Source: a virus (lineage: Duplodnaviria > Caudoviricetes). From it: a stretch of DNA of 64,000 nt. The notes beneath the pieces were generated by a model. It was not told where the DNA came from, ran no database searches, and saw only the letters and a list, made by a program, of their open reading frames with translations. The stretch lies in the IMG/VR virus record IMGVR_UViG_3300032038_000073, positions 1,950 through 65,949 of that record; one strand, written 5' to 3'. Every line of letters starts with the position of its first letter. The first letter of the stretch is position 1. Position numbers and translations under genes: made by a program. Positions 1 to 64,000 of the stretch are shown in pieces.

Positions 1-42
1 GCTAAAAGTTGATTCTGGACCGTAGAGGAAGGATGGTGAGCA

Positions 43-417
43 ATGAGCGGAGGCAGATTTAACTACATGGACCGCACTATTTGTACCGAGATATTCGATG
101 AGTACGCTGACTACGATTTGGAAGGCTTAAAAGACCTGAAGGATGCGAGAAAGCGTGTTCGCAGGAAGAACGTGTTTGAGGATGTGGAAATTTCCGAATT
201 GATCTTCGATGTTTTCTGCCTGATTCACTCCTACGACTGGTACGCAAGCGGAGACACCGGCGAAGATACCTATCGCAAGGATGTGGAATATTTCAAGCGC
301 AAATGGTTCGGCAAGACCGCAAAGCAGAGGGCTGAGAAGGTTGCCGGGGATGCGATTGAGGAATTTACAGAGGACATCAGGAAGATATTTGGCGTGGAGG
401 TACACGATTGCGAATAA
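43..417 (+). CDS. hypothetical phage protein
   Basis: 124-aa ORF, overlaps next gene, no recognised motif. Confidence 0.6.
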   Translation: MSGGRFNYMDRTICTEIFDEYADYDLEGLKDLKDARKRVRRKNVFEDVEISELIFDVFCLIHSYDWYASGDTGEDTYRKDVEYFKRKWFGKTAKQRAEKVAGDAIEEFTEDIRKIFGVEVHDCE

Positions 418-983
418 TCAGCGACATTAACCAGGTAACAGGCTCACATAAGCAGAGCAACGATTTCAACCATCGTAAACTCGTATACCTCGGACATTCC
501 GTATACTTCTATCCATTGCCATTTGGTGACTACATCGAGGCGACACCTGAGATTATCCACAAGTTGACGGTCATTGGTGCATCAAAAAAGAACGTCCAGA
601 AGAAGGACTTTGATGGATTAGTAAAGGTAGCTGTAGACCGGAAGAACAGCTTATCGGAAGTATGCGGAAATATCTGCTCTCATACCCATGAGCATGAACG
701 GTTCCGTAACGAGTGCATCAAGGCACAAGAAGCCGGGGCCAAGTTCTATGTCCTGATCGAGGACGATACCTGCAAGTCGGTTCAGGATGTGTTCAAGTGG
801 AATAATCCGAGGCGAGTTATCTGGCTGAGAAAGAAGGGACCTAAACCGAAAGTTGGTCCTGCGAGTGGTCCTACGCTTGCTAAAGCCATGATAACGATGG
901 AGAAGAAATACGGAGTGAAATTCGTGTTCTGCCCGAAAAATAAAGCTGCTGAGAAGATTGTCGAGTTATTAGGAGGTAAATGA
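408..983 (+). CDS. ERCC4-domain nuclease (resolvase-like)
   Basis: GGAGG RBS plus TTG; LPFGDY...VDRKNSLSEV...RFRNE...VLIE matches the ERCC4 GDY/ERK pattern. Confidence 0.7.
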   Translation: MRIISDINQVTGSHKQSNDFNHRKLVYLGHSVYFYPLPFGDYIEATPEIIHKLTVIGASKKNVQKKDFDGLVKVAVDRKNSLSEVCGNICSHTHEHERFRNECIKAQEAGAKFYVLIEDDTCKSVQDVFKWNNPRRVIWLRKKGPKPKVGPASGPTLAKAMITMEKKYGVKFVFCPKNKAAEKIVELLGGK

Positions 984-1339
984 CAATGCCCTGTTTGCCC
1001 AAGTATGCACCGCATTACGGCGTTGATGCTCCCAGGTATAAGGATGTTCGAGTTGCTGTTAGGGATGCTCTGATGCGTTATATCGGATGCGAATTTGAAC
1101 TTTACGGTGACGCAAGGGAAATCGCTCCCGGATTGAAGAGAAAATATGCTGTCCTCAAGGGCGTTTATCCTCACATTGCCTCATTCGAGGTTGCAGTGGG
1201 GCCTCATGGTGAGACGGTTAAAATTGGTCCTTCACTCGCTACGGTTGCTCTCTTTTTCAAACCGAAGGGAGCCACGAGGAAACAGTGGGACTTCTTTAAT
1301 ACGGCGTTGCTCGAAGGATGGTCGAAGGAGGACGAGTAA
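980..1339 (+). CDS. hypothetical protein, possible Veg-like fold
   Basis: VRDALMRYIGCEFELYG...KRKYAVLKGVYPHIASFEV resembles the Bacillota Veg pattern. Confidence 0.4.
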   Translation: MTMPCLPKYAPHYGVDAPRYKDVRVAVRDALMRYIGCEFELYGDAREIAPGLKRKYAVLKGVYPHIASFEVAVGPHGETVKIGPSLATVALFFKPKGATRKQWDFFNTALLEGWSKEDE

Positions 1340-2173
1340 ATGGCTAACAAAAGAATGTTTAGCCTTAATGTCGTTGATACGGACGCATTTTTAGACCTTC
1401 CGCTCTCAGCGCAGGCTCTTTACTTCCACCTTAATATGAGGGCTGATGACGATGGCTTTGTGAGCAATCCTAATCGCATCAGGCAGTATGTTGGAGCCGG
1501 TGTGGACGATTTGAAGTTGCTCCTCGCAAAAAGGTTCATTCTCGCCTTTGAGGATGGCGTGATCGTGATTAAACACTGGCGTATGCACAATACCATTAAG
1601 TCCGACCGATATACTCCTACGGTATATCAAGAGGACCTTGAGAGACTTGAGGTGAAGGACAACAAAGCCTATACGGAACGCAAGTTCGAAAATTTGGAAC
1701 CAAACTGGAACCAAACCGGAGCCAAATTGGAACCACAGAATAGATTAGGTTTAGATAAGAATAGTATAGGTTCAGAAGAGAATAGAGATACACCTGCTGA
1801 CGCAGTTGTTTATCAGTCTCCGACCGATGCTTTCGATCCGAAACCTATCATTTCTGCCTGGAATAGTCTTTCTGAGTATGGCGTTTCTCCTATCTCAAGG
1901 CTCTCAAATACAAGCACTCGCTACAAAATGCTTCGGACGAGAGTTAAGGAATATGGTGAAGAGACTGTCATCAAGGCCATAGAATCTATCGCTCAGAGCG
2001 ACTTCCTCACTGGCAAGGTTTCAAACTTCACGATTACATTCGACTGGTTTGTGAAACCAAATAACTTCCCGAAGGTCCTTGAGGGCAATTATCGCAACAA
2101 GAAGCGGCCTGATGGAAAAGATGCCGCCGAACCGAAATTTGACTTGGAGGTATGGGAAAATGAAGAAGGGTGA
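1340..2173 (+). CDS. phage replication initiator (replisome organiser)
   Basis: N-term MANKRMFS..VDTDAFLDLPLSAQALYFHL..ADDDGF; C-term FDWFVKPNNFPKVLEGNY; internal iterons. Confidence 0.9.
   Translation: MANKRMFSLNVVDTDAFLDLPLSAQALYFHLNMRADDDGFVSNPNRIRQYVGAGVDDLKLLLAKRFILAFEDGVIVIKHWRMHNTIKSDRYTPTVYQEDLERLEVKDNKAYTERKFENLEPNWNQTGAKLEPQNRLGLDKNSIGSEENRDTPADAVVYQSPTDAFDPKPIISAWNSLSEYGVSPISRLSNTSTRYKMLRTRVKEYGEETVIKAIESIAQSDFLTGKVSNFTITFDWFVKPNNFPKVLEGNYRNKKRPDGKDAAEPKFDLEVWENEEG
1695..1738 (+). repeat. four 11-bp iterons (TGGAACCAAAC), putative lytic origin
   Basis: Units at 1695, 1706, 1717, 1728 followed by an AT-rich stretch, inside the initiator gene as in lambda O. Confidence 0.8.
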
Positions 2174-2654
2174 GTTGGTACAGGTCTTTAAGTGGCTGTC
2201 AGGAATCGGCTATTCGCAGTTCGATGCGCCCAACGAGAACATGGCCAATGTCTGGTACGAAGTCTTGAAGGACATTCCCGAAGGATATGCTCTCAAGGGC
2301 GTTCAGGCTTACACAAGCGTGGTTCATCCCTACGAGCGGTTCCCTCTTCCGGCGAACATTAAAGAAGCTGCTCTTGGCCTTTTCAAGAAGGATGTTGAGG
2401 ATTCCAAGACCCAGGTCCTTCTCTGGCGAGAGTGCTTTGACAAGTGCCGGGCGTTCTTTCCCGGAGCCTACCATGAGGATGCAAGGGCTTGTTGGAAAGA
2501 GTTCGACAGAGCGGTAACTGCTATCGGTTCTCCTAACAATGTCCTGATGTTCGTTGAGGACCATGTAAGGGAATGTGAGATAAGCGGACGGATCAATGAG
2601 GTGGGGACACTCACTGAATACTTGAAGGATTTAGCCGATGGACACAAGGGCTGA
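2160..2654 (+). CDS. putative helicase loader/inhibitor (G39P-like)
   Basis: Lies between initiator and DnaB; VWYEVLKDIP..ALKGVQAY...FPLPANI. Confidence 0.55.
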   Translation: MKKGELVQVFKWLSGIGYSQFDAPNENMANVWYEVLKDIPEGYALKGVQAYTSVVHPYERFPLPANIKEAALGLFKKDVEDSKTQVLLWRECFDKCRAFFPGAYHEDARACWKEFDRAVTAIGSPNNVLMFVEDHVRECEISGRINEVGTLTEYLKDLADGHKG

Positions 2655-4029
2655 AACGGCACTTATCGGTGCTTTGGTAACTGACAATCAGCAGTGGAAG
2701 AAGGTCAAAAAGATTATCCGGCCTGAAATGTTCTACGATGCTTTGAACCGTTTGCTCTTCACTACGATTGGCAATGAGGTAGAAGCTGGTCATCAGGTCG
2801 ATGCGGTAATCCTCGCTGAGACTTGTTCCTCAGATGCCGTACCGAAAGAGGTAGTTATCAATCGGCTGACAGATGCGCTGACAACGGCTGAGACTTCTGC
2901 GCTTGCACCGAGATATGCCAGAGAAGCCCGGAAGCAGTGGGCGGTCTGGAAGTATAACGGTCTTGTCAATGGTGGCCTTGAGGTTGCTACTACTCAGACC
3001 ATTGGTGAGAGAGCCGAAACGCTGAAAGCCATAGCTGAAAGCCTGATGGACGTTGAGGAAGAATCAGACAGAGGTAAAACGCTTGCCGAGGTTGCAAGGC
3101 AGTACAAGGGAGACTACTTCTGCGACAAAGCTAAAGCCCCTTACGATACCGGCTTTCCACTTCTTGATGAAACTGTCCAGCTTGCTCCTGGTGATGTGAC
3201 GATCATTGCCGCAAGGCCGTCAGTCGGTAAGTCGGCACTGGTTACTCAGATTGCAAAGCATATTGCCGACAGTGGCAAAAAGGTCGGATTCTTCTCCTTG
3301 GAAATGTCACAGAAACAATGCTATGAGCGATTCGTAGTTGCGATTAGTGGCATTGGCCTGACGAGACTTAAAAAAGCGGTTGCCTACACCAACGATGAAG
3401 AAGAGCGGTTCCGTAAGGCTAATGATGCTCTTGAGAAGTCCGAGACATTACGGCTTTATGAGGAATCCTACACGGTCGATGGAATGAGGGCTGAATGTGA
3501 ATCAAGAGGGTTTGATGTGGTCATTGTTGACTACCTACAACTTGTCTCTTCCTCCGACAGATACAAAGGTAATCGTGTCCAGGAGGTAACTGAGGTAAGC
3601 CGTGGGTTAAAACAGATGGCAAGCGATCTTCACTGTCATGTGATTGCTCTTTCGCAGTTCAACCGGGCGGCGGCTAACGATGATAACGGTGAACCTACTT
3701 CTGACCAGTTGCGAGAATCAGGAGCGTTGGAGCAGGATGCGTCTAACATCTGGCTACTGTGGAACAGCGACAAGGACGATAACAAAAAGAAAATCCTCAA
3801 GGTCGATAAAAACAGGCAGGGGCCTCGATTCGTGAAGATTGAGTTATCCTTCAACGGCGATTCAATGAGGTTTGAGGAAGTTGGAATTGTTGAGGGCAAG
3901 AAGGTGGTCCGAGAATCACCTAAAAGCCGGAGAGACTTCAAGACCAAAGATACTGATAACGGTCCTTTCATGGACGCTGATGCGGCTCCCTTCCAAGTTG
4001 GGATGCCAGAAGATTTCTTGTGGAGGTGA
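2638..4029 (+). CDS. dnaB: replicative DNA helicase
   Basis: AARPSVGKS Walker A, FFSLEM, IVDYLQL, LSQFNR, DQLRESGALEQDA, KNRQG. Confidence 0.97.
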   Translation: MDTRAETALIGALVTDNQQWKKVKKIIRPEMFYDALNRLLFTTIGNEVEAGHQVDAVILAETCSSDAVPKEVVINRLTDALTTAETSALAPRYAREARKQWAVWKYNGLVNGGLEVATTQTIGERAETLKAIAESLMDVEEESDRGKTLAEVARQYKGDYFCDKAKAPYDTGFPLLDETVQLAPGDVTIIAARPSVGKSALVTQIAKHIADSGKKVGFFSLEMSQKQCYERFVVAISGIGLTRLKKAVAYTNDEEERFRKANDALEKSETLRLYEESYTVDGMRAECESRGFDVVIVDYLQLVSSSDRYKGNRVQEVTEVSRGLKQMASDLHCHVIALSQFNRAAANDDNGEPTSDQLRESGALEQDASNIWLLWNSDKDDNKKKILKVDKNRQGPRFVKIELSFNGDSMRFEEVGIVEGKKVVRESPKSRRDFKTKDTDNGPFMDADAAPFQVGMPEDFLWR

Positions 4030-4033
4030 GAAA

Positions 4034-4672
4034 TTGAACGTTATGAGAAACGGCGAGGGCTATCATGACCCGACAGCCGGTGTAGCAATCGGGAACGCAT
4101 TTGTTCCGACAGTCGGACATATTTACACAAACGGCAGTAACCCTGGTTATGTGGTCCCATTGAAAATCTACGAACAGGTGGCGGTCGGCTACAAGTTGGA
4201 CACAAGTATTCCGTATTCAAGCGACTACATCATTGAGGTTGACAACTATATGGTTGACCCTCGCAAAGTCATTAACATTGTTACGAGCCGACTTGGTGAG
4301 GACTTGGGACCGCTCTCTCCTGATGACACGAAGATGCTGCTTGAGCAGTTGGCAAAGTTCTGCGGTGGTGAGTTTATTCCGGTCGATACGGCGAGTGAAC
4401 TTAGTACTGCCAGAGAAAAGGCACAGAAGTATCAGTCTCTCTACGAAAGCACATCTGCTGAACTTGAGATAGCCAACGAAGAGATTGAACGACTGAGGGC
4501 GGAACTTGAGATGAAGAAGAAACTGCCGGTTGTACTGGACGAGGTATTTGAACCTCACGAATGCAAGGTGAAGCCGATTCCCGTTGATCTCATTAAGGCC
4601 AATGCTGAGAGGGATGTTTATAAGAGGCTCTATGAGGAATTGCTTGAAAAGATGTTGAAAGGAGGAGCGTGA
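4034..4672 (+). CDS. hypothetical coiled-coil phage protein
   Basis: GGAGGTG RBS plus TTG; RNGEGYHDPTAG N-term motif; C-term coiled coil. Confidence 0.6.
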   Translation: MNVMRNGEGYHDPTAGVAIGNAFVPTVGHIYTNGSNPGYVVPLKIYEQVAVGYKLDTSIPYSSDYIIEVDNYMVDPRKVINIVTSRLGEDLGPLSPDDTKMLLEQLAKFCGGEFIPVDTASELSTAREKAQKYQSLYESTSAELEIANEEIERLRAELEMKKKLPVVLDEVFEPHECKVKPIPVDLIKANAERDVYKRLYEELLEKMLKGGA

Positions 4673-5016
4673 CGGCAATGCTGACAAGGGAAGAAGCGTT
4701 GAGAAAGCATCGGGAAATGTGGACTGCAATGCAGAAGGAGTTGGGGGATAATCCGGGCAAGTGGGAGAGGATACGCTTTAAAACCGACTGGTGCGAACAG
4801 CACGAGGAAGACAAGATATACTGCCATTGCTATCTTTGCCAGTATGTGAATGAGCGTGGTCTTAGCTGTGATGACTGTCCTATTATTTGGGACAACGAAG
4901 TGTCATCTTGCTCAATGGCATATGTCAGTTATAAGTTCGCTCCTCTCTCCGAAATCCTTGCACTCCCTGAGAGAAAGGTAGAAAAAAATGGCATGGTGGC
5001 AGAGACGGAATCTTAA
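4669..5016 (+). CDS. hypothetical Cys-rich protein
   Basis: CHCYLCQY..CDDCP; overlapping start/stop. Confidence 0.55.
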   Translation: MTAMLTREEALRKHREMWTAMQKELGDNPGKWERIRFKTDWCEQHEEDKIYCHCYLCQYVNERGLSCDDCPIIWDNEVSSCSMAYVSYKFAPLSEILALPERKVEKNGMVAETES

Positions 5017-5212
5017 GGATTGTCCTTTCTGTGGCGGTCTGGCTGACTTCTTTAAACAGTCTCCTGCCTGGGGCGTTGGTAAGGCAATGTGGTCTGTAGG
5101 TTGCACCAATGATGCGTGTCCGGTTCATCCCGAAACTCCTGCCTATCAGCAGAAAGAGGATGCGGAAGATGCGTGGAATACACGGCCTGAGAAGAAAGGA
5201 TGGTTTGGATGA
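4988..5212 (+). CDS. Lar-family restriction alleviation protein
   Basis: LKDCPFCGG...VGCTNDAC...EDAEDAWNTR. Confidence 0.8.
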   Translation: MAWWQRRNLKDCPFCGGLADFFKQSPAWGVGKAMWSVGCTNDACPVHPETPAYQQKEDAEDAWNTRPEKKGWFG

Positions 5213-5427
5213 AGAACTTGGTTAACCGTGACGATGCGCTGATGTGTCTGACCGGCGACATTACCGGGATGACCATTGAGGACTACATCAAGATGGTTGA
5301 GGAAAGAGTTAAGGCGTTGCCCAATGCCAAACCGGGTGCGGAAGATTGTTGGGGGTGTAATTGTCCGAAGATGGAGCGGTTGACTTTGTTCACTGATTGC
5401 TCATTGAAACGAGGAGGGAAACGATGA
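5209..5427 (+). CDS. hypothetical protein
   Basis: Coupled ORF with LVNRDDAL motif. Confidence 0.5.
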   Translation: MKNLVNRDDALMCLTGDITGMTIEDYIKMVEERVKALPNAKPGAEDCWGCNCPKMERLTLFTDCSLKRGGKR

Positions 5428-5678
5428 CACACAGAGAAGCAGTGGAGTACATCATCAAACGATGTAACCGTGATTATCCGAACGGCAAACTTGAATGGGA
5501 ACTGGCAATGAATATGGCGATTGATGCACTGAAAAAGCAGATTCCGATGCCGGTTAGAATCACGACTTCGACAAAAAGGTGCGGTAATTGTGGACGGCAG
5601 TTATCAGGAATTGGGAACATTCATCCTGAAAGAAATTATTGCGTGAAGTGCGGTCAGGCGACTGATTGGGGGGGATAA
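5424..5678 (+). CDS. zinc-ribbon protein
   Basis: RCGNCG...NYCVKCGQATDW. Confidence 0.65.
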   Translation: MTHREAVEYIIKRCNRDYPNGKLEWELAMNMAIDALKKQIPMPVRITTSTKRCGNCGRQLSGIGNIHPERNYCVKCGQATDWGG

Positions 5679-5814
5679 ACGATGAATCAGAAACCGACAA
5701 CGCCGAGTGAAATGGTTGAAGAATTGAAAGCGACCGGCAAATATATCTGCGGTGTGAATGGACTGCCGTGTTCGTTTTGCGAGTTGTACTGCGAACACAG
5801 AAAGGAGAGAGACG

Positions 5815-6141
5815 ATGGCGAAACCTGAGATTGTAAAACTCATTGAAGAGAATCCTGACCTGCCGATTATTCCGATGGTTGACAGTGAAGTGGTCGCAGA
5901 TGACGGAGGATATTGGGTCGGCAAATGGGGACGTTGCGAAGCAACTGAATATTACAGCGGTCGCGAATACATTCACTTCCGGGATGACGATGAGGAAGAT
6001 GTTCTGAACGATATGGTCGGATGTAAGTACGGCTACGATTCTCAGGGCAGAGATATTTACGACTTGACCGATGAGGAATGGGATGCGCTTTACGATTCAC
6101 TTCCTTGGAAGAGATGTATCGCCGTTTATATCACGACATGA
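5815..6141 (+). CDS. hypothetical acidic protein
   Basis: AAAGGAG RBS; LIEENPDLPIIPMVDSEVV. Confidence 0.6.
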   Translation: MAKPEIVKLIEENPDLPIIPMVDSEVVADDGGYWVGKWGRCEATEYYSGREYIHFRDDDEEDVLNDMVGCKYGYDSQGRDIYDLTDEEWDALYDSLPWKRCIAVYITT

Positions 6142-6153
6142 GTGAGGGAAGCA

Positions 6154-6339
6154 ATGGCTAAGTATCGTGTGTGGGTTCGGCTTGAAGCTGAGTATGATGA
6201 CATTGAAGCTGATAGCGAGGAGGAGGCTTTTGAAATTGCAAGCGACTGCGCTATGGGAGGCGGCAGTTGGGAAAAAGATGTGGAGTTGATTGAGGGGGAC
6301 GAGGATGAAGGAGACGATTTACAGGCAGGATGCGATTGA
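6154..6339 (+). CDS. hypothetical acidic protein
   Basis: YDDIEADSEEEAFEIA motif. Confidence 0.55.
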   Translation: MAKYRVWVRLEAEYDDIEADSEEEAFEIASDCAMGGGSWEKDVELIEGDEDEGDDLQAGCD

Positions 6340-6739
6340 TGCAATTAACCATATTTGCCCGGTAGACACAGAATACGATTGCACATTGTTGGACCGGGTG
6401 GATGTTAGATATGTTTTGTCGGATTTGCCAACCGCACAACCGGAGATCACAGACGAGCAAGCGATAGATCATTTGCAAAAATCTGGATGGATGCAAAGCC
6501 ATGATAAGCAGATGTACGAGGCGGGATTGAAAGAACAGCTTGCCGATGATGGTGGTAGCTATGATGCTCTTTTGCCGTCCGCTGACAGTGTTTCAAAAAA
6601 AGATGTGCATGAATGGCTCCTGGCGTATTACGAAGAATCATTTGATCTAATGGGCCGATACTATCCACACGAGGTTATATCTTGGCTTATAAACGACTTT
6701 ACAAAAGGATTTATTGCAGAGAGGAGACGGAATGAGTGA
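6305..6739 (+). CDS. xxISRQxAID-family modular protein
   Basis: IYRQDAID N-term; C-term shared with next gene. Confidence 0.6.
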   Translation: MKETIYRQDAIDAINHICPVDTEYDCTLLDRVDVRYVLSDLPTAQPEITDEQAIDHLQKSGWMQSHDKQMYEAGLKEQLADDGGSYDALLPSADSVSKKDVHEWLLAYYEESFDLMGRYYPHEVISWLINDFTKGFIAERRRNE

Positions 6740-7010
6740 TTTAATCAGCAGACAGGCGGCGATTGATATGCTGAAGAATAGATGGAAGAAAACCCGCAAT
6801 TATGAAGGCATCGGCGATGACATCGCTGAAGAATGTGAACTGTACTTGAAGCAAGTGCCGTCCGCACAGCCAGATTATCAAGAAGTATTAGGTTGGCTAT
6901 TGGCATATCACACAAAGTCGTTTGATTTGCATGGGCGGTATCTCCCACACGAGGTTATATCTTGGCTTATAAACGACTTTACAAAAGGATTTATTGCAGA
7001 GAGGAGACGG
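6665..7010 (+). repeat. 66-bp exact direct repeat (6665-6730 and 6945-7010)
   Basis: CCACACGAGGTTATATC...GAGGAGACGG identical in both copies, 280 bp apart. Confidence 0.95.
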
Positions 7011-7028
7011 GATGAGCGATTTAATTAG
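6732..7028 (+). CDS. SDLISRQ-family modular protein
   Basis: MSDLISRQAAID; C-term YxPHEVISWLINDFTKGFIAERRR. Confidence 0.6.
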   Translation: MSDLISRQAAIDMLKNRWKKTRNYEGIGDDIAEECELYLKQVPSAQPDYQEVLGWLLAYHTKSFDLHGRYLPHEVISWLINDFTKGFIAERRRDERFN

Positions 7029-7242
7029 CAGGCAGGCTTTACTTGCAGAATATGACCGAGTACACGTTGGACCGCCAGGGGGAGCAAGAAAACTGATTGA
7101 GGATGCGCCGAGTGTTGAAGCGATCCCGGTCAAGTGGATTGAAGAATATGCAACGTGTCTCGAAAAGCCAGCGGACGTTTATCTCGCTGAGAAAGTATTA
7201 TTGACGGCGATGATTAAAAAGTGGAGGGAGGAGAAAACGTGA
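7012..7242 (+). CDS. SDLISRQ-family protein
   Basis: MSDLISRQALL...LIEDAPSVEAIPVKWI. Confidence 0.6.
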   Translation: MSDLISRQALLAEYDRVHVGPPGGARKLIEDAPSVEAIPVKWIEEYATCLEKPADVYLAEKVLLTAMIKKWREEKT

Positions 7243-7379
7243 ACACGATTTACTGCATTATGCCGGTCGTGGCAATCCTGCTTGTAGCCGCTATTGGTTC
7301 ATCGGCAGAAGCCGAAGCATGGAGAGCTGACAGAGCATGGGAGAAGGAAGTGGGGATGTACAGAATGAGGAGGTAAGAT

Positions 7380-8645
7380 ATGGAGTACAGCGCAGGCAAC
7401 GGAACCTACCCGGATGCGCCCCAAAATAGGTATGTGAACAGGGGTGCGAGATATGCGAAACGGCGTGATACGTGGTCTGCGGACCGTATGCGAGGATTTC
7501 TGAGGATGCCTAAAGCCTTACACGGCGAAGGCGATTTAAGCAAGGAAATTCGGTCATATCTCGAAAAAGCCCCGGAAGGTGTGCGATTCGATAGGTTCAG
7601 AAAAGCCCGAATTTACACCACTATAGCCGGGATAGGGTGGGGCGTGTTGACAATTTATACTCAACAGCCCATTCGAGTTATCCTGACCGCTGCCTTCCTC
7701 AACCTTGCGCTACTCATTTGGCTTGACGCTTTCGGCCTGTTCAAAACACTGCTTGCTGAACCGACACGGATCATTCTTGCATTGCAGATTGCGGCGTGGG
7801 TCGTTTTCGCCAACACACGAGTGGCTAACTTTGGATGGTGTTGTTTGGTCTTGACCGCTGCCACGGCAGTTCTTATGGCAGCACTCAATCGTACATGGCT
7901 TGCGAGGGAAACGTACAATCGGACAGTCGGCGTTAAGATGGCATTGCAGGAGTTGTTACCCGAAGACGTTGAAGCTGCGTGGTGCAAACTTGAGGGTGAG
8001 GTCAATGCTCTGGCTTATGAAGCTGGTGCGCCAGTTAGGGACCCGGCTGACCAGATAGTGAGGAAGTTATGTACTATCAGGGGCCTTGAAGCAGGAATGG
8101 CAGGCTTGCGAGAAGCGGTTGCTGAGAGAGACTTTGCTAAACAATGTTATGCCGAGTTGGGTGAGAAGTACGATAAGGCATTGGCTGATTTGAAGTCGGT
8201 CTATCAGTACATGCAAGAGAAGGATACGCTAATTCCTGACCTTGAGGTACAGGTCGAGAAGTACAAGGACATGTACGATTACTGGTCGGGCAGAGCAAGT
8301 CGGGCGGAGGAATCGTATGCCACAATCAAAGAGAGGGAGCAGGGTTATGAAGCGCAGATTGTCGAACTGAAACTCGAAATCCAAAACTTAAAGATGGAGT
8401 TGTCCGCACTCACTGATGCATCGGTAGTCGATGAAGGTGAAGCGATCACTCCTACCAGAATTGACCAGGAGACAATGATTGTTAATTTCCTTTGCACCAA
8501 GAATCCTGACACTGGTGAATGGAATGGGATTAAGCGTACCGCTCGTGAGTTTGGCGTAACTGATTACATGGTCCGAAAGATTGTTAAGGACCGGAAAGAA
8601 GAGATTGACGCTGAAAGGCGTAGACTTGTTGAGGAGGCGATTTAA
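7380..8645 (+). CDS. membrane protein with coiled coil and C-terminal HTH
   Basis: About 4 hydrophobic helices, long heptad region, GIKRTAREFGVTDYMVRKIV. Confidence 0.6.
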   Translation: MEYSAGNGTYPDAPQNRYVNRGARYAKRRDTWSADRMRGFLRMPKALHGEGDLSKEIRSYLEKAPEGVRFDRFRKARIYTTIAGIGWGVLTIYTQQPIRVILTAAFLNLALLIWLDAFGLFKTLLAEPTRIILALQIAAWVVFANTRVANFGWCCLVLTAATAVLMAALNRTWLARETYNRTVGVKMALQELLPEDVEAAWCKLEGEVNALAYEAGAPVRDPADQIVRKLCTIRGLEAGMAGLREAVAERDFAKQCYAELGEKYDKALADLKSVYQYMQEKDTLIPDLEVQVEKYKDMYDYWSGRASRAEESYATIKEREQGYEAQIVELKLEIQNLKMELSALTDASVVDEGEAITPTRIDQETMIVNFLCTKNPDTGEWNGIKRTAREFGVTDYMVRKIVKDRKEEIDAERRRLVEEAI

Positions 8646-9103
8646 TGGCAGTGAAAAGTTTCAAAAAGGGCGACCGGGAGTTTTCGTTTTTTGGGAACTT
8701 CTGGACATTCGCACAGGCGTATTGGTCCCCGGAGAAAAACGATGATTACAAAAATGGCCTGCTGAGAGATTCAAATAAGTTGTGGCTTCACTTCTGTGCT
8801 GATGAGGACGGTAAACTCAAGGACGATATTTCCTCACGGCGCATGGATGCAATCGTCAGGGCCTTCACATGTTTCGAGGAACACAATTTCATTAAGGACT
8901 TCACTGCCTACGTTGACAAGTTTTCGGATGCTGACAGCGAGGAAATGTGGGACGAGTTCTTGAAAGAAGCGGACCGGCTTATCGCTCTGTACTGCGAGGG
9001 TGAATCGTGGACAGCCAGAAAGAGACGCAAGATGATTGTCGATTTTCTTTACAACGTTAATGCCGAGTTGGAGCGCAGAAGAAAAGAAAAGGAGAACGGC
9101 TGA
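8645..9103 (+). CDS. hypothetical protein
   Basis: 152-aa coupled ORF. Confidence 0.6.
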   Translation: MAVKSFKKGDREFSFFGNFWTFAQAYWSPEKNDDYKNGLLRDSNKLWLHFCADEDGKLKDDISSRRMDAIVRAFTCFEEHNFIKDFTAYVDKFSDADSEEMWDEFLKEADRLIALYCEGESWTARKRRKMIVDFLYNVNAELERRRKEKENG

Positions 9104-9177
9104 TGGATAAGAGTACGTTTGTGATAATTGTCGTTTTAGTTATCATCGGATACGTGTTCGTGAAAGCGGGTGAGTAA

Positions 9178-9615
9178 ATGGCAGGACTGTCTAAGAAGGA
9201 GCAGCAATGGAGAATGGAAGGTTTTGCATGGGCGGTCGAAATGGCAAACAAGGCCAAGGATAAGGGCGAAGATCCATTGACTGTTCTCAATAAGGAACTT
9301 GCTCTGAGGAACCGGACCGGCGTGTTCATCTTCAAAAACATGCGTGATTTACTCACTGAGGACACGACTTACAAAGTAGTTCTTTCGGGAACGATGAAGG
9401 CCGTTGCTCTGATGTGCTTGTGGGAAGTGTTCGACTTCGGCTTGACACGAATGGAACGATTCGAGGAGTGCTACCATCGTTACGTTAACTCCATCTTTAA
9501 CGGAACAACTGAGTGGTCGGCAATCTTTGAACTTCTGGAATCGAAGGGAGTTCACATTGACTTGAGTGACGAAATCAGGCAGGCGTTGGAGGCTTCGACC
9601 GATGGCACTAAGTGA
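9178..9615 (+). CDS. hypothetical phage protein
   Basis: RMEGFAWAVE..LNKELALR..FDFGLTRMERF. Confidence 0.6.
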   Translation: MAGLSKKEQQWRMEGFAWAVEMANKAKDKGEDPLTVLNKELALRNRTGVFIFKNMRDLLTEDTTYKVVLSGTMKAVALMCLWEVFDFGLTRMERFEECYHRYVNSIFNGTTEWSAIFELLESKGVHIDLSDEIRQALEASTDGTK

Positions 9616-9802
9616 GCGCATAAATCTTGATGATGACCTGGGGAACAACATGCTTTTCATTGCTATTAGCGCATTGATGAAGAGCCTTGCGAAAAATGCA
9701 CGAGGGCCGAACTGCCCTGAATGTTGCAAGGACATTGATGTTGGTGACAGGTATTGCCGTCACTGCGGACAGAAGTTGCGTTGGGAGAATACTGATGGTT
9801 AA
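9602..9802 (+). CDS. zinc-ribbon protein
   Basis: NCPECC...YCRHCGQKLRW. Confidence 0.55.
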   Translation: MALSERINLDDDLGNNMLFIAISALMKSLAKNARGPNCPECCKDIDVGDRYCRHCGQKLRWENTDG

Positions 9803-10166
9803 AGTCGGAGATAAGATTTACTTTGGTCGAGAGATAAGCCATAAGCGCAAGACCAAAAACAAGGATGGCAAGAGACGAAAGCCTTATCCGTGGAGAGTTA
9901 AATGGGTAGGTCCTGACGGTAAGCAAAGGTTTGTCATCATTACTCAGCCGAGAAATAACCGGGACAGAGTTGCCTTCCTGATTATTGATCTCTTCTACCA
10001 GCAACGGACAAAGGACCCGGAAGAACTTTCAAAGTCTTTTGATACCGAGGAAGAATGGGAACGGCTGATGCAGGATATGTTAGTTGGTCGCAGAGTTTTC
10101 AGGACGTGGGTTGACATAGCAGATGTTGAGGGCCTTAATGATGGGCCGGACAGGGGGGACAAATGA
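9795..10166 (+). CDS. hypothetical protein
   Basis: Coupled ORF starting MVKVGDKIYF. Confidence 0.5.
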   Translation: MVKVGDKIYFGREISHKRKTKNKDGKRRKPYPWRVKWVGPDGKQRFVIITQPRNNRDRVAFLIIDLFYQQRTKDPEELSKSFDTEEEWERLMQDMLVGRRVFRTWVDIADVEGLNDGPDRGDK

Positions 10167-10363
10167 ACGTAATGTTTTATGTGTTCGCATTTCTTCTTGG
10201 CGGAGTAGTCGGATCATTTGTATCCAGGCGGATGACGGTTGATGCCTTGAAGATTGCGCTGAATGAGATTCTTGACTTCACCGATAACGATGAAGAAGAG
10301 GATGAAGAGGATAATGAAGAGGAAACTTTCGATGATGGCTTTACCGAAGAGGAGGAGTACTGA
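10163..10363 (+). CDS. small membrane protein with acidic tail
   Basis: N-term TM helix, E/D-rich tail. Confidence 0.55.
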   Translation: MNVMFYVFAFLLGGVVGSFVSRRMTVDALKIALNEILDFTDNDEEEDEEDNEEETFDDGFTEEEEY

Positions 10364-10710
10364 TGACCGCTGCCGAAGTAAGAGAAGTGCTTGAAGTGTT
10401 GGGCGAGAGCTTTGGCGCAACGGCTGACGGTTTGATCGCTGAGATTGTCAGGGCTTCAATCACCAGAGATGTTGTGTGGCTTGTGCTTGGTGCAGTTATC
10501 ATTTCCGCCATTGTTATCTTCACTGTGGTGTTTATCAAGAAGCATGGTTGCGAGTGCGTTTCCGTGTATGAGGGGACGGTTCTTATTGTCAGCGCAATAA
10601 CGTGTGCTTTCGCCGCAGGATGGATCGCTACCTTCATAGACCTGATACGTTGGCTCATATCGCCAAGGGGAGAAGCTATTCTGTTCGTCATTAACAATAT
10701 GGGAGGCTGA
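10363..10710 (+). CDS. membrane protein
   Basis: Two hydrophobic helices. Confidence 0.55.
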   Translation: MTAAEVREVLEVLGESFGATADGLIAEIVRASITRDVVWLVLGAVIISAIVIFTVVFIKKHGCECVSVYEGTVLIVSAITCAFAAGWIATFIDLIRWLISPRGEAILFVINNMGG

Positions 10711-10712
10711 AA

Positions 10713-11372
10713 ATGATTAAGGTTGAAGAAATCGAAGTTGCCGGTTTTGCACACGCTATCCGGGGAATGAGAAACCCGATGAACAGTTGGGATAAGAGCG
10801 ATTCTGGATGGGTCAAGGAAGTGCCGCTTCATGAAAATGAGGTCACGCTTACCTACTATAGCATTGGTCCTAACGATATGGACCTGATGCGGAGACTGTT
10901 CAAGGCCGGTACTGAGCATCGGAAATTCATGCGGATGATCGTTGTCTGGTGCGATATTACCGCTCCTTTATACTGGTGGAAGGAGTTTGACACCTACAGG
11001 ATGGGCGTAGAGAAAAACTCATGCTCAACGATGCACAAGATTCACGCAAAGGAATTTGAAATGGACGACTTCTCACATGAGAACCTTATCCAGGGTGATG
11101 GAACAGGAGTGCTGAGAGGTGTGGTCAATGCGTTGAATGCGTTCAGAGACAACTTCCTCAAGACCAAAGACAAGAAGTTCTGGTGGCAGTTAATTCAGCT
11201 TCTTCCTTCTTCCTACAATCAAAAAAGGACCGTCATGCTCAACTATGAAGTGGCGGTCAGTATGATGAAGCAGAGGAGGGGCCACAAACTTGACGAGTGG
11301 CGTGAGTTCGTGAAGATTCTTAATAACCTTCCTTACATGCGGGAGATTACAGAGGGGGCTTTCAATGACTGA
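10713..11372 (+). CDS. ThyX-like (thymidylate synthase complementing) protein
   Basis: EHRKFMRMI.V..DITAPLYWWKEFDTYR...NSCSTMHK; phage Thy1-like family. Confidence 0.6.
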   Translation: MIKVEEIEVAGFAHAIRGMRNPMNSWDKSDSGWVKEVPLHENEVTLTYYSIGPNDMDLMRRLFKAGTEHRKFMRMIVVWCDITAPLYWWKEFDTYRMGVEKNSCSTMHKIHAKEFEMDDFSHENLIQGDGTGVLRGVVNALNAFRDNFLKTKDKKFWWQLIQLLPSSYNQKRTVMLNYEVAVSMMKQRRGHKLDEWREFVKILNNLPYMREITEGAFND

Positions 11373-11625
11373 GCTTTTTGGCGAAACCACCGAGGACCTT
11401 TACGATCAGTTCCTAAACCTTGATGTTGCTACGACCGCTGCCTTTACGGTCACTGACGCAAACGGCAACACTGCGAGATATGTCAAAGTTCCTGACGAAC
11501 AGCCGTATTGTCACGATTGCGCCGAGTATGACAAAGAGAATCATTGCTGTCATAGATTCAGTACGGTTATCCAGGATGCGATTGAGGAATGGAGGAGAGA
11601 GCGTGAAGAAGTCAAAACCGATTGA
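11365..11625 (+). CDS. hypothetical protein
   Basis: YCHDCAEY...CCHR. Confidence 0.5.
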   Translation: MTELFGETTEDLYDQFLNLDVATTAAFTVTDANGNTARYVKVPDEQPYCHDCAEYDKENHCCHRFSTVIQDAIEEWRREREEVKTD

Positions 11626-11797
11626 GGCAGAGCTGGTTGAACTTTACTGTGATGAATGCGGCGGACAGATGATGCCTACAGGAATTGTTATCTCCACATA
11701 TCCGCCCAGGTATGAGCATCAGTGCGCCAAGTGCGGTAAGCAGGAAATGAGACGGCATGAATATCCAAGGATTATCTGGAAGGAAAAGGAAGAATGA
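11603..11797 (+). CDS. zinc-ribbon protein
   Basis: YCDECGGQM...HQCAKCG; GGAGG RBS plus GTG. Confidence 0.55.
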   Translation: MKKSKPIEAELVELYCDECGGQMMPTGIVISTYPPRYEHQCAKCGKQEMRRHEYPRIIWKEKEE

Positions 11798-11988
11798 AGA
11801 AGGACACAAGGTACATCTGCGAATACTGTGGAACTGCTTTTGAAACAGAAAGCGAGTGCGCTGAGTGCGAAGGAAAACACGTTGTTCCAAAGAACATTAA
11901 GGTCATGTTCAATAAGGGTTCAAGCTACGCACACCACATCGTTGTCCTTTACGAAGATGGAACGAAAGACGATTTCGTCTGTGTATGA
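11794..11988 (+). CDS. small C2H2-like zinc-finger protein (paralogue 1)
   Basis: YICEYCGTAFETESECAECEGKH. Confidence 0.6.
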   Translation: MKKDTRYICEYCGTAFETESECAECEGKHVVPKNIKVMFNKGSSYAHHIVVLYEDGTKDDFVCV

Positions 11989-12000
11989 CAGGAGGCCCTT

Positions 12001-12204
12001 ATGACTGAGATCAAAACTTATAAGTATGATATATGCGGCTCGATATTTGACGATGAGGCAAGTTGCAGAAAGTGCGAGAAGAATCACATAAAAAGCGTTA
12101 CGAATATTGTACTCAAGTTCAACGAGAGGCAAAAAGTCCCATATGTTGTGCATCTTGAGTTTGACAACGGATTTGAGGCCGATTACGAAAGAAAGAATTA
12201 CTGA
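12001..12204 (+). CDS. small C2H2-like zinc-finger protein (paralogue 2)
   Basis: YKYDICGSIFDDEASCRKCEKNH. Confidence 0.6.
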   Translation: MTEIKTYKYDICGSIFDDEASCRKCEKNHIKSVTNIVLKFNERQKVPYVVHLEFDNGFEADYERKNY

Positions 12205-12216
12205 GGAGGGGCTTAA

Positions 12217-12681
12217 ATGAAGAAGATATTTGCATCTATTATTACTGCTGTGGCGATTGCCGTTATCGTTCTTAGCTTGACTGGTTGCTCTGAGGCTGAG
12301 CGGGTTTCATACAACGTCAGTAAGGAGGCTGACAACTTCAACGTAACCCGGAGACTGACAGTTATCAACTCTCGCTCAGATAAGTGCGTCCTACAGATGA
12401 CCGGCAAAATGTCCATTGAGGATGTAACTGACGGCATAGCTGTCCTGGTAGAACTTGACCGGGAGAAGGGTATCTATCAGAAGCACTACATCTATTTGAA
12501 TGAGTGGACGATGTATACCGTTGAAGATGTTTCTGGCGTGGGCGTATCAAAGTATGCTTATGAGTTGGAGTTCATGCCTCAGACGTTAGTACCGGTTCGC
12601 CTGACTGCCAATGAGATCAAACAGGACTTGGACGAATTTGCGAAGGACATAGTTGAAGAGACAGGAGACGAGGAGGACTGA
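12217..12681 (+). CDS. phage lipoprotein
   Basis: Signal peptide with lipobox LTGC; SEAERVSYNVSKEADNFNVTRRLTVIN. Confidence 0.75.
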   Translation: MKKIFASIITAVAIAVIVLSLTGCSEAERVSYNVSKEADNFNVTRRLTVINSRSDKCVLQMTGKMSIEDVTDGIAVLVELDREKGIYQKHYIYLNEWTMYTVEDVSGVGVSKYAYELEFMPQTLVPVRLTANEIKQDLDEFAKDIVEETGDEED

Positions 12682-12975
12682 ATGACACTTGGCGATGCTA
12701 TAAAGAACGTGAATCCACAGGGGCCTCTGCTGATTTACTGTCGAACAGTCGTTGAGGTGGATATTATGCCGAATGGTGGCACAGAAGAACTTGACATGTT
12801 CACAGGAATTTGTCGGTATGAAATTAATGGCACACTCCTCTCACTGGACGGAGACATTTACAACCTTGACGATGAAATTTGCAGGTACGAAGAGGAAACA
12901 TCGGACAATGGCGAGAAGGCTCTGACAATTTGGTATGAATCAGAGTGGATAAAGAACTCAGGAGGGGCTGAATGA
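12682..12975 (+). CDS. hypothetical acidic protein
   Basis: 97-aa coupled ORF. Confidence 0.55.
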   Translation: MTLGDAIKNVNPQGPLLIYCRTVVEVDIMPNGGTEELDMFTGICRYEINGTLLSLDGDIYNLDDEICRYEEETSDNGEKALTIWYESEWIKNSGGAE

Positions 12976-13175
12976 AAGCAGTGCAAAGATGGATGTGCGA
13001 TTATTGCCATTCAATCTACGAAAACGAAGAAGATTGCCGGGACTGCGAATCTCAGCACACTGGCGTTGCAGTAACGGAACCCGAATATGGACCGGGTGAC
13101 ACATATCCACGTGCAATTAACGTTAGGTTCAAGGATGGTTCCGTGGGTAGATATATCGAAGAAAACTATATCTGA
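12972..13175 (+). CDS. small C2H2-like zinc-finger protein (paralogue 3)
   Basis: WMCDYCHSIYENEEDCRDCESQH. Confidence 0.6.
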   Translation: MKAVQRWMCDYCHSIYENEEDCRDCESQHTGVAVTEPEYGPGDTYPRAINVRFKDGSVGRYIEENYI

Positions 13176-13179
13176 ACAT

Positions 13180-13214
13180 AAAAAGAGCGGTAGCTTTCGG
13201 GCTATCGCTTTTTC
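13180..13214. terminator. bidirectional rho-independent terminator
   Basis: AAAAAGAGCGGTAGC-TTTCGG-GCTATCGCTTTTTC between convergent operons. Confidence 0.85.
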
Positions 13215-13231
13215 TTTGGGACAGGGGTATC

Positions 13232-13645
13232 TTAAATCCCGGCTTTTTCTGCCTTGAATTTCGCCCATCTGTCTTGTGCGATTTTCAACGCCTTGTCTTC
13301 GCTCTCAGCAACAACATTGGTAACATACAGGGGTATCTTCTTGCCTTTCGGCATAAGTTTCTTTGTCCATTCAAAACCACGCCAGTGAGGTTGCGCCTCC
13401 GTGTAGCGAGACTGATAGTAATAGAAATCGCCTGTTCGTTTGTGAACGTAGAACTTTCCGCCAATGCAAGCTACGGTATAACCTGTCAGGGAGTTGTGCT
13501 TCTCCTCATTAGCCTCGTATGTTTCGATGCACACATCATTGTCTTTCTGCGCTTCGATGTAGGCCAGTGCCATACTTTCATCCGTAAATACCCTCTCGAT
13601 GTGGTAATCAGAATATGTACCGGCTGTTACAACGTAGACTTTTAC
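13232..13645 (-). CDS. hypothetical protein (start uncertain)
   Basis: Frame open upstream of the ATG at 13573 (KVYVVTAGTYSDYHIERVF) as far as a GTA codon. Confidence 0.55.
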   Translation of the reverse strand, partial: VKVYVVTAGTYSDYHIERVFTDESMALAYIEAQKDNDVCIETYEANEEKHNSLTGYTVACIGGKFYVHKRTGDFYYYQSRYTEAQPHWRGFEWTKKLMPKGKKIPLYVTNVVAESEDKALKIAQDRWAKFKAEKAGI

Positions 13646-13935
13646 TTCTCATCCCTCCAATCCGTAACTTCTCTGCTCTGGATTCGGAATCCCCATTGGT
13701 AGCACTTATATCTGTTGCCATTGTAGGCAAGCGGTCGGCAGAAGCGTCTTACAAGTCTCAACTGCTTCTTCGCTTCATCCATCGAGGCCAATCTGCACCA
13801 GTTCAATTCGATTCCCATTGGGGTTGTAGGCGTCGGATTGTGATTGTCTTCGATTTCTGCGTATTTGAGTTTGTCGGCATGACTGCTAAACTTCCACACC
13901 TTCGCCCAATAGCAGACGATTCGATACTCTGTCAC
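13642..13935 (-). CDS. hypothetical protein
   Basis: 97-aa ORF in the minus-strand early operon. Confidence 0.55.
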   Translation of the reverse strand: MTEYRIVCYWAKVWKFSSHADKLKYAEIEDNHNPTPTTPMGIELNWCRLASMDEAKKQLRLVRRFCRPLAYNGNRYKCYQWGFRIQSREVTDWRDEK

Positions 13936-14178
13936 TCAAAACCCTCCTTCCTCGGACCAGTCCTTATCTTCCGGGCTGACCCATGTATAGTTGTTGACCG
14001 CATCTTCGAGACAGGTCGGATAATCAGACAGGGGAGACGCAAGGATAAGCACTTCCTGATTCTCTTCGCCCATATTCCTGACCAGGATGGCGGTATCCAT
14101 GACCTGATTAACGAAATGGACAAGGGTCAGATTTCCACTACGATCCAATACTTCATGGTTTTCAATCATATCAAACAT
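13936..14178 (-). CDS. small acidic protein
   Basis: 80 aa, AGGAG RBS. Confidence 0.6.
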   Translation of the reverse strand: MFDMIENHEVLDRSGNLTLVHFVNQVMDTAILVRNMGEENQEVLILASPLSDYPTCLEDAVNNYTWVSPEDKDWSEEGGF

Positions 14179-14179
14179 T

Positions 14180-14377
14180 TCAAACTCCTTTCAAATCTTT
14201 TATCAGCCGGTCAGTTTCTTCGCTTGTCAATACACCGGCATCTGTTAAGCCGAGAAGGTATCCCACAAGTGCGAAACGTGCGCTTTGCACAAGTTCGGGA
14301 TTATCGCTGAAAAGCATTTCCCGGAAATAGCGGATTGCCTGTCGGCTTTTGTCGGGCAACTTGGTAATTTCTGGCAC
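14180..14377 (-). CDS. small hypothetical protein
   Basis: GAAAGGAGG RBS plus GTG at 14377. Confidence 0.5.
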   Translation of the reverse strand: MPEITKLPDKSRQAIRYFREMLFSDNPELVQSARFALVGYLLGLTDAGVLTSEETDRLIKDLKGV

Positions 14378-14452
14378 CGGGGACCTCCTTTCTGGCAAAA
14401 AAGTGGCAAAACACTGGCAAAACACTGGCATTTACTCAAGGCTACGCAAGGA

Positions 14453-14704
14453 TTACTCAAGACCGTAGTAGTCTTTCAGGCTCCCAATAGCCATATCGTA
14501 AGTCCTGGCGTTGGCAAGTCTCCGGGCAGTCATAAATGTCTTACTGTCCAGGAACGCTCTGAGGAACGCTACACTGGCTCTTCCAGTCTCAACGTACCAG
14601 ACAAGGGGAGCAACGATTACATCCGCTCTATCGCATCCGTACCGCTCCATGAGGTACTTGCGGACCTGCCATACCTTGTTGTCAATGGATGTTCTGCTTA
14701 CCAT
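14453..14704 (-). CDS. small hypothetical protein
   Basis: GGAGG RBS plus ATG; LVWYVETGRAS. Confidence 0.55.
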   Translation of the reverse strand: MVSRTSIDNKVWQVRKYLMERYGCDRADVIVAPLVWYVETGRASVAFLRAFLDSKTFMTARRLANARTYDMAIGSLKDYYGLE

Positions 14705-14731
14705 GCCTTCCTCCAATCTGCCACCGGGGGC

Positions 14732-14959
14732 TTAGTTCTCGTCAGGTTCCTGCGGAATTGTCTGTCCTCCGCTGGCTATGTACTGCGTGACCGCCTCCGT
14801 CACGAACTTCGTAAGGCTCATGTCCTTCTTCTTGGCTTCGGCCTTCCATTCGGCCTTAATGCCTTTTGACAGCATGAGCGTCAGCTTTTCGTAGTTTTTA
14901 TCATTGTACTCCCGGACTTTCTGCATGTATTCGGGAGTGATTTTTCTTTTTGTTGGCAT
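14732..14959 (-). CDS. ribbon-helix-helix regulator (Aca-like)
   Basis: YNDKNYEKLTLMLSKGIKAEWKAEAKKKDMSLTKFVTEAV. Confidence 0.75.
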   Translation of the reverse strand: MPTKRKITPEYMQKVREYNDKNYEKLTLMLSKGIKAEWKAEAKKKDMSLTKFVTEAVTQYIASGGQTIPQEPDEN

Positions 14960-15024
14960 TTTCACACCTCCTTCTTATCGTCCGTATTCCATCTTTTTCG
15001 TGAGGCCAGGGAAATGTTCTGGCT

Positions 15025-15255
15025 TTAGTCCTCTTCCAGTTCGGCAGGGGTATCTACTTCCCGGAAATTGAACTCGCTGACCAGAAGTTCCTCAAAGTCA
15101 GGATCAAGTTCAAGATACCGGGCAATGAACTCGTCATTCGTGCAAGGGGCCAGTTCTGCGTGAACCGTTTCTCAAATATCATCGTCCATGTAGGTTGCGA
15201 TTGCATCCATGATGTTGTTGCTGTTGTTGAGGGCCTTTCCGTGTACTGTAAACAT
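15025..15255 (-). pseudogene. AcrIC5-like small acidic gene with in-frame TGA
   Basis: Manual translation MFTVHGKALNNSNNIMDAIATYMDDDI*ETVHAELAPCTNDEFIARYLELDPDFEELLVSEF...; AAAGGAG RBS; TGA at 15172-15174. Confidence 0.6.
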
Positions 15256-15314
15256 TTGCTTTCTCCTTTCATGCCCTCGTTACCTCCGGGGCGGGCTGTT
15301 CTTTAACTGTCTTC

Positions 15315-15343
15315 ATTGTAGCAAACAATCACGGCATTGTCAA
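15315..15343 (-). promoter_or_regulatory. sigma-A promoter
   Basis: TTGACA-17 bp-TACAAT. Confidence 0.85.
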
Positions 15344-15521
15344 GACATAAATTACGTGATTATCAAATTTCTTTTGCGTCCCTGTAGTGGCGTAGGAGCG
15401 GCTTTATCTTTTAGCCTACCAACTATGCCACCGGGGACTTCAAACTGGATTGCATGGCTTCTCAGAGAGCCACAGGGGGCTTTTAGCTTTAAGCTAACTA
15501 TCTGAAATTGGCACGAGGGGC

Positions 15522-15848
15522 TTAGCTGTAAAAATCTCTTACCATGTCCAGGAGCCGGGCTTTCTCAGCGTCCGAAAGACTGTATTTGACCGCTGCCTCA
15601 TTGATATAGTTAACTGCTTCATCCGCATCCAAGAACGTGACCACATCGTTTTCCGCCAGTTCGTGAATGGGAGCCAATGATCCATTGTTGCGGACCATGC
15701 AGGCGTTCATGTAGCTATCAAAATCCGGGTATCTTGCGTAGTCCTCCGGGCTTTCGGCTTTGAACTGCTCATAGTCGGCTCTTAACTGATCCAGGGAAAC
15801 GGCTTCGCCTGCGTTCGTGTCGTAGTACCAGTTATTCCATTTTGCCAT
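15522..15848 (-). CDS. small acidic hypothetical protein
   Basis: 108 aa, AAAGGAG RBS. Confidence 0.6.
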   Translation of the reverse strand: MAKWNNWYYDTNAGEAVSLDQLRADYEQFKAESPEDYARYPDFDSYMNACMVRNNGSLAPIHELAENDVVTFLDADEAVNYINEAAVKYSLSDAEKARLLDMVRDFYS

Positions 15849-15902
15849 AGTGATCTCCTTTCTAAAAATGGCACGAGGGGCTTCAAATTTGGCACCGGGG
15901 GC

Positions 15903-16367
15903 TTAATCTTCCTCAGTTGCCAGGAGGGTCTTTTTGTCAACCCGATAGAACTTGCTATATCCGGCCACTCTGTAATAGTCGCCCATATCCAGGACTTCGG
16001 GCCTCTTTGCCAGGGGGGACTTAGCTTTCTGCGTGAAGACCACATACTCCACATATTCACCAGACGGATAACTTACATTCAGCGTTTCGCCGGTGCAGGC
16101 GTATCCGGGATTCATCTGCTCAAAGCCCTCACGGAATCTTTCATCAAGTTCTCCCACCTCATAGACAGGGAAGGCCGGAACCAGTTCATAATTATCGACT
16201 TCCTTTTGAGCCAGGGGGGACTTATACTCGACCCATGCCCAGGCTTTACGGTTGATTTCAGGGACGAAAACTCTGCCGTGATCGGAAATATCTTCCCAAT
16301 CAGTAGGCTTGCCGGGGAATGTTCCGGGCATAAAGGGACGTTGGGTTAAGTAGTAGCGATATGACAT
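15903..16367 (-). CDS. DarA C-terminal-like domain protein (anti-restriction)
   Basis: YRYYLTQRPFMPGTFP...AWAWVEYKSPLAQKEVDNYELVP. Confidence 0.65.
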   Translation of the reverse strand: MSYRYYLTQRPFMPGTFPGKPTDWEDISDHGRVFVPEINRKAWAWVEYKSPLAQKEVDNYELVPAFPVYEVGELDERFREGFEQMNPGYACTGETLNVSYPSGEYVEYVVFTQKAKSPLAKRPEVLDMGDYYRVAGYSKFYRVDKKTLLATEED

Positions 16368-16426
16368 AATTTTTCTCCTTTCAAAATGGCACAGGGGACT
16401 TGTTTTTGAAAAATGCCAGGGGGGAC

Positions 16427-16612
16427 TTAAATCTCAGCGAAAGAATTCATTTCACTGGCGATGTTTTCCGGGGTATCGGCGTATTTCTGCATCCATGTGG
16501 CGAAGTGCATGGCAAGATAACTCTCAAGGTTTTCAAGGTTGTCGGGATTGGTGGCAAACGCCTTGATTGCGTTGCAGAACGTCTTTGCTTCTTCTTCATA
16601 CGGTCTTTCCAT
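16427..16612 (-). CDS. small hypothetical protein
   Basis: NPDNLENLESYLAMHFATWMQKYADTPE; AAGGAG RBS. Confidence 0.6.
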   Translation of the reverse strand: MERPYEEEAKTFCNAIKAFATNPDNLENLESYLAMHFATWMQKYADTPENIASEMNSFAEI

Positions 16613-16695
16613 TGTATTCTCCTTTTCTGCCACGGTGGGCTTAGTTGATTGTTTTCAGTTTCGATTATGCCAGGGGGGACTCAAACCCTCCGAGA

Positions 16696-16761
16696 ATGCC
16701 GTATAGGGCTCGAACCTATCACAAGGGGCTTCCGCCTTTGCTCTCCCACTGAGAACGGCAC
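16696..16761 (-). ncRNA. degenerate tRNA-like cloverleaf (GAA at anticodon position)
   Basis: GTGCCGT/ACGGCAT acceptor, CTC/GAG D stem, AAAGG-CGGAAGC-CCCTT, ATAGG-TTCGAGC-CCTAT T arm. Confidence 0.6.
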
Positions 16762-16767
16762 TTTTGA

Positions 16768-17064
16768 TTAAAAGCGTATGGCCGGGAGTATGGGCGGGAG
16801 GGTGACTGTATAGACGGTTGTCTCGCCGTTTTTGCCGAATGATCCGGGCATGTCTGCGAATGCGTTGGCGATACTGTCTGCATAGCTTCTCAACCTGTAG
16901 GGCTCATCTACTTTCAGTAGAAAACCCTTTTCTTCATCCGGACGGTCTACTGCCGTACTTCTGCGGTATTTCTTGATGTTCAGATACACAAGGCCGTCTT
17001 TGTACCAGTCTACTGCCTCCGCATGGCATCCGTGCGCCCATGTATCGAAATAGGTTCTTGCCAT
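16768..17064 (-). CDS. hypothetical protein
   Basis: 98 aa, AGGAGGG RBS. Confidence 0.55.
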   Translation of the reverse strand: MARTYFDTWAHGCHAEAVDWYKDGLVYLNIKKYRRSTAVDRPDEEKGFLLKVDEPYRLRSYADSIANAFADMPGSFGKNGETTVYTVTLPPILPAIRF

Positions 17065-17079
17065 AGTTTCATCCCTCCT

Positions 17080-17301
17080 TTACTCAAATACCAAGTTAAC
17101 CAGGTTTACAAGCGTGTCATAGATAGGGGCCTCTACCATTTCTCGCAGGTCCTCCATTACTTTCGCTTTGTTCGTTTCAAGTGCTTTCAGCGTGTACTCC
17201 TCCGGGCTTTCGGGGGAGATAATGCTTTCGAAGTCTCTATAGCCAAAAGGATCGCCCACCTCATAAAAGGTATTGACCAGGTTTGCAATTGCTCTTTTCA
17301 T
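17080..17301 (-). CDS. small acidic protein
   Basis: 73 aa, AGGAGG RBS. Confidence 0.55.
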   Translation of the reverse strand: MKRAIANLVNTFYEVGDPFGYRDFESIISPESPEEYTLKALETNKAKVMEDLREMVEAPIYDTLVNLVNLVFE

Positions 17302-17438
17302 CTGCCGGTCCTCCTTTCCAGGTCCTTGACGATGTTTTCAGCGTGTTCCTTTGTCGGGCTTGCTGCTGTCCAGACTTGGCCGTCTACCATGACCGCCCAA
17401 AAACCAGACGGACACTGAATGACCGTAATTTTTGACAT
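17298..17438 (-). CDS. small protein not in the ORF track
   Basis: TAAGGAG RBS; MSKITVIQCPSGFWAVMVDGQVWTAASPTKEHAENIVKDLERRTGR; ATGA overlap with next gene. Confidence 0.6.
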   Translation of the reverse strand: MSKITVIQCPSGFWAVMVDGQVWTAASPTKEHAENIVKDLERRTGR

Positions 17439-17475
17439 ATGTACTCCTTATTGTGCATGGGTTAATTGTTACGGA

Positions 17476-17535
17476 TAGACCATGGGCGGATTCGGACCGC
17501 CTTTTTCCGGGTCCCCTTTGTTGGGGCATGGCCTA
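17476..17535 (-). ncRNA. tRNA top-half-like element
   Basis: 9-bp TAGGCCATG/CATGGTCTA stem, CCCC/GGGG hairpin, GGCGG-TCCGAAT-CCGCC. Confidence 0.5.
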
Positions 17536-17543
17536 GGGATAAC

Positions 17544-17762
17544 TTATCTGTAGCTTTCCGGGTACGCAATGTAGTTTTCGGCGGCACTAAAATAAACTTC
17601 GCCGGTTTCGTTGCTGACAATTTCCTTTGTGCATGGATCGGAAACTAACAGTGAAAAAATATCTGTTGTGTAGTCGGCGGATGTGCCGTTCTTGAAAGTT
17701 GCGGTGATGCTTTCGGCGGTAGTTGTGCCAAAAATGGAATTGATGAACATATCTCTTGACAT
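17544..17762 (-). CDS. small hypothetical protein
   Basis: 72 aa, AAAGGAG RBS; EIVSNETGEVYF. Confidence 0.55.
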   Translation of the reverse strand: MSRDMFINSIFGTTTAESITATFKNGTSADYTTDIFSLLVSDPCTKEIVSNETGEVYFSAAENYIAYPESYR

Positions 17763-17806
17763 TTTTTGTTGCTCCTTTCGTTTGCCGTTTCTGCCTTATT
17801 GACGAT

Positions 17807-17850
17807 ACCCTCCGCAGGTGTCGGGCCTGCCTTGCGTCCTCCGGGAGGGT
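17807..17850 (-). ncRNA. tRNA top-half-like element
   Basis: 7-bp ACCCTCC/GGAGGGT stem stacked on GCAGG-CCCGACA-CCTGC. Confidence 0.45.
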
Positions 17851-17858
17851 CAAAAGAT

Positions 17859-18257
17859 TTAAAACTCGGTGATTGTAACATGGCCTCCGGTCCTGGTGGC
17901 CTTTGCTGTATAAAGCAGGCTCCCGACTCTTGCGCCGTATGCGTTCATGTCGTTGTCGTATTCGCCATATTTGGCAAATATTTTTAATTGGTTTGCGCTG
18001 ATCGTATGCTGTCCGGCTCCGAAAGACTGAACAAATTTAATCATCCAGTCGTTTCTTACTGCCTTAAATCTAAGTGCGGAGTACTCCGACCATAATTTAT
18101 TTGTAATCGCAAAATATTCATCGAAAATCCTGTCTTCTTCGGACTTGTATTCTTCGTCTGTCAAGCTGTCCGGGATAGCATCAAGGGCCTTTTCTCTTTC
18201 GGCTCCCTTTGCTTTGATCGTGGCAAGTAGGGTCTTGCGCTTGTCTGCTTTTGTCAT
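17859..18257 (-). CDS. hypothetical protein, first gene of leftward early operon
   Basis: 132 aa, AAAGGAG RBS. Confidence 0.6.
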   Translation of the reverse strand: MTKADKRKTLLATIKAKGAEREKALDAIPDSLTDEEYKSEEDRIFDEYFAITNKLWSEYSALRFKAVRNDWMIKFVQSFGAGQHTISANQLKIFAKYGEYDNDMNAYGARVGSLLYTAKATRTGGHVTITEF

Positions 18258-18307
18258 GCTGTACTCCTTTCCAATACATTGTTTTTGGTGTTCCCTTTGA
18301 TGATTCT

Positions 18308-18336
18308 ATATTATCAAACAATCACGTTATTGTCAA
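18308..18336 (-). promoter_or_regulatory. sigma-A promoter, paralogue of the 15315 promoter
   Basis: TTGACA-17-TAATAT; 21/23 identity with 15322-15344. Confidence 0.75.
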
Positions 18337-18435
18337 GCACAAATTACACTAAATTTAAAAAATTTGTTGTCGGGCTTTGGTGGGCGTGGTATAGTATGGA
18401 GGAAGTCAAAAACAGAAGAATTGGAGGTCTGAAAA

Positions 18436-18645
18436 ATGCTTGTATATAAGTTCGATGTTTTGGAGATGCTTAAAGAAGAGGGCTACAATACTACACGCTT
18501 ACGTCGGGAGAAAATTATATCTGAATCATCTATACAGTATTTAAGGGAGGGAAAACCGATCGGGCCTATTGTTTTAGATACTCTCTGTAGGCTGTTGGAC
18601 ATGCAGCCGGGCAATATATTAAAGTATGTAGAAGATGATAAATAA
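18436..18645 (+). CDS. Cro/C1-type HTH regulator
   Basis: GYNTTRLRREKIISESSIQYLREGK...LCRLLDMQPGNILKY. Confidence 0.85.
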   Translation: MLVYKFDVLEMLKEEGYNTTRLRREKIISESSIQYLREGKPIGPIVLDTLCRLLDMQPGNILKYVEDDK

Positions 18646-19106
18646 TGGTGCTGTGCGTCCCTGGGTGGGGCTGTAAGGGGCTTTTATCCTGGGAGACAAG
18701 GAAACATACATATAATATAGTAGACTCTTCTTAGGGCGTTTTAGGGCTGTCGGCTTTTGTCGGCGGTCCTTTTTTATTCTTCCGGGGAAGTCTGCCGGGA
18801 TCCTGCCGGTGGCGTGGCGTTCTTCCCCTGGGCCGGGTCCAGCTTTTCCGGGCTGATCCATGCCGGGGCCGGGGACGCTGAGACGGTCCGCAGGGGCTTT
18901 CAAAGTCGGATATACATTTATAAAGGCCGGGGGCGTTCCGGGCCGCCTGGGGCTTTCAGGGGCGTTCTATGGCCTTTTGTGCCGGGCTTGCCTGTCTGCC
19001 GGGGGTGTCTGCCTGTCTGATAATGCACAATATATAGTGTACAAATTGCACAAAAATGAGGCCTGTTTTTCTACGTGATTCTATCCGGATAAATACAATA
19101 ACGTTA

Positions 19107-19135
19107 TTGCAAAATGATTAAATATGGTGTAAGAT
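19107..19135 (+). promoter_or_regulatory. sigma-A promoter
   Basis: TTGCAA-17-TAAGAT. Confidence 0.65.
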
Positions 19136-19263
19136 AAAGTTACCTTAAAGAAAGAGGTACGGACCCGGGCGGCATGGGGCGGGGCTGAGATTGAAAAATC
19201 CGGCTCGGTTTCATCCGGGAGAATAACAAACGATCTGATAATAAAAAATGGAGGATATAAAAA

Positions 19264-20475
19264 ATGAGTAACAGTTATTACATTGCCAACCGTGAGACGG
19301 AAAAGCTCGAACTGCATTTCGAGAAAGCTGATTATATCGCACTGAGCGACGATCTGAAAAATGAAGTGAGAAGCAACTTCCTGTGGGGCCGTAATTCCGG
19401 ATGCTGGATTTCCCGTTGCAAGGAGCCCAACCTGGGCTATGCTCGCAGGGTTGCGGAAAAGCTCGGACTGGAAAACGCAGGCGCAACCGGTGACCGGCTG
19501 ACGATGGCTGAAAAGATCGAGGTCAAGGTCGCCAAGGCTGAAAGAAGGGCGGAACGCTACGACAACCGGGCAGATGCAGCAGAGGCAAGAGCGGAAGCAT
19601 TACAGAAGCCAATTAATGACATGCACGGCGACATTGCATTTTTCACTCAGCCCAACATCAACACTTCTTCCGGCCGGGCTTTCACTCGCAGGCGTGAAAA
19701 GATGTGGGCCTCATTTGAAAAGGGGTTTGAGGAGTTTCACAAGAGCGCATATTACAAGGACAGAGCAAACGCTGCAAGAGTGACCGCCGCCCAGGGCAAC
19801 TTAAAAGACCCGGCATTTCTTGAAAGAAGAATCAAAGAGCGGGAATCTTCAATCAAAAAGGTTCAGAAGAACGCCGAAGACGCCGAAAAGATACTTGAAA
19901 GAGTGGTTGCCGGTGAAACGGTTAAAACTTGGGGCGGGGAGCAGATCACTACAGAAAAAGCGGAGGAGAGCTTTAATTACTATCTGGATCGTGTTGAAGT
20001 CCTTTTGGATGAACTCGGATTTTATCAGGATTGTTTGGAGGCGGTCGGCGGCATCAAGTTCTCTAAGGCGACTGTAAAAGTTGGCTATATTGTCAAGGTT
20101 GCCCGCTGGGGCGTGTGCGAAGTCCTTTCAACCGGTCCAAAGAATTGCGTAATTAAAGTTGCATCTGCCCAGGGTTTCCCGCTTACTGTCTCCTATGCAG
20201 AGATAACCGAGATCGTAAAGGCAGAAGAGAAAAAAGCGGCGGCGCATCCGTTCAAGGTCGGGGAAAAGTTCACATATACTCGTTGGAACTCTGAAAAGCA
20301 CGACAGCGAAGAAGTAACAGCCGAGATTATCAAAGCAACTGATAAAACTGTCACACTGAAAGTTGGAGACGAAAAGCCGTTTAGCAAAAAGCCGACAGTC
20401 TCAAAATTCAACGGAGATTGGGTGCTTGCCCTTTCTGATTGGCGAGGTGGCATCTTCTACAAGAAAGCGGAATAA
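19264..20475 (+). CDS. DUF3560-like protein
   Basis: AERRAERYDNRA...IAFFTQPNINTSSGRAFTRRREK...EEFHKSAYYKDRA. Confidence 0.7.
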   Translation: MSNSYYIANRETEKLELHFEKADYIALSDDLKNEVRSNFLWGRNSGCWISRCKEPNLGYARRVAEKLGLENAGATGDRLTMAEKIEVKVAKAERRAERYDNRADAAEARAEALQKPINDMHGDIAFFTQPNINTSSGRAFTRRREKMWASFEKGFEEFHKSAYYKDRANAARVTAAQGNLKDPAFLERRIKERESSIKKVQKNAEDAEKILERVVAGETVKTWGGEQITTEKAEESFNYYLDRVEVLLDELGFYQDCLEAVGGIKFSKATVKVGYIVKVARWGVCEVLSTGPKNCVIKVASAQGFPLTVSYAEITEIVKAEEKKAAAHPFKVGEKFTYTRWNSEKHDSEEVTAEIIKATDKTVTLKVGDEKPFSKKPTVSKFNGDWVLALSDWRGGIFYKKAE

Positions 20476-20482
20476 AAAATTA

Positions 20483-20520
20483 ACCGGGGGCCGGGGCTGA
20501 TCCTGGTCCTCGGTTTTTTA
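20483..20520 (+). terminator. rho-independent terminator
   Basis: GC-rich hairpin plus T6. Confidence 0.7.
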
Positions 20521-20538
20521 AGCTTCCGCAAATAACCC

Positions 20539-20567
20539 TTGACAATACACTAAATATAGTGTAATAT
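20539..20567 (+). promoter_or_regulatory. sigma-A promoter with palindromic operator ACACTA-N4-TAGTGT
   Basis: TTGACA-17-TAATAT; inverted repeat at 20547-20562. Confidence 0.8.
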
Positions 20568-20616
20568 ATAATCAAGAAATGAATTTAATCCTATATAATG
20601 CAGGAGGTAAAAAACC

Positions 20617-21285
20617 ATGAAAAGATTCATTATTAAGTATCAAGTATCTGCAAACTTGTTTTCTTTCCGGGCTGTTATGGCTGACAGTGAAGAAGAGGCC
20701 GCCAACATCTGGAACTCCTCACACAATGAAAAAATCGAAGAAGTACATGCCGCAACCGCAGCGGATCGGGGGCTTGGCCTTGGCTACTATACCGAGGAAG
20801 AAGAGGCCGGTATTAAAAACAATCTCAACGCCAAAATGAAGAAAACGCAGGCCGAAAAGGACGATATAAAGCGCAGGCTGTCCAGGTACACGGCAGAAGA
20901 GAGAAAAGCCGAAAGCGCCTATAATGAAACGAGGAAGGGCGCAACGACAAATGAAGAAGGGGTTCATGTGGGCGATATTTTCTATATCTCTTGGGGCTAC
21001 GATCAAACAAACATTGACTTTTTCCAAGTTGTAAAGGTTTCCGGGAAACATACGGTAACATTAAAAGCGCTGGATGTGGTCGCCGGTCTTACATCGAGTT
21101 GGTCCGGGCTTACTCGCCCGATTCGGGACAGTTTCAGAAAGTCCCCCATTTACCCGGAAGAAGTCAGGGTAAGAACCAAAAACAGAGAATGGAACGGCCA
21201 CAAGTTATCACTGTTTTACATCAATGACCACGGCGCTGATCTTTATAAATTCGGGGATCTTATCGATTATTCAACCGGGGCTTGA
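20617..21285 (+). CDS. hypothetical mobile-element protein
   Basis: VGDIFYISWGYDQTNIDFFQVVKV motif. Confidence 0.65.
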   Translation: MKRFIIKYQVSANLFSFRAVMADSEEEAANIWNSSHNEKIEEVHAATAADRGLGLGYYTEEEEAGIKNNLNAKMKKTQAEKDDIKRRLSRYTAEERKAESAYNETRKGATTNEEGVHVGDIFYISWGYDQTNIDFFQVVKVSGKHTVTLKALDVVAGLTSSWSGLTRPIRDSFRKSPIYPEEVRVRTKNREWNGHKLSLFYINDHGADLYKFGDLIDYSTGA

Positions 21286-21346
21286 TATTAAATAGGACCG
21301 CGGGGCCGGTGTTGGGCCGGTCCCTGGGCGATAGGAGGGCGAGAAG

Positions 21347-21721
21347 ATGAAAAAGCGGTTATTGATAGATTGCCATGACGCTACTATTTACGGATTTAAA
21401 ACCGGGGATTTCCGGGAGGCGGACAATCTGGAAAAGTTGAACGATCAAGTCATTCGGGAGTTTTTCGCTGGGCTTGTCATTGGGGCTTATTCCGTGGTGG
21501 TCGTTAGGAAGTCTGAAAGTAGTGTTCATGTATTAACCAGGTCGGGCCGGGCGGGTGTTCCGGTGCAGGAAACAATGTTTTGTAAACTTCCTTGTGGGGA
21601 GTGGGTCGCAAATTGTCACGTAAACGTTAGAACCGCAAAAGACTGTGAAACCGGGGCCGGAAACGTATATATTTATGAGGCCGGGGAAGATGTGCCCGAA
21701 CTGGGAGAAATAGCTGCATAA
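21347..21721 (+). CDS. hypothetical protein
   Basis: 124 aa, AGGAGG RBS. Confidence 0.55.
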   Translation: MKKRLLIDCHDATIYGFKTGDFREADNLEKLNDQVIREFFAGLVIGAYSVVVVRKSESSVHVLTRSGRAGVPVQETMFCKLPCGEWVANCHVNVRTAKDCETGAGNVYIYEAGEDVPELGEIAA

Positions 21722-21736
21722 TAGGAGGGTGAGAAA

Positions 21737-21907
21737 ATGTATAAGTATGGGACATATAAGAATTACAACGGCGATACGATGGTTGTGTGGGTTGAAAATG
21801 AAAGCGACAAAACTATTATTGAATGGAATGGTAAAATGAAAAAGTTTGATACATTCGAGGCCGCTATTACAGTAGTTATTAAGACCGGCTATATTTATAC
21901 AAACTGA
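21737..21907 (+). CDS. small protein not in the ORF track
   Basis: AGGAGG RBS; 56 aa. Confidence 0.5.
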   Translation: MYKYGTYKNYNGDTMVVWVENESDKTIIEWNGKMKKFDTFEAAITVVIKTGYIYTN

Positions 21908-21933
21908 TCCGGGAGAACTGGACAGAAATAATC

Positions 21934-21964
21934 AGGGCTTGCCAATGGGCGGGTCCTTTTTTAT
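21934..21964 (+). terminator. rho-independent terminator
   Basis: GGGCTTGCC-AAT-GGGCGGGTCC plus T run. Confidence 0.7.
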
Positions 21965-22231
21965 TGGGCTACAAAGTGCGGGAAGTGTAGCCGAAAAACG
22001 AACAAAAAGAACAACTATTAGTGAATGGGTTGACAATGAAACAACTTTTGTGATACGGTTCCCACGACAGATAGGAACAGCCGTTATTGGTTGCCGGGTC
22101 CGATATGATGAGAATGGGCCGACGGGATGGCCAAAAATGCCTACTTGGGGACTTTGAAAAATGCTTTAAAATTTCGGGTGCTGTAAAGCCGATTAAAAGC
22201 CATATTAAGCCGTGAAAAGGGGGTATTTTTT

Positions 22232-22891
22232 ATGGGTCAAAATGACAGTATAGAGATACTTCCGGACGATCTCACGACATACGAAAACCGGATATTTCAG
22301 GCAGTGGAAGATTTCTGTTTATCGCAGAACATTGAATCCTTAAAGCAGGAACCGCAGAACGTTTTTACAGCTTGCCTTATGTACGTAAACAGGCAGGTTT
22401 TTAAACGCAAAAATCCGGGTATAAACAATCAAAAATCTGTGTTGAATCTTGACGATGTGGAACTATTAAGCGGGATAGCAGATATTTATATATATATTGC
22501 GACGCTTAATAATAAATCGTGTTCAATGCAAGATTTTTGTAGGATGGTTGGAATAGATTATCAAACTGTTTACAACTGGAAGAGTGATAGTATTAATAAT
22601 ATACTAAGTCAAAAACGGTTCGACATTTTCAAACGTATAACGGGTGCAAGAGAAGAAACATTGTCCAACATGTTACAGACCGCCAAAAGCCCCGTTGGAA
22701 TCCTGGGAATTTTAAACAGGCAATTCAACTGGAACCTTCCTGGAGTTAGTCGTGAGGAATCAAAACCAAGGTTGAGCCGGTCCGACATGCTGCAAGGCTT
22801 AGACGCTTTACCGGTCAAACAGGAACCCGCTGCCGGTGGCGTTGTAGAAAGTAGCCAAATCCCACAGCTACCCGAAACCGAAAACGAATAG
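22232..22891 (+). CDS. terS: terminase small subunit
   Basis: CRMVGIDYQTVYNW HTH; C-term PVGILGILNRQFNWN; upstream of the packaging module. Confidence 0.7.
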   Translation: MGQNDSIEILPDDLTTYENRIFQAVEDFCLSQNIESLKQEPQNVFTACLMYVNRQVFKRKNPGINNQKSVLNLDDVELLSGIADIYIYIATLNNKSCSMQDFCRMVGIDYQTVYNWKSDSINNILSQKRFDIFKRITGAREETLSNMLQTAKSPVGILGILNRQFNWNLPGVSREESKPRLSRSDMLQGLDALPVKQEPAAGGVVESSQIPQLPETENE

Positions 22892-23475
22892 TCGGAAATG
22901 GGTTAAAAAGTGGGGCGGAGATACGGTATTCCGGACCAATCTATACCACAAACTGCGGTTTGTTGCATAGACTGAATCCTTTTACTGTAAACGGTCATTA
23001 TCAGACGATTTAATGCTCGTAAAGGCCGGTGGTTGTTCGATTAGTCGGACTGTCCGTTGCGGTGAATCCCTGTTCCGCCGTGGTGGGTTTTAGTGGGTGC
23101 TGAAATATGCTATTCTCTCATTGCCTGTTCTGTTAATCCTTGTTAATAGATATAGATTTATAGTCATTGTGTAAACAGTGATAAACAATTTATTCTGCTC
23201 GGTAAAGGGTAAACAGACGGTATAGGGGTATAGTCAGAAGGTAGAAGTAGAGTAGTTAGTCCCCAAAATATTCTCCAAAAGAAAAAGGGCTACTACCACA
23301 CACATAATATTCTACTCACTAACATGTCATATAGCATTTACCTAACAGTCTTTCGTTACCTGTTTACTGATCCGGGTTTTATTTTTACCCTGACAGTCAG
23401 CTAAAAGCGAAAATAGCGATAGCTAAAAGCTAAGTTTCACTTGCCCAATAGCCTGATAAGTGGTTAAATATAGCC

Positions 23476-23991
23476 ATGGTTATGAATTGCGTGTACTTCA
23501 TCACCGATGGTGAATTTATAAAAATCGGCATAGCGTCAGACCTCGATAGACGGCTCTCTCAGCTACAGACTGGAAATCCCAGGGAGTTGAGGGCCCTGTA
23601 CATCATCGAGTGCCATGATATGAGTGAGGCTCGGTCACTTGAGACTTATCTTCACCAGCGGCTTCGTGATCGTTGCGTGCTGAATGAGTGGTTCACCTTC
23701 GACCGTGACGCTATTATGGCAGCGGTCAATAGTGCCGGGTATCGCCTTAGATACATGTCGCCTGTTCCTCAAAACATTTTCCGTGTTCACTGGAGGTTTT
23801 GTGCTATGAACGCCGTGAAAGAGGTCGTAGAGATTGCCGGAGCAATGGTCGTTGGCGCTTTCCTGACTAACGTTCCGATTGTCGGTGAAGCCCTGCGGTT
23901 CCTCAGTGAAAGTCCCCTTACCCTGGGCGTGGCTATCGGTGCCGTGGCTGTGGTAATGCTCGTTGATTCTTCTCGGAGACGGAGGGGCTGA
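23476..23991 (+). CDS. T5orf172/GIY-YIG-domain protein with C-terminal TM helices
   Basis: VYFITDGEFIKIGIASDLDRRLSQLQTGNP...LETYLHQRL...NEWF, then two hydrophobic helices. Confidence 0.75.
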   Translation: MVMNCVYFITDGEFIKIGIASDLDRRLSQLQTGNPRELRALYIIECHDMSEARSLETYLHQRLRDRCVLNEWFTFDRDAIMAAVNSAGYRLRYMSPVPQNIFRVHWRFCAMNAVKEVVEIAGAMVVGAFLTNVPIVGEALRFLSESPLTLGVAIGAVAVVMLVDSSRRRRG

Positions 23992-23994
23992 CTG

Positions 23995-24351
23995 ATGCCT
24001 TGCAAGTTCGAGCTTGATAACAAGAGAGTGCTTGTTGACGGCGTAGAGGTTCCTTATGTTCGCCGTGTCGATGTACACGTTGCGGTCGGTGAGGTTCCTA
24101 CAGCAGAGATTGAAACACTTGCTCTTCCTGGCTGTTTGACGCTTGATGACACTAACATCAACATCAAGGCCAACATTGCCACGATACAACAGGCTTGTGC
24201 GGTTCTTCTCGCTGAGTATCGCAATGACGCTGATTTTCGTAAGGCGGTTATTGACAGCATAACTGATGTGACTGCTGATAGGGAACTTTCGGAGCGGATA
24301 GCTGACAGGCTGTTCGACATGGAGACTGAGTATGCTGATAGCGAGGAATGA
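23995..24351 (+). CDS. hypothetical protein
   Basis: 118-aa coupled ORF. Confidence 0.55.
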   Translation: MPCKFELDNKRVLVDGVEVPYVRRVDVHVAVGEVPTAEIETLALPGCLTLDDTNINIKANIATIQQACAVLLAEYRNDADFRKAVIDSITDVTADRELSERIADRLFDMETEYADSEE

Positions 24352-24808
24352 GATTTTAAATCCGGTCATCAGGGTAAAGTACCATATTCCCGGAATGCCT
24401 GATATTAGACAGGCTCATGATGGTGAGTGGTATGACCTGTACACCGCTGAACGTGTTGTGATGCACCAGGGCGATTACCGGTTGATCTCGTTGGGTGTCT
24501 CCATTGAGTTGCCTGCCGGGTATGAAGCCATAGTTGCTCCTCGCTCTTCAACGTTCAAAAGGTATGGCGTAATTTGTCCTAACTCCATCGGCGTAATTGA
24601 CCATGCGTACAAGGGAGACAATGACATTTGGCATTTCCCGGCGTACTGCTTGCGGTTGCCTGATGGACAATCGGTTTGCGAAATACCGCAGTTTACAAGA
24701 ATTTGCCAGTTCCGCATCATGCGTCAGCAACCCGACTGCGAGATTATTGAGGTCGAGCGGTTGGGAAATCCTGATAGAGGCGGTATCGGTTCGACTGGCA
24801 GAAATTAA
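24332..24808 (+). CDS. dut: trimeric dUTPase
   Basis: DLY, PRSS, GVIDHAYKG, RICQ, RGGIGSTG motifs. Confidence 0.92.
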   Translation: MLIARNEILNPVIRVKYHIPGMPDIRQAHDGEWYDLYTAERVVMHQGDYRLISLGVSIELPAGYEAIVAPRSSTFKRYGVICPNSIGVIDHAYKGDNDIWHFPAYCLRLPDGQSVCEIPQFTRICQFRIMRQQPDCEIIEVERLGNPDRGGIGSTGRN

Positions 24809-24911
24809 CTGGTGATTGCTTTCATTGCGGTTCTTCTTCCCTTCTGCCTTGAAAGTTCATCATACATGTTCTCCTGTGTGCGCTGACAGGCCGCATTGTA
24901 GTCTGTCGCAT

Positions 24912-24987
24912 TGCAGGATAGAGAAGTTCGGTCAATCTCGCAAGGCTCATAACCTTGAAATCGGGGGTTCAAATCCCTCTCCTGCGA
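24912..24987 (+). tRNA. tRNA-Met (CAT), initiator-like
   Basis: TGCAGGA/TCCTGCG acceptor, CAAGG-CTCATAA-CCTTG, GGGGG-TTCAAAT-CCCTC; no encoded CCA. Confidence 0.9.
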
Positions 24988-25102
24988 CTGCCGGGAACCA
25001 CCGTAAACCGGTTACGATGGCGAGACGGCAACGGTTGTGTGAAGCGCAACACATAACCAACTGCCTGTGACGAAAAATAGCGAGTGAACCGCTATAGCAG
25101 GC

Positions 25103-25167
25103 TCCCTTGCATCGTCTAATTGGGAAGGATAGGTACAAGGTGCGGGTTCGAATCCTGCTGTAAGGGA
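25103..25167 (+). ncRNA. tRNA-like RNA lacking the anticodon arm
   Basis: 9-bp TCCCTTGCA/TGTAAGGGA, D arm GTCTAATTGGGAAGGAT, 11-nt linker, GCGGG-TTCGAAT-CCTGC. Confidence 0.65.
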
Positions 25168-25254
25168 TAATCATGGGGGCATCTGGTTCGTTTTTTGCGC
25201 CAGGTCTGTCATCTGCCTGGTGATTTTTGTCAGGCCGGATGTTTACCGGGGTGA

Positions 25255-25304
25255 GGTCTAATAGCTATTAGCTGTTAAGAGAGGTTCGGTACTCTCGTTA
25301 GGCC
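25255..25304 (+). ncRNA. tRNA top-half-like element
   Basis: GGTCTAAT/GTTAGGCC stem, AGCT hairpin, GAGAG-GTTCGGTA-CTCTC. Confidence 0.4.
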
Positions 25305-25463
25305 GCTTGGAGCAGTGTACTCCTTTCATTTCTTACCTCCTGTGACATTGATATGCACAATGTTGCTACCGGGTTTATGCCTGTACCCGGACCGACAAAC
25401 AGGCACGACTTTGTTTCTATTAACCCTTCATAAAAATATAAAGAAAGGAATTTCCGGCCTAAT

Positions 25464-25667
25464 ATGGATTTTAAGAAGGCACTCCCCTTTGCGGTTGCGC
25501 TAATCGTTGCCACTATCGCACTTGGCGTACCGCTGACATTTCTTGTCTGGATTTGTCTCAAGGCAATGGGCTTTGATTTTGCGATTCGTCAGGTCGTTGG
25601 GGCGGAAGTCCTCTACACCATATTCCTCTACTGGACATGGAGCTTCATTGAAGCGTTGAAGAAGTGA
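25464..25667 (+). CDS. small membrane protein
   Basis: Two TM helices. Confidence 0.55.
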   Translation: MDFKKALPFAVALIVATIALGVPLTFLVWICLKAMGFDFAIRQVVGAEVLYTIFLYWTWSFIEALKK

Positions 25668-25896
25668 GGGGTGATGAAGTGACAGAAGTAGAGATTGCTG
25701 AGAAAATCAGACAGGCAGCGGTCCTTATGGCTAATGCTATCAAGAACGGCTATGATGTGACGGTCCGAACCTCAAAAGATGGGGTATCTGTCTACAAAGA
25801 TAAGCGGACGAAAATTTTATAATAAGGCATCTGGCCTACGCAAGTGGGCGTGGGTAGCAGTGAAGAGGCACTTTCTGAGAAGGAGGTGTCTCTTTT

Positions 25897-27567
25897 TTGC
25901 GTTCTGACGATAGACAGATTTACGAGCGACTACAAAGGTCGTATCTCTGTTCACCTACTGGCGTTGAATATCTTGTTTCCTGGGGGAGCGGCGTTTTCAA
26001 TAACGACTACAATGACCGCAAGTATGTTCTTAACCTCACTGATGAAGTGAAGCGTGAGTGCATCAATAAGGTAGCTGACCCTAAGTGCAAGAATCCCGAA
26101 CTGTATAACAATCTCTATTGGCGAATCATGCTCTTTGAGGCACAGAACCGCCAGTTTGATTCCTACCTCATGTATGTTGAGAAGGACCGGCCTTATGAGG
26201 AGCGATTCTATCAGCCGAGAAGAAGGTGTTTCCGTAAAATTGGTCTGATACAGGCTATTCAGTCCATGATTGATGATGAACTGGACGGTCTTTGCATATC
26301 CCTTCCTCCGGGAACTGGTAAGACCACCCTCTCAAAGTTCCTCATATCAGCCGTTATCGGATGGTGGCCCAAAGAGTATAACCTTTTCTTTTCACACTCG
26401 GCGGATATTACCAGGATGTACTATGACGGAGCCTTGGATATTGTCACAAGTCCTGAGTATAATTGGGCCTCTGTTTTCCCGGACCTCAAAGTTTCTCAGC
26501 AAAATGCGAAGATGCAACAATTCAACGTTGGCAAGTATAAGCCCTTCCCTTCGCTGAATACTGCGTCCGTTGGCTCTGAGATGGCTGGTAAGGTTCGTGC
26601 CTCTAAGTTTCTTATGGTCGATGATATGATCGGTAAGATTGAGGAGGCTTTGAACAAGAACACGCTTGATAAGCTGTGGAACATCTATGCGACCGATGCT
26701 TTACAGCGCAAAGTGGACAAATGCAAAGAGATACACATAAGCACCCGGTGGTCGGTTTGGGACGTTATTGGAAGACTACAGACCATTTATGAGAACAATA
26801 AGCGTTGGCGCTTCATAGCCGTTCCTGATATTGACCCGAAAACCGGCGAGAGCAATTTCATGTTCGATGTAAATGGTTTCTCGACTGAGTTTTACAACAA
26901 TCAGGCACTTGTCATGGATGACATTTCCTATCAGTGCCTTTACAAGAACCAGCCGGTCGAGCGTGAGGGACTTCTTTACCACGAAAGCGATCTTCGCAGA
27001 TACCTCTCTCTGCCGGTCGGTGAACCCGATGCGATTCTCGGTGTTTGCGATACTAAAGCATCCGGCGTTGACTTCATGGTACTGCCTGTCATGTATCAGT
27101 ATGGTGACGATTTCTACATGGTCGATACCATCTGTGATGACAGCTCTGATTTCAATTTCCAATATGCCCGTATTTCAAACATTATTTTCCAACACAATAT
27201 GCAACAGTGCGAGTTTGAATCGAATGCCGGTGGTGACAGAATTGCGTGGGAAGTCAAACAGAGACTTGATGCTGTTTCCTGCCGGTGTAATGTCACGACT
27301 AAGCCGACTGAGACGAACAAGGAGACAAGGATCATCGTCAACTCCGACTGGATTAAGAAACATGTTCTCTTCAAGGACAAGTCGCTTTATTCCCAGAAGG
27401 ACGATTACGGTCGCTTCATGAGTATGCTCGTCACCTACTCAGTATCGGGCAAGAACAAACACGATGATGTTCCTGACTGTCTCGCCAACTTCGCACTCTT
27501 CATTACTCGTAAACTCAATTTCCGGCCCACAATAATCATGCAGTCCCCATTTGGAGGTAGGCGATGA
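25897..27567 (+). CDS. terL: terminase large subunit
   Basis: ISLPPGTGKTT Walker A, MVDDMI Walker B, C-term nuclease CDT...HDDVPD. Confidence 0.93.
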   Translation: MRSDDRQIYERLQRSYLCSPTGVEYLVSWGSGVFNNDYNDRKYVLNLTDEVKRECINKVADPKCKNPELYNNLYWRIMLFEAQNRQFDSYLMYVEKDRPYEERFYQPRRRCFRKIGLIQAIQSMIDDELDGLCISLPPGTGKTTLSKFLISAVIGWWPKEYNLFFSHSADITRMYYDGALDIVTSPEYNWASVFPDLKVSQQNAKMQQFNVGKYKPFPSLNTASVGSEMAGKVRASKFLMVDDMIGKIEEALNKNTLDKLWNIYATDALQRKVDKCKEIHISTRWSVWDVIGRLQTIYENNKRWRFIAVPDIDPKTGESNFMFDVNGFSTEFYNNQALVMDDISYQCLYKNQPVEREGLLYHESDLRRYLSLPVGEPDAILGVCDTKASGVDFMVLPVMYQYGDDFYMVDTICDDSSDFNFQYARISNIIFQHNMQQCEFESNAGGDRIAWEVKQRLDAVSCRCNVTTKPTETNKETRIIVNSDWIKKHVLFKDKSLYSQKDDYGRFMSMLVTYSVSGKNKHDDVPDCLANFALFITRKLNFRPTIIMQSPFGGRR

Positions 27568-28046
27568 CGAAAGAAAGCCTTGGACAGTACGGCGACCTTG
27601 TTAGGGAATATGGCGAAGTCAGAGAGAAGATTTGGAGCATCAACAAGAAAATTGAGCGCATCGAACAGCGGATGAAGAGCATCGAGCAGGAGGGTGTGGT
27701 CAAGGATAAAGTCTATGGCGGAGAAGGTGGCGTACAAGGCTTTGTCATAGAGGGTTACGCATCCGGCGATTACTCACGGACTAAAACTTCCCTTCAACAG
27801 CAGAAGTTGCTCCTTCTCAACACGCAAGCCACTCTCAATAAACTGTCCGTTGATATTCAAGCGGAGCGATGCAGGATAGAAGAGTTCATTGCTCACATTC
27901 CTGATTCCCACATCAGGCGTATTCTCAACTATCGTCTGGTCAAGGGTATGCAGTGGGAGGATATTGCAATTCATATGGGTGGCGGCAACACTGCGGACAG
28001 CGTGAGAATGGCCTATAAGAGATATATAGAGTGTTATTTTGACTAA
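27564..28046 (+). CDS. late transcriptional activator (ArpU/RinA/DUF1492-like)
   Basis: C-term sigma-region-4-like HTH RILNYRLVKGMQWEDIA...DSVRMAYKRY. Confidence 0.75.
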   Translation: MTKESLGQYGDLVREYGEVREKIWSINKKIERIEQRMKSIEQEGVVKDKVYGGEGGVQGFVIEGYASGDYSRTKTSLQQQKLLLLNTQATLNKLSVDIQAERCRIEEFIAHIPDSHIRRILNYRLVKGMQWEDIAIHMGGGNTADSVRMAYKRYIECYFD

Positions 28047-28165
28047 TGTTGTTCGTTTTGTTCGTTTTTGATAAATATTTTGAAAATTGATGATAGGCTC
28101 ACAAACTGGCACTTGGGAAAACCTGGGTGCTTTTTTTCGTACTAAAAAGGGGGTGATGGTGAACC

Positions 28166-29776
28166 TTGGTCAACTATGAGAATACATGGGGAAGGCGAAT
28201 CCTCTATACCGATGTTGCAGAGGTGACGGAGGCTAATGTCATTCCCATTGTACAGACAGCCTATGCAGAACACCTCATGAACATGTCGAACTGCGAATAC
28301 CTCATGCAGTATGAGGCCGGTGAACAGCCCCTTCGCAGAGAGAAACAGGTCCGTGAGGATATTGATGTTCGTTGCGTTGACAATGTTGCCCACCAGGTAA
28401 CGGAGTTCAAAACTTCATATATATGGAGCAATCCTATTACGCTTGTCCAGCGTGGAAGAGTTGATGTTGGCGAATCCAAGGATGAAACAAAAGCGATTGC
28501 GCTTCTGAACGAATCCTACGCTTCTATCGGGATTGGCAGAAAAACTCAGGACCTTGGCAGATACGTTGAGATCACTGGCGTTGGATATACCTACGTTGGC
28601 CTTAACAATGATGAAGATGACATTTCTCCGTTCAGTGTTGAGGTACTTGACCCTCGGTACACGTTCGTTATCCGCTCTTCCAGATACATTGACAGGCGCA
28701 TCATGGCAGCGGTCACTTACAGCTTCAATGATGACGGCGACCTGTTCTTCACTGTTTTCACTAAGGACTTGCGCTTTGAACTGCATGGCATTGGTAGCGA
28801 GAAGAAGGATGTGCCGTGGACGCTTGAAAGGGTAGGTTCCGCTCGTATGCCTGGTGGAATCCGCAATCCGCTCGGTGCAATCCCGATTGTCGAGTGGGAG
28901 AGAAGCTCTGATCGTATGGGATGTTTCGAGCGAGTAATCAGTGAGTGTGATAACCTCAACCTCATGATTTCCGACTTCTCCAACGATGTTGAGAACAACT
29001 GTCAGGCTATCTGGCTCGGTGTCAACATTGACTTCCCGAAGGATGAAAACGGCAATGTTGTGCATCCGACCTCCAACGATTGGGTCATGGGTTACACGAC
29101 TGCTGACGGTAAAACTCCTTCTGTGCATCCGCTGACAGTCGCTTATGACTACAACGGCATGTTACAAAACATCAGCGAAAGACGGTCCTCTATCCTTGAG
29201 AAGTGCAATGTTCCTGAGAGGAACGATAACAAGGGCGGTTCCACTGGTGTTGCAATGAGCGATGCCTCTGGATGGACTTCTGCTGAAATCTCCGCAACGA
29301 GACAGCAGGCGTATATCGAGGCGGCAAAGATGGAAGAGGTAAAACTGGTCCTCAAGGTATGCCGTCTTTCCCCGAAACTGCCGGTCACTTCTCCGCTCAA
29401 GTCTCTCAAGGCTTACGATGTTGAGCCTAATGTCAAGAGGCAGAAAACCTATGAGCTGACCGTCAAGGCCAATGCCGCCGCTACCCTTATCTCTCATGGC
29501 TTCTATGGTGAGGCGGTCATTAAGGCCATCAACCTCTTTAGCGACCCGCAACAGGTTTGGGCCGATTCCAAGGACGGTATCGAGAAGTTCCAGAAGTCAC
29601 TTTATGAGAAGGGCGAATCTTCCGGCGAATCTTACAACGGCGAGGGCTTCTACCAGAACAGGCCGACTGCCGGTGGAGCCGAGGGTGGCTCTGGCGAGAA
29701 AGCCCCGAATACGGATAGGCGGTCCGCTGACGAATCCGACCAGACGGAGAATAGCCCAACCATTGATAAGAGGTGA
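28166..29776 (+). CDS. portal protein (SPP1 gp6-like)
   Basis: 536 aa after terL; NPLGAIPIVEW...GCFERVISECDNLN. Confidence 0.9.
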   Translation: MVNYENTWGRRILYTDVAEVTEANVIPIVQTAYAEHLMNMSNCEYLMQYEAGEQPLRREKQVREDIDVRCVDNVAHQVTEFKTSYIWSNPITLVQRGRVDVGESKDETKAIALLNESYASIGIGRKTQDLGRYVEITGVGYTYVGLNNDEDDISPFSVEVLDPRYTFVIRSSRYIDRRIMAAVTYSFNDDGDLFFTVFTKDLRFELHGIGSEKKDVPWTLERVGSARMPGGIRNPLGAIPIVEWERSSDRMGCFERVISECDNLNLMISDFSNDVENNCQAIWLGVNIDFPKDENGNVVHPTSNDWVMGYTTADGKTPSVHPLTVAYDYNGMLQNISERRSSILEKCNVPERNDNKGGSTGVAMSDASGWTSAEISATRQQAYIEAAKMEEVKLVLKVCRLSPKLPVTSPLKSLKAYDVEPNVKRQKTYELTVKANAAATLISHGFYGEAVIKAINLFSDPQQVWADSKDGIEKFQKSLYEKGESSGESYNGEGFYQNRPTAGGAEGGSGEKAPNTDRRSADESDQTENSPTIDKR

Positions 29777-29781
29777 CGCTT

Positions 29782-30546
29782 ATGGCTTACCTGTCTTTCG
29801 ATGAAATCAACGCCCTTGGCTATAAGAGACGGTCTGAGCCGATTGACGAATACTTCCTCGTGATGGATATTCCGAAACCCGCCGTTGACAGGCGAGTAGC
29901 TATCGCAAGACGGATCAAGTCGGTCATCATTGATTACCTCAAGATGATTGACGAGTATATCAATACGCTTGGGTCTTATGCCTTTGACATTGCTCAGAGA
30001 TACCTTGAAGAAGGACTGAGAGAGGCTATTGAAGCGTCCGGGCATGAGATTGACGAATATCTCACTGAGTATATCGCTATCACGGCCTTCAAGATAAACG
30101 ATGTTTCCCGGCGAAGAATCAGACCTTCCAATGAGGAAGGTGCGGCTGAAAGCTCCCGAACGTCACGAAGAGGTTATGAGGAGCCGGAAGATGAAGTTCC
30201 TGACGAATCCGAGGACAGAGAAGAGGATGACTTACTTCCTTATTACATGTACTTCGATTCTGAGGACAGGGCCGAGTTCATTGCCGAGGATGAAACAAAC
30301 TCCATTGAGGGCTATGAGGATTTTCTTGTTGCTCTCATGCGAGGTTTTACTACTAAGACTTGGAACACTATGCAGGATAAGCGAGTGAGAGATACACACG
30401 TTAAAGCAGAAGGGCAGACGGTCCCGATTGGTGAGTTCTTCCACGTTGGCAATGCCTTACTGATGTTCCCAAGAGATACCGTCAATGGTGCTGATTACCC
30501 GGAAGAATTAGTGAACTGCCGGTGCTGGCTCACATTTGGCGGATGA
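29782..30546 (+). CDS. head morphogenesis protein (gpF/SPP1 gp7-like)
   Basis: KTWNTMQDKRVRDTH...FPRD...EELVNCRC. Confidence 0.85.
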   Translation: MAYLSFDEINALGYKRRSEPIDEYFLVMDIPKPAVDRRVAIARRIKSVIIDYLKMIDEYINTLGSYAFDIAQRYLEEGLREAIEASGHEIDEYLTEYIAITAFKINDVSRRRIRPSNEEGAAESSRTSRRGYEEPEDEVPDESEDREEDDLLPYYMYFDSEDRAEFIAEDETNSIEGYEDFLVALMRGFTTKTWNTMQDKRVRDTHVKAEGQTVPIGEFFHVGNALLMFPRDTVNGADYPEELVNCRCWLTFGG

Positions 30547-30564
30547 ATTTCATAACAATAATCA

Positions 30565-30589
30565 GAGGTCCTTTCGGGGGCCTCTTTTT
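30565..30589 (+). terminator. rho-independent terminator
   Basis: AGAGGTCC-TTTCGG-GGGCCTCT plus T run. Confidence 0.65.
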
Positions 30590-30726
30590 ATATATCGTGC
30601 GGAGATGCACGTTAAAAAGCGCAAAAAACTCCCTAACAAATTTCTCACTAACAACCGACAAGAGAATGTCGTTAATCACGCAAAAGTGCGGAGATGCACT
30701 TAAAAAAGCGCAGAAAGGAATTGAAA

Positions 30727-31269
30727 ATGCCCGAAGAGATCAAGAATCCCGAAGTTGTAGAGACTGTTGAAGCTGAGAATCCGGCTAATGAGGAAAAGAA
30801 GGATGAACCGTCTGTTCAGGACCTTATGAACCAGATTGCTACTCTCAAGCGTTCTCTCGACAAGGCTACTGCCGAAGCTGCTGAGAACAAGCGCAAGTAC
30901 AGGGACACCCTCAGTGCTACTGAAAAGGCTTCTCAGGAAAAGGCCGAGGCCGCTGCCGCCGAAGCTGAAAGAGTAAAGGGCCTTGAAAGACAGGTTGCTC
31001 TTTACGGATTGGAAAAGCAGTATTCCAGACTTGGCTACTCCCCGGAAGATGCCGCTAAAGCCGCTACCTACCAGTATGACGGCGATACTGATTCCCTGTT
31101 CAAATTACAGGAAGGCATTCAGAAGGCCAGAGACGCACAGCTCCGCACGGCTATTGAGCAGGAGATTTACAAGAATATTCCTGACCCGAAACACGGTACT
31201 GGCAGTCAGGAAGAGGAGGACCCCTTCATTAAGGGCTTCAATTCCATCAAACCGCCCTACGCACGTTAA
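30727..31269 (+). CDS. capsid scaffolding protein
   Basis: Charged coiled coil between gpF and the capsid gene. Confidence 0.75.
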   Translation: MPEEIKNPEVVETVEAENPANEEKKDEPSVQDLMNQIATLKRSLDKATAEAAENKRKYRDTLSATEKASQEKAEAAAAEAERVKGLERQVALYGLEKQYSRLGYSPEDAAKAATYQYDGDTDSLFKLQEGIQKARDAQLRTAIEQEIYKNIPDPKHGTGSQEEEDPFIKGFNSIKPPYAR

Positions 31270-31305
31270 ATAACATTTCCGCATTAAGCGGAGGAGGAAA
31301 AAATT

Positions 31306-33026
31306 ATGACTTATGCTGAGAAGTATTCTCCGGTAGTGGACCAGAGATTTGCTCTTGGTTCCCTTACCAACTCCATCGTCAACCAGAACTTTGACTGGGT
31401 TGGCGTTAGTGCTGTTCACGTTTTCTCTCGTGACCTTGCAACTCTGAATGACTATTCTACCACTGGTTCCAACCGCTACGGCACTCCGACTGAACTTGGC
31501 AACGCTGACCAGGAACTGATCCTGACTCAGGACAAGTCTATGACCTGGACCATCGACCGCAAGTCCATGGATGACACTATGGGCACTATGGAGGCTGCTG
31601 CTACTCTGGCTGAGAACATCGATAACGTGGTCATTCCTAGATTTTGGGCTATCGCAGCGTAAGTTGCGATTGAATCCTACTTAATTGCTGGAAACTCTTG
31701 AGCGCATTTTGATAGGTGGTGCTCAAGACAATCAGCAGCCAAATTGAATAACGTAAGCACGAACACTTAATTGGAGGTCGTAATAATGGAACTTTGGAAA
31801 CCTGTTGAAGGGTTTGAAGGTTACTATGAGGTTTCATCGCTCGGAAGGGTTAGGGGCGTTGATAGGCTTGTTTGCACTGGCATCAAACATAGTGAAAAAC
31901 GAGTTGTCAAAGGCAAAATACTCAAGCCAAATCTGAAAAAGAGCGGATATTTGAGCGTTGATTTGAAGTGCGGACAAAAAAGCAAAACAGTCAGCGTTCA
32001 TCGACTTGTTGCAATAGCTTTTTGTGAGCATGAACCCGGTAAAGATGCTGTCAACCACAAGAACCTCGACAAAACAGATAACAGAGCAATCAATCTTGAA
32101 TGGTGTACATACAAAGAAAATTCACTTCATGCAGTTCGAAACGGTGCTATGCCGGGAAAAGAATTGAAGAAGAAAATTCGTTGTTGTGAGACTGGTCAGG
32201 TGTTTGATAGCAGTTATCGGGCTGCCGACTGGCTGAACAGGACAAAGTTCAATTACACAAAGCAAGTGACCCATATGGCACAAAATATAAGAGGCTGTTG
32301 CCTTGGACATAAAAAATCGGCGTATGGCTATCACTGGAAAGACGTTATTCAAGAAGGTTCAACGACTAGCCCTTGATGGGCGTACACGCAAGTGCGTGGA
32401 AATGGTAGGCACTCCGTAAAGGAGTTGAAGATATAGTCTTATCTATGTAGTAATACATAGCTGTTTTGCAAAACAGGGTGCAGATTAACGAACTGCATTG
32501 AAAATAAATGGCTATTGATACCTATCGCCTTGGTGTTATCGCCGGTGCTGCTCCGGTTGCTGGTGCTGTCTCTGGTGTTTCTCATATCGTCACCAGTGCC
32601 GCTTCTGCCGCCAACGCCTACGAGATTTTCCTTAACCTTCAGGAACTTCTTGATAATGACAAGGCTCCGGTCGGCGGTCGTATCGCCGTTTGCACTCCGG
32701 CTTTCTACAACTTCCTCAAGCTGAACCAGAACTTCGTCCGCTCCGGCGATCTCTCTCAGAGAATGCTTCTGAACGGTCAGGTTGGTGAGGTTGACGGTGT
32801 TTCCATCATCAAGGTTCCGACCTCCTACATGCCTGCGAACACCGACCTTCTTATCACCAATCCGCTTGTCGCTCCCGGCCCGATCAAGCTGAGAGAGTTT
32901 AAGATCCACTTCGATGCTCCGGGAATCAGCGGTGCGCTTGTTGAGGCTCGTTTCAGATATGACTGCTTCGCCCTCAACAAGAAGAAGGATGCAATCGCTG
33001 TCCACAAGACACCGACTACTCCGTAA
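31306..33026 (+). CDS. major capsid protein, spliced (exons 31306-31638 and 32511-33026; 282 aa)
   Basis: Joined frame reads NVVIP|AIDTYRL; exon 2 has GQVGEVDGVSIIKVP, GALVEARFRYDCF. Confidence 0.88.
31639..32510 (+). mobile_element. group I intron in major capsid gene
   Basis: P AATTGCTGGAAA (31683), Q AATCAGCAGCC (31730), R GTTCAACGACTAG (32357), S AAGATATAGTCT (32428); U-G pair in P1; terminal G. Confidence 0.9.
31786..32376 (+). CDS. intron-encoded HNH homing endonuclease (NUMOD4-HNH-NUMOD1)
   Basis: ELWKPVEGFEGYYEVSSLGRVR; HRLVAIAF...VNHKNLDKTDNRAINLEW. Confidence 0.93.
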   Translation: MELWKPVEGFEGYYEVSSLGRVRGVDRLVCTGIKHSEKRVVKGKILKPNLKKSGYLSVDLKCGQKSKTVSVHRLVAIAFCEHEPGKDAVNHKNLDKTDNRAINLEWCTYKENSLHAVRNGAMPGKELKKKIRCCETGQVFDSSYRAADWLNRTKFNYTKQVTHMAQNIRGCCLGHKKSAYGYHWKDVIQEGSTTSP

Positions 33027-33044
33027 TGATCGGGAGGTTGCCTA

Positions 33045-33224
33045 ATGTACAAGGTGAGAAAAGGCAAAGAGACCTGGAATCTTAGCAACGAGGACCATCT
33101 TAAAGCGTTCCTTCGTGAGGGATGGGAGCTTGTTGTTGAAGAGGAGCAGGAAGTCGAGGCCGCCCCCGAAGTACATGAGGAAGTTCCTAAGAAACGCACT
33201 ACACGGCGAAAGAAAGCCGAATAA
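33045..33224 (+). CDS. small head-associated protein not in the ORF track
   Basis: GGGAGG RBS; 59 aa. Confidence 0.6.
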   Translation: MYKVRKGKETWNLSNEDHLKAFLREGWELVVEEEQEVEAAPEVHEEVPKKRTTRRKKAE

Positions 33225-33237
33225 GCGAGGTACGGAC

Positions 33238-33600
33238 ATGGCAAGCACGTTTGACGAGCTTAAAGCCGAAGTCCTCAGTGGGTTGATCCTTGAGGTTTCC
33301 GATGAACCAACCTACAACGAGGAAAAGCTGAGAGAAAAGGTCAATAACGCATTCCGGGAGGTAAAGCGTGAAAGGCTCCGTGGCATTGGTGGTATGTATC
33401 CTTCTCATTACACAGAAGCTATGCAGACTGCCGACATGGAGCAGTTTTATTCCAACATCCGTGGCCTTGCCCTTTATGACTACAACCAGATAGGACTTGA
33501 GGGGCAGACTTCTTCAACCGAGAGTGCTATTACGAGGACCTATGTCAATCGCAATAGTCTCTTCGTTGGCGTACTGCCTCTCTCGCCTGTCTTTAAATGA
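33238..33600 (+). CDS. head-tail connector/adaptor
   Basis: Position; LALYDYNQIGLEGQTSSTESAITRTY. Confidence 0.75.
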   Translation: MASTFDELKAEVLSGLILEVSDEPTYNEEKLREKVNNAFREVKRERLRGIGGMYPSHYTEAMQTADMEQFYSNIRGLALYDYNQIGLEGQTSSTESAITRTYVNRNSLFVGVLPLSPVFK

Positions 33601-33687
33601 TGGGATTGGTGCGAGTTATACGGTCCACCTCCCACGATTGCCGTATAGCGCAGGGACTCCGTTTATGTGGAGAGGGGTTGGTTTTAA

Positions 33688-34023
33688 ATGACACCGGAAG
33701 TGATCGAGATCATGAAATGGGCGTTCACTACTCTTCTGACGGTCATAACGGTGTACGTTGCGGTGAGTAATTTCAACCGCAGTAAAGCCGAAAGTGACAA
33801 GTCGGAACTGGAAGAACGTGTAAAACGTGAAGCCCGGACTGATGCGAAACTTGATGAAAGTATTCAGTTAGGCCGGGACACAAAAGAATCGGTATCTGAA
33901 TTGCGGAGAGAAATCGGTTCCCACAGTGACAGAATCCTCAGAGCAGAAGAATCGCTAAAGTCTCTTCACAAGAGGGTTGATACCATGGAAAACCGACTTA
34001 ACTCCTTGAAAGAGGGTGATTGA
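33688..34023 (+). CDS. TM plus coiled-coil protein (holin-associated)
   Basis: N-term TM helix, RILRAEESLKSLHKRVD. Confidence 0.6.
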   Translation: MTPEVIEIMKWAFTTLLTVITVYVAVSNFNRSKAESDKSELEERVKREARTDAKLDESIQLGRDTKESVSELRREIGSHSDRILRAEESLKSLHKRVDTMENRLNSLKEGD

Positions 34024-34024
34024 A

Positions 34025-34228
34025 ATGAGTGAAAACGATAGAAAGACAATCATGGAGCGACTTCGCAGCTGGCCTGTTTGGGTGGCTGTCATCGGTCAGA
34101 TTGTTACCATTGTTGCTCTTGTTAACCCTGATATTGCCGAGGTCGTGAGAGTGGTAATGACTTCCCTGGGAACCATTGCTACTGCTTTTGGCATCCTCAA
34201 CAATCCGGCGAGTTCTGAAAACTTCTAA
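34025..34228 (+). CDS. putative holin
   Basis: RLRSWPVWVAVI...two TM helices...FGILNNP. Confidence 0.7.
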   Translation: MSENDRKTIMERLRSWPVWVAVIGQIVTIVALVNPDIAEVVRVVMTSLGTIATAFGILNNPASSENF

Positions 34229-34242
34229 GGTGGTGTTGCCCC

Positions 34243-34707
34243 ATGCGTACTGCAAGAAAGAATGAGCAGAGAATATGGTATTCGGTTCTGTCCTCTGAAT
34301 CTGACGGTTACAAGACCTGTGACGATGGAGAGGACCTTTATATTGAGGTAGATGGTGAGCGTGTGCCGGTTGAGACTGGCGTTCCTCATGCTACCTATAC
34401 AATGCCTGTAGAAGATACAGCCCATATCACTCCGCTTGGTTCCGAATCGTATGCAAGGGGCAACAAGGCTTTAGACGAATTTTACGGCGTTGATGTAAGT
34501 AAGTATGAAGCACTTATCGTTGCTGTAAAGGGAATGCTTGGCCTTAACGAAACTGCTATTGTATGGCATCAGCATGAGCCTGTTTACCTCTCTGACGGCT
34601 CCGTAGACCCATTATCGGCAGATTATCAGGTGAGGCGTGTTGCTTATTCTTTGAACAACGAATTGTTCCTTATGACTAGACAGGAGCGTGGTGGCGATGG
34701 TAATTGA
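34243..34707 (+). CDS. head closure protein
   Basis: MRTARKNEQRIWY...ADYQVRRVAYSLN; position. Confidence 0.7.
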   Translation: MRTARKNEQRIWYSVLSSESDGYKTCDDGEDLYIEVDGERVPVETGVPHATYTMPVEDTAHITPLGSESYARGNKALDEFYGVDVSKYEALIVAVKGMLGLNETAIVWHQHEPVYLSDGSVDPLSADYQVRRVAYSLNNELFLMTRQERGGDGN

Positions 34708-35236
34708 GATCAATCCTCTGTCTACTAAGTCGATTGAAGCGGCCATTAAGCAGATAGAGGAGTATCGCAACTCGCTTGAAGGTAAATGTCAGGAACTTAT
34801 TCAACGACTGGCTGAGATAGGTGTTGAGGTAATTGAAACAAACATTACTTCTGCACAGACAGATGATTCCGATAAGACACATAAGATTGACAAGGACACG
34901 AACAACACTAAGGGCCACGCCGAACTTGTTCTCAAGGTAAAGGGCGAGGATTTGGTCTTTATTGAGTTTGGTGCAGGCGTTCACTTCAATGGCCCGGTTG
35001 GAACCGCCGTTTCTCCTGTTGGTGAGCAGCTTGGCTTCACTATCGGTAGCTACAGTGATTACGGTCCGGGTGGCAAGTCCTTTGGTCAGTTTGATATGTG
35101 GTATTATCGTGGGCCTGACGGCGAGGAAAAATACACTCATGGTACTGAGGGCACTGCCCCCGTCTACAATGCGTCTCTCGAAATGAGGAGAAAGATAATC
35201 GAGATTGCGAAAGAAGTATTCGGCAAAGGACGGTGA
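34697..35236 (+). CDS. tail completion protein (HK97 gp10-like)
   Basis: LVFIEFGAG...THGTEG; position. Confidence 0.7.
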   Translation: MVIEINPLSTKSIEAAIKQIEEYRNSLEGKCQELIQRLAEIGVEVIETNITSAQTDDSDKTHKIDKDTNNTKGHAELVLKVKGEDLVFIEFGAGVHFNGPVGTAVSPVGEQLGFTIGSYSDYGPGGKSFGQFDMWYYRGPDGEEKYTHGTEGTAPVYNASLEMRRKIIEIAKEVFGKGR

Positions 35237-35241
35237 TTGAA

Positions 35242-35667
35242 ATGGCATTAACTGAAAATGAGTTATGGTACTCAAACATCGTCCCGGTGGTTTTCACTCG
35301 GTTTAAGGCTGTCATGCGGAAACATCTCAGCACGGACTATCCGAAACTGAAAATCATCTCACCGAATGAATCCTTTGCACCGAGTAATTTCCCGACTATC
35401 TGGCTCCATCTTGTCGATATGAGAGAGAGGGGCAGCGGTCTTGATTTTGGTGCTATCGAGGCTTTCACCGTTACGTTACAGGTCGATACGATTACTCTCA
35501 ACGCCGACGATACAGAGAGGATTCGCAATTATGCGATTAAAGTGTTGCATGACATTGGCTTTAGTGCTTTCTCAATTACGCCGGTCATGCGAGATGGAAA
35601 CAAATGGAATGGTTATGCGAGGTTCCGTAGGCTTGTCCAGGAATCCGATATGACCTTCACTGAATAA
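35242..35667 (+). CDS. tail terminator
   Basis: Position; SNFPTIWL...LQVD. Confidence 0.7.
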   Translation: MALTENELWYSNIVPVVFTRFKAVMRKHLSTDYPKLKIISPNESFAPSNFPTIWLHLVDMRERGSGLDFGAIEAFTVTLQVDTITLNADDTERIRNYAIKVLHDIGFSAFSITPVMRDGNKWNGYARFRRLVQESDMTFTE

Positions 35668-35702
35668 CCAACGGCTTGCAAAAGTCGTAGAAAGGACAAA
35701 AC

Positions 35703-36173
35703 ATGCTTGCAGGTATTTCTACCGTAGGTATTCTTTTTGGTTATGGTACTGGTGCGGAAAAGCCCGCCAAGTTTACCCTTCTGAACCGTATCAACCAGAT
35801 TGGCAGCATCGCTCTCAATCAGGAGAACATTGACGCTTCTGCTCTGGAAGATGCTATCGCCCGGTACGTTGCTGGTCGTGCTGATATTGGTGGTGGCTCC
35901 GTCAACGTCACTATCAACATGACTAACGAGACTGTTGCCGAGTGGGAAGCTCTTATCACTGCTTACCAGGCCCTTACTGGCACTAACAGGATGTACTTTG
36001 AGGTCTATTCTCCGAAGCTGACCAAGGCGTTCTTCTTCGTGGCTCAGCCCCCGGCAAAACTGCCTATGCCTGAAATGGGCCAAAACGGTCTGCTTACCGC
36101 TGAGATTGCTCTGACCATCGAGGAGTATATCGGCCTTGACGCTGCCGTTGCGCCGACTGTTGATGGGAAGTAA
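35703..36173 (+). CDS. major tail protein
   Basis: MLAGISTVGILFGYG...IDASALED...RAD.GG. Confidence 0.85.
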   Translation: MLAGISTVGILFGYGTGAEKPAKFTLLNRINQIGSIALNQENIDASALEDAIARYVAGRADIGGGSVNVTINMTNETVAEWEALITAYQALTGTNRMYFEVYSPKLTKAFFFVAQPPAKLPMPEMGQNGLLTAEIALTIEEYIGLDAAVAPTVDGK

Positions 36174-36260
36174 TTGATCTCTGTAACTAATGTGGGACAT
36201 TCCGATTATGGGGTGTCCCCTTTTTTTATTCTTTTTTAAACAATCGTGGGAGATTTCAAA

Positions 36261-37030
36261 ATGAAGAAGAACTTTACAATCAACGGCAAGAAGTACACCG
36301 CAAAGTCCATCACCTTCAACGCTATCTGCGACTTTGAGGATATGGGTTTCAGCATCGAGCAGCTTTTCGATAAGCGCATGAGCGGTCTGCGTGTATACCT
36401 TGCTTACTGCGGCAACATGGATGTTGAGACTGCCGGTGCGGAACTTGAGGCCCACTTCATGAGCGGTAAGAACGTTTCTGACTTAGCCGATGCTCTTAAC
36501 GAGGCTGTTCTGGAATCTGGTTTTTTTCGGGCTTTCACGGAGACAACGAAGGAGAGCGATCAGGAGAATCCGGCAGAGGCGGAAGTGGAGAAGTAAAATC
36601 TCAACCTGTCTACTCAACGTGGAAAGAGCGGATACTTTATAACTTCCTTCCTTACGCCTTAACAATCCATGTGCCATATGACCTTTTCTGGACCTTGAAT
36701 CCGGCAGGACTAAAGCCTTTTGAAATGGCTTACGAAACTGAGCAAAAGCTGATAGATGAAAGAGCGTGGGTAGTCGGCAAGTATACCAGTATTGCTGTTC
36801 TTTGGGGCATCGACCATGGCTTCAACGGCAGTAAAGCAACCGTAGAATATCCCGAAAAGCCCTTCTCTCAGCAGGAGCGTGTGACCGAGGAGACCATGAG
36901 TGATGAAAAGATGAAGCAGAATCATGAAGCCCTCTTCGCAATGCTCGACATGATGAAGGCCAACTTCGAGTTGGATCATCCAGAAAAGAAACATCATCCC
37001 ACTGGAAGCGAGGTGGTGACACATGGCTGA
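36261..37030 (+). CDS. tail assembly chaperone G (36261-36596) and -1 frameshifted G-T product (to 37030)
   Basis: T TTT TTT slippery site at 36521-36527; the -1 frame is open from there into 36671-37030. Confidence 0.8.
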
Positions 37031-40000
37031 TGTACAGGTTGACGAGTTAAGTATTAAGTTATCGTCTGCCTTAGATACGAAACTAATCTCTAATCTCAAA
37101 GCAATTAGTGATGGCCTTTCGGCACTGAAAACCTCACTCAATGGGCTGAATGGTCAAAAAGCTGTCAGCGGTATGCAGGCGGTTGGAGCCGGTATTCAAG
37201 ACCTCTCTGCCGCTCTCAAGTCCGTAGATAGCAAGAAACTTGGAGACATAGCCAACTCTGTCTCTAAGCTGAGTTCTGCGAGTGACAAGATTGGCAAGAT
37301 GTTCGGCGGCAGTACCAGTCAGGTCAAAGAGACGAGTAAGGCTGCAAAAGAACTTGATAAGACCCTTAACTCCCTTGTCAACACATATGTAAAAGAGTTG
37401 GGCGTGAAGGGCAAAGAGGGGACCGGCGCAGTAAAGAGTGCCGTTTCCGATGTAATCAAGGGTGCAAAAGACGGTGATGTGTTTGGGAGTATGCTTGAGA
37501 ACTTCGACAAGGCACTTCCCATCATCTACAAGTATGCTGACGGTTTGAAGTATGTTGACAATCAGGCCGCAGATACAGCAAAGAGCGTCCTTGCATACAT
37601 GAAAGGGATCAACTCATACAACAAGGTATTTCTGGATAATCAGGATACCGGGCGTGGCCTTGATTTTGGTCGCAAGCGTATGCAGATGGGTCCTGCCTTT
37701 ACCTCTACAAAACCCACCTCTGGCGGGTTCATGAGGTGGCACGAGTTCATTGATGACTACAATCAAAACTCCGGTGATGTAGTAAGCGAGGATACGGACT
37801 TCTACCAGTTCTATGACCGCATCATGCAGATGAAAAATGCCGAGGAACAGTACCGGCAGTCTGCTATGGCGAGTTCCGAAGTGCGTGATGCTATCAGTGA
37901 AGAGCTGATGAACCTCTGCACGAAGGCACAGGAGGCGGCTAAAGAGTTCACGGACCTGGGAGAGGCAACAAAGAACATCGGCGGTTCTGAATCGGCTACA
38001 GCTACATTCAGCAATCTAAAAACTGCACTCGATTCCCTGTCTGAGATTGAGGCGGTCCCTGATATGTCGTGGCTCACACAAATGAGCAAGGCGTTACAGA
38101 ATCTTGCAAGCCCTGAGATCAGTACAGCAGTTGCCAATATGCCGACTGTGATTACTGGTATCTCTGAACTTACACACGGACTTGCGGGTGTTACGGTTCC
38201 TGACCTCACTGACATTTCCGAACTAATTAAGGTTGTTAGCGGTCTTGGCGGTAAGGGCGTCTCCGGTGCAGTTAATAACCTTCCTCAGTTAGCGAATTAC
38301 CTGACTTCCTTTATGGGGAGCCTTGAACATCTTCCCGAAGTGCCGTTTACCGCAATCGCTGACATTGGCACTCTGGCGAGGGAGATTAGCAAGTTTGGTG
38401 GCAAGAACGCTACTGGCGCAGTTACTAACCTTCCTCAGATGGGAGCGGCAGTCAAACAGCTTCTTAATGATGTTGCCTCTGCTCCGCCTATTGATCCTTC
38501 CGTTGCTCAGACAATCCAGGGATTAGGCAATCTCAATGCTCAAGCTATCAAGGGCCTTATTCAGCTTTCTAACGAATCCGAGAAGTCTGCTAAGAAGGTA
38601 AACGCTCTCAGCAAGGCGTTCAAGGGAGTTGGCAACGCTGGCAAGGGTTTTGTCAGCACGATTGGCAAGGGTATAACCGCCCTCAAAAACCTGAGAAACC
38701 ACACAACTAATCTCGGACAGACCGGCTTTGCTCAACTCACAAAAAGCATCGTCATGGTGCGTACAGCTCTATGGGGCTTACAGCGAGTAGCAAGCGGCTT
38801 CATGGACAGCATCAACCTTGCGTCTGACCTCGTAGAAGTAAACAACGTTATCGACCACGTTTTCGGTAACTACACTACGAAGATTGAGGAAATCGCTGAC
38901 ACTTCCATCGAGAAGTTTGGCATTTCTGAGCTAACCTTCAAAAAGACCGCAGGCCAGTTCCAAGCAATGGCTTCTACGATGGGCATTACGGACGATATGG
39001 TATCCGGTGCTACTCAGAAGCTAAAGGAGATGGGCAAGGCCGTTGATGAAAACGGCAAGTATGCCTACGAATCCACCGGCAAGATGCAGGATATGGCTAC
39101 ATCCATCACCGAATGGGTAGCTGATATTGCATCCTTCTACGACATGGATTATGCCGAGGCCGCAACCAAAGCACAGTCCATTTTCAGCGGGACTACCCGG
39201 CCCCTTCGCAGTATCGGTGTCGATTTAACTCAGGCGAACCTTAAAGCCTGGGCGTTGGCTAACGGACTGAACGCTGATATTGAGAATATGACGCAGGCTG
39301 AGAAAGCCACTCTGAGGTTCCAGTACGCCCTCGCCGCTACAAGCGTAGCCACTGGCGACTTCCAGAGAACAACCGGTAGAATGTGTGCCGCATAACACAG
39401 TAATGTGTTGTTGAAAACCGGGCAAATACGGTGAAAGCTAAGTTGATTTAGTCCGCACATTATGATATAATGAACCCAAAGGAGGATTTATATGGGACAT
39501 TATATTTACAAAGTGACGGACTTGACAAACGGAAAACTTTATATCGGGCAAACTATTCATCCACACACAAGGCGGTTGGAACACGAAGCGTGTCATCCAA
39601 ATGAAGATTGCATATTCCACCGAGCATTAGAGGCTCACGGAAGAGAGAACTTCAAGTGGGAGATATTATTTGAGGTTCCTACCAAAAAGATGGCAGATGA
39701 CATGGAAGCCATTATGATCGCTGCCTATGGCTCAAGGCATCCCAATGGATACAATATGGCTATTGGCGGTCAAGGTGGTTCGATGTGGAACGCTCGCCCT
39801 GTTGTTTGCTTAGAGAAAGACGGAACATACGTAGGCCGATACGAGAGTGCTGCAGAAGCGCAGAGGCTTGACGGATATTGCAACTCGGATGTTCTTATTT
39901 CTTGCAAAGACAGAAGCAGACTATGCCGTGGGAAACGTTTTATGTTTGAGGATGAATACAACGAAAATGGCCCTGGTGAGCCTTATAGTCCACCCAAAAA

Positions 40001-43000
40001 CGCACTCAGGAAGGCGATTGTCCAATGCGATTGTAATGGCAATGCTATTGCAAGATACGAAAGCGTTGCAGATGCCTCAAAGATAACTGGGTTTGAAAGA
40101 ACCGGAATATCGAATGCGTTGATAGGCGAAAGAAAATCCACGCATGGATACATTTTCGTTTATGAGAAAGACTATCCGATAAAAGATATGTCCAAATATG
40201 AAGTACACAAAAAGGGAATACCTGTTATGCAAATCGACCCGAAGACTGGCGAGGAGATAGCAAGGTACGACCGCATAGCTGATGCAGGAAGAGCAATCGG
40301 TCGCAACTACAAGATGATTCACAAGGTTCTTGATAGCGAGACTCGCACGGCATATGGGTACTTCTGGAAATCAATAGGCTAATACCGTGCTAACCTCATT
40401 GATTGCGAATAGGCAGTGAGGTAGCGTAGAGCGTAGGTGGTGAATAAATATAATCCACCCAAGAGTGTCCGGCAACCAATAAGGCGTAGCGATACGTCTT
40501 ATTTTTATGGTTGAAAATGTACGCCGACCTTATGGGAAACCATAAGAACCATCGGATAAAAAGCCGGTGGGATAACAATGTGACATGGGCTAACCAAGTC
40601 CGTATTCTTAAAGAGCAGTTCAACGCCTTAAAAACTATCATCGGTACTGGCCTTATTTCTGCCTTAAAGCCGTTTGTTGCCTCAATGAACAGCGCACTTT
40701 CCGGCATCCTTAAATTTGCTCAGAACGTCCTCAATGCTCTCGGCAAAATCTTCGGATGGGAAGTTGAGATAGCCGCAGGCGGAGTTTCGATGGATGATTC
40801 CATTGCTGACTTAGCTGACGGATTATCTGATGTTGGCGCATCTGGTGATGATGCTGCATCTGGCACTGGCAAGGCCGCTAAAGCCCTTGAGGAGTACAAG
40901 AGACAGGTTCTTTCCTTCGATGAACTGCATATGCTCTCTGCTCCCAATGAGAACAACTCTGGCGGTTCTGGCGGTTCTGGTGGCGGAGGTGGCGCAGGCG
41001 GTTCCGGCGGTGCAGGCGGAGGCGGTACTGGCTCTGCCGGTGATGTATCTGTGGCTTTCAAGCGCACTAAGGCCCTCTACGAATCGGAAATTGATACCCT
41101 TGGAGAACTTGGCGACTACATCGGCAAGACGCTGACTGAAACGCTACAGAAGATTGATTGGAATTCTGTCTATGAAGGTGCGAGAAGTTTTGGTACTGGA
41201 CTGGCGAATTTCCTTAATGGCCTTTTCGATGAAGCTAATAACCCATTCCCGCAGCTTGGCAAGACGGTAGCTGGTGCTATCAACACTATCTGGAAAGCGG
41301 GTTCTGGATTTTTGGGGAACCTCAATTTTGAGGATCTTGGAAAGTCGTTAAGCCAAGCCGTAGATAGTTTTATCTTTAACCTTGACTGGAACACGGCCCT
41401 TGTCAATTCTAAGTCCATCGGATTTGGTATTGCGACCGCTCTCAACAGCTTCTTTAAGGAAACCGACTTTACCAGTGTCGGAAAAGCCGTAGCGAATTTC
41501 GTTGGCTTGAAGATCAACGCTGCCTTTGCTTTTTCTGAATTCTTCAACTTTGAGGGAATCGGCACGAAGATTGGCAACGCACTTACTGGCTTTATCAAAG
41601 AGACTGAGTTCTCTAAGGTCGGTAAGACTGTCAGCAACTTCCTTGTCGGTGCTATCAACGGTGCGGCATCTGCCCTTTCAGCCACAGACTTCAAAGCTTT
41701 GGGCGAGGGCATCAAAGAGGCGATTACAAGTATCAACTGGCCCGGACTTGCAGAAGCAGGCGGAAAACTCGCAGGTGCTTTGTTAAAGGCATTTGTTGAT
41801 GGTGTCACCGGCCTGTTTGGAGAGTGGTGGGGGAAGGTAACGGAGAAGTTCAATACAGCCTTCACGGAGATGGAAACATCCCTTAAGGAAAGCGGTGTTG
41901 ACGTTGGCAAGGCCGCCCTTGGCGGTATCGGCGCAGGCATTACCGCACTTCTTGGCGATGGTATCAGCTGGGTATACAAGACCGTTGTTAAGCCTATCAT
42001 TGACGGTTTCATTGACGGTTTCGATATTCACTCTCCGTCTCACGTCATGGAGACATACGGCGGATATATTATCAAGGGCCTATACAACGGAATCCTTGAG
42101 AGTATAAAAGGCATCGGTACTTGGATTGATGAAAACATCGTTTCCCCATTCAGAAAGAAACTTTCAGCGTTCTTTGGCGGCGGAGCAGATGGCTCTTCGG
42201 CTCTTGGTGAAGCCGCTATGTTTGGCAGTAATTTCCTTGAGAGCATCAAGAGCGGTTTTGGAGATGTCAAGGGATGGGTTGACGAGAACGTTGTCAGCAA
42301 GTTCACAGAAGCCTTTGGTGGCGATGGTGAGAATGGTGGCCTTGAAACCAACGTAAAGTTGATCGCAACCGGCGAAGAGGATGACACTTTTTCTGCTGTT
42401 AAAGCTGCGTGGGATTCCATTGTAAGCAAAAAGCCGAAAATCACTGCTGATGCCGCTGACGGTTCAAAGGGCGTTCTGGACAAGTTAAAGACTACCTGGA
42501 GCAAACTCAACGATAAAAAACCGAAGATTACCGGCAAGGCGAAAGATGGCAACCCGAAGACATTTAACCGGTTGACAGGCATCTGGGATAAGGTCGTTTC
42601 TAAAAAGCCACTGCTTACCGGTAAGGCGAGAGATGGCTCTGGTGGCGTACTCGACACGTTAAAGACTGCGTGGAAAAAACTTCACGACAAAGATGCGACC
42701 GTCAAAGGCTATGCTCAAAACAAGAATGCCAGTACCCTTAAAACTCTGCAAGGGTCTTGGGAGAAAGTTTACAATAAGGATGCCACTCTGACAGCGAAAG
42801 CACAGTTCAACTCCTATACAAGCAACATTTCCCCAACCATTGATTCAACCGCAAGAATCACAAAGATAAATGTAGCTGCCGATGCTAAAAACTCTTGGGA
42901 GTATCAACATGCGATGGGGTATGCGGCTAACGGCGGCGTGTTTGCCGGTGGTAAATGGCACGATGTTGCTGCTTACGCAGGCGGCACGGTTTCCGCTCCT

Positions 43001-43282
43001 ACAGGCCAGCTATTTGTCGCTCGTGAAGGCGGTCCTGAACTTGTTGGCTCTCTTGGCAATCATACTGCGGTCCTTAACAATGACCAGATTGTTGCATCGG
43101 TCAGCGCAGGCGTGTATTCGGCTGTAAGGTCGGCTATGTCTGGTGTTAATCCAGGTGGCAACAATCAGGCCCCTATTATTGAGGTAATCGTCAAGACTGA
43201 TAGCGAGACACTTTATCGTCAGGTCAAGCGTGGCGAAAAGACCTATAATGGTCGCTACTCGACTGTGGCAACCGTCATGTAA
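37023..43282 (+). CDS. tape measure protein, spliced (exons 37023-39377 and 40583-43282; about 1684 aa)
   Basis: Joined frame GDFQRTTG|TWANQVRILKEQF; Ala/Gly-rich helical repeats; C-term FVAREGGPELV. Confidence 0.9.
39378..40582 (+). mobile_element. group I intron in tape measure gene
   Basis: P1 CGGU|A with UGCCG; P10 with ACAUG; P (39424), Q (40381), R GTAGAGCGTAG (40426), S AAAATGTACGCCG (40514); terminal G. Confidence 0.9.
39492..40382 (+). CDS. intron-encoded GIY-YIG homing endonuclease with NUMOD1 repeats
   Basis: YIYKVTDLTNGKLYIGQT...RRLEH...GYN; three YESAAEA-type repeats. Confidence 0.93.
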   Translation: MGHYIYKVTDLTNGKLYIGQTIHPHTRRLEHEACHPNEDCIFHRALEAHGRENFKWEILFEVPTKKMADDMEAIMIAAYGSRHPNGYNMAIGGQGGSMWNARPVVCLEKDGTYVGRYESAAEAQRLDGYCNSDVLISCKDRSRLCRGKRFMFEDEYNENGPGEPYSPPKNALRKAIVQCDCNGNAIARYESVADASKITGFERTGISNALIGERKSTHGYIFVYEKDYPIKDMSKYEVHKKGIPVMQIDPKTGEEIARYDRIADAGRAIGRNYKMIHKVLDSETRTAYGYFWKSIG

Positions 43283-43290
43283 TTCTATAT

Positions 43291-43329
43291 CAGCGCATCT
43301 GAGGTTCGTCCCTTGGGTGCGCTGTTTTT
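43291..43329 (+). terminator. rho-independent terminator
   Basis: CAGCGCATCTGAGG...CTTGGGTGCGCTG plus T5. Confidence 0.65.
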
Positions 43330-43349
43330 AATAAAGGATGGTGAAACCA

Positions 43350-43721
43350 ATGAGCATGTTACTGCTTGACGGAGCAGAAATTCGTTGCCCAAGCGAGTTC
43401 AGTTATTCGCTTTATGCGGTCAATTCGCCTGATGCGGGTCGTGATATGGATGGCCTGATGCACATCGAGAAAATCACTGAGAAGAGGACCATCGGCCTTA
43501 CATGGCTTGCACTAAAGCCTTCTGAGGCCCATGCGATTCTCAACGCTTTCCTCGCACAGCACTACTTTACGGTCACTTACTTCGACCCGGCTCTTAACAG
43601 TAGCGAGAACGAAACGACTACCAAAACTTTCTACTTAGGGGACGTTTCGAGTGCCGTTAAGCTCTGGACCGCTAAGAAGAAACTGTACGCCAATCTGTCA
43701 TTCAACATTATTGAGAGGTGA
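43350..43721 (+). CDS. distal tail protein (Dit-like)
   Basis: DAGRDMDGLMH...TFYLGD...LSFNIIER, directly after the tape measure gene. Confidence 0.8.
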   Translation: MSMLLLDGAEIRCPSEFSYSLYAVNSPDAGRDMDGLMHIEKITEKRTIGLTWLALKPSEAHAILNAFLAQHYFTVTYFDPALNSSENETTTKTFYLGDVSSAVKLWTAKKKLYANLSFNIIER

Positions 43722-43725
43722 CGCT

Positions 43726-43911
43726 ATGGCTGACTATACAAGGGTTAATTGGCAAAACGGAGAACTTGGCAACACTGCTCTTAATGCCGCTAACCTTAAC
43801 AAGATGGACAAGGGAATCAAGGACCTAAGTGACGAGGTTAATGCCATTGCTATCGCAGTCACAGATGATGGGAATGGAAATGTGACAATCGCCATAGGAG
43901 GGACGACATGA
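43726..43911 (+). CDS. small baseplate-associated protein
   Basis: NWQNGELGNTALNAANLNKMDKGI. Confidence 0.65.
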   Translation: MADYTRVNWQNGELGNTALNAANLNKMDKGIKDLSDEVNAIAIAVTDDGNGNVTIAIGGTT

Positions 43912-44450
43912 GCGTATTTGAGAAATCTTTTACTCTTGACGAAAGCCTCCTGATCCTTGGGGCGAGGGGCAGCCATGACGTGCTTGCTATCAGCATTGAC
44001 CTGTCGGAGTGGACTGAGGCTTTAGGCGATGACGGCACGATTGCTGTTACGGCTATCAGGAGCGAGGACGAAGTGCCGTATGCCGTGGAAAATGTGTCCT
44101 TTGCAGACAGCCGTCTGACGTGGGTCGTTTCTGCGGTCGATACCGGATTTGCTGGCTTCGGCAGATTTATGGTCGATTACACCACATCGGCATCTGGATT
44201 ACAGCGCAGTAAGGTGTACAAAACGTATGTCTCGCCGTCCCTCGATGATGCGTCATCGGAGCCTGCGACCTTTGAGTCGTGGTACGACAAGATGCTTCAA
44301 GTTTTGAGCGATACCGAGACCGCCTCGGAAGCTGCTGAGACCGCCCAGGCCGGAGCGGAGAGCGCAAGAAACGAGGCTCAGAGCATCGCAGAAGGCATGG
44401 TCCTCAAGGCGACTGATGACGGCAACGGCAACATTACTCTCACAGTATAA
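43908..44450 (+). CDS. BppU-like upper baseplate protein
   Basis: LGARGSHDV...LTWVVSAVDT..AGFG...RSKVYK. Confidence 0.6.
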   Translation: MSVFEKSFTLDESLLILGARGSHDVLAISIDLSEWTEALGDDGTIAVTAIRSEDEVPYAVENVSFADSRLTWVVSAVDTGFAGFGRFMVDYTTSASGLQRSKVYKTYVSPSLDDASSEPATFESWYDKMLQVLSDTETASEAAETAQAGAESARNEAQSIAEGMVLKATDDGNGNITLTV

Positions 44451-44462
44451 GGAGGGACAATA

Positions 44463-45710
44463 ATGGCATTAACAGTAACGCCCACCGATGAAATGAAAAC
44501 CCTCAAGGTGGGAGAAAAAATCTATGAAATCGTAGATGATGAAGCAAGGACGGACCTGAATACCGTAAAGGCAGATTTATCTCAGTTGCCGACCTTCTCC
44601 GACCTCTACAAGGCTTATCCCACAGACGCCGCAAGCGGTCCTGTAGCGAGTTTTTCCGATGGTGCGGATGGTCTGCCCATGCAGTCCGTGGTCGCTCAGA
44701 TTGAGCCGATTCAGGCGGGGAGCGGCGACCCTTCCCCGGATAATGTAAGACCTATCAGCGGATGGAATGCGGTGAAGGTGAACCATGCGGGGAAGAATGT
44801 ACTTGATTTAAGCAACGTACAACTTGGAACTTGGAACAAATGGGACATTCCAAACACGCTTAAACCGAACACAACTTATAGGTATTCAGTCTCAAATGCA
44901 ACGTATGCCTATGGGCTGTTCATGACGTCTAATCATACAGAAACCGGAGGCGGAGTGATGGTACGCCTCGTCACTTACATTCAGAATAGTTCCGTAACTT
45001 TCACGACTCCGGCTAATGTTGGCGATTATCCGTGGCTCGTATTGGGCGGCGGTAACGGCAATGCAGGCCATGCGGATGCTGATTTTCAGCTTGAACTCGG
45101 CTCCACTGCAACTGATTACGAACCTTACGTCGGCGAATCCGTCACCATTGACCTCGGTCAGACCGTCTACGGCGGAACGCTCGATGTGGTGAGCGGTGAG
45201 TTGACCGTGCTTGGCATAAAAGATGTGTTGACCGTAGTAAATGGCGTTCTCCGTTCTTCGCTTTTTTCCGAAAGCCTCGCAGCACAATCAGTGAGTGTGC
45301 TTGGCGAGAACGTAAGATTAGGTTTAAACCGCAACTCTCAAACCAACAATATGCAAACTGCGTCATCAGAATATAACACAAAGATGGCAAACTTGTGTCA
45401 GCATTACTTTGCCTACGCTTCTGACACAGCACATTGGTACATCAACAATCAGCTTTATTTGTTTTTACCAAAAACGGATGTTGGAGAAACGGTTGAAACA
45501 TTCAAAGCGTTCCTGCAAGAAAACCCGTTTGAAGTGTATGTGCCTCTCGCCACTCCTATCACCGTTTCCCTCACGCCACACGAAATCCGCTCCCTGCTTG
45601 GGGCAAACAACGTGTGGGCGGACAGCGGAGATAGCAAAGTCGTTTACAGGGCGGACCCGACACTGTTTGTTCAGAAGAAAATCGCCGAAGCCGTTGCGGC
45701 GTTATCATGA
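44463..45710 (+). CDS. tail fibre / receptor-binding-like protein
   Basis: QAGSGDPSPDNVRPISG...YGGTLD...TLLGANNVWAD. Confidence 0.65.
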   Translation: MALTVTPTDEMKTLKVGEKIYEIVDDEARTDLNTVKADLSQLPTFSDLYKAYPTDAASGPVASFSDGADGLPMQSVVAQIEPIQAGSGDPSPDNVRPISGWNAVKVNHAGKNVLDLSNVQLGTWNKWDIPNTLKPNTTYRYSVSNATYAYGLFMTSNHTETGGGVMVRLVTYIQNSSVTFTTPANVGDYPWLVLGGGNGNAGHADADFQLELGSTATDYEPYVGESVTIDLGQTVYGGTLDVVSGELTVLGIKDVLTVVNGVLRSSLFSESLAAQSVSVLGENVRLGLNRNSQTNNMQTASSEYNTKMANLCQHYFAYASDTAHWYINNQLYLFLPKTDVGETVETFKAFLQENPFEVYVPLATPITVSLTPHEIRSLLGANNVWADSGDSKVVYRADPTLFVQKKIAEAVAALS

Positions 45711-45720
45711 GGTATGAATT

Positions 45721-46197
45721 ATGACTACATTTGAAATCTATAAATCAACCATTGAAGCAGGCGCATACAACGCCACGACTATGGAAGAACGGATTGAGAC
45801 GGTTTACGCATCGGGCAAAATCACCGCCGATGAACGACTGACCCTTCTCAATCTCTGCGATTCGTCCGCTGACGAAATCCACCAGATTGACGTTGCTCAG
45901 AAGTTGGCAGACCTTGAGGCCCGGATTGCTGTCCTTGAATCCGCAGGTGTGGTCGTGTGGACGAGCGGCCACCAGACCAAGAAGGGTGAGACTGTCCTTT
46001 ATGACATCATCAAAGAGGGTAAGCTACGTTACTGCCGCTATGATGGCGGAAGGTCTTACACTGCTCTGTCTCCCGGAAAAATCGAAGGATGGGTCATTCT
46101 TGCATCTGCCGGGGGCGAGGTTACTCACACGGTCGGCAAGGACGGGGATGGAAAGATTATTTTAGTCCCGGTTGAGAATGAGACCACAGGTGACTGA
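45721..46197 (+). CDS. tail-associated hypothetical protein
   Basis: 158-aa ORF in tail module. Confidence 0.55.
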   Translation: MTTFEIYKSTIEAGAYNATTMEERIETVYASGKITADERLTLLNLCDSSADEIHQIDVAQKLADLEARIAVLESAGVVVWTSGHQTKKGETVLYDIIKEGKLRYCRYDGGRSYTALSPGKIEGWVILASAGGEVTHTVGKDGDGKIILVPVENETTGD

Positions 46198-46304
46198 CGT
46201 AAAGGAGATTGCGCTTGCTTGAGTAGATGTGTGCGGCGAAACGTCTGGTGAAGACGCCACATGCAGGAGAAAGGGCAAGCCAACTCACATAAAGGAGACT
46301 TTTC

Positions 46305-46377
46305 TTCACTTGAGTTTCACTTGGATTTCACTTGGATTTCACTTGGATTTCACTTGAATCTCACTTGAATCTCACTT
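46305..46377 (+). repeat. 11-bp tandem repeat x7 (TCACTTGGATT-like)
   Basis: TCACTT at 46306, 46317, 46328, 46339, 46350, 46361, 46372. Confidence 0.95.
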
Positions 46378-46394
46378 AAAACGTGGAGGTTAAA

Positions 46395-46622
46395 ATGGTA
46401 CAACTCTACATCACTGAGGTCCGCAAAAGTGTGACCGGCGAGTATGAGCATGAGAACTATTGGGTATACGATGAAGATGCAGACAAGGCCCGGCTGAAAG
46501 CTGAGAGCAAGTTCCACGAAGTTCTGTCGCAGGCGGCGGTTTCTGAATTTGCTGAACATGGAGCAATTCTCTTTACCTCTCAGTGCGTACCGCTCATGCA
46601 CCAGTTCTATACTCACAACTGA
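46395..46622 (+). CDS. small hypothetical protein
   Basis: GGAGG RBS; KAESKFHEVLSQAAVS. Confidence 0.6.
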   Translation: MVQLYITEVRKSVTGEYEHENYWVYDEDADKARLKAESKFHEVLSQAAVSEFAEHGAILFTSQCVPLMHQFYTHN

Positions 46623-46683
46623 TCTAACAGGGGGCATCATTTTTGGTGTCCCCTTATTTTTTTATCTTCAAGGAGGATGACAT

Positions 46684-49059
46684 ATGATTTCAGCCTCTAC
46701 CGAGTTTATCCAGGCATTGCAGGACAACCACACATTTAAGGTCAAGATTGAAGCCACGCTTACTGACGGCACACAACTCACCATCGAGAATCCCAACATT
46801 AAGATGGATTCTATGAGTTTCGAGAAGGCCGTGTCTGGCGATTCAACGTTTGATATTGGTTCCTTCATTGTCGGTAAACTGAACCTCACTCTTAACAACA
46901 TTCCTGGGACCTATAATGGTCTGGATTTTGATGGAGCGGTTTTTAGCCTGTACTTTGCTAACCGTCTCAACAATGCACTCTATCCGTCTGATGAACTTTA
47001 TCCGGGAACTGACCTTTACCCTGTTGAGATTGTCTCTCAGTACGTTCTCATTGGCACTTACACAGTCATTGACACTGATGGGCAGAACGGCGCATGGATC
47101 GCTATTACAGCCTACGACAATGCCTGTAGATTTCAGGCTCCGCTTTCCGATGTTAATGTTACCTTTCCGACTACGGCTTATTCGCTCGTCAGTGCCATTT
47201 GCTCTCATGTTGGTGTGACTGCTGCTACGATTCCTAATGCGCTTGCCAATATCACGATTCCTGCTCTTGGTGATGATGTTGAGCCTAACTGCCTACAGGC
47301 TATCGCATGGTGCGCTATGCTTATTGGCACAAACGCTACGATCAATCCGTCTGGTCAGCTTACCTTTATGTGGTACGATACAGCGGCCCTATCTTCTGTT
47401 CGTGCGGATATTGAGACTAACGGTTGGGATAGTGCGGACCTGAGTGCGATTCATGAGCTGACTGGCCTGATAGATGTGAGAACTATGGTCGATGATGTGA
47501 CTATCACCGGCGTAGCTGTCACTTATAACGATGCTGACGGTACGGCTATCACAACACCTATCTCTGGCTCGACTGGATATGTTATCAACGTTGCGGAGAA
47601 CGCTTTCGTTACTGCCGATAACGTTACTGCCGTCCTTGCTAACCTCGCATCTGCGCTTGTTGGCATGACATTCAGGCCGTTTGAAGTCACGATGATGTCC
47701 AATCCGATGTTTGAGCCGGGAGATATTGTTTGGTTCCATAATCGCAAGGGGCAGAAGTTCTTATCTGTTATCACATCTCTGTCCTCCCCGGTCGGCAATC
47801 ATATGACGCTTCTCTGCGGTGCTGAAACGCCCAAGAGACAGTCTACTATGGATTACTCAGCTACCACTCGTGTCATCCAGCAAACTAAATCCGTGGCTGT
47901 TAAGGCCCTTAATGCGGCTAATTCGGCGGCGGCTGTCGCTAATGCTACACGGCAGTATTTCTGGCACGATACGAATGGTGTCCACGTTGCTGATGAAGCC
48001 AATAACGCTACTTCTACTCGCAATACGCTTTGGAACAGTCTTGGTATGCTTTTCCGTAAGGGGGCAAATGTCCTTCTTGGCATCCTGACCGGGGCAACTC
48101 CAATGGTAGCTATTTATGATGGTGAGGGTAATACCGATGACCACATTGTAGCGAGTTTTGGAGCGGACGGAGCGGTTGTCGGCTATAGAGGGTCTACCCA
48201 TACGACTATAACGCCGGATAACTTTGCTGTTTCAAATTACGATGGAACGGAAACCGTGTTTGAGGTGGATGGCAGAAATAAGGCCGTTACTCTGGGAAAC
48301 AGAAACGCCACTGGCACAACCGGTCAGTTCTCGGCAACGTTTGGCACGAACAATATTGCAAGCGCATATTCCGGCACTGAAGGGACGGACTTAGGCAATG
48401 GGGCGATTGCACACGGAGTTCAATGCACGGCAAGTGGTGTGGGTTCACTGGCGGGCGGTAACAACGCTACATCAGGGATAAATGCACTGGCGCATGGAAA
48501 CGCCGTCACCGCATCAGGCAGAGCGTCAACGGCCTTCGGTCTTGGCACTATAGCAAATAACGCCGGGCAGACTGTAGTCGGCAAGTACAACGTTGAAGAT
48601 ACTAACGGTGATTACGCCTTTATCGTGGGAAATGGCTCAGCCTCCGCACGATCCAACGCTTTTGCCGTCACCTGGAATGGCGACATTGTTTTTGGCAAGT
48701 CCCCAATTAGCGTTGTACCTGGCTCTTCTGTTTCACTTGCATCTAATACAGCTACGACCGTTGCATACACAACACTTGATAAGGGCAATTACATCTTGAC
48801 TGGCGTTTGCCGTTTTGCCGCCAACACTGCCGGTCACAGAACATTACTGTTTAGCGCAAGCGGCGACAGTGTTTCTGCTTATGATATGTTTGCCGTTGAA
48901 CGCATTGGTGCTTCGCAAAATAGCGTGACCTATATGCAGATTTCGTGGCCTGTCGAGATTGCGGCAGATAATACAACGGTTTACCTCAACGCAATTCAAA
49001 ACAGTGGTGGTGCATTGACGGTAGATAATACCGGAATCAAAATTGCAAGAATTGGTTAA
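46684..49059 (+). CDS. baseplate hub/tail spike (Tal-like) with YadA/Hep-Hag-like repeats
   Basis: N-term hub-like region; AHGNAVTASGRASTAFGLGTIA repeats; VGKYNVED..YAFIVGNG. Confidence 0.75.
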   Translation: MISASTEFIQALQDNHTFKVKIEATLTDGTQLTIENPNIKMDSMSFEKAVSGDSTFDIGSFIVGKLNLTLNNIPGTYNGLDFDGAVFSLYFANRLNNALYPSDELYPGTDLYPVEIVSQYVLIGTYTVIDTDGQNGAWIAITAYDNACRFQAPLSDVNVTFPTTAYSLVSAICSHVGVTAATIPNALANITIPALGDDVEPNCLQAIAWCAMLIGTNATINPSGQLTFMWYDTAALSSVRADIETNGWDSADLSAIHELTGLIDVRTMVDDVTITGVAVTYNDADGTAITTPISGSTGYVINVAENAFVTADNVTAVLANLASALVGMTFRPFEVTMMSNPMFEPGDIVWFHNRKGQKFLSVITSLSSPVGNHMTLLCGAETPKRQSTMDYSATTRVIQQTKSVAVKALNAANSAAAVANATRQYFWHDTNGVHVADEANNATSTRNTLWNSLGMLFRKGANVLLGILTGATPMVAIYDGEGNTDDHIVASFGADGAVVGYRGSTHTTITPDNFAVSNYDGTETVFEVDGRNKAVTLGNRNATGTTGQFSATFGTNNIASAYSGTEGTDLGNGAIAHGVQCTASGVGSLAGGNNATSGINALAHGNAVTASGRASTAFGLGTIANNAGQTVVGKYNVEDTNGDYAFIVGNGSASARSNAFAVTWNGDIVFGKSPISVVPGSSVSLASNTATTVAYTTLDKGNYILTGVCRFAANTAGHRTLLFSASGDSVSAYDMFAVERIGASQNSVTYMQISWPVEIAADNTTVYLNAIQNSGGALTVDNTGIKIARIG

Positions 49060-49070
49060 GGAGGTACGCT

Positions 49071-50522
49071 ATGGCATTTAAACAGTACAATCTCTCTGAG
49101 GATGAATTGATCCGTATTGCCAGACTTTGCAAACAGGAACAGGGTTCACTTGCAGGAGCAAAGGCGGAGGCATCACTGGCGGCTAACCTTCTGGAAACTC
49201 ATTCCAATTATGCTAACAAGTATGGTAGCGACATTTACAGCTTCATGCGAAATGGCGGGTGGTTCTACAAAGCCGCCTACTTCATGGACAATGGCGAGGC
49301 TCCTGAGAAATATGTTGAGGGCATCCGGGATGTTCTTGTAAACGGCAACCGAACCTTACCTCTTGGAGTAGACGAACACGATTGTCTCTCTGATATTCGC
49401 TCTGTGAGCAATGATGGCGTGGAGTTTGATAAGCGGAATCGCAATGCTTACATCCCCAATAAGACCTGGATTGTCAATACGCTTGGCTCTCAGTACACAT
49501 TCTATTGTTTCCCGGCGACTGGTAGTGACCCATTCGGCTACACCAAGGCTAATGAAAAGTACATGGGATTCGATGACAACGAGGAGGAGACGATGGGCGC
49601 AGTAATGATAGGCTCCGCACGAATTGATGAAAACGGTCATGCTACCTATGGCAAGGCTGGCGACCAGACCGGCAAAGAAGTCAGCACCCAGGAATGGTAC
49701 GCTCACAATAAGTCGTGGATTGCTCTGAGGGCGAAGGACCCGGAAAAACGAGAGAAAATCGCCTACGCTATGCAAAGAGCATGTGACAATCCTCATATCG
49801 GTTATGACCAGATTCAGAGATACACGGCTTATGACTGGTGCAGGGCTCATGGTTCGTATGACCCTGCTACTATCACCGAAAATGTTGAGACTGACTGCTC
49901 TGCCCTTGTAAGGCTCTGTATGGCCTATGCAGGCATTTTCGTTGGTGACTTCTATACTGGTAACGAAGTGGCGGTTCTCATGGCTACAGGGGCCTTTGAG
50001 CGGCTTACAGGTAGCAAGTATAGCGATTCTCCTAACTGGCTCAAGCGTGGCGATATACTTGTTACAGCTACGAAGGGTCATACCGTTGTTGTGCTGTCTG
50101 ACGGCAAGTATGCTGATAGTAATACATCCTCTTCTACTGAGAAAAGTATTACAGATTGTATTGCAAAAGGTCAGACGGAAAGCATTAAATTCACTGGTCA
50201 TGGTATCGCCGTGGATGGTATTCGTGGAAGAGAAACCCAGGAACAGATGGCGAGGGTGCTTCAAGTCGCTATGAACTATGACTACGGCGCAAATCTTGTC
50301 GAGGATGGCATTTTCGGACCCAAGAGCCGCAGAGCGATCAAAGGCCATTATGTCAAGCGTGGCGAGATTCAGTATATGGTCACTGCTCTTGAAATCATCA
50401 TGTACCTGCGAGGAAAGGACCCTAACGGCGTTGAATATCCGGGCGAGTTCGGGCCGGGTCTTGAAAAGGCTGTCGGCATGAGTTATGTCGATGCAGATAC
50501 CTTCATTCGCTTAATATCGTAA
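49071..50522 (+). CDS. multidomain endolysin (N-terminal hydrolase-like, NlpC/P60-type peptidase, PG-binding)
   Basis: GYDQ...ETDCSAL...LKRGDILV...GHTVVV; LVEDGIFGPKS. Confidence 0.85.
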   Translation: MAFKQYNLSEDELIRIARLCKQEQGSLAGAKAEASLAANLLETHSNYANKYGSDIYSFMRNGGWFYKAAYFMDNGEAPEKYVEGIRDVLVNGNRTLPLGVDEHDCLSDIRSVSNDGVEFDKRNRNAYIPNKTWIVNTLGSQYTFYCFPATGSDPFGYTKANEKYMGFDDNEEETMGAVMIGSARIDENGHATYGKAGDQTGKEVSTQEWYAHNKSWIALRAKDPEKREKIAYAMQRACDNPHIGYDQIQRYTAYDWCRAHGSYDPATITENVETDCSALVRLCMAYAGIFVGDFYTGNEVAVLMATGAFERLTGSKYSDSPNWLKRGDILVTATKGHTVVVLSDGKYADSNTSSSTEKSITDCIAKGQTESIKFTGHGIAVDGIRGRETQEQMARVLQVAMNYDYGANLVEDGIFGPKSRRAIKGHYVKRGEIQYMVTALEIIMYLRGKDPNGVEYPGEFGPGLEKAVGMSYVDADTFIRLIS

Positions 50523-50531
50523 AAAACACTA

Positions 50532-50582
50532 AAAGGGGACAGTCAATGTCACATACGGCAAAGACTATCCCCTTATTTTTTT
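50532..50582 (+). terminator. terminator after lysin
   Basis: AAGGGGACAGTC...GACTATCCCCTT plus T run. Confidence 0.6.
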
Positions 50583-50649
50583 GCCTTAAAACGGATTGTA
50601 ACTTGTATAGATACTCAGAGCATTGTATACTGGTTACTGCGCTTCTTGC

Positions 50650-50693
50650 GACTTTTAATCAAGTTGTCCGGGGTTCGAATCCCCGATGCTTCA
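50650..50693 (+). other. attP core: 3' half of tRNA-Lys(TTT)
   Basis: GACTTTTAATCAAGTTGTCCGGGGTTCGAATCCCCGATGCTTCA has the anticodon loop and T arm but no 5' half; next to the integrase. Confidence 0.85.
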
Positions 50694-50801
50694 TTTTCTG
50701 AAAGCGTAAACTGTCCGGTCGTGGCGGTAAACGCTTTTTTTGTTGCCTTTTTCGTTCATAAACCGCTCATAAGTATAATTATTCACGGTCGTATACAGGT
50801 C

Positions 50802-50846
50802 TGACGTACTGCGAAAATTAGTACATGACGTACTGAAAACGTACTG
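50802..50846 (+). promoter_or_regulatory. integrase arm-type sites
   Basis: TGACGTACTG at 50802 and 50826, AAACGTACTG at 50837. Confidence 0.7.
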
Positions 50847-50871
50847 ACTGTGGTTCGCTTTTCTGGACATT

Positions 50872-51960
50872 TCAGAACAGGTTCAGGGCTTCTTCAACGC
50901 TTTCCCTCTCGGCTACAACGTGCGTGTAAATCTTGAGGATCGTATCTTCCCTGTCACCGACTAACTGCGAGACCTTCTTGAGCGAAATCTTAGGGACCTG
51001 GTAGCAAAGTTGCGTGACATAGTGGTGACGAAAAACGTGAGCCGTCAAATCATCGCCTATCTCATATCCAGTCTCCCTGAGAGCATCTTTAATCCTCGTC
51101 CACATCTTCGTATATGCCGAATTGGTGAATAACCGTCCTTCCTGCGTCACGAATATGGTGCTGTGCGTCCCTGAGAGCCTTAATTTCAGCTTTTGCGCTA
51201 TTCCTTGAGGGATTGGAAGTGTCCGGGTGCTAAGTGCCGTTTTAGGGGCTTTGAGGACGCTTGTGTTATTTACGATGGCAAGTGCCTTGTTAATCCTGAC
51301 GGTCCTTTTCTGCCAGTCAAAATCATCACCGGTCAGTCCTAATACTTCTTCTCTTCTCAGCCCACATCCATAAATCATGAGGATAAAAACCTCGTCAGTC
51401 AGGTAACGATAGGCAGCGGTCTTAACGGCCTTTACTTCATCGTCAGTCAAGGTCCTGCGTTCTTTGACCTGATGGCGGATTCTCGGAAGGGAACATATAA
51501 TGTCATCTGCCCTCTTAGCCGAAATCTCCTCGTCACGTACTGCCTGCTTTACGATCTGTTTTATGGTCAGGATAATTTTCTGCTGTGTAGCGGTATGCCC
51601 GGCCTGACGATTAACTATTCTCAGAGCATCACTTGGTGTCATTTCTCGCAAGATAATTTCATCAAACGCCCTCAAATGCACGTTAATCAGGTTTTCGTAC
51701 ATCTGCCTGGTATTATCGCTCGTCACGGCTTTATGCGATTGGAGCCATTGGCAGGCGTAACTGTAGAGGGTTAATTGTTCTTCATTCTCAGATGTTACCT
51801 CACCTGATAACTGCCTGAGATAAAGTTCAACCTTCACTTCAAGTTCATCCGCCGACCACGCTACTATCTGCTTATACACCTTCTTCCCATCTTTAAACTC
51901 GCCGGTCCAGATAGATTTACGGTATCGTCCGTCAGACTGGCGTTTCTTTCTCGCTCCCAT
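50872..51960 (-). CDS. int: tyrosine integrase
   Basis: YGCGLRREE, APKT, HVFRH, IYTH; likely start MGARKKRQSDGRY. Confidence 0.95.
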   Translation of the reverse strand: MGARKKRQSDGRYRKSIWTGEFKDGKKVYKQIVAWSADELEVKVELYLRQLSGEVTSENEEQLTLYSYACQWLQSHKAVTSDNTRQMYENLINVHLRAFDEIILREMTPSDALRIVNRQAGHTATQQKIILTIKQIVKQAVRDEEISAKRADDIICSLPRIRHQVKERRTLTDDEVKAVKTAAYRYLTDEVFILMIYGCGLRREEVLGLTGDDFDWQKRTVRINKALAIVNNTSVLKAPKTALSTRTLPIPQGIAQKLKLRLSGTHSTIFVTQEGRLFTNSAYTKMWTRIKDALRETGYEIGDDLTAHVFRHHYVTQLCYQVPKISLKKVSQLVGDREDTILKIYTHVVAERESVEEALNLF

Positions 51961-52083
51961 AGTCACTCCTTTCGTCTGTGACGCTCTGAGAGGGGCTACA
52001 ATCCGTTTTAGCAACATGGGTAATAAGATTGACCATCCCACAAGTTAGAAACGATTCTTGACGGTCTGAGAGGGCCTAAGTGG

Positions 52084-53169
52084 TCAAGTTGCCGGAGCAA
52101 GGACCTGTTTCCGGGATTCCTGGGCCATCATACAGTTTGGATGTTTGCCGATATAATATGCCCGGTAATCAATATCCTCGTCACTAATGTCAAGGTTCTG
52201 CATACGATAGTCACCAATCTGTAATATCCCATCGGTGGCAAAATGCTCCATCGTCAGCATATCCGTTTTTGGGATGAAGTCGTGAAGGTAATATTGTATC
52301 TGCCAGGTAATATCTTCGGTGCTTTTGTTGAGAGGCGTAAATCTTTCCTTGAGGGTGGCGTAAATATTTCCGCACTGTTTAACGCTCAGAACGTGATGGA
52401 TCTTATCGCAACGTAAGGCGATAGCTGAGAAGAAATACTCAACAAGGTACTTCATTGCGGCAAAATCTTCATCACTGGCAACCGCCCTTCTCATGTTTGA
52501 TAAAGTCTTTTTCAATGAGACATCAAAGTTCGAAGAGGTACGAATCGCCCGACAGGGTGATGATTTAGCCTTTATAATAGATTTAGCTTTTTTATTATTA
52601 ACCTCTAACTTATCATCAATACTTACGGTATTAGTAGTAGTCTCTGTAGAGTAATCTATGGTATTGGTCTCGGGAAAATCCCGACTTCCATCTCGGGAAA
52701 ATCCCGACATGGGAGAAATCAACGAATTTTGGCCTTTTGCATCATTTGGCGCATTTTCAGCGTCCGTTTTTTGCATCTCAGTGCCGGTTCCTGCAACGAT
52801 TGATGCAAGTTTTTCGTAGTTGATAGAGTACCAGAGAGTGCGGTCAAAAGAGGCGGTATTGTACTGAGCGGTAGCGAACAGTATGCCGTCCTTCTTCATC
52901 TTCACCAACTTTCTTTGGAGAAGGTCTTTACTGATGAACGGAAACTGACTGTGCCACTCTTCCAGGGAGTTGTATACCCACCACTTACCATCCTTGTAGT
53001 GCCTGTCTCTCTCCTTCGGTTCTTTCCACTTCTTAATCTGAGTGATCCAGTACTCAATCTGGTTGACAATGATTGCTTCGTGCAGTCCGATAGCGCAAGC
53101 AAGTCTCGGTCTGAACATAAGCACATTCGCATCGTTCAGGAAAATCTCGTCATAAGTAATTTCAGCCAT
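52084..53169 (-). CDS. second replication-initiator-like protein in the lysogeny operon
   Basis: LACAIGLHEAIIVNQIEYW...WVYNSLEEW..QFPF...YN...DRTLWYSINYEKL winged helix; internal repeats. Confidence 0.75.
   Translation of the reverse strand: MAEITYDEIFLNDANVLMFRPRLACAIGLHEAIIVNQIEYWITQIKKWKEPKERDRHYKDGKWWVYNSLEEWHSQFPFISKDLLQRKLVKMKKDGILFATAQYNTASFDRTLWYSINYEKLASIVAGTGTEMQKTDAENAPNDAKGQNSLISPMSGFSRDGSRDFPETNTIDYSTETTTNTVSIDDKLEVNNKKAKSIIKAKSSPCRAIRTSSNFDVSLKKTLSNMRRAVASDEDFAAMKYLVEYFFSAIALRCDKIHHVLSVKQCGNIYATLKERFTPLNKSTEDITWQIQYYLHDFIPKTDMLTMEHFATDGILQIGDYRMQNLDISDEDIDYRAYYIGKHPNCMMAQESRKQVLAPAT
52668..52708. repeat. two 18-bp palindromic iteron-like repeats
   Basis: TCTCGGGAAAATCCCGAC at 52668 and 52691. 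Confidence 0.85.
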
Positions 53170-53185
53170 ATTACCCTTTCTCCCA

Positions 53186-53563
53186 TTACCGGGAAAGCTG
53201 TTTAATAATCACTTCAACTGCAACAAGCGCATCGTTATCGAGTTTGAGCAGCATGTCCACCACCTTCTTGCATTGCCTGTCCCGGAGAATCTTTGTTGCC
53301 AGTTCGATTGCCTCTTTGGTCGGAGCTTTTGGAGGGTCCGTGTATGGGTTGCCCTCGTCCATAAGTTGTGTCATGGTTATACATAACCAGTCGCATATAG
53401 CCTGTAGTTTATCAGCCCTCGGAACCTTGCGTCCGTTGCACCAGTCGGACACCGTTGTCGCTGACACTTTCATCCGCTTTGCCATATCCGCCTGAGATTT
53501 GCCTTCTCTGGCCATATAGAACTTTAGATTCCTCGCAAAAGACGTTCTAAAATCTTCGTCCAT
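53186..53563 (-). CDS. cI: CI-like repressor
   Basis: SQADMAKRMKVSATTVSDWCNGRKVPRADKL; divergent from cro. Confidence 0.9.
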   Translation of the reverse strand: MDEDFRTSFARNLKFYMAREGKSQADMAKRMKVSATTVSDWCNGRKVPRADKLQAICDWLCITMTQLMDEGNPYTDPPKAPTKEAIELATKILRDRQCKKVVDMLLKLDNDALVAVEVIIKQLSR

Positions 53564-53605
53564 GTGCGCTTCACCTCCTTTTTGAACAGAGTTTCTTCAT
53601 ATAAA

Positions 53606-53692
53606 TAATGTACCACCATTTAGCATAAAAAGCAAGCATTTTGAAAAAAATTTCAACTTTAGGCTTGACATTACGCTAAAAGCTGATATAAT
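53606..53692. promoter_or_regulatory. divergent cI/cro promoters
   Basis: Rightward TTGACA-16-TATAAT (53665-53692); leftward TTGCTT-17-TACATT. Confidence 0.75.
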
Positions 53693-53771
53693 CACAACTG
53701 TAAGCAAACGACACAGATAAACAGTTAATGACAAAAACAAAACCATTAAAAACAGGAGGTGATTAGATCAA

Positions 53772-53987
53772 GTGAGAAGGATAAGTTTAAGAGGTTGGAG
53801 GGCGGATTGCGGACTAACCACAGAACAGGTCGCCGGTCTACTCTCTGTCAACAGAGGAACGGTTGAACGGTGGGAAAGTGGGAAGTCAGCCCCAACATAT
53901 CCGCAACTTGTCAAACTGTGTGAGATTTATAATTGCACACCGGATGACATACGCTTTATTGCGCTCGAAGAATCAACTGAAAGCTGA
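53772..53987 (+). CDS. cro: Cro-like HTH
   Basis: GLTTEQVAGLLSVNRGTVERWESGKSAP. Confidence 0.88.
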   Translation: MRRISLRGWRADCGLTTEQVAGLLSVNRGTVERWESGKSAPTYPQLVKLCEIYNCTPDDIRFIALEESTES

Positions 53988-54019
53988 CAACTAATCAACC
54001 AAAAGCAAAGGAGATAAGA

Positions 54020-54331
54020 ATGATTAAAGTAACAACCCGGAGGGGCGAAACAGACCTGAGCGTTATCGGCAGTCTCGAAGAGATTTGCGCTGACACGATT
54101 TCAATCGTGGTGGCTATCAGGAAGTCTCTCGCTGAACACGATCCTCGCATTGCTGAGCTGTATGAAAAGGCAACGAAGGACAAACTTATTGATTTAGCTT
54201 TCGGGCCGGAGGACAAGAAGGAAGAGGCCAAGGCTGATAAGGCCCCGGAGAAGGATGCTGAACCCGACAACGTAGAGGATGTGCTGAAAGAGATTGTTTC
54301 ACTCCTCGGTAAGTTAAATTTACTCAAGTAA
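54020..54331 (+). CDS. hypothetical protein
   Basis: 103 aa with RBS. Confidence 0.55.
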   Translation: MIKVTTRRGETDLSVIGSLEEICADTISIVVAIRKSLAEHDPRIAELYEKATKDKLIDLAFGPEDKKEEAKADKAPEKDAEPDNVEDVLKEIVSLLGKLNLLK

Positions 54332-54364
54332 CAATCAACCGGACACAAAGTAAAGGAGAACAAT

Positions 54365-54583
54365 ATGGCAAAGAAAATCACGACAAACTTTATTTCCAGA
54401 ATCATCAGCGCAACTTCCCCGGAGGAAATGCAGAAGGTGAAGGACGAGGCGGTAACGGCCTACAGGAAGATGATCCATGAGAGCATCGCTGACGCTCCGG
54501 CCTGCGACATTCAGTTTATCGCCCAGGCACTTGCAGACGAGACGGCGATGGTCATGACAAATGCTGCTGAGAGCATCGGGTAA
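54365..54583 (+). CDS. hypothetical protein
   Basis: 72 aa with RBS. Confidence 0.55.
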   Translation: MAKKITTNFISRIISATSPEEMQKVKDEAVTAYRKMIHESIADAPACDIQFIAQALADETAMVMTNAAESIG

Positions 54584-54800
54584 GGCAACGATGGACGGAT
54601 GGCATAACTTCCTTCGCTACCAGGTCCTTGTAGAAAATGGCAAGGTGGTGAGCATACAGTCTCCCGAAGGTGATGAATTTGTTGCTATGCAGGAAGTCCC
54701 GGAAGGTAAGCGAGTGGTCAACGGCCTGACACTGAAAGGTCTGAGGAGCCGGTGGGAAAGAGGAACAATCACCATCGAGAGAAAATGGTGGCGTATTTAG
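54561..54800 (+). CDS. hypothetical protein
   Basis: Coupled ORF, start uncertain. Confidence 0.45.
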   Translation: MLLRASGKATMDGWHNFLRYQVLVENGKVVSIQSPEGDEFVAMQEVPEGKRVVNGLTLKGLRSRWERGTITIERKWWRI

Positions 54801-55053
54801 GGGGAGAACATAAAGGGATGTTACCGAAACTCACAGCAGAACAAGCGAGAAGGAGAAGGGCTTTCTCAATCCTGCATGACACAGCAATCTTCGTCTCAGC
54901 CGAAATAGCACTGGCAATCTATCTGGTAAGCGGATATGTCTGCGACAGCTTCACGGTCGGTTGGGTCGTCAATGTTTTGGCTTTCAATTACGTTGCAATC
55001 GTGATTCTTAGGAATTTGGACTTCATAACAAGGAGGAGGAAGAGGAGTAGCAA

Positions 55054-57030
55054 ATGAGCAACATGAAAATTAACAGCATTGCGCTGAACGACTTCAAGGG
55101 ATGTGCGAGTGCTGAATACAAGTTTGGCCCTGGACTGAACGTGGTACTTGGACCGAATGGATCAGGCAAGACTACAATCGCTGACGGCTATATGTACTCA
55201 ATGAGTGGCAAGGACTACTCACTGACTGCTAACCCGACAATCGCCCCCAACAACAAGCCCGCCGATTCAGCAGAAACCCAGGTCACTGTCAACTGTGAGG
55301 TAGACGGAAAGCCGGTGGAGATTATCAGGTCGCAGAAAACCCGGTTCTCAAAGCCCGATGCAAACGGCAATCGCAAGACCACCACGGTCAACACCTACAC
55401 GATCAATGCGGTAGCCATGGCTGAGAGGGATGCTGTTAAGGCATTTGCTGAACGTGGCATTGATATGGACCTGTTCACGGTTCTGGCCCATCCCGAAGTA
55501 TTTGTCAATCAGGCAATGGGCGATAAGAAGTCGAAGGACAAGGCCCGGATGACCGTGTTCTCTATGGCAAATCCTCTCCCTGACCTTGAAATCGCTAAGA
55601 AGGCAGGCACAAAGGAACTGGCTGAACTGCTTGAGAACTACACCATTACAGAGATTGGTGAACAGCAGAAGGCTACCAGACGGAAAATTCTTGCTGAGTA
55701 CGGTAAGAACGGTGACATTCTCATTGCGAGAATCAGTGAGGCTCAGAGGCAGATTGTTCCTCTTGAAGATGGCAAGGTTGAATCCCTGACCGCTGCCTTT
55801 GAAGCTAAGAAGGCTGAGATGGCAAAGGCGGTTGAAGCCAAGGCCAATCTCGGAGCGGAACTTACGAGGCTCAACAGGGAGCGTGAGGAAGTCAGTGTGG
55901 CGTTCTTACAGGCGAAGGAACAGGCGAACAAAGACAACAACGACAAGGTTAGTAAGGCCATAGATGCTGCCGTTGCAATGGGCGATAAGGTTCAGGAGGC
56001 AAAGGATAAGCTGAACGATACCCGACTTAAGATTGCCGGTCTTGAGACAAAAATCGAAAGTCTCAAATATGATAAGGGCAAACTTGAAGCCTCTTACGCA
56101 TCGAGAAAGTCCGCTCAGTTTGATGAATCTTCAACTATCTGCCCTACTTGCCATCGTCCTCTTGATAAGAAAGACGCTGACGCTATCCGGGCTGAATTTG
56201 AAAACCGTAAGGCAAAGGATCTGAAAACCTTTGGGGATGGAATCGCAAAGAGCGAGGCTGAAATCAAGAAGTATTCAGACAACCTCGCCAGGGGTAAGAA
56301 AGTCCTGAAAAAGGACGAGGCAACAGTGAAAGCTCTTGAATCAGAACGTGAAGCGCTGCGCCAGAAGGTTGACGAGGCCAAGAAGGTGGCCTGTTCCCTT
56401 CATGACAATGAGGTTCCTGGCTACAAGGAGGCGGTCGAGAAAATCAACGCCATTGATGCCAAGAGAGCGGAAATCGAGGACAAGATTGCAAAGGCTCCCG
56501 ATACCAACGCCATGGCAGATGAAGCCTCCCATATCCGTTACGAAATCGAGGCTGAGAAGGCAAGGATCGCTCGTGTTGCAGATGCCAAGGCCAGGGTTGA
56601 TGAACTTGGAAATAAGCGTACTGAATACGAACAGGCAATCGCCAGAACGGAGATGATTGAAGCTCAGATTGCTCTTTTCGGCAGGACGAAGAATGAAATG
56701 CTTACCGAGAGCATCAATTCTCACTTCAAGGTCGTTTCCTGGAAACTCTTTGATTACCAGAAAAACGGCGAATATAAGGAGTGCTTGGTCCCGATGATTG
56801 GCTACACACCTTATGACAGCCTTTCTGGTGGCGAGAAAATGGTCGCTATGGTGGATATTGTGACCACTCTCCAGAGATTCTACGACACCTATCTGCCGGT
56901 CTTTATTGACGAGGCGGGTATCGCTACTGCGGAGACGCTTGCGAAGGTCAAGGAACTGGCAAACACGCAGCTTATCCTGCTGACTGCCAAGGATACAGAA
57001 GGGGGGCAGATTATCGTTGAACATCTTTGA
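55054..57030 (+). CDS. SMC/Rad50-like AAA ATPase
   Basis: GPNGSGKTT, long coiled coil with CPTC hook, LSGGEK signature, VFIDE. Confidence 0.88.
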   Translation: MSNMKINSIALNDFKGCASAEYKFGPGLNVVLGPNGSGKTTIADGYMYSMSGKDYSLTANPTIAPNNKPADSAETQVTVNCEVDGKPVEIIRSQKTRFSKPDANGNRKTTTVNTYTINAVAMAERDAVKAFAERGIDMDLFTVLAHPEVFVNQAMGDKKSKDKARMTVFSMANPLPDLEIAKKAGTKELAELLENYTITEIGEQQKATRRKILAEYGKNGDILIARISEAQRQIVPLEDGKVESLTAAFEAKKAEMAKAVEAKANLGAELTRLNREREEVSVAFLQAKEQANKDNNDKVSKAIDAAVAMGDKVQEAKDKLNDTRLKIAGLETKIESLKYDKGKLEASYASRKSAQFDESSTICPTCHRPLDKKDADAIRAEFENRKAKDLKTFGDGIAKSEAEIKKYSDNLARGKKVLKKDEATVKALESEREALRQKVDEAKKVACSLHDNEVPGYKEAVEKINAIDAKRAEIEDKIAKAPDTNAMADEASHIRYEIEAEKARIARVADAKARVDELGNKRTEYEQAIARTEMIEAQIALFGRTKNEMLTESINSHFKVVSWKLFDYQKNGEYKECLVPMIGYTPYDSLSGGEKMVAMVDIVTTLQRFYDTYLPVFIDEAGIATAETLAKVKELANTQLILLTAKDTEGGQIIVEHL

Positions 57031-57223
57031 TGAAGTCTACAGAAACGGTGAGCCTGACGATGCCGGAGTTATCATCGGTCGCAGAGCAAGTTACTTAGAG
57101 CAGTTCCAGGTCCTCTGGTATGACGGTGTTTATGCTGAATGGTGCTATCCCATTGACATTGTTCGGACCGGCAGAAACTTCAAGGACGAGTTTAAGAAGG
57201 GAGTGATTAAGCATGGCAAATGA
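57017..57223 (+). CDS. hypothetical protein
   Basis: Coupled ORF. Confidence 0.45.
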   Translation: MNIFDEVYRNGEPDDAGVIIGRRASYLEQFQVLWYDGVYAEWCYPIDIVRTGRNFKDEFKKGVIKHGK

Positions 57224-58112
57224 AGTAGCAAAGAACGAGCCTACAAAAATGGGCATTACATCATACCTCACCAATCCGAAGGTAAAGGCTAATGTCGCCA
57301 GCGTGGTCGGTGAGAAGAAGTCTCAGGCGTTTATCTCTTCCATCGTATCAGCGGTGCAGACGAACAAACTTCTGGCTGAATGCACCAATGCGTCAATCCT
57401 CAATGCTGCACTCCTGGGTGAAAGCCTTGAACTTCCCCCCTCGCCGCAGATGGGATTCTTCTACATGGTTCCTTACAAGAACCGGGAGACAGGCGTTTCC
57501 GAGGCTACCTTCCAACTCGGCACAAACGGCTACAAACAGCTTGCTATGAGGAGTGGTCAGTACAAGAAGATTGTCGCTTCTTCAATCAAGGAAGGTGAGC
57601 TGAAATCCTACAATCCCATCACTGAGGAAATCGTCTTTGAGCCTATCATGGACCCGGAAGTGAGAGAAAAGGCTAAGACGGTCGGCTACTATGCCATGTT
57701 TGAGCTTATGAACGGCTATCGCAAGGAAATCTACTGGCCTTACGCAAAGATGGAGGCTCACGCATCTAAGTACAGCCAGACCTACAAGAGCGATAAGAAG
57801 TACAAGTCTAAGAAGTCTATTTGGTCCACCAACTTCGATGCAATGGCTGAAAAGACGATGATCCGTACACTGATTCGCAAGTGGGGCATTATGAGTGTCA
57901 AGAATCAGCAGATGCAGAGAGCGATTGAGGCCGACATGGGCGTTATCAATGACGATGGTTCCGTGACTTATGTGGATAACCAGGTGGATGTGGTTGAAGA
58001 AGCGCATGAAGCGATTGAGGCCGGAGCGAATACCTCCGAGTTCACTGACGCTGAGTTCAACGAGGTCCCGACTGCTGATGAAGTAAACGCTGACAATCCC
58101 TTCGCAGAGTGA
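57213..58112 (+). CDS. recT: RecT-family recombinase
   Basis: LPPSPQMGFFYMVPY...FQLGTNGYKQLAMRSGQY...FDAMAEKT. Confidence 0.9.
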   Translation: MANEVAKNEPTKMGITSYLTNPKVKANVASVVGEKKSQAFISSIVSAVQTNKLLAECTNASILNAALLGESLELPPSPQMGFFYMVPYKNRETGVSEATFQLGTNGYKQLAMRSGQYKKIVASSIKEGELKSYNPITEEIVFEPIMDPEVREKAKTVGYYAMFELMNGYRKEIYWPYAKMEAHASKYSQTYKSDKKYKSKKSIWSTNFDAMAEKTMIRTLIRKWGIMSVKNQQMQRAIEADMGVINDDGSVTYVDNQVDVVEEAHEAIEAGANTSEFTDAEFNEVPTADEVNADNPFAE

Positions 58113-58121
58113 GGTAGCGCA

Positions 58122-58388
58122 ATGATCGTAGTATCCCAAGACGGAAAGACAGTTTTCCCTCTTGAACAGGTGATGCTCGGAATAGAGAAGAAGGTGGGAT
58201 GGAGGGCCGAAGTCAGTTATGATATAGTCCTCTATCCCCTGGGGGCTAATCCTTTAACTGAGGACCCGACGGCGATTGCCGAGTTCACAAAAGAGGAAGA
58301 TGCCGAGGATGCGCTGATGGATTTGCTGAGTAGCTATCAGCGTGATGCGAAGGTGTTCGTCTTTGGCGTATACAAGGAGCAGAAATGA
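58122..58388 (+). CDS. hypothetical protein
   Basis: MIVVSQDG...IAEFTKEEDAEDAL. Confidence 0.55.
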   Translation: MIVVSQDGKTVFPLEQVMLGIEKKVGWRAEVSYDIVLYPLGANPLTEDPTAIAEFTKEEDAEDALMDLLSSYQRDAKVFVFGVYKEQK

Positions 58389-58588
58389 ACAATACCTGTA
58401 CCGGCTGTAAAGATTGCACTAAGAGAACACTTGGCTGTCATAAAGGCTGTAAGACCTACAAAGCCTTCCTCATTTACAACGCTGTTATCAACGCTAAGAA
58501 GGCCGATTATTGCAAGAAAAAGGACAGCGAGATAGAATCCTGCGTCCGTAATGCTCACCGGCGTGGTGGTCCGAAGAGGGAGTTCTAA
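58385..58588 (+). CDS. Cys-rich small protein
   Basis: CTGCKDCTKRTLGCHKGCKTY. Confidence 0.6.
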   Translation: MNNTCTGCKDCTKRTLGCHKGCKTYKAFLIYNAVINAKKADYCKKKDSEIESCVRNAHRRGGPKREF

Positions 58589-58729
58589 TGGATGATGGAA
58601 AGATTGCTCTGATTGTGATTGCTGTGTTGGCACTGCTGATTATCGCCAACATCGGCTTTATAGTCATTGCGGCGAGAAATGACAAGATTAACAAGTAAAA
58701 TGACCAAATTAAACTAAAGGAGAACAAAG

Positions 58730-59422
58730 ATGGCAACTACAAAGAAGGATGAAGCAATCAATATCGTACCGATTCGGAAGAAGTACGCAAGAGTACGCAT
58801 TATCGGCACTTCGCCGCTCATTATCCATGCGTGGAGTGAAAAGGCAAAGCGCATGATGCTTGAAGCACAGCAGAAAACCACTCGCACAAAGAGTAAGCGT
58901 GAGGTCCGCAGACCGTTTGAGGACTTCGTTGATTCCCTTTACTGGCTGACGGAAAAGCCGACTGCTGACACTGACGAGGAACTTGCTGATAAGTTCGGAG
59001 AAGCGATCCAGAACGGTGCAAGGTTCGGTTTCCCGGCAAACTCCATCAAGATTGCAGCAAACTCAGGCGCTTACCGGCTCGGATGGGTCAAAAACCAGAT
59101 GGGACTTCGTGGAGCATACTTCGTCCGTGGCGTAATGAGTGACGGATCAGTGAACAGCGAGTACATTGAGATTCGTGGCGGTTCCCCGGAAATGAGAGAG
59201 GATATGGTCACTGTAGGCATGGGCGGTACGGACCTTCGCTATCGTGGAGAGTTCAAGGACTGGTACTCTGACATTGAGATTGAGTACAACGCCTCTGGTG
59301 ATGTGACCCTGGAACAGATTATCAACTGCCTTAATGCCGGTGGTTATGCGGTGGGCATCGGAGAATGGAGGCCCGAAAAGGACGGTCATAACGGAATGTT
59401 TGAGGTGGCTTACGCAGAGTAA
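58730..59422 (+). CDS. RAMP/Cas7-like protein (Vipr-like effector)
   Basis: N-term strand VRIIGTSPLIIH and C-term glycine-rich loop AGGYAVGIGEWRPEKDGHNGMFEV; directly precedes the GGY-NN array. Confidence 0.75.
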   Translation: MATTKKDEAINIVPIRKKYARVRIIGTSPLIIHAWSEKAKRMMLEAQQKTTRTKSKREVRRPFEDFVDSLYWLTEKPTADTDEELADKFGEAIQNGARFGFPANSIKIAANSGAYRLGWVKNQMGLRGAYFVRGVMSDGSVNSEYIEIRGGSPEMREDMVTVGMGGTDLRYRGEFKDWYSDIEIEYNASGDVTLEQIINCLNAGGYAVGIGEWRPEKDGHNGMFEVAYAE

Positions 59423-59426
59423 ACTT

Positions 59427-59890
59427 GGCAGTTATGGTATGACAAGGCATGGCAAGGTTAGGACCGGTGCGGTATCGTTGGTTAGGGCGTGGCAGTTTGG
59501 GCTTGGATGGGCGGGACAGGGTTTGTCTGGTCAGGATTGGATATGGCAGTTTTGGTTGGGCATTGTTTGTCTTGGCAGGTTCCGGCAAGGTGCGGCATGG
59601 CCCGGATTGGCAGTTGAGGCGAGGAAGGGCGGGTCAGGGCTTGGCTCGTTGCGGTTGGACCCGGTTTGGCAGTTTCGGTGGGACAGGGCAGGGCAACGTG
59701 CAGTCCGTTGCGGTAAGGTATGGCTTGATGCGGCAGTTTTGGTCAGGTGGGCCAGGCCGAGGCAGAGCGTGTTACTGCGTGGTTAGCTTTGGCTTGACAC
59801 GGCAGTTGAGGCATGTTGAGCCGAGGTTGGTCAAGTCGCTGTGGGCCAAGGTATGTCCTGGTGCGAAGGGGCCGGTTAAATATCGGCTCC
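59427..59890 (+). ncRNA. array of 7 guide-like units (GGCAGTTNN plus 9-12 GGY-NN pentamers) ending in a hairpin
   Basis: Units start at 59427, 59491, 59545, 59609, 59668, 59732, 59801; lengths 64, 54, 64, 59, 64, 69, 64; 3' hairpin GGGGCCG/CGGCTCC. Confidence 0.9.
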
Positions 59891-59918
59891 ACCACCAAAA
59901 GACGAAAGGAGTGATAAT

Positions 59919-60452
59919 TTGGTTTTCGAGTTGAAGAAAAATTATTCATGGAGCTACGGCGGTTTCGGCGTTGATGCTAATACGGTAGGCAAGACGCTTG
60001 AGCGGATTGAGGCCGATACCGGGAGCGTTACTAAGGAAAAGTTGCTTGATGCTTCAAGGGCAGAAGATAGCCCGACACATAACCTGTTTGAGTGGAATGA
60101 TGCGATTGCCGGTGAAAAGTACAGGCTTGAACAGGCAAGAATGGCGATTACCCATTTGAGGGTTGAAGTTGTCGAGGGGGAGACGGAACCTCAGACATTT
60201 ACTCCGACAATCGTTGAGAAGGTTCCCAAAAAGGTCCGGGCGTTCACTGCGACTGACTATTCCCAGGGGGCTACAAAGTTGGCAAACTTCATGTCAACCG
60301 ATACGGCTCTCGCAAATGAGGAATATCGCAGAACGATTATCAAAAATGCGCTTGGCGAGTTTGAACGCACGAAAGACAAGTATTCGTTCTTGAGTGAACT
60401 GGCGGCACTTTATGAAGCGATTGATCTTGAAGCTGGGAGGTATGGCGTATGA
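59919..60452 (+). CDS. accessory protein downstream of the array
   Basis: AAAGGAG RBS plus TTG; LLDASRAEDSPTHNLFEWNDAIAGEKYRLEQAR. Confidence 0.7.
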   Translation: MVFELKKNYSWSYGGFGVDANTVGKTLERIEADTGSVTKEKLLDASRAEDSPTHNLFEWNDAIAGEKYRLEQARMAITHLRVEVVEGETEPQTFTPTIVEKVPKKVRAFTATDYSQGATKLANFMSTDTALANEEYRRTIIKNALGEFERTKDKYSFLSELAALYEAIDLEAGRYGV

Positions 60453-60745
60453 ATGGACCGATTAACAGGCTGACTAACTCTGACATTCACCATCTTGCGG
60501 TAGAGAAGGGTGTGAAACTCAGAGAGATAGCTGTTCAGCTTGGCGAGTTTACCAATGAGTTCTTCGCAGAACTTCACGCATCGGAAATGAGTGATACAAG
60601 GAAAGCGGTAGTCGTAGGAGCGATTGAGGAGGTGGCAAAGAAGCATGAATCGCAGGGAAATCATGTTGAAGCGGAGCCGGAAGGTGAGGACGGAAATCAC
60701 GAACACGAGTTACTCACTGAGGAAGGGGGCAACTCCGAATCGTGA
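60449..60745 (+). CDS. small HTH-like protein
   Basis: DIHHLAVEKGVKLREIAVQLG. Confidence 0.5.
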   Translation: MNGPINRLTNSDIHHLAVEKGVKLREIAVQLGEFTNEFFAELHASEMSDTRKAVVVGAIEEVAKKHESQGNHVEAEPEGEDGNHEHELLTEEGGNSES

Positions 60746-60775
60746 GCAGAGACGGCTTATGGAGAGGAAGAAAAA

Positions 60776-61486
60776 ATGACGCTGAAAACGGTCGCATCTG
60801 GCTCAGACGGTAATCTCCATATCCTCAAGGATGGCAACGGTAAGATGCTCCTGATTGAAGCCGGAATCAATATCAAGGCTATCAAGGCCGGTTGTGATTG
60901 GGATGTAACCAACATTGTAGGATGTATCGTCACGCATCACCACAAGGATCATGCTGCTTCGGTGACAAACCTTGAGCGCATGGGAATCCCGGTCTGCAAG
61001 TCTTACTCGGAAGATGGTTCCCACAAGGCTGTCAGGTTTGGCGACTACCAGATAGTACCTTTTCCCCTGGATGATGCTGAACATGAGTGGGTCCACACAA
61101 ACGGTGATGGTTCTTCTTGCCCGATTTACGGATACCTTATTCATCACCCGGAGATGGGTTGCATGGTCTATCTGACCGACTGCCAGTTCTGCCGGTGGAC
61201 TTTCAAGAGATATGCTCCGTCCACAATCCTTATCGGCATTGACTACCAGGAAGAGTACGTTACCGAAGAGGAAACCAAAAGGCGGCATGTCTATGGCGGT
61301 CATATGAGCCTTGACACGGCTATTGACTTCATAAAAGCCAATCAGACACCAAAGCTGAGACGAATAATCGCCTGCCACTTGTCAAGCGAAGCCACTGAGC
61401 CGGATGAAGTTTTTGCAGAACTTGTTAATAATTTTTCCGGGGTTGATTGCAGAATCGCAGTTCCCGGACAGAAATGTGAGGTTTAA
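60776..61486 (+). CDS. metallo-beta-lactamase-fold nuclease
   Basis: ASGSDGN, VTHHHKDH, YLTD, GHMS, ACHLS. Confidence 0.88.
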   Translation: MTLKTVASGSDGNLHILKDGNGKMLLIEAGINIKAIKAGCDWDVTNIVGCIVTHHHKDHAASVTNLERMGIPVCKSYSEDGSHKAVRFGDYQIVPFPLDDAEHEWVHTNGDGSSCPIYGYLIHHPEMGCMVYLTDCQFCRWTFKRYAPSTILIGIDYQEEYVTEEETKRRHVYGGHMSLDTAIDFIKANQTPKLRRIIACHLSSEATEPDEVFAELVNNFSGVDCRIAVPGQKCEV

Positions 61487-61489
61487 GCA

Positions 61490-61936
61490 ATGAATATCGT
61501 AATTATGATGGGACGTTTGACAAGGGACCCGGAAGTTCGCTACACGCAGGATCAGAAGCCTATCGCTAATATCTCTCTGGCGGTTGACAGGCGGATGAAG
61601 CGTGAAGGACAGCCGGACGCTGATTTCTTCAATGGCTTTGTAGCTTTTGGCAAGACCGCTGAGTTCATCGAGAAGTATTTGCACAAAGGCTCGAAGGTAG
61701 TTGTCCAAGCTCATTTGCAGAACGACAATTACCAGGGCAAGGATGGTCAGACGGTCTACCGTGACAGGTTCTACATTGATAGCATCGAGTTCGCTGAAAG
61801 CCGTGCTGCATCTCAGGCTAACAATCAGGGTCAGCAGAGCAATAATCAGGGCCGCTCTCGTCAGCAGTCTCAGGCAAGGCAGGATGACTTTATGAACATC
61901 CCGGACGGCATTGACGAGGAGTTACCGTTCAACTAA
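61490..61936 (+). CDS. ssb: single-stranded DNA-binding protein
   Basis: MGRLTRDPEVRY...AFGKTAE...DEELPFN. Confidence 0.96.
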   Translation: MNIVIMMGRLTRDPEVRYTQDQKPIANISLAVDRRMKREGQPDADFFNGFVAFGKTAEFIEKYLHKGSKVVVQAHLQNDNYQGKDGQTVYRDRFYIDSIEFAESRAASQANNQGQQSNNQGRSRQQSQARQDDFMNIPDGIDEELPFN

Positions 61937-62790
61937 TGGGTAAAACTATGGAGAGACACGATAAAAAGCTAAAGTGTGAAGCCTTCAACGACTCAATGCA
62001 GAATTGGAAGAAATATCCGATTCAGAAGGCACAGCTCATAATTGCCGATGTTCCATATAACGTAGGCACGAATTTTTACGGCAGTAACCCGGTCTGGTAT
62101 AAGGGTGGCGATAACAAGAATGGCGAGAGCAAGTTGGCGGGGAAAGCTGCATTTGCGTCCGACTTCAATTTCAATCTTTATGAATACTTCCACTTCTGTT
62201 CGCAACTCATGAGGAAGGAGCCGAAAAGCGGAGGGCCGAGAGGAAGGTCATCTGATGCGCCTTGCATGATCGTTTTCTGTTCATTCCAACAGCAGGAGAC
62301 GCTTATCAAAGCTGCTGAGAAGCATGGGTTTATCCACTATATACCGCTCACGTTCGTGAAGAAGTCAAGTCCACAGGCGTTAAAGGCGAATATGCGGATT
62401 GTCGGTGCGACAGAGAGGGCGTTGCTTTTCTATCGTGGGTATCTGCCGAAGTTCAGAAACGGCGCACAGTATGACGAAAACGGAAAGCCTATCCGTGGAA
62501 CCGGTCACATGATTCTCGACTGGATGGAGTATGAAAGAGACGGAAAAGACATTCCGAAGATTCATCCCACTCAGAAGCCGGTCAAAGTCTTGAAGAAGCT
62601 GATTGAGATTTGCACCGACCCTGGTGACGTTGTGATTGATCCTTGTTTCGGGTCCGGCACTACAGGGAGGGCTTGCATCGAGACTGGACGAAATTTTTAT
62701 GGGTTTGAAATCAACAAAGAGTTTTACAAAAGAGCGGTTGGCGAAATGTTGATTACTCCTGAGTACGAACAGCAGAGATTGGTTCTGTAA
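61936..62790 (+). CDS. N6/N4 DNA methyltransferase (beta class)
   Basis: ADVPY catalytic motif; IHPTQKP...DPCFGSGTT. Confidence 0.92.
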   Translation: MGKTMERHDKKLKCEAFNDSMQNWKKYPIQKAQLIIADVPYNVGTNFYGSNPVWYKGGDNKNGESKLAGKAAFASDFNFNLYEYFHFCSQLMRKEPKSGGPRGRSSDAPCMIVFCSFQQQETLIKAAEKHGFIHYIPLTFVKKSSPQALKANMRIVGATERALLFYRGYLPKFRNGAQYDENGKPIRGTGHMILDWMEYERDGKDIPKIHPTQKPVKVLKKLIEICTDPGDVVIDPCFGSGTTGRACIETGRNFYGFEINKEFYKRAVGEMLITPEYEQQRLVL

Positions 62791-62791
62791 T

Positions 62792-63326
62792 ATGCCACTA
62801 CAAGGATTCAGAGCAAACACGCTTCAGTCTGTAAACGGTGACGAATATTACTCCCCTCAGAACGTGGTAGACATGATTGTTCCTTACGTCATGAGGGGGG
62901 GGGTATAAAAGGATCTGGTGCCCGTTTGACAAGGGCGATAGCAACTTTGTGAAAACATTCAAAGGGCTTGGTCTTGAAGTCGTGAATGGTCACATCGAAA
63001 CCGGTCAGGACTTCTTCAGCTACAACTCACCGCAAGGCGACATAGTTGTGAGCAATCCTCCGTTTAGCAAGAGAGACGATGTTTTGAAACACCTTTATGA
63101 ATTGGATGTTCCGTTTGCGGTCACGCTTTACATGAACGGATTATTTGATTCAAGGGAACGCAGAGAAATGTTCAAGCGATACGGCGTAGAACTGTTAATC
63201 CCTGACGGACGGATGAAGTTTTTTCGATACGGTACAGAGATACTAAATGCGCCAAACACACAGACGGTTTATGTTTGTCACAAGTTGCTTGATAAGCAGA
63301 TAGAGTTCAGCGACTTTAAGTTTTAG
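62792..63326 (+). pseudogene. adenine-methyltransferase-like gene out of frame at a G9 tract
   Basis: DEYYSP...MRGGV* with G9 (62895-62903); G8 restores YKRIWCPFD...GQDFF...VSNPPFS. Confidence 0.75.
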
Positions 63327-63335
63327 AGGTATGCA

Positions 63336-64000
63336 ATGAGGTATGGACTTCCGTACAAGGGGAGCAAGAACCAGATTGCCGAGTGGGTGATCGAAAATCT
63401 GCCAAGTGGCGGTACGTTTGTTGACATGTTCTGCGGTGGGTGTGCCGTCACACATGCTGCGTTGCTGTCTGGACGTTGGGATCGCTACATTATCAACGAC
63501 ATTGACGGACGGATGCCGAAACTCTTTCTTGACGCCATTCACGGCAAATATACGCCTGAAAACTGTTCTGAGTGGATAAGTCGTGAGGAGTTTCACCGGT
63601 GCAAGGATGAAGATGCCTTTGTAGCAATCTGCTGGTCGTTTGCCAATAACGGCGTTGATTACATTTATGGAAAGAATGTCGAGCCGTTCAAAGAAGCACT
63701 TCATTACGCTTGTTTTGTGAACGATACCTCGAAACTTGAGGCGCTTGGTTTCCGTGTGGAGAAAAGTGACAAACCATCGGTGGCTGAGCGAATTGCTGAT
63801 TATCGAAATCAGCTCAACGCAAACACACTTCGCACGGATTTAAACGGCGCAGAAAGGTTAGAAGCTGTTGAACGCCTACAGAGCCTTGCGAGCCTACAGA
63901 GCCTTGCGAGCCTACAGAGCCTTGCGAGCCTACAGAGCCTTGCGAGCCTACAGAGCCTTGCGAGCCTACAGAGCCTTGCGAGCCTACAGAGCCTTGCGAG
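63336..64000 (+). CDS. Dam/D12-class adenine methyltransferase (truncated by window end)
   Basis: LPYKGSKNQIA...VDMFCGGCAV...IINDI. Confidence 0.88.
   Translation, partial: MRYGLPYKGSKNQIAEWVIENLPSGGTFVDMFCGGCAVTHAALLSGRWDRYIINDIDGRMPKLFLDAIHGKYTPENCSEWISREEFHRCKDEDAFVAICWSFANNGVDYIYGKNVEPFKEALHYACFVNDTSKLEALGFRVEKSDKPSVAERIADYRNQLNANTLRTDLNGAERLEAVERLQSLASLQSLASLQSLASLQSLASLQSLASLQSLASLQSLA
63876..64000 (+). repeat. 18-bp in-frame tandem repeat (LQSLAS), at least 6.9 copies
   Basis: CTACAGAGCCTTGCGAGC repeated to the window edge. Confidence 0.97.

Follow-up and report, generated by a model that had tools for sequence, protein, structure and literature searches.

To our knowledge, words that mark gene junctions in a single orientation have been described since the L5 stoperators, the Start-Associated Sequences (SAS) of Cluster K and the PeSLs of T4-type phages, and only the stoperators have a known reader. 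In integrons, attC sites abut the cassette ORFs, and arrays of partial-tRNA repeats beside a tRNA, as in genomic islands and tycheposons, are typically left by serial insertions at tRNA genes. The stoperators of Cluster A mycobacteriophages are asymmetric words of 13-15 bp in short intergenic spaces, with an orientation locked to transcription and with lineage-specific spellings, and they occupy more than 20 sites genome-wide (PMC9283540, PMC6550527). They are bound by the immunity repressor, which leads to an orientation-dependent block of elongation (PMC9283540), and the same word doubles as the operator of the early promoter. The SAS of Cluster K mycobacteriophages are short asymmetric words of 13 bp, present in 11-19 copies in one orientation, that contain the Shine-Dalgarno (SD) sequence and lie 3-7 bp from the start codon (PMC3203893). 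In T4-type phages, PeSL (promoter-early stem-loop) cassettes, each a sigma-70 promoter plus a terminator stem-loop, form junction repeats that flank small non-essential genes in hyperplastic regions (PMC2839356, PMC4122927). The junction word described here is a further member of this class of phage repeats, which has been recognised for some time but is little understood.

The window, i.e. the whole stretch of DNA that was analysed, comprises 64 kb of the virus record IMGVR_UViG_3300032038_000073. In it, a 15-base word, spelled AAGYCCCCNSTGSCA on the minus (transcribed) strand, is present in 13 strong copies and one weak copy, all in a single orientation and all inside 14372-16682. When the pattern RRGYCCNNNSTGSCW was searched, 15 matches were found in the window, compared with 0.45 +/- 0.77 in 100 shuffles (maximum 4); 13 of these fell within 14372-16682, every one on the minus strand, and the remaining two, at 35968 and 59490, had poor weight matrix scores. 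By the same matrix, true copies scored 19-31 and background 13 or less; the 14th copy (15918-15932), which carries one mismatch (A at position 4), scored 8.8. A scan of the whole 65,949-bp virus record recovered no further true copy, the phage's own att region contains none, and a blastn comparison of the block with 50,697 phage records gave no match. An initial annotation of this DNA had reported 14 co-oriented copies in 2.3 kb, irregularly spaced and not CRISPR, and had suggested a genome-wide motif scan; the counts given above bear this out, and the scan found no real copy outside 14372-16682. The motif that it described was also real, but it had been written for the other strand; since it is the minus strand that encodes the genes, the biologically meaningful form is its reverse complement. 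The copies are co-oriented with transcription. Start-to-start distances are 20-49 nt among close copies and reach about 700 nt overall. A CRISPR array was rejected on the basis of the 15-nt repeat, the lack of a regular repeat-spacer period (20 to about 700 nt) and the genes between copies. Helical phasing of the tandem copies was rejected as well, the distances of 20-22, 27, 33, 37, 40-43 and 49 nt being inconsistent with it.

The genes of the block form one promoterless polycistron that is read leftward, and every feature given here belongs to the minus strand. Copy 1 (16668-16682), which heads the array, makes up a T-arm-like hairpin together with 16683-16690 and is its 3' side, and copy 2 (16628-16642) ends 1 nt ahead of the SD purine run of gene A (16427-16612; 61 aa, no family). 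Copy 3 (16414-16428) is fused to the TAA of gene A, and copy 4 (16387-16401) precedes the SD of gene B (15903-16367; 154 aa), which encodes an N-terminal DarA_C domain (aa 2-65; PF18789, E 5.5e-16) followed by a swappable C-terminal module. Three copies lie in frame within gene B, namely copies 5 (16209-16223) and 6 (16008-16022), both translated as KSPLA, and the weak copy 7 (15918-15932), translated as KTLLA. Copy 8 (15890-15904) is fused to the TAA of gene B. Copy 9 (15869-15883), ahead of the SD of gene C (15522-15848; 108 aa, no family), is identical at 15 of 15 bases to copy 10 (15509-15523), which is fused to the TAA of gene C. Copy 11 (15468-15482) is an 'empty' unit without a gene, and copy 12 (15426-15440) forms the 5' arm of a long hairpin (15373-15444; z -2.7, with a counterpart of z -4.2 in the relative L010) that closes the upstream array. 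Further downstream, copy 13 (14719-14733) is fused to the TAA of gene E (14732-14959), which encodes an Arc/RHH-like protein (phrog_582), and lies 4 nt ahead of the SD of gene F (14453-14704). Copy 14 (14372-14386), on the far side of gene F, includes the GTG start and part of the SD of gene G (14180-14377), whose 65-aa product is a helical bundle for which the fold search gave no match. For gene C nine relatives were found, and for gene B four.

Copies thus occur fused to a TAA, ahead of an SD, as empty tandems, or within the DarA_C gene in its reading frame. At each of the four gene ends in the array, the TAA is fused to the word; the four TAA overlaps listed in the initial annotation (14732, 15522, 15903 and 16427) were all correct, with the AA of the TAA forming word bases 1-2, and so was its count of three copies inside the DarA_C-like gene, the third being the weak copy 7. 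Five copies end 1-7 nt upstream of an SD, with the start codon 13-23 nt downstream of the word, and tandems of 2-5 copies also occur. When 132 DarA_C relatives were compared at internal copy 5, only P51 and L52 were conserved, and the residues that complete the word, S50 and A53, were rare; by this comparison, coding does not explain the copy. The description of the whole block as 'anti-defence' is based only on one DarA_C domain and an Acr/Aca-like pair; most of the genes have no family. Family scans of the block and its neighbours found no nuclease or RNA-binding protein, and the neighbouring small proteins are also without family.

In these respects the word resembles the SAS. Both are confined to a region of non-structural genes near translation starts, sometimes with the upstream stop codon inside the word, and both are absent from the host and from other phages (PMC3203893). 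The word here is 15 rather than 13 bp long, and it lies upstream of a separate SD instead of containing one. Moreover, unlike the SAS, it is also found in tandem, in empty units and inside a gene, and in a different host group.

Several other functions for the word were rejected. For a sigma-54 promoter on the plus strand, the spacing between its GG and GC elements is 2 nt too short; TGCCAG is found in many copies, and transcription from promoters of this kind would run antisense to the genes. Read on the minus strand as a promoter of sigma-70 or phage type, it lacks a -10 element at constant spacing, and any transcription start would lie downstream of the SD and the start codon. Sequestration of the SD by the C-run of the word also fails, as the two are not complementary.

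The word is retained in the equivalent block of three related contigs, and a 57.9-kb relative carries 9 copies within 2.3 kb and one stray match elsewhere. Among the 35 copies collected from three phages, the bases at positions 3, 5, 6, 11, 12 and 14 never varied, position 4 was always Y, positions 10 and 13 were always S, and position 9 was free. Such a pattern looks like that of a recognition word and not of recent duplicates. A contig with unrelated genes, L017, carries 5+2 copies at two seams; L123, a relative of one of the L017 genes, lacks the word. More distantly related phages that share the neighbouring DUF3560 gene have their own, different one-way junction words with a matching stop/SD layout; the counts on the two strands are 26 versus 1 in one genome and 10 versus 0 in another. 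Scans for tandem words yielded 48 loci in metagenome contigs and 42 in genome contigs. Apart from L017, L034 and L058, these had 1-2 copies only or consisted of tandem repeats within GC-rich coding sequence, as in L033, L062, L080 and L089, whose periods are 18-44 nt and which are probably proline-rich repeats; L013/L058 is a different tandem, 'gccattaca'.

Our preferred explanation, which is put forward tentatively and with less than even confidence, is that the word acts as a junction mark, or 'punctuation', that is specific to the lineage and is carried in the mRNA of a leftward operon of small accessory genes, where it would be read by a putative sequence-specific factor. The host is a cattle-gut bacterium, probably of the Bacillota, and a phage or host factor would read the word on the transcript. 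With copies placed after stop codons and before ribosome-binding sites, such a factor could adjust the translation, processing or stability of each gene separately. Ordinary recombination between copies would in turn delete, insert or swap single-gene cassettes, and the block may be hyperplastic because the same one-way word at every seam lets such recombination act. The initial annotation had offered a binding site for a phage protein or an mRNA motif as alternatives; the position-specific conservation, the strict polarity and the lineage-specific words all fit a reader acting in trans, and they are compatible with either the DNA or the RNA level. The use of the word in RNA folds at the ends of the array and its absence from both promoters of the block speak for the mRNA reading. 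Several points count against it. Lone copies show neither RNA structure nor an Rfam match, and no nuclease or RNA-binding protein was found. The coincidence of seams with the word is confounded with gene boundaries, a gene-precise deletion (16770 to 17061) having occurred at a seam without the word, and some breakpoints lie away from any copy. The three in-frame copies would expose the mRNA of gene B to the same factor, and the one-way intergenic layout, as far as the comparison goes, is shared with the DNA-acting stoperators and so would not be specific to an RNA-level element.

The foremost alternative is that the copies are DNA docking sites for a phage repressor or regulator that, like the stoperator-bound repressor, blocks or modulates elongation by RNA polymerase, for example in prophage silencing. 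The word is asymmetric, 15 bp long and in one orientation, it lies in short intergenic spaces and is tolerated inside a gene, and in these features it matches the published description (PMC9283540). Co-evolution of the word with a phage protein would account for the lineage-specific words of relatives. In addition, a promoter-like site (TTGACT-17-TATATT) of the relative L118 has a copy of that phage's own word in its spacer, and five copies sit 8 nt ahead of TGTTACA. Here, however, no copy serves as an operator: the two sigma-70-like promoters of the block, at 18308-18336 and at 15315-15343 (TTGACA-17-TACAAT, minus strand), the latter driving the downstream Acr/Aca-like unit, both lack the word, whereas the stoperator word doubles as one. 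Instead of being spread across early and late operons, the 14 sites are confined to 2.3 kb of 66 kb, and the tandem spacing is irregular. No candidate for a cognate repressor was identified; when gene G was considered as the reader, an Atlas search and a fold search gave nothing above noise and no match to a DNA-binding fold. We regard a DNA roadblock of this type as possible but rather unlikely, and slightly favour action at the RNA level.

A second alternative is that the copies are passive relics. They would derive from the 3' half of the tRNA-like element that heads the array, displaced or copied from it and spread by repeated insertion, duplication and short-patch gene conversion, and would now be functionless. 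The word does resemble tRNA positions 57-71 (R57, A58, Y60 and C61, followed by the 3' strands of the T-stem and the acceptor stem), and the phage's own tRNA-Met has a similar general spelling in that region. Moreover, the array opens with a degenerate tRNA-like cloverleaf (16696-16761, minus strand), just upstream, which agrees with the word at 13 of 15 positions in its 3' half, and with a T-arm that uses the word. As in partial-tRNA arrays, a tRNA-like head is thus followed by co-oriented tRNA 3' parts that separate cargo modules. In the window, the cloverleaf fold (16694-16763) had a z of -1.25, and the T-arm-like fold (16666-16700) has a mismatch and a z of +1.2; in L010, two word copies make up a 58-nt cloverleaf (1139-1196, z -2.8), and L104 has a perfect T-arm (z -2.9). 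An acceptor stem plus T-arm with a 7-nt T-loop was seen only at array heads, and only at the head in L010 can a TGCCA-type and a TGGCA-type copy pair to give an acceptor stem. Lone copies and junctions have no RNA structure (fold z -0.9 to +2.1) and lack the 5' arm expected of an att core. Rfam gave no match for the word and was negative over 14000-19300 even at E 10; ARAGORN and Rfam called a single tRNA in the window (24912-24988) and did not call the array head, which, in contrast to the heads of partial-tRNA arrays, is not a functional tRNA. The modules here are also single genes of 60-150 aa without an integrase. The copies further differ from partial-tRNA repeats in their position-specific conservation and their fixed relation to the SD. 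Neutral decay should be random, yet six positions are invariant and three are limited to a base class. L017 has copies of the word but no tRNA-like head in its 2.4 kb, and the words of relatives that are not tRNA-like share the same layout. Taken together, these data make functionless relics improbable.

A third alternative, also raised in the initial annotation, is a dedicated, integron-like platform in which a recombinase cuts at the word and single-gene cassettes move as circles. Gain, loss and replacement of cassettes do coincide with the word. Gene C, which is absent from L009 and L010, is bounded by identical 15-mers, and at the empty site in L010 a single copy remains between these same flanks (aatttg / atttcag). 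L009 has an additional 52-aa gene, gene X, between copies 3 and 4. Copy 13 is the exact boundary at which gene F is replaced, by an unrelated gene in L010 and also in a cattle-gut contig. Gene B exists in a short and a long form that part at about copy 5, and the join of the short form to gene C is among the indel events bounded by the word. Independent samples from four cattle-gut studies gave contigs that break at word edges, with joints or loose ends at 14719, 14735, 15883, 15889 and 16207, and contigs from three cattle-gut runs end within copy 11, at 15476. As in integrons, each cassette holds a single gene without a promoter, all cassettes point the same way, and a repeat abuts every stop codon. 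Several indel boundaries are 0-4 nt from word edges; others lie a few to about 23 nt away. Twelve independent events were counted in 14300-16800; about 5 of them have an end that is no more than 4 nt from the edge of a copy, compared with about 19% expected (binomial p about 0.06, a hand estimate that is confounded with gene boundaries). Integrons, however, have an IntI-type integrase and attC sites that are imperfect palindromes of 55-140 bp; here, no recombinase was found among 20 ORFs in and around the block (Pfam and PHROGs), and the 15-nt word is unstructured, without an inverted-repeat or hairpin partner. The sole recombination-related match near the block is an RDF-like gene on the opposite strand (12217-12681). 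Other events are imprecise, in that the deletion of gene X left remnants in a 12-nt spacer and the short form of gene B ends at a non-word position of the long form. A gene-precise deletion of the same kind occurred at a seam without the word (16770/17061), and the att region lacks the word. Because there is no integrase nearby and no attC-like hairpin, some breakpoints are imprecise, and a word-less seam shows the same kind of deletion, a dedicated site-specific system is not supported, and we consider it very unlikely. With PeSL cassettes, the block shares small genes in a hyperplastic region flanked by junction repeats, with the indels and replacements of close relatives bounded by those repeats, although word-less seams behave alike; it differs in that the word has neither promoter hexamers nor terminator-like hairpins and the genes form a single promoterless polycistron. 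Under the preferred mRNA reading, cassette shuffling is probably a by-product of the repeated word.

Finally, the word could be the 3' half (T-loop, T-stem and acceptor strand) of a tRNA-like module, and the block a cassette platform carried by the phage that opens with tRNA-like folds and has machinery reading tRNA shape or tRNA-gene ends at each seam, either RNase P/Z-type punctuation or an in-trans tRNA-site recombinase; we hold this to be highly doubtful, but if true it would amount to an integron-like collector of accessory genes in which tRNA-half words replace attC.

What is new here is a compact case of a one-way junction word in a gut phage of Bacillota type, with the word at the seams of single-gene cassettes, a DarA_C gene and an Acr/Aca-like pair among them. 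Genes are swapped at these seams in natural variants that come from four cattle studies, and the likeness to half of a tRNA is an unusual feature of the word. If a reader were found, it would explain both the expression and the exchange of accessory, possibly counter-defence, gene sets, and it would help in recognising cassette boundaries in uncultured phages.

The virus record is complete (65,949 bp, with direct terminal repeats), and the window covers nearly all of it; at the window's right end (~63874-63990), at least 6 units of 18 nt are repeated in tandem. The nearest matches of the large terminase were gut Bacillota-type phages, and cattle gut was the main origin of the DNA runs sharing part of the block, a leftward operon of small accessory genes. 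Because the genes at ~13.0-18.3 kb run leftward, the 15-bp motif reported in the initial annotation should be taken as its reverse complement, AAGYCCCCNSTGSCA (here, the word). The pattern RRGYCCNNNSTGSCW was matched 15 times in the window, versus 0.45 expected. As reported, the copies cluster in one orientation: 13 of the 15 matches, all on the minus strand, fell within 14372-16682, and the fourteenth reported copy (15918) carried one mismatch. The same block, with 9-11 copies, was found in three IMG/VR contigs (L009/L012, L010/L011/L034, and L104), and in a 57.9-kb relative the copies were likewise limited to 2.3 kb. When a weight matrix was trained on 35 copies from three phages, true copies scored 19-31 and the rest of the window at most 13. 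Across these 35 copies, positions 3, 5, 6, 11, 12, and 14 were invariant, only pyrimidines occurred at position 4 and only G or C at positions 10 and 13, and position 9 was unconstrained. Judged from the aligned copies, this pattern appears to be the signature of a recognition word and not of recent duplicates.

Placement relative to genes was then considered, with copies numbered 1-14 from 16682 down to 14372. Four copies do overlap stop codons as claimed, the two A's at their start being part of the TAA of genes A (16427-16612), B (15903-16367), C (15522-15848), and E (14732-14959). Five copies ended 1-7 nt ahead of the next Shine-Dalgarno (SD) purine run and were followed by start codons 13-23 nt downstream; gene G (14180-14377) had its GTG start inside one copy, and three copies between gene C and the internal promoter belonged to units that hold no gene. 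The three copies noted inside the DarA_C gene (gene B) were also found, in a common reading frame (KSPLA, KSPLA, and KTLLA). The first of these is no by-product of coding: among 132 DarA_C family representatives, conservation was limited to Pro51 and Leu52, and Ser50 and Ala53, which complete the word, were rare. Neither of the sigma-70-like promoters of the block (18308-18336 and 15315-15343, minus strand) contains the word, and the rightward operons of the phage, which consist of overlapping genes, lack it as well. The spacers of the two promoters are almost identical (..CGTGATTGTTTG..) and enclosed by a short inverted repeat, and the promoters probably share an operator for a regulator distinct from the reader of the junction word. 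No family could be recognized for the small proteins of the block, and a fold search with gene G gave no match. Between gene F (14453-14704) and the start of gene G, four TGCCA pentamers with an exact 11-nt period (14387-14430, minus strand) resemble an array of phased DNA sites for a binding protein; a fifth lies within copy 14, and the array is kept in L009 and gone in L010 along with gene F. The small gene following the internal promoter (start 15256) has TGA at codon 28 (15173-15175, minus strand), as against CGA in L009 and CGG in L010, and is thus truncated in the window phage and intact (76 aa) in the relatives.

A word scan also located L017, a 2.4-kb contig with neither nucleotide nor translated similarity to the window. 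One of its seams held five copies and another held two, the latter degenerate, all laid out as in the window with stop overlap and SD proximity. Two word-less L017 seams (2140-2001 and 1693-1599, minus strand) have hairpins with the arms AGCCCC.../...GGGGACTT, corresponding to the word's first half and its complement, a hint that such hairpins and the word may be interchangeable junction elements. Scans for tandem copies in 241 million metagenome records and 185,579 species genomes yielded nothing further real; it is a rare word, bound to its lineage. Phages sharing only the neighboring DUF3560 gene (45-58% identity) lacked the window's word, and two of them had words of their own, AAATCTGY in L118 (26 copies on one strand, 1 on the other) and ACGCCGCS..AWCATTT in L107 (10 and 0). 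Each was limited to one block (~11-23 kb of genome G002 and 0.4-5.4 kb of genome G003, respectively), with many copies adjoining stop codons and preceding an SD. Of the L118 copies, five precede TGTTACA by 8 nt and one falls within a promoter-like spacer; the end of the L107 word, CATTTCAAA, resembles the A/T-rich tail following the window's word.

With regard to RNA structure, an Rfam search gave no match, and lone-copy junctions were no more structured than shuffles. The word corresponds to tRNA positions 57-71, and folds using it occur at array ends. One is a degenerate cloverleaf (16696-16761), and another is a T-arm in which copy 1 takes part, perfect in both L104 and L010 but with a mismatch in the window and in L009. 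L010 has a 58-nt mini-cloverleaf (1139-1196; z -2.8), and copy 12 supplies the 5' arm of a long hairpin that closes the array (window, z -2.7; L010, z -4.2). The mini-cloverleaf has a 7-bp acceptor stem, two small hairpins, and a T-arm with the loop UUCAAGU, its acceptor strands being the 3' ends of two successive copies. A tRNA-like mimic was also seen near 17476-17535, at an upstream seam of this operon. Given the fixed relation to stops and SD sites, the use in RNA folds, and the absence from promoters, we slightly and tentatively favor the reading that the word acts on the transcript. Ranked second, and rather doubtful, is a stoperator-like roadblock on DNA: an identical layout has been described for L5-type sites and each lineage has a word of its own, but this block holds no operator copy and the distribution is local. 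That the copies are functionless relics of tRNA-like 3' halves is unlikely, as the conservation pattern speaks against neutral decay, and some other explanation is about equally improbable.

The proposal that breakpoints in related phages fall on the word held in part. Gene C (108 aa) has identical 15-mers on both sides in the window; at this site L010 retains one copy with unchanged outer flanks, and L009 lacks one additional unit. L009 carries an extra 52-aa gene (X) between copies 3 and 4, and in L010 an unrelated gene stands in place of gene F, the swap being bounded exactly by the 3' end of copy 13 and the SD beside copy 14. In the downstream unit of both relatives, variant copies (C at position 1) bracket two more cassettes. 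Logan contigs from four cattle-gut studies had joints or free ends at 14719, 14735, 15883, 15889, and 16207, all 0-2 nt off word edges and including a new direct join of short gene B to gene C; pieces bearing gene C stopped at 15476, within a word copy, in three runs. Gene B itself is modular: besides the long form there is a short one that consists of DarA_C alone and stops at a word copy, and further versions have different C-terminal modules. The 65-aa DarA_C domain is found alone (L010), with the 88-aa tail of gene B, or with an unrelated tail (protein P0014), and the 88-aa tail also lies behind a different N-terminus (P0013). Against the proposal, the gene at 16768-17064 was deleted with equal gene precision at a word-less seam, the remnant of the X deletion was located in a spacer, and several breakpoints lay 7-23 nt from the nearest copy. 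By a rough count, confounded with gene boundaries, a word edge was touched in ~5 of 12 independent events versus ~19% expected; the excess is suggestive. These mixed breakpoints, together with the lack of a recombinase and of a hairpin, make a dedicated integron-like recombination system the least probable reading.

Compared with published definitions, the word misses one or more of the defining features in each of four known kinds: the SD within the word, 3-7 bp from the start (SAS); an operator copy in the promoter and genome-wide spread (stoperators); a promoter and terminator per unit (PeSLs); and an integrase with a hairpin (integron attC). It is best filed with the general kind of one-way junction repeats of phage accessory regions. 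The observations are consistent with a junction element that a sequence-specific factor recognizes, cassette shuffling being a consequence of the presence of the same one-way word at every seam.

What the first reader, a model, noticed from the sequence alone, without database searches (positions are those of the whole stretch)
59427..59864. Decoded array: seven guides spelled by variable dinucleotides
Seen (manual parse): leaders are GGCAG+TTAT/TTTG/TTTT/TTGA/TTTC/TTTT/TTGA (9 nt, resetting the phase), and unit lengths differ only by multiples of 5. Of 75 pentamers, 38 start with exact GGY and the other 37 differ by one base (G at position 1 in 68, Y at position 3 in 71). NN strings: U1 AT-AA-AT-AA-TA-CC-GC-AT-TG-AG-GT; U2 TT-TG-GG-AG-TT-TG-AG-TG-AT; U3 TG-AT-TT-TT-AG-CC-AA-GC-AT-CC-TT; U4 GA-AG-GG-AG-TT-TC-GC-TG-CC-TT; U5 GG-AG-AG-AA-GC-CC-GC-AA-AT-TT-GC; U6 CA-GG-AG-GA-AG-GT-AC-GT-TA-TT-TT-AC; U7 AT-GA-GA-TG-AA-GC-GG-AA-AT-CT-GC. 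Inference: each unit carries 18-24 informative nt. With a 1-nt skip the code could ignore codon wobble positions. I found no convincing target in this window by eye.
Basis: partly seen in the sequence, partly recalled or inferred. Interest (0 to 1): 0.92.

Follow-up and report, generated by a model that had tools for sequence, protein, structure and literature searches.

The report
Phage VIPR guide-RNA array, staggered type
The 438-base five-letter rhythm is a guide-RNA array of a VIPR system, a CRISPR-like, phage-borne DNA silencer first described in 2026. Three of its seven guides spell conserved motifs of the DNA-replication genes of a rival phage family, so it is a genuine new example of a known kind.

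Summary
There are seven GGCAGTT-delimited units of 64, 54, 64, 59, 64, 69 and 64 nt. Of 75 pentamers, 38 are exact GGY and 37 are one base off. The periodicity lies 16 SD above shuffles.

This is a VIPR locus (bioRxiv 10.64898/2026.04.26.720920, .720927 and 2026.10.15.759431):
- The upstream 230-aa gene is a Vipr. It hits PDB 'SUSP1 Vipr protein' at E=1e-8, has a Csm3/Cas7-like fold, and conserves the GGY-reading residues.
- The array is of the 'staggered' type, with a 1-nt overlap at GGCA|G.
- The downstream 177-aa gene is the clade's accessory gene.
- 80 of 84 related loci show the same layout.

Decoded with the published 1-nt-skip rule:
- Guide 2 matches at least 115 IMG/VR contigs exactly, against 0-3 hits for equally specific patterns from other guides. 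It spells IQLQNLPQNH of a family-A DNA polymerase.
- Guides 3 and 7 hit the SSB and SNF2 helicase genes of the same ~46-kb phages.
- These matches appear only with a 1-nt skip.
- There is no self-target, and no target was found for guides 1, 4, 5 and 6.

Two refinements: the 'leader' dinucleotide pairs with the target, and the junction GGCAG does not.

The scan has noted VIPR-type arrays in hundreds of other genomes. Verdict: new member of a known kind. RNA expression was not tested.

The parts
58688..58715 (+). Promoter-like site (TTAACA-16-TAAACT) just upstream of vipr; candidate operon promoter
   Evidence: Consensus scan only, 9 of 12 matches. Weak and not tested.
58730..59422 (+). vipr gene: 230-aa Vipr protein, a stand-alone RAMP/Cas7-like RNA-binding protein
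   Evidence: A profile of 16 homologues hits PDB 36pp 'SUSP1 Vipr protein' at E=1e-8. The AF2 model (pLDDT 83) gives Csm3/Cas7 chains as top Foldseek hits, E about 2e-5. H33, R172, E212, W213 and R214 align with SUSP1 H17, R138, D177, W178 and R179 and are invariant in the family. No Pfam hit; phrog_4652.
59427..59431 (+). First GGCAG junction motif, 4 nt after the vipr stop; marks the start of the array
   Evidence: Sequence. The junction consensus GGCA|G is seen at 446 junctions in 80 related loci.
59431..59495 (+). vrRNA unit 1: 13 pentamers, 12 guide dinucleotides plus terminal GGCAG
   Evidence: Parse. No target found.
59495..59549 (+). vrRNA unit 2: 11 pentamers. The guide spells IQLQNLPQNH of a family-A DNA polymerase on the opposite strand.
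   Evidence: At least 115 IMG/VR contigs match 9 interior NN exactly, and 112 of them also match the leader NN. A site with at most 1 mismatch occurs in 22 of 401 sampled Clostridia genomes, against 0 for the backwards control. Unit is 98% identical in L001.
59549..59613 (+). vrRNA unit 3: 13 pentamers. The guide spells KGIACGLNNLQK of an Enc34/Gp2.5-type ssDNA-binding protein.
   Evidence: In loci fetched with unit 2 only, there are 36 sites at 22/24, 19 at 21 and 19 at 20, under skip 1 only; shuffles reach 18 at most. In frame in L116 SSB, motif from residue 151.
59613..59672 (+). vrRNA unit 4: 12 pentamers, conserved 100% in L001
   Evidence: No convincing target: 0 hits with 18 specified bases, and 20 hits with 16 specified bases that do not extend.
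59672..59736 (+). vrRNA unit 5: 13 pentamers
   Evidence: One IMG/VR seed hit, with no extension, so chance.
59736..59805 (+). vrRNA unit 6: 14 pentamers, the most degenerate GGY scaffold
   Evidence: No IMG/VR seed hit.
59805..59864 (+). vrRNA unit 7: guide dinucleotides 1-10 spell D[IF]xDWNAGxI of an SNF2-family helicase on the coding strand. The last pentamers do not match.
   Evidence: 4 sites at 21/24, 9 at 20 and 6 at 19, under skip 1 only, in loci fetched with unit 2. In frame in L116 SNF2 helicase, motif from residue 350.
59859..59897 (+). Terminal hairpin closing the array, with no T-run after it
   Evidence: RNA fold -21.3 kcal/mol, z -4.5. 100% identical in L001.
59919..60452 (+). 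Accessory gene of the clade (candidate vap): 177 aa, fold unknown; RBS GAAAGGAG at 59904-59911
   Evidence: A homologue lies on the same strand in 76 of 84 vipr loci, in the order vipr-array-vap or vipr-vap-array. phrog_15946, no Pfam. AF2 pLDDT 78, no significant fold match.

Best explanation
This is a VIPR (Viral Interference Programmable Repeat) locus of a temperate Clostridia-type phage, made of vipr, a staggered vrRNA array and an accessory gene, transcribed together.

Proposed mechanism:
- The array yields seven guide RNAs of 11-14 pentamers.
- Vipr protomers polymerise along each RNA, one per pentamer. They bury G1, G2 and Y3 and present N4 and N5.
- The presented dinucleotides pair with double-stranded DNA in which every third base is skipped (5 RNA bases per 3 DNA bases). 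A guide can therefore follow a conserved peptide motif whatever the wobble bases are.
- Guides 2, 3 and 7 are aimed at the DNA polymerase A, Enc34-type SSB and SNF2 helicase genes of a ~46-kb phage/prophage family common in Clostridia.
- The likely effect is transcriptional silencing of a rival's replication module.

Shown here:
- Homology and fold of Vipr.
- The anatomy of the array and its conservation across the family.
- Hypervariability of the NN positions.
- Enrichment of targets under the 1-nt skip, in frame, on both DNA strands.
- Absence of self-targets.

Inferred from the published SUSP1 and P. fulva work, not shown here: RNA processing at GGCA|G, filament formation, DNA binding and silencing.
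For: Vipr identity:
- PDB SUSP1 Vipr hit at E=1e-8, with the G-loop aligned.
- Csm3/Cas7 fold.
- The five GGY-contacting residues named in 10.64898/2026.04.26.720927 are conserved.

Array:
- GGY/NN pentamers with 9-16 repeats per unit, as published.
- The 1-nt overlap matches the 'staggered arrays' of fig. S18.
- 80 of 84 vipr loci carry a same-strand array, with 446 GGCA|G junctions and a modal unit size of 10-12 pentamers.
- 361 distinct guides, of which only 10 are shared between loci.

Targets:
- Unit 2 seed: at least 115 exact IMG/VR contigs, against 0, 1, 3 and 0 for equally specific patterns of units 4, 5, 1 and 6.
- The leader NN, which was not part of the seed, matches in 112 of 115.
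- Units 3 and 7, not used to fetch those loci, hit the same phages under skip 1 only.
- All three sites are in frame, with the skipped base on the wobble position.
- Both DNA strands are targeted, which fits DNA rather than mRNA recognition.
- A unit 2 site with at most 1 mismatch occurs in 22 of 401 Clostridia genomes; the backwards control gives 0.
- A target phage (G006) comes from the same metagenome sample as the nearest VIPR relatives, judged by the shared IMG/VR sample number.
- The phage's own genome has no site above shuffle level and no homologue of the targeted genes.

Family-wide test:
- 11 guides reach at least 95% NN match under skip 1, against 0 under skip 0, 0 under skip 2 and 0-1 in shuffles.
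Against: - There is no RNA evidence. The discovery paper's text names sRNA-seq confirmation only for other array types.
- Four of the seven guides have no identifiable target.
- Sequence homology to SUSP1 Vipr is significant only over the C-terminal ~68 residues.
- Foldseek TM-scores to Cas7 are modest (0.45-0.49).
- The scaffold is degenerate: only 38 of 75 pentamers are exact GGY, and G2 is often T.
- Units 3 and 7 match at 83-92%, not perfectly.
- The accessory protein has no recognisable DNA-binding or nuclease fold.
- Guides that spell conserved motifs will match many genomes by construction, so the breadth of hits alone does not prove that silencing occurs.
Confidence: 0.9

Rival explanations
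1. The locus is a VIPR relic or regulator. The array is transcribed and bound by Vipr, but most units are decayed or serve another purpose such as decoys or self-regulation. The polymerase, SSB and helicase matches would be historical traces of where the guides came from, not active silencing.
For: - Four of seven guides have no target.
- Only half the pentamers are exact GGY.
- Units 3 and 7 carry fixed mismatches to every target seen.
Against: - The Vipr residues that read GGY are invariant, and the protein is 66% conserved column by column.
- Units 2-4 are kept 98-100% identical between two phages whose other units were replaced.
- Unit 7, one of the most degenerate units, still has skip-1-specific targets.
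- The discovery paper reports frequent internal degeneracy in vrRNAs.
Confidence: 0.07
2. The array is a protein-wrapping or structural nucleic-acid element with no guide function. Candidates are a TRAP-like RNA that winds around a ring of 11-13 subunits, a RecT/SSB loading site in 5-nt register, a G-quadruplex tract, or origin iterons.
For: - 11-14 triplets with 2-nt spacers per unit resemble the TRAP binding site (from my own knowledge).
- RecT and SSB genes lie nearby.
- GG every 5 nt could form two-tier quadruplexes.
Against: - The array is linked to a Vipr/RAMP gene, not to a ring protein, in 80 of 84 loci across phyla.
- A scaffold-only role does not predict hypervariable NN positions, or that they spell in-frame conserved peptide motifs of other phages only at a 1-nt skip.
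- The strand bias is absolute: G-rich on the vipr strand, with one weak minus-strand call among about 90.
Confidence: 0.02
3. The guides act on RNA, silencing mRNA by antisense pairing, rather than on DNA.
For: - Units 2 and 3 are antisense to the polymerase and SSB mRNAs.
- The structural paper reports that VIPR complexes can pair with ssRNA.
Against: - Unit 7 has the same sense as the helicase mRNA and can pair only with the template DNA strand.
- Family-wide, top hits lie on both strands, for example sense KGKIAELALGY and IEARVLAWL and antisense IQLQNLPQNH.
- The published work shows that complete filaments need a DNA third strand.
Confidence: 0.03

Closest known systems
VIPR systems with staggered vrRNA arrays (bioRxiv 10.64898/2026.04.26.720920, fig. 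S18 legend)
   Same: - A stand-alone Vipr RAMP gene, an accessory gene, and tandem GGY/NN pentamers.
- Successive units overlap by 1 nt, so the end of one vrRNA is the start of the next.
- Phage-borne, with no self-targets.
   Different: - The paper's text names sRNA-seq confirmation only for the hammerhead-interspersed and single-vrRNA architectures, and gives no natural targets for staggered arrays.
- This report supplies targets (the replication genes of a rival phage family).
- It also supplies the guide boundaries: the first pentamer after the junction pairs, and the junction GGCAG does not.
- Which of types I-VII this clade belongs to could not be read from the held text.
Type II VIPR of Escherichia phage SUSP1 and the P. 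fulva prophage (experimental exemplars; PDB 36pp)
   Same: - Homologous Vipr, with the G-loop, thumb arginine and beta-sheet histidine conserved.
- 9-16 pentamers per guide.
- The 1-nt-skip code, with the skipped base on wobble positions.
- Several guides converge on one competing element.
   Different: - There is no ~100-nt vrRNA with an invariant 3' tail or pseudoknot. Units here are 54-69 nt and separated only by GGCA|G.
- D177 is glutamate here.
- The accessory protein shows no detectable similarity to a known DNA-binding fold.
- The targets are replication genes (PolA, SSB, SNF2 helicase) rather than a satellite recombinase or lysis-lysogeny regulators.
Class 1 CRISPR-Cas backbone (Cas7/Csm3 filament on crRNA)
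   Same: - RAMP fold, with Foldseek E about 2e-5 to Csm3 and to type VII and Cas7-11 Cas7 domains.
- One protomer per fixed RNA step, with thumb-driven base flipping.
   Different: - 5-nt step rather than 6-nt.
- Three bases hidden and two read.
- No repeat-spacer array, and no cas1, cas2, cas6 or large subunit.
- Encoded by a phage.
TRAP-type RNA binding sites (11 (G/U)AG triplets with 2-3-nt spacers)
   Same: Triplet plus 2-nt spacer rhythm, with about 11-13 triplets per unit.
   Different: - No ring-protein gene is present.
- The spacers carry target information.
- Resemblance by rhythm only; rejected.

Membership tests
VIPR system | Vipr protein homologous to characterised Vipr | tested here: met
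   The profile of 16 homologues hits PDB 36pp_D 'SUSP1 Vipr protein' at E=1e-8. The best stretch covers profile positions 156-223 of the query and residues 127-188 of the chain. A weak N-terminal stretch is also aligned.
VIPR system | RAMP architecture: RRM core, glycine-rich loop, thumb | tested here: met
   The AF2 model (pLDDT 83) has 44 Foldseek hits at E<=1e-3. All listed top hits are Cas7-family chains (Csm3, Cmr, type VII Cas7, Cas7-11), with TM 0.36-0.49. The G-loop GIGEWRPEKDG is invariant. The thumb is assigned by alignment to SUSP1 R138, not by inspecting coordinates.
VIPR system | Residues that read G1, G2 and Y3 (SUSP1 H17, R138, D177, W178, R179) | tested here: met
   By the HMMER alignment these correspond to H33, R172, E212, W213 and R214. 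All five are invariant in 16 homologues. D177 is replaced conservatively by E.
VIPR system | vrRNA genes made of alternating GGY/NN pentamers, 9-16 per guide, on the vipr strand | tested here: met
   Seven units of 11-14 pentamers. Periodicity lies 16 SD above shuffles. Same-strand arrays occur in 80 of 84 loci.
VIPR system | GGY conserved and NN hypervariable among relatives | tested here: met
   Across 4184 interior pentamers: G 0.94, G 0.77, Y 0.92, and near-even bases at positions 4-5. 361 distinct guides, 10 shared. Units are swapped between phages whose flanking genes are 96% identical.
VIPR system | Natural targets obey the 1-nt-skip rule, with the skipped base on codon wobble | tested here: met
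   Units 2, 3 and 7. Skip 0 and 2 and shuffled guides give nothing. Units 1, 4, 5 and 6 have no target.
VIPR system | No self-targeting at 80% NN match or more | tested here: met
   The best own-genome scores are 16-18 of 22-28, equal to the shuffled-guide maxima.
VIPR system | vrRNAs expressed, processed and bound by Vipr | not testable with these tools
No RNA data were examined.
VIPR system | Sequence-specific dsDNA binding and transcriptional silencing | not testable with these tools
   Needs biochemistry or reporter assays.
VIPR system | Accessory gene (vap) in the operon | tested here: inconclusive
   A conserved partner gene is present in 76 of 84 loci. It could not be matched to vap1-6, and no DNA-binding or nuclease fold was detected: Foldseek found nothing at E<=1e-3 and VIA best Z was 4.9.
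VIPR type II (SUSP1 clade) | Each vrRNA ends in an invariant 3' tail with a pseudoknot | tested here: not met
   Units abut through a 1-nt overlap at GGCA|G with no tail. Only the last unit is followed by a hairpin. The locus is therefore filed under the staggered architecture, not type II.
VIPR staggered array | Successive vrRNAs overlap by 1 nt | tested here: met
   All six internal junctions show a 4-nt step at GGCA|G. The same is seen at 446 junctions in related loci.
CRISPR-Cas | Repeat-spacer array and a cas1-cas2 adaptation module | tested here: not met
   The tandem-repeat finder reports only a 10-nt, 2.1-copy row inside the array and no CRISPR-length repeats. The Pfam and PHROG scan of ten ORFs from 55054 to 61936, which span the locus, found no Cas family. 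Rfam gives no CRISPR direct-repeat family in the window.

The most novel reading that the evidence does not exclude
The staggered-array VIPR clade of gut and rumen Clostridia phages works as a shared arsenal against one rival replication module (Enc34-type SSB, family-A polymerase, D5 primase-helicase, SNF2 helicase).

- Many unrelated guides from different phages converge on the most conserved catalytic motifs of these genes, on either strand, so the rival cannot escape by synonymous change.
- The conserved GGCA|G junction is a non-pairing punctuation or handle that replaces the 3' tail of type II vrRNAs.
- Some phages that carry the targeted module also carry a VIPR of their own (L040), which would imply an arms race between VIPR phages.
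Probability: 0.5. Interest if true: 0.55.

Novelty: new member of a known kind. Interest (0 to 1): 0.4.

Why it matters
VIPR is a newly described class of programmable DNA recognition, and its published experiments rest on two Proteobacteria systems of one type. This locus adds three things:

- A compact seven-guide staggered array from a Clostridia-type phage with concrete, testable guide-target pairs: sites in polymerase A, SSB and SNF2 helicase genes.
- Evidence that the 1-nt-skip rule holds in this untested architecture.
- A working definition of guide boundaries. The first pentamer after the junction pairs (12 of 18 guides). The junction GGCAG does not (0 of 18).

It also suggests that temperate phages of gut and rumen anaerobes use RNA guides to block each other's replication genes. 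As a discovery it is not new. The class is in print, and this scan has noted VIPR-type arrays in several hundred other genomes.

Tried and rejected
- Early ideas, held before the PDB hit: a TRAP-like ring wrap, a RecT/SSB 5-nt register, a G-quadruplex tract, origin iterons. All were dropped once the Vipr homology and the NN-coded targets appeared.
- Rfam at gathering threshold found nothing in the region. blastn of 58700-60500 against GenBank phages gave only a 75-nt chance-level hit.
- Skip 0, 2 and 3 gave no enrichment. Skip 3 finds only the array itself.
- Unit 1: no site with up to 3 mismatches in five complete target-family genomes. Three IMG/VR seed hits were out of frame with the ORFs there, and two of the three did not extend.
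- Unit 4: 0 hits with 18 specified bases. A 16-base seed gave 20 hits, about the chance number, with extensions of 0-1 of 6 (3 of 6 in one).
- Unit 5: one hit, with no extension.
- Unit 6: no hit.
- Whole target genomes G001, G004, G006 and G008 carry sites for units 2, 3 and 7 only.
- Accessory protein: no Pfam hit, no PDB sequence hit, and no fold match. Foldseek found nothing at E<=1e-3. The VIA wide search gave a best Z of 4.9, mostly on the C-terminal helices. A weak hint of a winged-helix domain (IdeR N-terminal domain, Z 3.9) is not significant.
- The VIPR type (I-VII) could not be assigned, because the held text and supplement do not say which types have staggered arrays.

Full report
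**What is there.** Between a 230-aa ORF (58730-59422) and a 177-aa ORF (59919-60452), both on the + strand, lies a 438-nt G-rich tract.
- Seven units begin with GGCAGTT. Their lengths are 64, 54, 64, 59, 64, 69 and 64 nt, always 5n-1.
- A phase-tolerant periodicity statistic is 197, against 131.4 +/- 4.1 in 2000 shuffles.
- Neighbouring genes are an SbcC-like ATPase, RecT, a metallo-hydrolase, SSB and methyltransferases.
- The held 'genome' is a 65,949-nt virus record.

**How the identity was found.** Rfam and GenBank phages gave nothing.
- Seventeen IMG/VR relatives of the 230-aa protein all carry a pentamer tract immediately downstream, followed by a homologue of the 177-aa protein.
- A profile of the 230-aa family hit one PDB entry, 36pp 'SUSP1 Vipr protein', at E=1e-8.
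- That hit led to three 2026 preprints on VIPR systems. They describe the following:
  - Vipr is a stand-alone RAMP protein.
  - vrRNAs consist of 9-16 GGY/NN pentamers.
  - One protomer binds each pentamer, hiding GGY and presenting NN.
  - The NN pair with double-stranded DNA in which every third base is skipped.
  - Natural targets are competing phages and satellites, with the skipped base usually on the wobble position.

**Membership.**
- The AF2 model of the protein (pLDDT 83) finds Csm3/Cas7 chains as its best folds.
- The residues that the cryo-EM paper names as reading G1, G2 and Y3 (H17, R138, D177, W178, R179) align with H33, R172, E212, W213 and R214. All are invariant in 16 homologues.
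- The array lacks the 3' tail of type II vrRNAs. Instead each unit's last pentamer, GGCAG, shares its final G with the first pentamer of the next unit, GTTNN. This is the 'staggered array' described in the discovery paper's fig. S18 legend, in which vrRNAs overlap by 1 nt.
- A genome-wide scan added 67 prophage loci, from Oscillospiraceae, Acutalibacteraceae, Lachnospiraceae and Christensenellaceae to Rhizobiales and Acidobacteria.
- My caller found a same-strand array in 80 of 84 loci. There are 446 four-nucleotide steps with the consensus GGCA|G, and the modal unit size is 10-12 pentamers.
- Positions 1-3 are G 0.94, G 0.77 and Y 0.92. Positions 4-5 are near even.
- The accessory gene is present in 76 of 84 loci, as vipr-array-vap or vipr-vap-array.

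**Decoding and targets.** With the overlap parse the guides carry 12, 10, 12, 11, 12, 13 and at most 12 dinucleotides before the terminal pentamer.
- No site in the phage's own genome exceeds shuffled-guide scores.
- *Unit 2, first hit.* In an all-against-all test on the first 84 loci, unit 2 hit a family-A polymerase gene in a Christensenella prophage. The match was 20 of 22, with every skipped base on a wobble position.
  - Equally specific patterns from units 4, 5, 1 and 6 returned 0, 1, 3 and 0.
  - All but three of the 115 encode xIQLQNLPQNH on the opposite strand; those three differ by one or two residues.
  - The leader dinucleotide, not used in the seed, matched in 112 of 115. The junction AG matched in only 29.
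- *Units 3 and 7.* In those loci, fetched without reference to the other guides:
  - Unit 3 has 36 sites at 22/24, 19 at 21 and 19 at 20.
  - Unit 7 has 4 sites at 21/24 and 9 at 20.
  - These appear under skip 1 only. Skip 0 and 2 and shuffles stay at 19 or below.
- *The targeted genes.* In L116 the three sites fall in frame in an Enc34/Gp2.5-type SSB (KGIACGLNNLQK), the polymerase, and an SNF2 helicase (DFADWNAGKI). All belong to one replication module, which also holds a D5 primase-helicase.
- *Strand.* Units 2 and 3 are antisense to the genes and unit 7 is sense. This fits DNA recognition rather than mRNA recognition.
- *The target phages.*
  - The target genome is about 46 kb: two 'complete' contigs are head-to-tail duplicates.
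  - A unit 2 site with at most one mismatch occurs in 22 of 401 sampled Clostridia genomes. The backwards-read control gives none.
  - One target contig (G006) bears the same IMG/VR sample number as the two closest VIPR relatives.
  - The VIPR phage has no homologue of the targeted proteins.

**Family-level support.** All 371 called guides from the 84 loci were tested against the target loci.
- 11 reach at least 95% and 29 reach at least 90% NN match under skip 1.
- Under skip 0 and skip 2 the counts are 0 and 2. In shuffles they are 0-1 and 0-4.
- Different phages' guides spell other conserved motifs of the same module:
  - KGKIAELALGYG, GPKFVENIV and IEARVLAWL in the polymerase;
  - DMGLGKTVI in the helicase;
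  - NVWEPKS in the SSB.
- Among 18 distinct guides with an interior match of at least 94%, the first dinucleotide matches fully in 12 and the junction dinucleotide in none. The guide therefore starts at the pentamer that shares the junction G, and the GGCAG pentamer does not pair.
- Unit 3 contains an internal GGCAG followed by GTT in normal 5-nt register. Its targets read straight through it. This suggests that the phase slip, not the GGCAG letters alone, marks a boundary.

**Turnover.** The nearest relative is L001, with 96% nucleotide identity in vipr and vap and 100% in the terminal hairpin region. It keeps units 2-4 at 98-100% identity but carries different units in place of 1 and 5-7. 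Guides are thus exchanged as cassettes inside a conserved frame.

**What remains open.**
- Units 1, 4, 5 and 6 have no target. Seeds gave chance-level, out-of-frame or non-extending hits.
- The accessory protein has no recognisable fold.
- RNA expression and processing could not be examined.
- The type number (I-VII) could not be read from the held text.
- Silencing itself is inferred from the SUSP1 and P. fulva experiments.

**Verdict.** The thing is a genuine VIPR locus of the staggered architecture, and hence a new member of a kind in print since April 2026. Earlier notes of this scan report VIPR-type arrays in several hundred other genomes. The added value here is the set of concrete natural targets and the guide-boundary rule for staggered arrays.

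Noticed in passing
window 63874-64000: A perfect 18-nt tandem repeat (7.1 copies, running off the window end) lies inside a methyltransferase-like ORF and encodes LQSLAS repeats.
   Followed up: no
L040:10056-12580 (Christensenella sp. MAG prophage): This prophage has its own vipr and a 96-pentamer array. It also carries the SSB-like/family-A polymerase region (ORFs read), where guides of three other VIPR phages, including window unit 2 at 20/22, have sites of 87-91% NN match. This suggests VIPR phages target one another.
   Followed up: partly
L047 and L055 (Alphaproteobacteria MAG and Hyphobacterium vulgare prophages): Reciprocal best hits: a guide of L047 matches L055 at 20/22, and two guides of L055 match L047 at 16/18 and 19/22. 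This may be cross-targeting between related prophages.
   Followed up: no
L007:2674-3153, L015:3712-3893, L022:5426-5848, L019:5735-5803: Some relatives carry a second pentamer array upstream of vipr in addition to the downstream one.
   Followed up: no
G001 (L200-L204) and G004 (L205-L209): IMG/VR contigs of 92.7 and 87.5 kb, rated 100% complete, contain every guide site twice, about 46 kb apart. They are head-to-tail duplicated assemblies of a ~46-kb phage.
   Followed up: partly
window 59574-59583, 59687-59696, 59761-59770: Units 3, 5 and 6 contain internal GGCAG pentamers in normal 5-nt register, with no phase slip. The targets of unit 3 read through it.
   Followed up: partly
window 24912-24987: This tRNA gene is the only Rfam gathering-level hit in the window.
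   Followed up: no
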